Positions 1-17,446 of a DNA stretch of 17,446 nucleotides are shown one piece after another. This DNA is from Oopsacas minuta (Eukaryota; Animalia; Porifera), in contig JAKMXF010000097.1 in the NCBI GenBank assembly GCA_024704765.1, positions 7,651 through 25,096 of the forward strand. Reading direction: 5' to 3'. The notes beneath the pieces were generated by a model that did no database searches, had not been told where the DNA came from, and was given only the letters and a program-made list of their open reading frames with translations. The position numbers and the translations under genes are program-made. Each line of letters begins with the position of its first letter. The stretch's first letter is position 1.

Positions 1-1076
1 AAATGGTGTAGAATACCGAATCAGAGATGAAATAAATAAAAGTGCTAATTATTGAGGTAAACAAGACAATAGTTCAATAGAAATTCGGGAAGAAATCAGG
101 AAGAAATAGAAATGAATAAAAATTAGATAATTTTTAATAAATTATAAATGAGAATTTCCAAACTTATGGGTGTATAAAAATTGAAATTGTCATAGATTGT
201 GAATATGCGAAGTATTTGGAAAAATTGATATTATCCATTGGCTATGTACGGTATCGGCTCTTCTAATTGTATCAATTTTTCTTTTCACTTCTTTTATACC
301 TATATTTACCCACACATAATGAAAACTGGAACTTATACGTCTTGCCGTTAGTTTCATATTAAACATAGTATTACGATTTGGGAGCATATCTAATTGAAGA
401 GCATTGACGAAATGTCCGAGCATAAAGGAAGAAATATTTCGAGTTTTAAAATTGTATCAAAGAAATTGTAATGTTTCAAACTTGAATTGATAAAGTTACT
501 AATCATACTTATTACTTTGATTGGTGAGAAGACTGCTGACATGTTTATGGCAGTTCAAAGAGAGTTTGAAGTATTTCAAGGATCGGATTTCTTTGGAGTG
601 GAATAATTAAAATTAACAGTGAAAAATACAAACTCTATGAACAACAAATACACATGCAATGTGATCATAACTATCCTATTTTATCGCATCGTTTGAAAAT
701 GCAAAAAATGGAAAGAAAAATCGATAAACACCCATTCAAATGTACAAACCACTATTGCTCAATATTTTTTGGGCCAAATAGCTTCCTTAAACACTTCCTG
801 TGGACGAAGAAACGCCCCCCAGGGTGAGAAAACTGGTATAAACTAATAAATACCAAGTTAGAGTATATTAAATGATATAATTAGTTCAACAACAGCAGAA
901 TCCATAGAAATAACTAATACAAAATATATAGCAATGATTATATCTATTGTATCAGTACGAAGATTAGAAATATACAATTCAAAATATTACAAAGCTTTAG
1001 AGAAATAAGTTTAGTGCAAACTACAAATAATATACAAATGAGGGCTGACCTATAGCTATCGGATATTTACATAGTT

Positions 1077-2339
1077 TCAAGCAAAATACACTCCTTTGAG
1101 AATCTCATCGTGTATCTGTACTAGTTTAGACGGGTTTAAAGTTCTCCGCTCATCGTTTGCAAACTCAATACTAATAAAGAGATTCATTAATATATTTGCG
1201 AGACAATAGTCACCATTAAAATGCATTGGGTATGACATTTGTAACACTTTCTCAGAGATGAACCAAGATTTCTCATAAATAATTAGAATAATTCCGAGTT
1301 CAACAACTTTACATGAATATACTAAGGTTGAATATTATGAATAACTTACCCATTTTCATCTCTCTCCATCAAATGGTATCTACCTCTGAAAGCAACTAAA
1401 TGCGCGTAATAAGCAGGAGCTGGAATAGATACAGATCTGGTACACACTACATATGTATGACATAATTGGTAAGTAAGAGATTGTATCTCATCAGCTGTAA
1501 AGTTGTTCCCACCACATAATACGTGGCAATGAGATGGATGAGATGCTCCCTATAAGAACAATATTTAATTGAATTATCGGTTGAATATAAATTGATCGAA
1601 GGTCCAATTGAAACAGTAGGACAGCGGTCCCAAACATTTTCACCCGAGGACCCATATGCCATTTCAACACATGCTGTTGAACTCTTCACATAAACTTTTG
1701 AGATCCTGTGGACCCCTGTAGTCATCTGTGGACCACGCAATGATCCACGGACCCGCGGCATTAAGAATTTCTACCTATCAAAATCAATAAGATCGCTAAA
1801 ATATAATCCAATCATATAACTTAATACAAAACTTATATACATATTCCAATATTTGTGTAAAATAGTTCCAAAAATAAGAACTTACAAATATTTACATATA
1901 ACGCTAGCGTATCCATAAATGAAGCAAATTATAATCTACAAATTACAACTACAGATGCCATAAATAATTAATATTACTTTCCTATACACATACCTGAATA
2001 CCTGAATGACTACACAGATAGAAATCAAATTCTGTTGGATGAGTAATACCTACATCTACTGTAGTACCAGCTGGGATGTTACCAGATTTACCACATTGAT
2101 CTTCCTTCTCTGGACAGAACGGACGGGTGTGGTATCTCTTCTGGACGATAACGAATGTAAATCCAGGCTTGTAGTCAGCTTCTAGTTTAATACAAGCTTC
2201 TCTTACGGCTCTCAATTCTTGATTAAATCAATAGATCTCGGACCATAGCAGCTAACTCTGCTATTATCTCTTGTCTGTGTTGCTGTACAAGGACTGAAGC
2301 ACTGTAAGGACTAGGATGAGCGTCCATACTACCAACCAA
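1077..2339 (-). pseudogene. AGO: Argonaute (AGO-clade) PIWI-domain 3' exons, copy 1, disrupted
   Basis: Exon 2339..2225 reads [38 protein letters not shown] and is fused out of frame to exon 2224..1994 [37 protein letters not shown]...[30 protein letters not shown]|GT. Exon 1549..1350 reads [60 protein letters not shown]. The terminal exon 1170..1077 ends ...VQIHDEILKGVYFA*. AG/GT sites and intron phases (0, 2) are mutually consistent, and the motifs match the human AGO C-terminus. Confidence 0.95.
1622..1770. mobile_element. Degenerate hAT-like MITE remnant in an AGO intron (truncated counterpart ~9666..9800)
   Basis: Starts CAGCGGTCCCAAAC, similar to hAT/Charlie-type termini, and has repeated G(T/C)GGACC motifs. 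No clean right TIR or TSD found. Confidence 0.35.
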
Positions 2340-2440
2340 CTAACAATACAAGAAAGAGTGTAAATAGCGAATTGAAATGTTATAACGAGTATTCGCGACT
2401 CAGCCACTGCTGACCTTGTTGAATATTGGAGAGAATAATA

Positions 2441-2735
2441 CAGGTAACAGTGGATACAGGTAGCAGTGGATACAGGTAGGAGTGGATACAGGTAACAATG
2501 GATACAGGTAGCAGTGGATACAGGTAGGAGTGGATACAGGTAACAATGGACACAGGTAGCAATGGATAGCGGTAGCAGTGGATACAGATAGCAATGGATA
2601 GCGGTAGCAGTGGATACAGATAGCAATGGATACAGGTAGCAGTGGATGCAGGTAGCAGTGGATACCGATACCAGTGGATACAGATAGCAGTGGATACCGG
2701 TAGTAGTGGATACAGGTAGCAGTGGATACAGGTAC
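2441..2735. repeat. 16-bp minisatellite (CAGGTAGCAGTGGATA), ~18.4 units
   Basis: 18 full units plus CAGGTAC counted by hand, with variant units (..AACAAT.., GCGGTAG.., CAGATAG..). Confidence 0.97.
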
Positions 2736-3026
2736 CAGGGGCACCTATGGTATGCCAGTTACAAGAACCATGGATATGTACTAATTGAATAATGATGTCT
2801 GCCACAATGCTACACATATTCTCACCTATACACGATTTGTAAAGACGGAAACTAAGAAAGGAAAGTTAGGGAAAAATACAAAATAAAATGTTTGTATTTA
2901 CCAAATTATTATCCAACAAATCACTTCATTTATTTATATAAAAGCTAGCAATATATTTTGACCGGGTTAGTCTTATCGTAGTCTTATCGCCCCTCCTAGG
3001 GCTAAGGAGTATGGGAGTCGGGACTC

Positions 3027-4168
3027 TCAGGCTCTTGAAGACATTCTTGGACTCACTGCGTCGCTCTTCCGCCAGAATAGAGCAAAGCTCTTCCTCTTGG
3101 CTTTCTTGTCAGAATTGGAGGATTCCTGTTGAGACACTAAATCGTTAAGTGACGCCTAAAGGAGTTTCCTAGTAACAGAAACATTCTGAGGAATTTGTAG
3201 AGTACTAACATTTTATGATAATCATATGAGTTATCAAAATATAGGACAGCTCCGTGGAGACCTCTGGACGCAATGTTACCAGTGTAACCACCCAGATCAA
3301 TGGGATGTAACCATAAGGAAATCTGTCTATTGGACCAGAAGGGTAGGTTTGCCCTGTCCGTGAATGATTGTCTCTGCTTGTTTTCTAGAATATTCCTCTC
3401 ATAATTGAGGGAACGGAGAGCAACATTGCCTACTGGAGACTATTCCTGTGAGAACTCTCAATCATTCCTAAACTGGTCCTCAGTTCCTTCTTAGACAGAT
3501 GTTCTAGCACCATTCCGTCTACACAGCATTGTCGAGAAATAATAGGAAAATAAATAACAACAAATACACGTGTTAACTAACAAGTAAATAACAACAAACC
3601 TGAAAATATTGCTGTACTGAGTTAGACCCAGAGAAGGCAGCCAATGAGAAGCTATCCATTCGTAGTCAACAGCTCTGTAGGTGGGGTAGAGACAAGGGGT
3701 ACTAGCTTTAGAGAGACCTGCCCTCTCTTGGACAGCATTCATGGGGTTGAGTCTCAGGAGAGGCTGTAGTATTCCCAGTTCTTGTTCGTAGTCCCTCTTT
3801 CCAAATGACAGGAGCATAGGAACTGTTTTGCATTGCAATCCGACTGCATTACTCACTGACACCGGTAAACCACTGCTCCACCTCTACCCACGCCTGAAGA
3901 GCCTCTGGAGATGATAACAGGAATTGTGTGTTCTCTCTTTCCACAAATGAGATTGAGGCCTGTAGTCTAGCTAGTCTCCCTTCTGGTGCCTCACACACTC
4001 CTAGAGAAGAGGGGATCTCTTTTGTATCCGGGGACTTAGTTTCCCTAAAGGAACTGACTATCCACCGGATAGAGGATTTCCCCTTGAGTGATTTCTTGCG
4101 GGAGCGGGACATGTAGAGCTTGGGAGCTCCTGGCACCAATTCTGTCCTCTCAAAGAGGCACTCATCCA
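3027..4168 (-). pseudogene. PPFIA: Liprin-alpha-like C-terminal triple-SAM region, two exons, copy 1, disrupted
   Basis: Exon 4168..3600 contains LQAWVEVEQ / ELGILQPLLRLNPMNAVQE (SAM1) and YEWIASHWLPSLGLTQYSNIFR (SAM2; liprin-alpha HEWIGNEWLPSLGLPQY). Exon 3532..3027 contains QCCVDGMVLEHLSKKELR...LQ*...RGLHGAVLYFD (SAM3). Lesions: +1 frameshift at ~3867-3869, TAG at 3432-3430, acceptor reads CG at 3534-3533, and further 1-nt deletions. Confidence 0.85.
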
Positions 4169-4829
4169 CTATATGTCAGTTATCAGATATTGTGGTAGCG
4201 GTTATTTACAGTTGTGTTCGCCTAATAGCAATATTGCTCAATTTGTAAGTTACTTTTAGCCCCTAAGTGAGTATTTCTTGTATATTTTGTTCCTCTAATA
4301 GCAAGTTAGCTTATTAGTTACCAAATTCCATTCAAAATGCGACTTCTTATTACTCACACACCACTCCTTATTTCAGAGGTAGCATTCTCTGGTAGACCTA
4401 GAGCTACCACTTTTATATGCATAGCAATCCTCTGTTACTGTTCCTGTAGACTTCAAGTACTTCCAAACTTCTCAAATGCATCCACCTTCACAACCCATAT
4501 AGTATATAGAATAAGATATTCACATACTTGGTGATTAGCCTCCCAAGATTCATGGATTATCCCCGAATTTTCATACAAATCAAAGGAAGAAATTGATTTT
4601 TCCAAATAATTGTTTCAAATTGCTATTCAAGGATGGAAACTTGGAAATACCGAAATTTAACAAAGAGATTATACAAATAGGTTTGCCAGTAATTAACTGT
4701 CACATTTTGCTAGTTTGTATACTGCCTTTATCTCCCTATAATACTTCTGATTTCCTTCTAGAATCCTTAAATTCAACCATTTCAACCCTAAACACCACTT
4801 CATTCACTCCAAAATAAACAAATGTTTCA

Positions 4830-5420
4830 AGCAATTGTCAACATACTAGACATATTGTATGGGCAATACGATTTAGTGCTAGAATTCTCATGTTTCACAT
4901 CTACTGAGTCTATTCCCTGTCTCACAGTAGAGACTGTACCTAGTATATTCTTGTTGGCTAGGCCTATGCCCAACATAGCTTGTTCCCTCTCCCATCTGCA
5001 TTTTTCCAACAGCAGCTCCTTCATTACTACGTAGCACTTTTCTATACGGCCCTGTACACAATTTCTCTATCTCTATCCTGTAGCAATTGGTGTGAAGGAT
5101 CCAGTGATGAGATAGCTCAGAATCAATAGTTCTGAGCTCTTCGTGCTCTTTCGAGCCATCCAATCCCAAGTCTGTCTGTACAAACTGGTTAGCAGAGGGA
5201 GGATACTGAATGGAAGAGGAACTAGGTGGATCTTGCAGCTTCTGTACCTTCAATGATGGATAGTAAGAACTGGTCGGAGCACTACCCGAGGCCCTTGATT
5301 TGGGTGTGGTGTAGGGTTGGGAGGGAGACTCGAGAGCATCTGAGTATGAATATTTGCGTTTACGAGTTGATTTGAGACTAGTATTGCTAGGGGTGGGGGT
5401 AACGTCATGTGATGCATTGA
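4830..5420 (-). pseudogene. TLK: Tousled-like kinase-like N-terminal/coiled-coil fragment, frameshifted
   Basis: S/P/T-rich stretch with TRKRK, then FVQTDLGL...ILHTNC, and in a shifted frame RIEKCYVVMKELLLEKCRWEREQA...LGTVSTVRQG. These recall TLK TQSDLT...LLRANC...MSKKLLIEKSKQEK...LGHFTTVRHG. No kinase domain is seen. Confidence 0.55.
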
Positions 5421-5507
5421 GTTCTCCTCACACCAGTCTAAAGTAGATGTGGTATTGCCCCAGTGTCCCTTGATGTGGTATTTATCCGTCCATACATTAG
5501 GAGCCAT
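5421..5507 (-). pseudogene. ACER3: Alkaline ceramidase 3-like first-exon fragment (29 codons)
   Basis: ATG at 5507 gives MAPNVWTDKYHIKGHWGNTTSTLDWCEEN, matching the ACER3-type motif GYWGPTTSTLDWCEENY. Homology stops abruptly after EEN. Confidence 0.8.
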
Positions 5508-6794
5508 TATTAGGAATCCTAGATCTAAACAAGGAGATAAAAATAAAAAAATAGTTAATGAAGGGAATGAAGAACTATAGGTGCTATAGTACAATAGTAA
5601 ACAAAAATAAAACATAAATAAGATTACATGCAATGTAGAGATGTCAACAAATGAAATGCTATAATATATAGGAATTAGTTAGTGATAGAATGCTAAACTA
5701 ACCAATGAATAAGAATCTGCTGTATTGAACCTGAACCTACGGAGTCCACTAAGTGAAGATTAAAGTAATCTTGTGGTAAGTATAAGTTAATCGGGTCAAA
5801 ACGGAGCTTCGAAGTTACAAATCAAGAAAACTGTTGAAAGGATTTAATAGACTATAGAATATTAAGAAAAGGAAATAATCTGTGTAAGATAGAAATAATG
5901 GAAATAATCAATATACTAATGTTCAGGTACGGGAATTTTTGAGTTGTCTGTGATTATCATATTGCTTATACCATTCTTTTTCATGTAATTAGCTTTCTGA
6001 CCCTCCTCCAGTCATGTGTATTTCCTGTATATGTATAGCAGCATATATCATCTCCTGCATGTCTAACACCTTATAAAGTTCGGTATGGACTCCTCCTCCT
6101 GAAAACATCAACAAAATAATAACGAATATAATTGTAACGAAAATAAACTATACCATCAGCTGCGCGACAGCTTAGTGCTCAGGTTAGAAAACAATAAATT
6201 CATATATGATTAATCCAAAAGTGTGAAAATCAAATACAGCATATGCGTTATAATTAGAACGTCATGATGACGTAATCATTCCATGCTTTTGGTCAGAATC
6301 ATGACATCAGGACATGTGGTACCTTGAGGAGTACCTCTGTTCAAAAATTTCAAACTTCTATCAACTATATTTGCTGAGCAGTGTTGAATAATGTGATTTT
6401 TGAAAATCAAAAAGGTGACAATTAACTCACAGTTTAGTCATAGGTCTGAATTCTCCTTCAAATACTCGAAATGGTCCGAGGCAGGACCAAAATACCCCCC
6501 CTGTATGCCAAAAATCAGCCCTCGAGGTTCTCCAGGTTCCTCAATCAATTCTGGACATACTAACATATATATGCACACTACCCTGTGTAGCCGTTAGAGC
6601 AAGCCTGTATTTACATTTTGAAATTTGGCCAATTTGTTTACTTTATATTCATAAAAACAACAATATGATTTCTCTTCGTAAGATCATCTGTTGTATGTTG
6701 CTAATGGTATCAGAAACACAAAGAATATTCCATTATTTCCTAATTAGTTATGATTTATAGTCTATTGTGTGTGTATTTAGATATTAAGCGTATT

Positions 6795-7006
6795 AAACAA
6801 TACAAATACTTTTTCAAGTCAATTGAAGGATAATATTCGTAGAATCAATCTAGATACAACATTCATATATTTTAGCAAACCATAAAACATATCTTTGAAA
6901 TATCAAAATATTGTTACTTAGTAAACCATAACATTAAAATTCAAATCTTTATAAGATTAACCTTGCTCAGTTTAGCAGCGCCAAATACTCAATTTGGACG
7001 GTAACG
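6795..7006. repeat. ~200-bp dispersed direct repeat (partner 8905..9079)
   Basis: Shared AAACAATACAAATACTTTTTCAAGTCAATTGAA...CTCAGTTTAGCAGCGCCAAATACTC. This copy is ~35 bp longer internally. Confidence 0.9.
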
Positions 7007-7078
7007 ACAGATAAAGGTTGAGAAACGCTGGAGGGTTCATCTCACTATTTGAATGACCATTTAATAAACAGAACTTAC

Positions 7079-7246
7079 CGCTACGCTAATGAAGTAGGGG
7101 GTGTTGGCAGTATGCTTCCGCTTTCGAGAGCCAGAAAGGGCTGCCACTGGAGGGGGAGGAGGAGTTGGAATCGGAATCTTTGTGGAATTTGATACGTATT
7201 CAAGGTTTTTTGTGGGAATGAATGTTGTGTTGTGTGAGAATTCATT
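7079..7246 (-). other. Possible orphan exon, proline-rich with a basic motif
   Basis: 56 open codons (...KIPIPTPPPPPVAALSGSRKRKHTANTPYFISVA) ending at a GTAAGT donor at 7078. This frame is not in the ORF track, and no clear acceptor or ATG was found. Confidence 0.3.
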
Positions 7247-7968
7247 TTATTTGCAAAGGAAATGGAAACAAAATTTGGCATAAATAGTAGCATTATTGCT
7301 ATTTATACTCTTCACAGGCAATTTGCTGCATTGCATTGCAAATTGGATGTTTACCTAGGGTTTCGTTACTTGTACCGATGTGTGTATAAATACACGTGAT
7401 ATTATTTATTGAGAGTTTCAATTATGACTCTCAAGATAGTTCCTTTTGATTACTTTCTCCACGCTCAAGTTAGCTTTGTGCACCGTGACAATTATACGTT
7501 ATTAACTACTAAGAATGTATCTCATAAATATTTAACATTAAACTTTGATAGGTTTCTTACAATAAGAAACTGTCTTATGGAAGTATATTAGTAAAGTTGA
7601 TTTGTGCTAATTCACGCTATCCTTTACAGTTTTCATTTAATTACATTCAGATTGGAAGTTGAGTGTTATAACTTGCTATTAGAACCCTTTCCGACATGTA
7701 ATGGCTCTATATATGCTCTGGAAATTTGCCCATAGAGTTAAATTTCTTAAAGGTGCCAACAGCGGGGGCCTTGGGAATTTGTCGCGGATCTCCCCCTCTC
7801 ATCGGCCTAAGAAGAATTCGGAAACAATTAGTCATAACTATTCCTGGTACATTTTGTATTATTTGGTCCCGTATCGCCATACAACTTTAGATATAATAAA
7901 ATATTACGTTGTACCACTTTTGAAATGGATGTGCCGCACTTGAAAATAATGTAGTTATCAAAACGCCT

Positions 7969-7969
7969 N
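7969..7969. other. Ambiguous base (N), possible assembly join
   Basis: Single 'n' between the two duplicated blocks. Confidence 0.9.
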
Positions 7970-8361
7970 GACAACTATTCGCACTCTCAGGGGTAACATC
8001 GATCCTACTGGGCTCTGATTTCGTCACGGTTACGAAAAACGAGGATCAAGAATGGCCAGAAATGAAACCAGATATATACTGTGTAATTATGGATTTTTTT
8101 CATAGCTTCCCTTCCTGTAACATCTTATATAATATTTCAAACATTGAATAATTGGAGAACAATTGTACTGGAGTTTCATGCAAATTAATAATTGGAGAAA
8201 TTCCTATTTACAATTTGTATATTATTCCTATTTAAGTCACATTGAAGTGTCTTAAACTATTTTAATTATTCTTAGACAATTCGTTAGTGGATTTTGGGAA
8301 AATTTTAACGCAGAATATAATGAAGGGATTATCAATGATCAGTAAGATAGATGAAACTAAC

Positions 8362-8712
8362 TTTCTTGGAATCTTCAATTAGGATATTTTTCTGAGTTCC
8401 ATCCGTTCTTACCAACGTTTTACTGTATACAATCTTTGGTTTATTCAACTTGTCAACTCCCTCTTTCTCTTTCTCTTTCTCCTTCTCCTTCTTCTCGAGG
8501 AATGCATTCAATAGCTCTTCTTTAAACTCATAGGCTGTATCCATAGGGGGCTTACCCAGGGGGTAATGCTGATGAGCAGATGTAGAATTTGAGGGATATT
8601 GTTGAGGAGAGGTGGAGTTGAAATTATTTGATGGTTGGCACTGGGGTTGTCTATGTTCCCCTGTGGAGGAGTTAGGATTTTTATGTGGATATTGCCTGGA
8701 ATACGGATCCAT
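8362..8712 (-). CDS. Probable first coding exon of an unidentified gene (Q/P/S-rich, KE tract, possible ubiquitin-like FERM/RA start); no downstream exon found
   Basis: ATG at 8712 and 117 codons to a phase-0 GTTAGT donor at 8361. The end, DGTQKNILIEDSKK, recalls talin F1 DGTVKTIMVDDSKT (weak). Confidence 0.45.
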
Positions 8713-8798
8713 TGTAGAGAGATATGTGACAATGTATCTATAAGCTAATTATGCAATCATTTTATCAATCAAACTATTTCTAGCCAATATAGTAACTC

Positions 8799-8799
<1 letters not shown>

Positions 8800-8829
<30 letters not shown>
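8800..8829. repeat. (TAA)10 microsatellite
   Basis: Perfect trinucleotide run. Confidence 0.95.
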
Positions 8830-8830
<1 letters not shown>

Positions 8831-8904
8831 CAAGCATAAAGCAACAGGAATTCTGATTTCATAGCTCATACAAGAAATGAGTCAGTTATAAACTTTTAAA
8901 ATTC

Positions 8905-9079
8905 AAACAATACAAATACTTTTTCAAGTCAATTGAATGATAAAATTAGTAGAAACAATCTAGATACAACATTCATACATTCTAGCAAACCATAAAACAT
9001 ATCTTTGGAAATTCAAAATTTGTATAAGAATAACCTTACTCAGTTTAGCAGCGCCAAATACTCTATTTGGACGATAACA
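8905..9079. repeat. ~175-bp dispersed direct repeat (partner 6795..7006), ending ~30 bp before position 9110
   Basis: Direct alignment by eye with 6795..7006. Confidence 0.9.
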
Positions 9080-10038
9080 ATTATACTTACGTTGACATTT
9101 GAAGAGAAGAAATGGTGTAGAATACCGAATCAGAGATGAAATAAATAAAAGTGCTAATTATTGAGGAAAACAAGACAATAGTTCAATAGAAATTCGGGAA
9201 GAAATCAGGAAGAAATAGAAATGAATAAAAATTAGATAATTTTTAATAAATTATAAATGAGAATTTCCAAACTTATGGGTGTATAAAAATTGAAATTGTC
9301 ATAGATTGTGAATATGCGAAGTGTCTGGAAAAATTGATATTATCCATTGGCTATGTAGGGTATCGGCTCTTCTAAATGTGTCAATTTTTCTTTTCACCGC
9401 TTTTATACCTGTATTTACCCACACATGATGAAAACTGGAACTTGTACGTCTTGCCGTTAGTTTCATATTAAACATAGAATTACGATTTGGGAGCATATCT
9501 AATTGAAGAGCATTGACGAAATGTCCGAGCATAAAGGAAGAAATATTTCGAGTTTCAAAATCGTAGTGTTTCAAACTTGAATGGATAAAGTTACTAATCA
9601 TATTTATTACTTTGATTGGTGAGAAGACTGCTGACAGGCTTATGGCAGTTCAAAGAGAGTTTGAACATTTTCACCCGTGGACTCATATACCATCTTAACT
9701 CATGCTGTGGACCTCTTCACAGAAACCTTTGAGATCCTGTGGACCCCCTGCTGTCATCTGCGGACCACCAAATGATCCACGGACCCGCTGCATTAGGAAT
9801 TTTTTACCTATTAAAATCAATAAGATCGCTAAAATATAATCCAATAATATAACTTAATACAAAACTTAATACAAAACTTATAAACGTATTCCAATATTTG
9901 TGTAAAATAGTTCCAAAAATAAGAACTTACAAATATTTACATATAACGCTAGCGTATCCATAAATGAAGCAAATTATAATCTACAAATTACAACTACAGA
10001 TGCCATAAATAATTAATATTACTTTCCAATATACATAC

Positions 10039-10848
10039 CTGAATACCTGAATGACTACACAGATAGAAATCAAATTCTGTTGGATGAGTAATAGCCACAT
10101 CTACTGTAGTACCAGCTGGGATGTTACCAGATTTACCACATTGATCTTTCTTCTCTCAACAGAACAGATGGGTGTGGTGTCTCTTCTGGACGGTAACGAA
10201 TGTAATTCCAGGCTTGTAGTTAGCTTCTAGTTTACTACAAGCTTCTCTTACTGCTCTCCATTCTTGATTCAATACCTGTGACGTAAATAGACTCATTACA
10301 TCATAACTATCATACTTTCAACCCTCTCAGAATCTTGCAATTTACAAGAAATTTGGGAAAGATTTGCAATTATCGTACTTGATTCCCCAAATAATCGCCC
10401 AAAATGCTATTCATGAAAAATTTTTGAAATTCCGGGAAATGATTATAGAGGTTGATAAGAATGTAAGATATAAAAGTAGTTGAATCGAATACTGAACATA
10501 ATTAGTTTGCATATTTGGATATCCCAAAAGGTATTGCAGAGATTTTAACAAGGGGGACAGGGACCTAGGGTCAAATCAAATATTCCATTGTTATTGTATA
10601 TAGTATATTCTTATAGTTAAACGGCGATAACAACATAGCATGACTGTACTGACCTGTTGAAATTGTCCTTCACTGACTCCATCCCGATAGAATATAATCC
10701 TCTGAGGCTTAAACCTGGCAAATTTGTAGAATTAAATCAATAGATCTCGGACCATAGCAGCTGACTCTGTTATAATCTTTGGTCTGTGTTGCTGTACACG
10801 GACTGAAGCACTGTAACGACTAGGACGAGCGTCCATACTTCCAACCAA
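10039..10848 (-). pseudogene. AGO: Argonaute PIWI-domain exons, copy 2, with two in-frame stops
   Basis: Exon 10848..10654 (65 codons) reads [64 protein letters not shown]|GT, with TAA at 10734-10732. Intron 10653..10276. Exon 10275..10039 (79 codons) reads [54 protein letters not shown]...SHSGIQ|GT, with TGA at 10158-10156. The last two exons are deleted. Confidence 0.95.
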
Positions 10849-10946
10849 CTAACAATACAAGAAAGAGTGTAAATAGGAATTGAAATGTTATAACGGGTAT
10901 TCGGACTCAGCCACTTCTGACTTGTTGAATATTGGAGAGAATAATA

Positions 10947-11049
10947 CAGGTAACAGTGGATACAGGTAGCAGTGGATACAGGTAACAATGGATACAGGTA
11001 GCAGTAGATACTGGCAGCAGTGGATACTGGTCGCAGTGGATACAGGTAC
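10947..11049. repeat. 16-bp minisatellite, ~6.4 units (paralogue of 2441..2735)
   Basis: 6 full units plus CAGGTAC with matching flanks. Confidence 0.95.
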
Positions 11050-11322
11050 CAAGGGCATCTATGGTATGCCAGTTATAAGAACCATGGATATTTACTAACC
11101 TAGGAGGGACGATAAGACTACGATAAGACCTACCCGGTCAAATTATATTGCTCGCCTTTATATCAATAAATGTAGTGATTTGTTGAATAAGAATTTGGTA
11201 AATACAAACATTTTATTTTGTATTTTTCCCTAACTTTCTTTTCTTAGTTTCCGTCTTTACAAATCGTGTATAGGTGAGAACATGTGTAGCATTGTGGCTA
11301 AGGAGTATGGGAGTTGGGATTC

Positions 11323-12465
11323 TCAGGCTCCTGAAGACATTCTTGGACCCACTGCGTCGCTGTGCCGCCAGAAAACAGCAAAGCTCGTCCTCTTTGCTTT
11401 CTTGTAGGAATTGGAAGATTCCTGTTAAGACATTAAATCTTTAAGTGACGCCTTAAGTAATTTCCTAGCAACCGAATCATTTCGAGGAATTTGAAGAGTA
11501 TTAGCCATTTTATGACAATCATGTGAGTTATCAAAATATAGGACAGCTCCGTGGAGACCTCTGGACGCAATGTTTCCAATGTAACCACCCAGATCAATGG
11601 GATGTAACCATAAGGAAATCTGTCTTTTGGACAAGAAGGGTAGATCTGTCCTGTCCGTGAATGATTGTCTCTGCTTGGTTTCCAGAATATTCCTCTCATA
11701 GTTTAGGGAACGGAGAGCAAACATTCCCTACTGGAGACGATTCCTGTGGGAACTCTCAACCATTCCTAAACTGGTCCTCAGTTCCTTCTTAGACAGATGT
11801 TCTAGCACCATTCCGTCTACACAGCATTGTCTTGAAATACCAGGAAGGTAAATAACAACAAATACACGTGTTAACTAACAAGTAAATAACAACAAACCTG
11901 AAAATATTGCTGTACTGAGTTAGACCCAGAGAAGGCAGCCAATGAGAAGTTATCCATTCGTGGTTAACAGCTCTGTAGGTGGAGTGCAGACAAGGGGTAC
12001 TAGATTTAGAGAGAGCTGCCCTCTCTTGGATAGCACTCATGGGGTTGAGTCTCAGGAGAGGTTGTAGTATTCCCAGTTCTTGTTCGTAGTCCCTCTTGTC
12101 CATTGACCGGAGCATAGGAACTGTTTTACATTGCAATCTGACTGCATCTCCCACTGACTCCGGCAAACCCCTGCTCCACCTCTACTCACGCCTGAAGAGC
12201 CTCTGGAGATCATAACAGGAATTGTGTGTTCTCTCTTTCCACAAATGAGATTGAGGCCTGTAGTCTAGCTAGTCTCCCTTCTGGCGCCTCACACACACCT
12301 ACAGAAGAGGGATCTCTTTTGTACCCGGGGACTTAGTTCCCCTAAAGGAACTGACTATCTGTCGGGTAGAGGATTTCCTCTTGAGTGATTTCTTGCGGGA
12401 GCGGGACATGTAGAGCTTGGGAGCTACTGGCTCCAATTCTGTCCTCTCAAAGAGGGACTCATCCA
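11323..12465 (-). pseudogene. PPFIA: Liprin-alpha-like triple-SAM region, two exons, copy 2, disrupted
   Basis: Exons 12465..11898 and 11830..11323. Contains NHEWITSHWLPSLGLTQYSNIFR|QCCVDGMVLEHLSKKELRTSLGMVESSHRNRLQ*GMFALRSLNYER...SRGLHGAVLYFDNSHD...LQIPRNDSVARKLL. Lesions: TGA 12188-12186, +1 frameshift at ~12165-12167, TAG 11730-11728, premature TAA 11427-11425. Confidence 0.87.
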
Positions 12466-12756
12466 CTATATGTCAGTAATCAGATATTGTGGTAGCGGTT
12501 ATTTACAGTAGTGTTCGCCTAATAGCAATATTGCTCAATAAGTAAGTTACTTTTAGCCCCTAAGTGAGTATTTCTTGTATATTTTGTTCCTCTAATAGCA
12601 AGTTAGCTTATTAGTTACCAAATTCCGTTCAAAATGCGACTTGTTATTACTCAAACACCACAGATAATGCATATTGATTACACTGTGCTTTATAGTGTAT
12701 TCTAAACAATATACTAAAGTAGTATTACGAATGGAAATATCAAAGAGTTCAAATAT

Positions 12757-13296
12757 TCATTTAAATTTTCGTGATCGGGTTATCGGTCCTGTAGATTGCT
12801 TAGGTGTTTGTGTGATTTTAGAATTCACATTTCTACAACAATCAGGCATTGGTACAATATTCTTGGAGCGGATAGATCCTTGCCTAATTAAAGCATCTAA
12901 ATTATCTTTCCCCTCAACCATCACCATGTACCTCTCAACTCTCCCAAGAGAATTGCGTTTTCCCAATTTCAATTTGGCTCTCTTGGGAGTCTTTAGAGGA
13001 GATGAAAAGGTAACCTCCTTGATATTATAATTCCGAAACTTCCCTTTACCTCTGAGCGAAGACGTAAATGTTCTCATCTCATTTTCCTTTCGATTCCTCT
13101 CCCAAACATCCACTACTTCTGGGAATGAGTTCCCCAGCGAGTGGAGCTCATCTATTCGTATTGTGAGGAACTCTTTGGGTAGAGTCAACTTCAATCGAGT
13201 CATTTTGTCTTCAAAATCTTGAATGAGAGACATGAAGTCCTGCTCCAGATCTTTCATATGTCTCTCTCCCTCAAGAATAAATCTAGAACTAAACAA
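12757..13296 (-). CDS. Borealin/CDCA8-like protein (N-terminal helical motif), 5' end uncertain
   Basis: 179-codon open frame. FILEGERHMKDLEQDFMSLIQDFEDKMTRLKLTLPKEFLTIRIDELHSLG resembles the Borealin N-terminus [50 protein letters not shown]. Basic S/T-P-K tail. Candidate acceptors (TTTAG) lie just upstream. Confidence 0.5.
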   Translation of the reverse strand: MFSSRFILEGERHMKDLEQDFMSLIQDFEDKMTRLKLTLPKEFLTIRIDELHSLGNSFPEVVDVWERNRKENEMRTFTSSLRGKGKFRNYNIKEVTFSSPLKTPKRAKLKLGKRNSLGRVERYMVMVEGKDNLDALIRQGSIRSKNIVPMPDCCRNVNSKITQTPKQSTGPITRSRKFK

Positions 13297-13494
13297 TTGT
13301 TTGATGTGAGTTTGCTAAATTTAGAGAAATAATATATTCATTAAGATGGTTTATTGGTTTATTATGTGTTCTATGTAGGGACAGTTTATATTTTCGAACA
13401 CAGTTTCCGCTAATCTGACTAAGTAAGTTACAACACAAGACAAGACATGTATTCTATATATTAAATAAATAATACTGAATATTCAGTCAGTTCC

Positions 13495-14759
13495 CTAAAA
13501 GAATTGTAGACAATTAGTATTCTTATGACACGCAACTATAATGTGTCCTGTGCTGTCTAGTGCTATTCCACATGGATTAATGAACTCCCCGTTACCCTGA
13601 CCTTCCTTCCCAAACTTGTGTATCTGTTCTCCTTCCTGATTGAATACGTACACACAGTGATTATTGTAGTCACTCATAATGATGTTATAGTCTCTGTCTA
13701 TGTCGAAACGTAATGGAAAGTTTGTTTGTTTACCATCACCTCGAGTTATCAGTCTGTTGGTTAGAACGTGATCTGAATTGAACACAAACATACACGGACC
13801 ACTATCATCTAGCACCAATACTCTGTCTCTTGTAACCTTGACGTCACGTGTATACTTAAACAAGTCTATTCCTAGCATGGAATGGAACTTGAGTTCTTGA
13901 GTTAAGATTTGAACTCTTTTATTCTGAAAATCACATACGTACACATTGCTATTTCTATTAGAGACATCTAGACCCAGTGGAACGTCAAACTGAGCTTCTC
14001 CATTCCCTTTACTGCCAACACTCTTGATTAGTTTTCCTTCTAGCTCGTACTTATTAATGCAATGACCATACAATTGTATAACAAACACTTTATTTTGAAA
14101 TATACAGATTCCTATTGGTCGGTTCATCTTCTCACTGAACATGAAGAGATAGTCACCGTTACAGCTAAATACTTGCACACGATTGTTGTCACGATCCGCT
14201 ATGTAAATATTTCCAGTTTGGTAATGTACTGCTATATACCTCTGGGATTGTTCAGTTCTCCTGGAGCTTTGTTGACTGATCTCTTACAGCAGTAAGCAAT
14301 AGGCAGCTGTTTAGCCTTGTAGTTAGGTACAACAGGCTTCACTTGAGGAGGGAAGGTGCGGGTGGGAGACAAGTTAGTCTGACTGTTAAGCTTAATGCTC
14401 CCTAGCTGTTGTATCTCAGTCTCGAATTGATCGTTCCATTCAAATGCAATACTACTGTCTGTATCAGCTATTAGTTCTGCTATCTTCTTGTTGATTACTG
14501 ATATCACTCCATCTAGCGTGTCTTTCAGTTCGTTATCTGTTAATGTATCTGTTGTCATTGATTTATTTGCATTCAAAGTGTCAACTAATTTATTCATTTT
14601 CTGAGTTTTGTTATTATAATCTTTCTCGATTTGATCAATACGAGAGAGGAGGATACTCTCTCTGAGTTGTAGAGCTTCATGCGACCTCTGGAAGCAGTCT
14701 CTAATCTTACTTCTACTCTCTTTTATCTGTTCAGGGAAATTTGTTTGTTTGCTAGCCAT
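13495..14759 (-). pseudogene. Intronless coiled-coil + NHL-repeat beta-propeller protein (TRIM71/NHL-like, no RING/B-box), split by a 2-bp frameshift
   Basis: ATG at 14759 (MASKQTNF...) coiled-coil ORF runs into GELNNPRGI*. Removing TA at 14234-14233 restores GIAVHYQTGNIYIADRDNNRVQVFS and joins ORF 13495..14178, which has NHL repeats (FDVPLGLDV..VYVCD, FINPCGIALDSTGHIIVA). Confidence 0.9.
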
Positions 14760-15070
14760 CTGATACAATTGAAATATATAAGTTTCGTTTAACTATAGTA
14801 ATTTTGTAATATACTATTTATAGCTGTAAGAAGAGGTCCAATTACTTAAGTACTGAGCATATATGCAATGACATTTGATATAGTAATAGTGTTACTTAGT
14901 TAACATTTCCTCAAAGTTGTATACTCAACAGAAAGATTGCTAATCAACTTTGTATCTATTTTAACTTGTATCAGACATCAACTAAGCCCTAGTTAACTGC
15001 TCAACAGCTGGAGTCGCGTGTATAGTTAGTACAAGAAAACTCTGAGTTTCTTCAATAAGAAATACTAAGA

Positions 15071-15151
15071 CATTGGTTCTCAACCTTTTTTCTCCCACGG
15101 ACATCTTTGGTCCATTTTATGGGGTCGCGGACCCCAAGTTGAGAACCACTG
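15071..15151. mobile_element. 81-bp hAT (Charlie-type) MITE
   Basis: Ends are CATTGGTTCTCAAC and GTTGAGAACCACTG (13/14 inverted match). The 8-bp flanks TACTAAGA / CTCTAAGA match 6/8 as a TSD. Internal hairpin GGGGTC-GCG-GACCCC. Confidence 0.8.
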
Positions 15152-15361
15152 CTCTAAGACAACATCGAGTGGGTGTGTGATAAGTTGACCTAAATATGAG
15201 ATATAAGTTGACCGAAAAAATAGGTACGACCTGCTGTAGAACTTAAAGTTGTATGCTCTTAAACTACGAGGCCCTTTCAGTTTCGATTTTACTACACTTC
15301 TCTATATCACCACCATTAAAATAAAGTTACTACCACACTAGTGTATCACGGTCTTACATTA

Positions 15362-15599
15362 TCGTAAACTGGGGCTACTTTGGCCCACTGGGTTTGCTTT
15401 AGCCCAAATATCAAAGTTCAAAGCAACTAGATTAGATTCAGTATTATACTTGAATATGACTTGCCAGATTTTTAACGAATTTTCAAATATTGGTAGTAGA
15501 CAATTTCGAATACAAATACAATATCTATTCGATACGTAAGCAAATTTCAATATTTGGGCTAAAGCAAACCCAGTGGGCCAAAGTAGCCCCAGTTTACGG
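15362..15599. mobile_element. 238-bp Tc1/mariner-pogo-type MITE
   Basis: 50-bp TIRs at 15362..15411 and 15550..15599 (49/50 match), flanked by TA on both sides (15360-61, 15600-01). AT-rich non-coding core. Confidence 0.9.
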
Positions 15600-16199
15600 T
15601 ATTTATTGTATTTATACTTATCACATAGATACAGTGGAACTCGGATTGTATTATAAGTAATTAAAATTTGGTTTGAAAGATGTATGTGTTAACCAAGTGA
15701 TCCGAAACTGACAGTAAAACCAAAATTGGGAAGTCGAAAAAACATGATTAGACGAAGTGATAATGTATTCTATTCCTGTATGATTATTTTTCCCTATCAT
15801 TGCTCGTTAATTCAGGTGCGAGAATATATGTGAATATTCTTTCATTTTCAATGCCAGTAGTCTGCCAAGGCTGGCTACGCCACCAGGCAAATCCTAATAT
15901 GTAGTCAACTGATCGAATGTTCGGATGTTAAGTGTAATATTTGTATTATTGTTGTTGTTATTGTTATATTGTATTGTGGAAATAGCAGATACAGACTTCC
16001 TGTTATAAATATTTCGTATTTTCTAGTACAGGTCAAGAAATCGTGGAATCTAAAGATGATAATGTGAGTTAGATACACGATAAATACTTAATAGGAAATT
16101 AATATGACTCCTTTATTATAAAAGTATTGAATTTATTTTACTTTATTATTCTATTATTAGAATGGAATTAAATCGCTTTTGAATTGCAAATAATGTTCA

Positions 16200-16331
16200 G
16201 CATACGATATAACCGATGAAAAAATATGTTACGGTTTGGGGCCATATTGTAGAATTCGGGACACTCGTTATACATAGATATTTCGAATTTTGAATTTATA
16301 TATCTGAGTTGGATATAACGGGATTTGACTG
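16200..16331. mobile_element. Possible degenerate Tigger/pogo-like right end
   Basis: GTTGGATATAACGGGATTTGACTG (reverse complement CAGTCAAATCCCGTTATATCC) with repeated GATATAAC/CGTTATA motifs. No matching left TIR was found. Confidence 0.3.
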
Positions 16332-16952
16332 AAGCAGATATATTATGCCAGCAGGATTATAATTTATGCAAAGCTAAGCCTTGTAATAATACTTTTAGAC
16401 AGATTCAAATCGCGTTTGAGATAGCTGAATTGGAAGCGCAACAACGATGTTGAAGATTCCAGTAAGAATTTAACAATTTTGTATTTTTATGTAACAAATT
16501 TGATCAATAGTGTTAACCCAATATATTTCATGTTTTCTTCTGGAATATTCTACTTTATTTATAATTTTTATTATTAATTATTTTTTGAAGGTTTGTGCTA
16601 ACTTAGGGATGGATAGTTCTGTACTAATTTCATTATTAACGATTCATCGTGCGTAGTATCAATTCGCCAGGGCTGTCTATCTGTAATTCCTGCGATTTCT
16701 AACAATGAAATAGAATTTCTCACTAGTTATCATATCTATATTATTAAATCTCAATTGTTGTTTGTCCGTTGCCAAGGAAAGGATTTACGTTATGCAATTT
16801 TGAAATTGCCGCATAACTATGCATTTATCGTGTTTACCAAAGGAGTAAATAGCTTTTGCACTAGCACAAGATAACTATCTCGTATGTGAGGCTAGTGTAG
16901 ATGAGGAACTCTCTCCATCGTTTAAGTGGCTAATAGATGGAATCCTTTGCAG

Positions 16953-17446
16953 GTGAATATAATGCCTTATCACCGCTATAAATATACTGAGAGTGATCAT
17001 CCTCCCATTTATCCCTCCTCCTCTCCCACTCTCTCTCCTCCTCGTGTTAAACAACAAGCTCGTGCTCGTATCAATGAGGTGAGTAAAGAGATTGATACTC
17101 TTAAGCTGGAACGGTGGGCAGATGCTAAAACTAGTGTTACTCAAGAGGTATTTCCCGTCTAATAACCTCTCACATGTAACTAGATAGCTAAATACCTTAT
17201 GAATGTTATTCTAAATATTTTGTCATTTAGAAATTCGCGGAATCTCTGAATATGAGCCCTTCTTCTCGAGCTAGTTCTCCTGACAGAATACAACAAGAAG
17301 TACATTATGCTTATCTAATTTGTTTGTAGATATGACATATAATGATGACTTTTCCTTACAGTTATGCGAGAAAGAGAAAGAACTGGAATCTGTTGAAAAT
17401 GAACTAACTACTCTCAGACAGAATAATATAGAATTAGACAGTCAGT
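16953..17446 (+). CDS. Multi-exon coiled-coil protein, partial (continues beyond the window)
   Basis: Exon 16953 (after CTTTGCAG; in-frame ATG at 16962) to 17147|GT, exon 17231..17299|GT, exon 17362..>17446 after TTTTCCTTACAG. All are phase 0 and splice to ...KTSVTQE|KFAESLNMSPSSRASSPDRIQQE|LCEKEKELESVENELTTLRQNNIELDSQ. Confidence 0.75.

Follow-up and report, generated by a model that had tools for sequence, protein, structure and literature searches.

Broken pieces of at least six unrelated genes in a probable segmental-duplication mosaic of the sponge Oopsacas minuta

Gene fragments in the window

The window, by which we mean the whole stretch of 17,446 nucleotides that was analysed (C97:7651-25096, in an assembly of 61.46 Mb and 365 contigs from the glass sponge Oopsacas minuta, each contig being named here by C and a number), is a patchwork, as had been proposed from the letters alone. 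The broken pieces found in it come from at least six unrelated genes and comprise Argonaute (AGO), liprin-alpha, cathepsin B-like, TLK, ACER3, putative Borealin-like and NHL fragments, and a block of about 4.3 kb is present twice (1-4364 and 9110-12661), with an identity of 92-97%. The following features were delimited:

148-2427, minus strand: AGO 3' fragment, copy 1; last exons and introns, 89-93% identical to C335:194667-197343
2438-2738: 16-nt minisatellite ATACAGGTAGCAGTGG; 18.8 units (TRF)
2795-4203, minus strand: liprin-alpha 3' fragment, copy 1; SAM exons with a short intron, 85-88% identical to C288:540258-541737
4203-4364: filler J, ending in a CA-rich run (..CACACACCAC); from junction alignments
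4362-4852, minus strand: cathepsin B-like fragment; a partial exon (4364-4519) with intron, 90% to C335:193065-193559
4852-5420, minus strand: TLK piece, an N-terminal exon fragment; 82% to C358:45462-46049
5420-5726, minus strand: ACER3 upstream region and first 30 or so codons; cut mid-exon and fused out of frame to the TLK piece
6261-6572 and 6731-7005: two dispersed repeats; many matches of 78-93% on unrelated contigs
7260-7969: 709-bp repeat; 99% to C55:142484-143192, terminating exactly at the N at 7969
8107-9110, minus strand: blocks R/S, found ahead of the AGO fragment in most copies; 97-99% to C41:37698-38701
9257-10933, minus strand: AGO 3' fragment, copy 2; Piwi matches at 10036-10281 and 10648-10848, tblastn with the source ORF
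10944-11048: minisatellite ATACAGGTAGCAGTGG, copy 2, a copy-number variant; 6.6 units (TRF)
11099-12500, minus strand: liprin-alpha 3' fragment, copy 2; from similarity to copy 1 and source, and inversion analysis
12500-12661: filler J, copy 2; from junction alignments
12709-13270, minus strand: putative 5' exon fragment of a Borealin-like gene, incomplete at either end; 86% to C320:21980-22538, within a 245-aa ORF
13252-16117, minus strand: NHL-repeat gene (coding part 13495-14768) and 1.35-kb upstream module; 88% to C324:320868-323750

Exons were searched singly against domain and structure databases. In the first AGO fragment, parts of the PIWI model were found at 1370-1555 (model positions 240-301) and 1961-2227 (167-252), together with a stub of the exon for positions 100-167 at 2226-2339, and around 457 bp found in the second copy are absent at 2222/2228. 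The second copy retains the 100-167 exon (10648-10848), and a deletion corresponding to 579-1632 has removed its last PIWI exon. A complete multi-exon AGO gene is located at C335, from 196026 to about 201950, with the cathepsin gene directly downstream.

The liprin exons match liprin-alpha-2 in the PDB (E 2.9e-10), and a SAM domain is present in the source ORF, of 514 aa, at whose residue 287, within a large exon, the fragment breaks off. The source lies on C288 and C363, two nearly identical contigs, a near-identity that points to haplotypes left uncollapsed in the assembly and hence to a copy count that is too high. In the second liprin copy the first 200 bp (11099-11298) are inverted with respect to the source and to the first copy, in which the segment 2801-3000 keeps the source orientation. 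The minisatellite and its right flank derive from sequence 3' of the liprin source gene, as revealed by homology to this flank on C288. A dispersed repeat family (C52, C69, C79, C37) is also built around the same 16-nt unit; the minisatellite as the mark of a liprin-carrying transposon was considered and rejected, the flank matching the liprin source gene and not the dispersed family. Filler J has only short matches (60-78 bp) elsewhere in the genome, and downstream of it the sequence varies among copies.

The cathepsin piece had been overlooked in the initial annotation. Its exon part (4364-4519) is cut mid-exon and carries two stops, the whole fragment is 97% identical to C55:89657-90147 and C332:124190-124680, and the source ORF resembles cathepsin B-like proteases. 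The identity of the TLK piece comes from its source, as a downstream ORF at the C358 locus matches TLK2 (5o0y, E 3.4e-5); a PDB search with the window ORF 4827-5024 gave no match. The ACER3 start, at about 5420-5504, matches residues 8-25 of PDB 6g7o (E 7.5e-4), and positions 1-24 of the Ceramidase model were matched in a sister copy of this piece; sisters lie at C55:123458-123744 and C41:47582-48006, and a fuller gene at C303:72-985.

The assignment of 12709-13270 as Borealin-like comes from its language-model neighbours (Atlas, Borealin_N, 0.92), which point weakly in this direction, and Pfam and PDB searches gave no match for it. The NHL gene has more than 40 paralogs, among them an intact 422-aa relative at C14:18586-19851, and its coding part in the window is frameshifted by indels at 14188-14239. 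With regard to the stretch between both halves of the window, a second copy of the repeat 6731-7005 is found at 8905-9078, directly ahead of the second AGO fragment, and a Pro-rich ORF in blocks R/S (8332-8712) is partly C222-like (8523-8792, 88% to C222:1212816-1213086). A simple transposon insertion at 7180-8106 was rejected, given that an unrelated 318 bp is replaced there and that the scaffold N lies inside. In ten further ORFs of the window, of which eight lie on the plus strand, no Pfam domains were found, and an Rfam search gave no match.

Every recognisable piece had been placed on the minus strand, and Pfam, PDB and source-locus homology agree with this inside the window. A TLK-like exon fragment is found on the opposite strand in sister copies elsewhere, so that co-orientation is a property of the window and not of the whole repeat family. 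The homology of the AGO and liprin fragments to their source loci continues across introns, and the copying took place therefore at the DNA level, as had also been claimed; the intron loss typical of retrocopies was not detected in these two, whose introns are kept and contiguous with the source loci. Source genes that are intact or fuller than the fragments were located elsewhere for AGO and cathepsin (C335), liprin (C288/C363), TLK (C358), the Borealin-like gene (C320) and ACER3 (C303). These parental genes are not adjacent in the same order at one locus, an arrangement that would have spoken for simple duplication plus deletions: the sources are on different contigs, with the sole exception of cathepsin beside AGO on C335.

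A single chimera, dead before its amplification

The core formed by AGO, 16-nt minisatellite, liprin and filler (the cassette) has the same junctions in 11-13 copies on around 10 contigs. The liprin-filler junction was found in 11 copies and the AGO-minisatellite junction in 12, and the source genes align only as far as the breakpoints. In a tree of the liprin block, all 10 copies form one clade (support 100/100, stem of 0.08), with the source gene outside. Copies are 88-99% identical among themselves and 85-93% identical to the source loci on C335, C288 and C320, with 82% for the TLK piece on C358. Stops and frameshifting indels are present in every copy, many of them common to all, and substitutions affect the three codon positions about equally (123/115/148 in AGO). 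From the single clade and the common stops and frameshifts it follows that the chimera arose a single time and was dead before its amplification began. The suggestion in the initial annotation of a composite unit that was later duplicated is thus upheld, while that of exon shuffling into a working gene is contradicted by the stops and frameshifts common to all copies.

The junctions carry short microhomologies, of around 4 bp (AGAA) between AGO and minisatellite, around 9 bp between the Borealin-like and NHL pieces, and 2-3 bp at each of two internal deletions. The filler, 160 bp long, ends in the CA run, a breakpoint hotspot, and mid-exon breakpoints are found in liprin, cathepsin, ACER3 and the Borealin-like gene. 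Beyond the insert the AGO intron does not continue, and a simple insertion is therefore not what happened.

The copies end at different points: in window-equivalent positions, their left ends are at 1, 46, 1586, 1834 or 10602, and their right ends at 3991, 4364, 12667, 13091 or beyond 13270. Their flanks are common to nested subsets, in a comparison of copies other than those on C294, C264 and C302. Since single Ns lie at several block boundaries, a scaffold join accounts for some of this seeming variation in the ends. At least four unit types were distinguished (J|K, J|B|X, L3991|C55-like and X|AGO), all of which return to the same R-S-AGO order. The arrays are in tandem on C97, C31, C113 and C41, and inverted on C31, with arms of around 6 kb that are 91-95% identical. 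On C55 and C332, which are large and N-free, the order is cathepsin, AGO-minisatellite-liprin, X-cathepsin, a layout that would fit a tandem unit based on the cathepsin-AGO adjacency of C335.

Origin of the mosaic

The region is probably a non-functional, macrosatellite-like mosaic of segmental duplications. It has multi-kb copies of high identity that keep introns, sources elsewhere, junctions with microhomology, filler or mid-exon breaks, and a reduplication of the whole mosaic. Genomic DNA pieces of several genes were copied, with arbitrary and often mid-exon cuts, and may have been joined through end-joining or by template switching during replication. The core chimera (end of an AGO intron, minisatellite with liprin 3' exons, 160-bp filler and Borealin-like exon) had one origin, probably beside a cathepsin-AGO segment that was itself a duplicate. 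It would have given a unit of 7-10 kb, and in a genomic region prone to duplication this unit would then have multiplied through tandem and inverted duplications, unequal exchange and secondary deletions, the fragments having presumably no gene function and decaying neutrally. Against this reading stands the same orientation of all window pieces, expected by chance in around 2-3% of cases over 5-6 independent joins, and predicted by Helitron capture but not by random end-joining; the Helitron Rep in the genome, the KDZ/Zisupton-like remnant at four sisters, the fragmented assembly around the copies, the probable uncollapsed haplotypes and the crudeness of the terminus scan described below also count against it.

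The capture of host fragments by a Helitron or Pack-MULE-type element, put forward in the initial annotation, was not supported, as no termini were detected, copy ends are inconstant, shared flanks are nested, and the junctions show microhomology or a CA run. It is rather unlikely that a non-autonomous Helitron/Helentron or a Pack-type element (e.g., KDZ/CACTA-like) captured the fragments and spread the composite, its ends being blurred later, even if co-oriented, intron-bearing fragments of several genes in a dozen copies on about 10 contigs are what such an element would leave. A scan of both window strands for a Helitron hairpin and CTRR end (a crude script: perfect stem of at least 6, at most 15 nt from CTRR+T) found none, although Helentron-type ends escape such a scan, and neither 5' TC nor 3' CTRR motifs were found at the recurrent block boundaries. 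No terminal inverted repeats surround the mosaic, the only inverted repeats of the window being the 200-bp liprin segment and a 242-bp MITE-like element at 15360-15601, and Pfam detected no transposase or Rep domain in 20 window ORFs of both strands. The genome does contain 43 matches to Helitron_like_N (PF14214), with a few open frames of 200-300 aa, and the only one on cassette contigs is at C55:938619, around 840 kb from the C55 copy. A KDZ/Zisupton-like transposase remnant adjoins four sister copies (E 1.1e-4, under the Pfam cut-off), and the KDZ remnant and a putative pogo-like ORF, read from its sequence, lie beside the C113 and C31 copies. The end of block P (7059-7179) was considered as one terminal inverted repeat and a 5.3-kb block that adjoins sister copies as the other, and this was rejected, as BLAST found no similarity between the two. 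The same two termini on all copies at unrelated sites were not observed: the ends are unlike among copies, some of them at scaffold Ns, and the flanks are common to nested subsets. The minisatellite is shared with a dispersed family, but its flank is that of the liprin source gene, and the AGO intron is not resumed after the insert.

A somewhat smaller chance is given to an assembly effect, by which the two-copy tandem on C97 would come from scaffolded repeat contigs or uncollapsed haplotypes, the chimeric cassette itself being real. The assembly was scaffolded and gap-filled (PMC10280926) and C288 is nearly identical to C363; a run of 1775 Ns directly precedes the window, the window itself contains a scaffold join, one N at position 7969, exactly where the 709-bp repeat shared with C55:142484-143192 (99%) ends, and single Ns also lie at block boundaries on C113, C41 and C358. 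However, the order cassette-K-P-R-cassette is N-free on C31 and in part on C113, diverged copies have the chimeric junctions in common, and copies that differ by 3-10% are not one sequence assembled twice. Very improbable is a functional locus, with a single transcription unit that runs through the co-oriented fragments and serves either as a chimeric gene or to supply small RNAs directed at the source genes (AGO, liprin). The co-orientation in the window, the inverted cassette pairs on C31, which could form double-stranded RNA, and the ACER3 or Borealin-like 5' exon upstream of 3' exons in transcript order are in its favour, against common stops and frameshifts, even substitution over codon positions, out-of-frame fusions (ACER3-TLK) and the lack of an Rfam match. 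The more specific idea that the one-strand cluster and its inverted sisters are transcribed into small RNAs against Argonaute, liprin and other sources is hardly to be expected; it would represent a pseudogene-derived small-RNA locus in a sponge, feeding back on the RNAi machinery.

Comparison with known systems

The mosaic reveals no new mechanism. In macrosatellites, and in the segmental-duplication mosaics found in pericentromeric and subtelomeric regions of primates, fragments of unlinked genes are juxtaposed and the mosaic is then reduplicated, in two steps. The sponge region resembles them in its multi-kb units that are 88-99% identical, its intron-bearing fragments in tandem and inverted arrangement, its microhomology and filler junctions and its pseudogenic content, and differs in the compact 61-Mb genome, the short contigs, the small units of 7-10 kb and the co-orientation of fragments in the window. 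FoSTeS/MMBIR are template-switching rearrangements with templated insertions at duplication junctions; similarly, the junction of the AGO intron-to-cathepsin duplication is filled with short segments of other loci, with mid-exon breaks and 2-9 bp of microhomology. Here, by contrast, such a mechanism is suggested by junction anatomy only, and the inserts, of 0.5-2.4 kb, come from different contigs. Helitron capture in maize and bats and the Pack-MULEs of rice also place co-oriented, intron-containing fragments of unrelated genes in an amplified unit. Several such fragments per unit and Rep remnants in the genome are in common with them, but 5'-TC/3'-CTRR ends, hairpin, terminal inverted repeats, target-site duplications and constant ends are absent, and the copies occur together in tandem or inverted arrays and not as discrete, scattered insertions.

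For gene prediction the region is a trap, able to produce spurious AGO, liprin, ACER3 and NHL models and inflated family counts, and caution is advised with the published scaffolds at C97, C113, C31 and C41. On the preferred reading as a segmental-duplication mosaic, a very compact genome of an early-branching animal would hold a young, actively rearranging duplication hub that makes and multiplies chimeras of gene pieces, and such a hub could provide raw material for new genes.

Gene fragments in the window

The genome assembly searched comprises 365 contigs (denoted C plus a number), with 61,460,524 bases in all. As listed below, matches in Pfam, in the PDB and at source loci confirmed the initial annotation of the window as a minus-strand mosaic of gene fragments, to which a cathepsin B-like piece, previously overlooked, was added. 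Exons were searched singly, not as a joined spliced model.

Features of the window
1370-1555, 1961-2227, 10036-10281, 10648-10848, minus: Argonaute (AGO) 3' exons, segments of the Pfam PIWI model
In each copy: 16-nt minisatellite (18.8 units in copy 1, 6.6 in copy 2)
In each copy, minus: liprin-alpha 3' SAM exons (PDB liprin-alpha-2, E 2.9e-10)
4364-4519, minus: cathepsin B-like exon piece
4852-5420, minus: Tousled-like kinase (TLK) N-terminal exon piece (source locus on C358, where the next ORF matches TLK2, E 3.4e-5)
~5420-5504, minus: ACER3 start (PDB 6g7o residues 8-25, E 7.5e-4)
8523-8792 (part), minus: Pro-rich ORF (88% identical to C222 sequence)
12709-13270, minus: Borealin-like exon (language-model neighbours only, 0.92)
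13495-14768, minus: NHL gene, broken by indels

A block of around 4.3 kb is present twice in the window (1-4364 and 9110-12661, 92-97% identity), with a third copy upstream on the same contig (C97:318-5068). The Borealin-like identity stands weakly, having language-model neighbours but no match in Pfam or the PDB. With respect to its intact 422-aa paralog (C14:18586-19851), the NHL gene shows indels at 14239/14238, 14195 and 14188 and a stop in the paralog's frame; a paralog on C324 is likewise split, and the family comprises over 40 members, 83-92% identical. A further ten ORFs of the window, of which eight are plus-strand, had no Pfam domain. The window also carries a 242-bp MITE-like element at 15360-15601, with 59-bp terminal inverted repeats 93% complementary and a match of 74% identity, on the opposite strand, in the region of an NHL paralog (C324:321426-321666), and a repeat of about 890 bp at 16421-17308, with two overlapping ORFs without Pfam match and 95-96% identical copies at C302:533266-534161, C1:104646-105541 and C55:107770-108632.

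Source genes and chimeric junctions

A complete multi-exon Argonaute, whose N, PAZ, MID and PIWI exons were read directly in ORFs, was found at C335:196026-~201950 (minus), with a cathepsin B-like gene directly downstream. Window 148-2427 matches C335:194667-197343 at 89-93% identity including introns, and window 4362-4852 matches the cathepsin B-like region at C335:193065-193559. The liprin source maps to C288:~540100-544800 (C363 carries a nearly identical copy), and its 3' flank already has the minisatellite. What was captured of it begins at the left edge of the minisatellite and stops at residue 287 of an exon ORF of 514 aa. The other sources are a 245-aa ORF for the Borealin-like piece (C320:21905-22639), a TLK locus at C358:45.4-47.2 kb and the fullest ACER3 at C303:72-985. 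The possibility that the source genes lie adjacent in the mosaic order at one locus was tested and does not hold, as they are on separate contigs, the cathepsin-AGO adjacency of C335 being the sole exception. Three introns of the intact Argonaute (C335:198160-200504) carry copies of one short repeat, with ORF peptides like SNYRGSFSFDITEVDCI, that is probably a small intronic mobile element. At C222:1212002-1212741, transposase remnants adjoin the sequence from which window 8523-8792 derives; a weak match to the Tc3 HTH (E 0.0015, not reaching the cut-off) and our reading of the ORFs label them Tc1/mariner-like.

The cassette (AGO 3' exons, minisatellite, liprin-alpha 3' exons and filler) was found to be a composite unit that was then duplicated, as initially proposed. 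The junction between liprin exon and filler occurs 11 times and that between AGO intron and minisatellite 12 times, on C97, C31, C113, C41, C55, C358, C294, C264 and C332, and the source loci align only as far as the breakpoints. A maximum-likelihood tree built on the liprin block places all ten cassette copies in one clade (support 100/100), on a stem of 0.08 from C288/C363, from which they radiate at 0.02-0.08. The AGO block has almost no stem; therefore, this piece was either added later or subsequently converted. Stops and frameshifting indels appear in every copy, many common to several, and substitutions are about even across codon positions (123/115/148 in AGO); judging by these sequences, the chimera was already dead when it multiplied.

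The AGO intron/minisatellite junction has about 4 bp of microhomology (AGAA). Liprin is cut mid-exon and followed by the 160-bp filler, which ends in a CA-rich run. Beyond this run three copies continue into cathepsin and six into the Borealin-like piece, while that of C358 diverges 6 bp on; in the C320 source, a (CA)n run directly precedes the captured piece. The Borealin-like/NHL junction shows about 9 bp of microhomology, and it must be secondary, since the C31 sister copy extends further along the C320 source than the window copy. Copies 1 and 2 differ by two internal deletions, each with 2-3 bp of microhomology, that produced complementary losses of PIWI exons. The larger subfamily is marked by a 200-bp inversion with small end deletions, copy 1 retaining the source orientation.

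Assembly joins and family architecture

The published O. minuta genome (365 scaffolds, ~61 Mb, 36% G+C, 34% interspersed repeats) was scaffolded with SSPACE and GapFiller (PMC10280926). C97 is 25,096 bp long; the window reaches its end coordinate, 25096, and is immediately preceded 5' by a run of 1775 Ns. A single N at window 7969 (C97:15619) marks the exact end of a 709-bp repeat 99% identical to C55:142484-143192, and the 927 bp around it stand in place of unrelated 318 bp of the sister copies; therefore, a scaffold join links the two halves of the window. Other single Ns lie at C113:20407, C41:41157 and 42501, and C358:12928 and 16032, several exactly at repeat-block boundaries. Most likely they are closed scaffold gaps, the joins there being assembly decisions and not sequenced junctions. 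The tandem order is supported by C31, which is free of Ns. C288 and C363 differ by only ~0.5% in their liprin 3' regions (C288:535001-549444, C363:145001-155000), and C332:88401-90500 shares 96% identity with the minisatellite flank of C288; these are likely uncollapsed haplotypes, or else copies of the source locus duplicated very recently. Because pairs as similar as C288/C363 point to uncollapsed haplotypes, distinct paralogs may number closer to 6-8 than to 12.

The units fall into at least four types, all returning to the same R-S-AGO order (P, R and S, blocks between the window copies; X, flank block of sister copies).

Unit types
Filler/cathepsin-P-R-S-AGO: C97, C31, C113
Filler-Borealin-like/X
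Liprin cut at 3991, joined to C55-like sequence: C41
X/AGO from window-equivalent 10602: C113, C31

The large, N-free C55 and C332 read cathepsin ... AGO-minisatellite-liprin-(filler-Borealin-like)-X-cathepsin. A tandem unit would have arisen from a C335-type adjacency of cathepsin and AGO, its duplication junction being filled by the liprin, filler, Borealin-like and X pieces, and the filler/cathepsin type would be a later deletion. On C31, two inverted cassette units (C31:46213-52330 and C31:64950-70545; ~6-kb arms, 91-95% identity, 12.6-kb spacer) could fold into a long hairpin if transcription ran through both.

Segmental duplication and transposon capture

The mosaic of dead gene fragments in the window is real and was amplified recently, and it adds an example to a known kind of structure. 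Its best fit is probably segmental duplication with junctions made by end joining or template switching, which leaves the co-orientation of the fragments without explanation. Capture of gene fragments by a transposon, such as a Helitron or a Pack-MULE, would account for it, but appears improbable: the window scan revealed neither a hairpin plus CTRR end on either strand nor terminal inverted repeats bracketing the mosaic, Pfam searches of the window ORFs detected no Rep or transposase domain, and the ends vary among copies. Helitron Rep remnants do exist in the genome (43 matches), the sole one on a cassette-bearing contig being 840 kb from the C55 copy. Also in favor of capture, a 5.3-kb block by four sister copies has a transposase remnant of KDZ (Kyakuja-Dileera-Zisupton) type (E 1.1e-4, not reaching the Pfam cut-off), and after it on C31 there is a 465-aa ORF that we read from its sequence as pogo/Tigger-like.

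This 5.3-kb block (C113:15125-20406 and C31:52331-60849) opens with a fragment of a TLK-like exon, in opposite orientation, and also holds a PHD-finger ORF. A dispersed repeat family is built around the same 16-nt unit, although the flank of the cassette minisatellite is that of the liprin source and not that of the family. Members at C52:11901-13800, C69:26001-27900, C79:12901-14700 and C37:42101-43900 are conserved in their flanks, over at least 355 bp to one side and 800 bp or more to the other, and the family is therefore an element with an internal tandem array.
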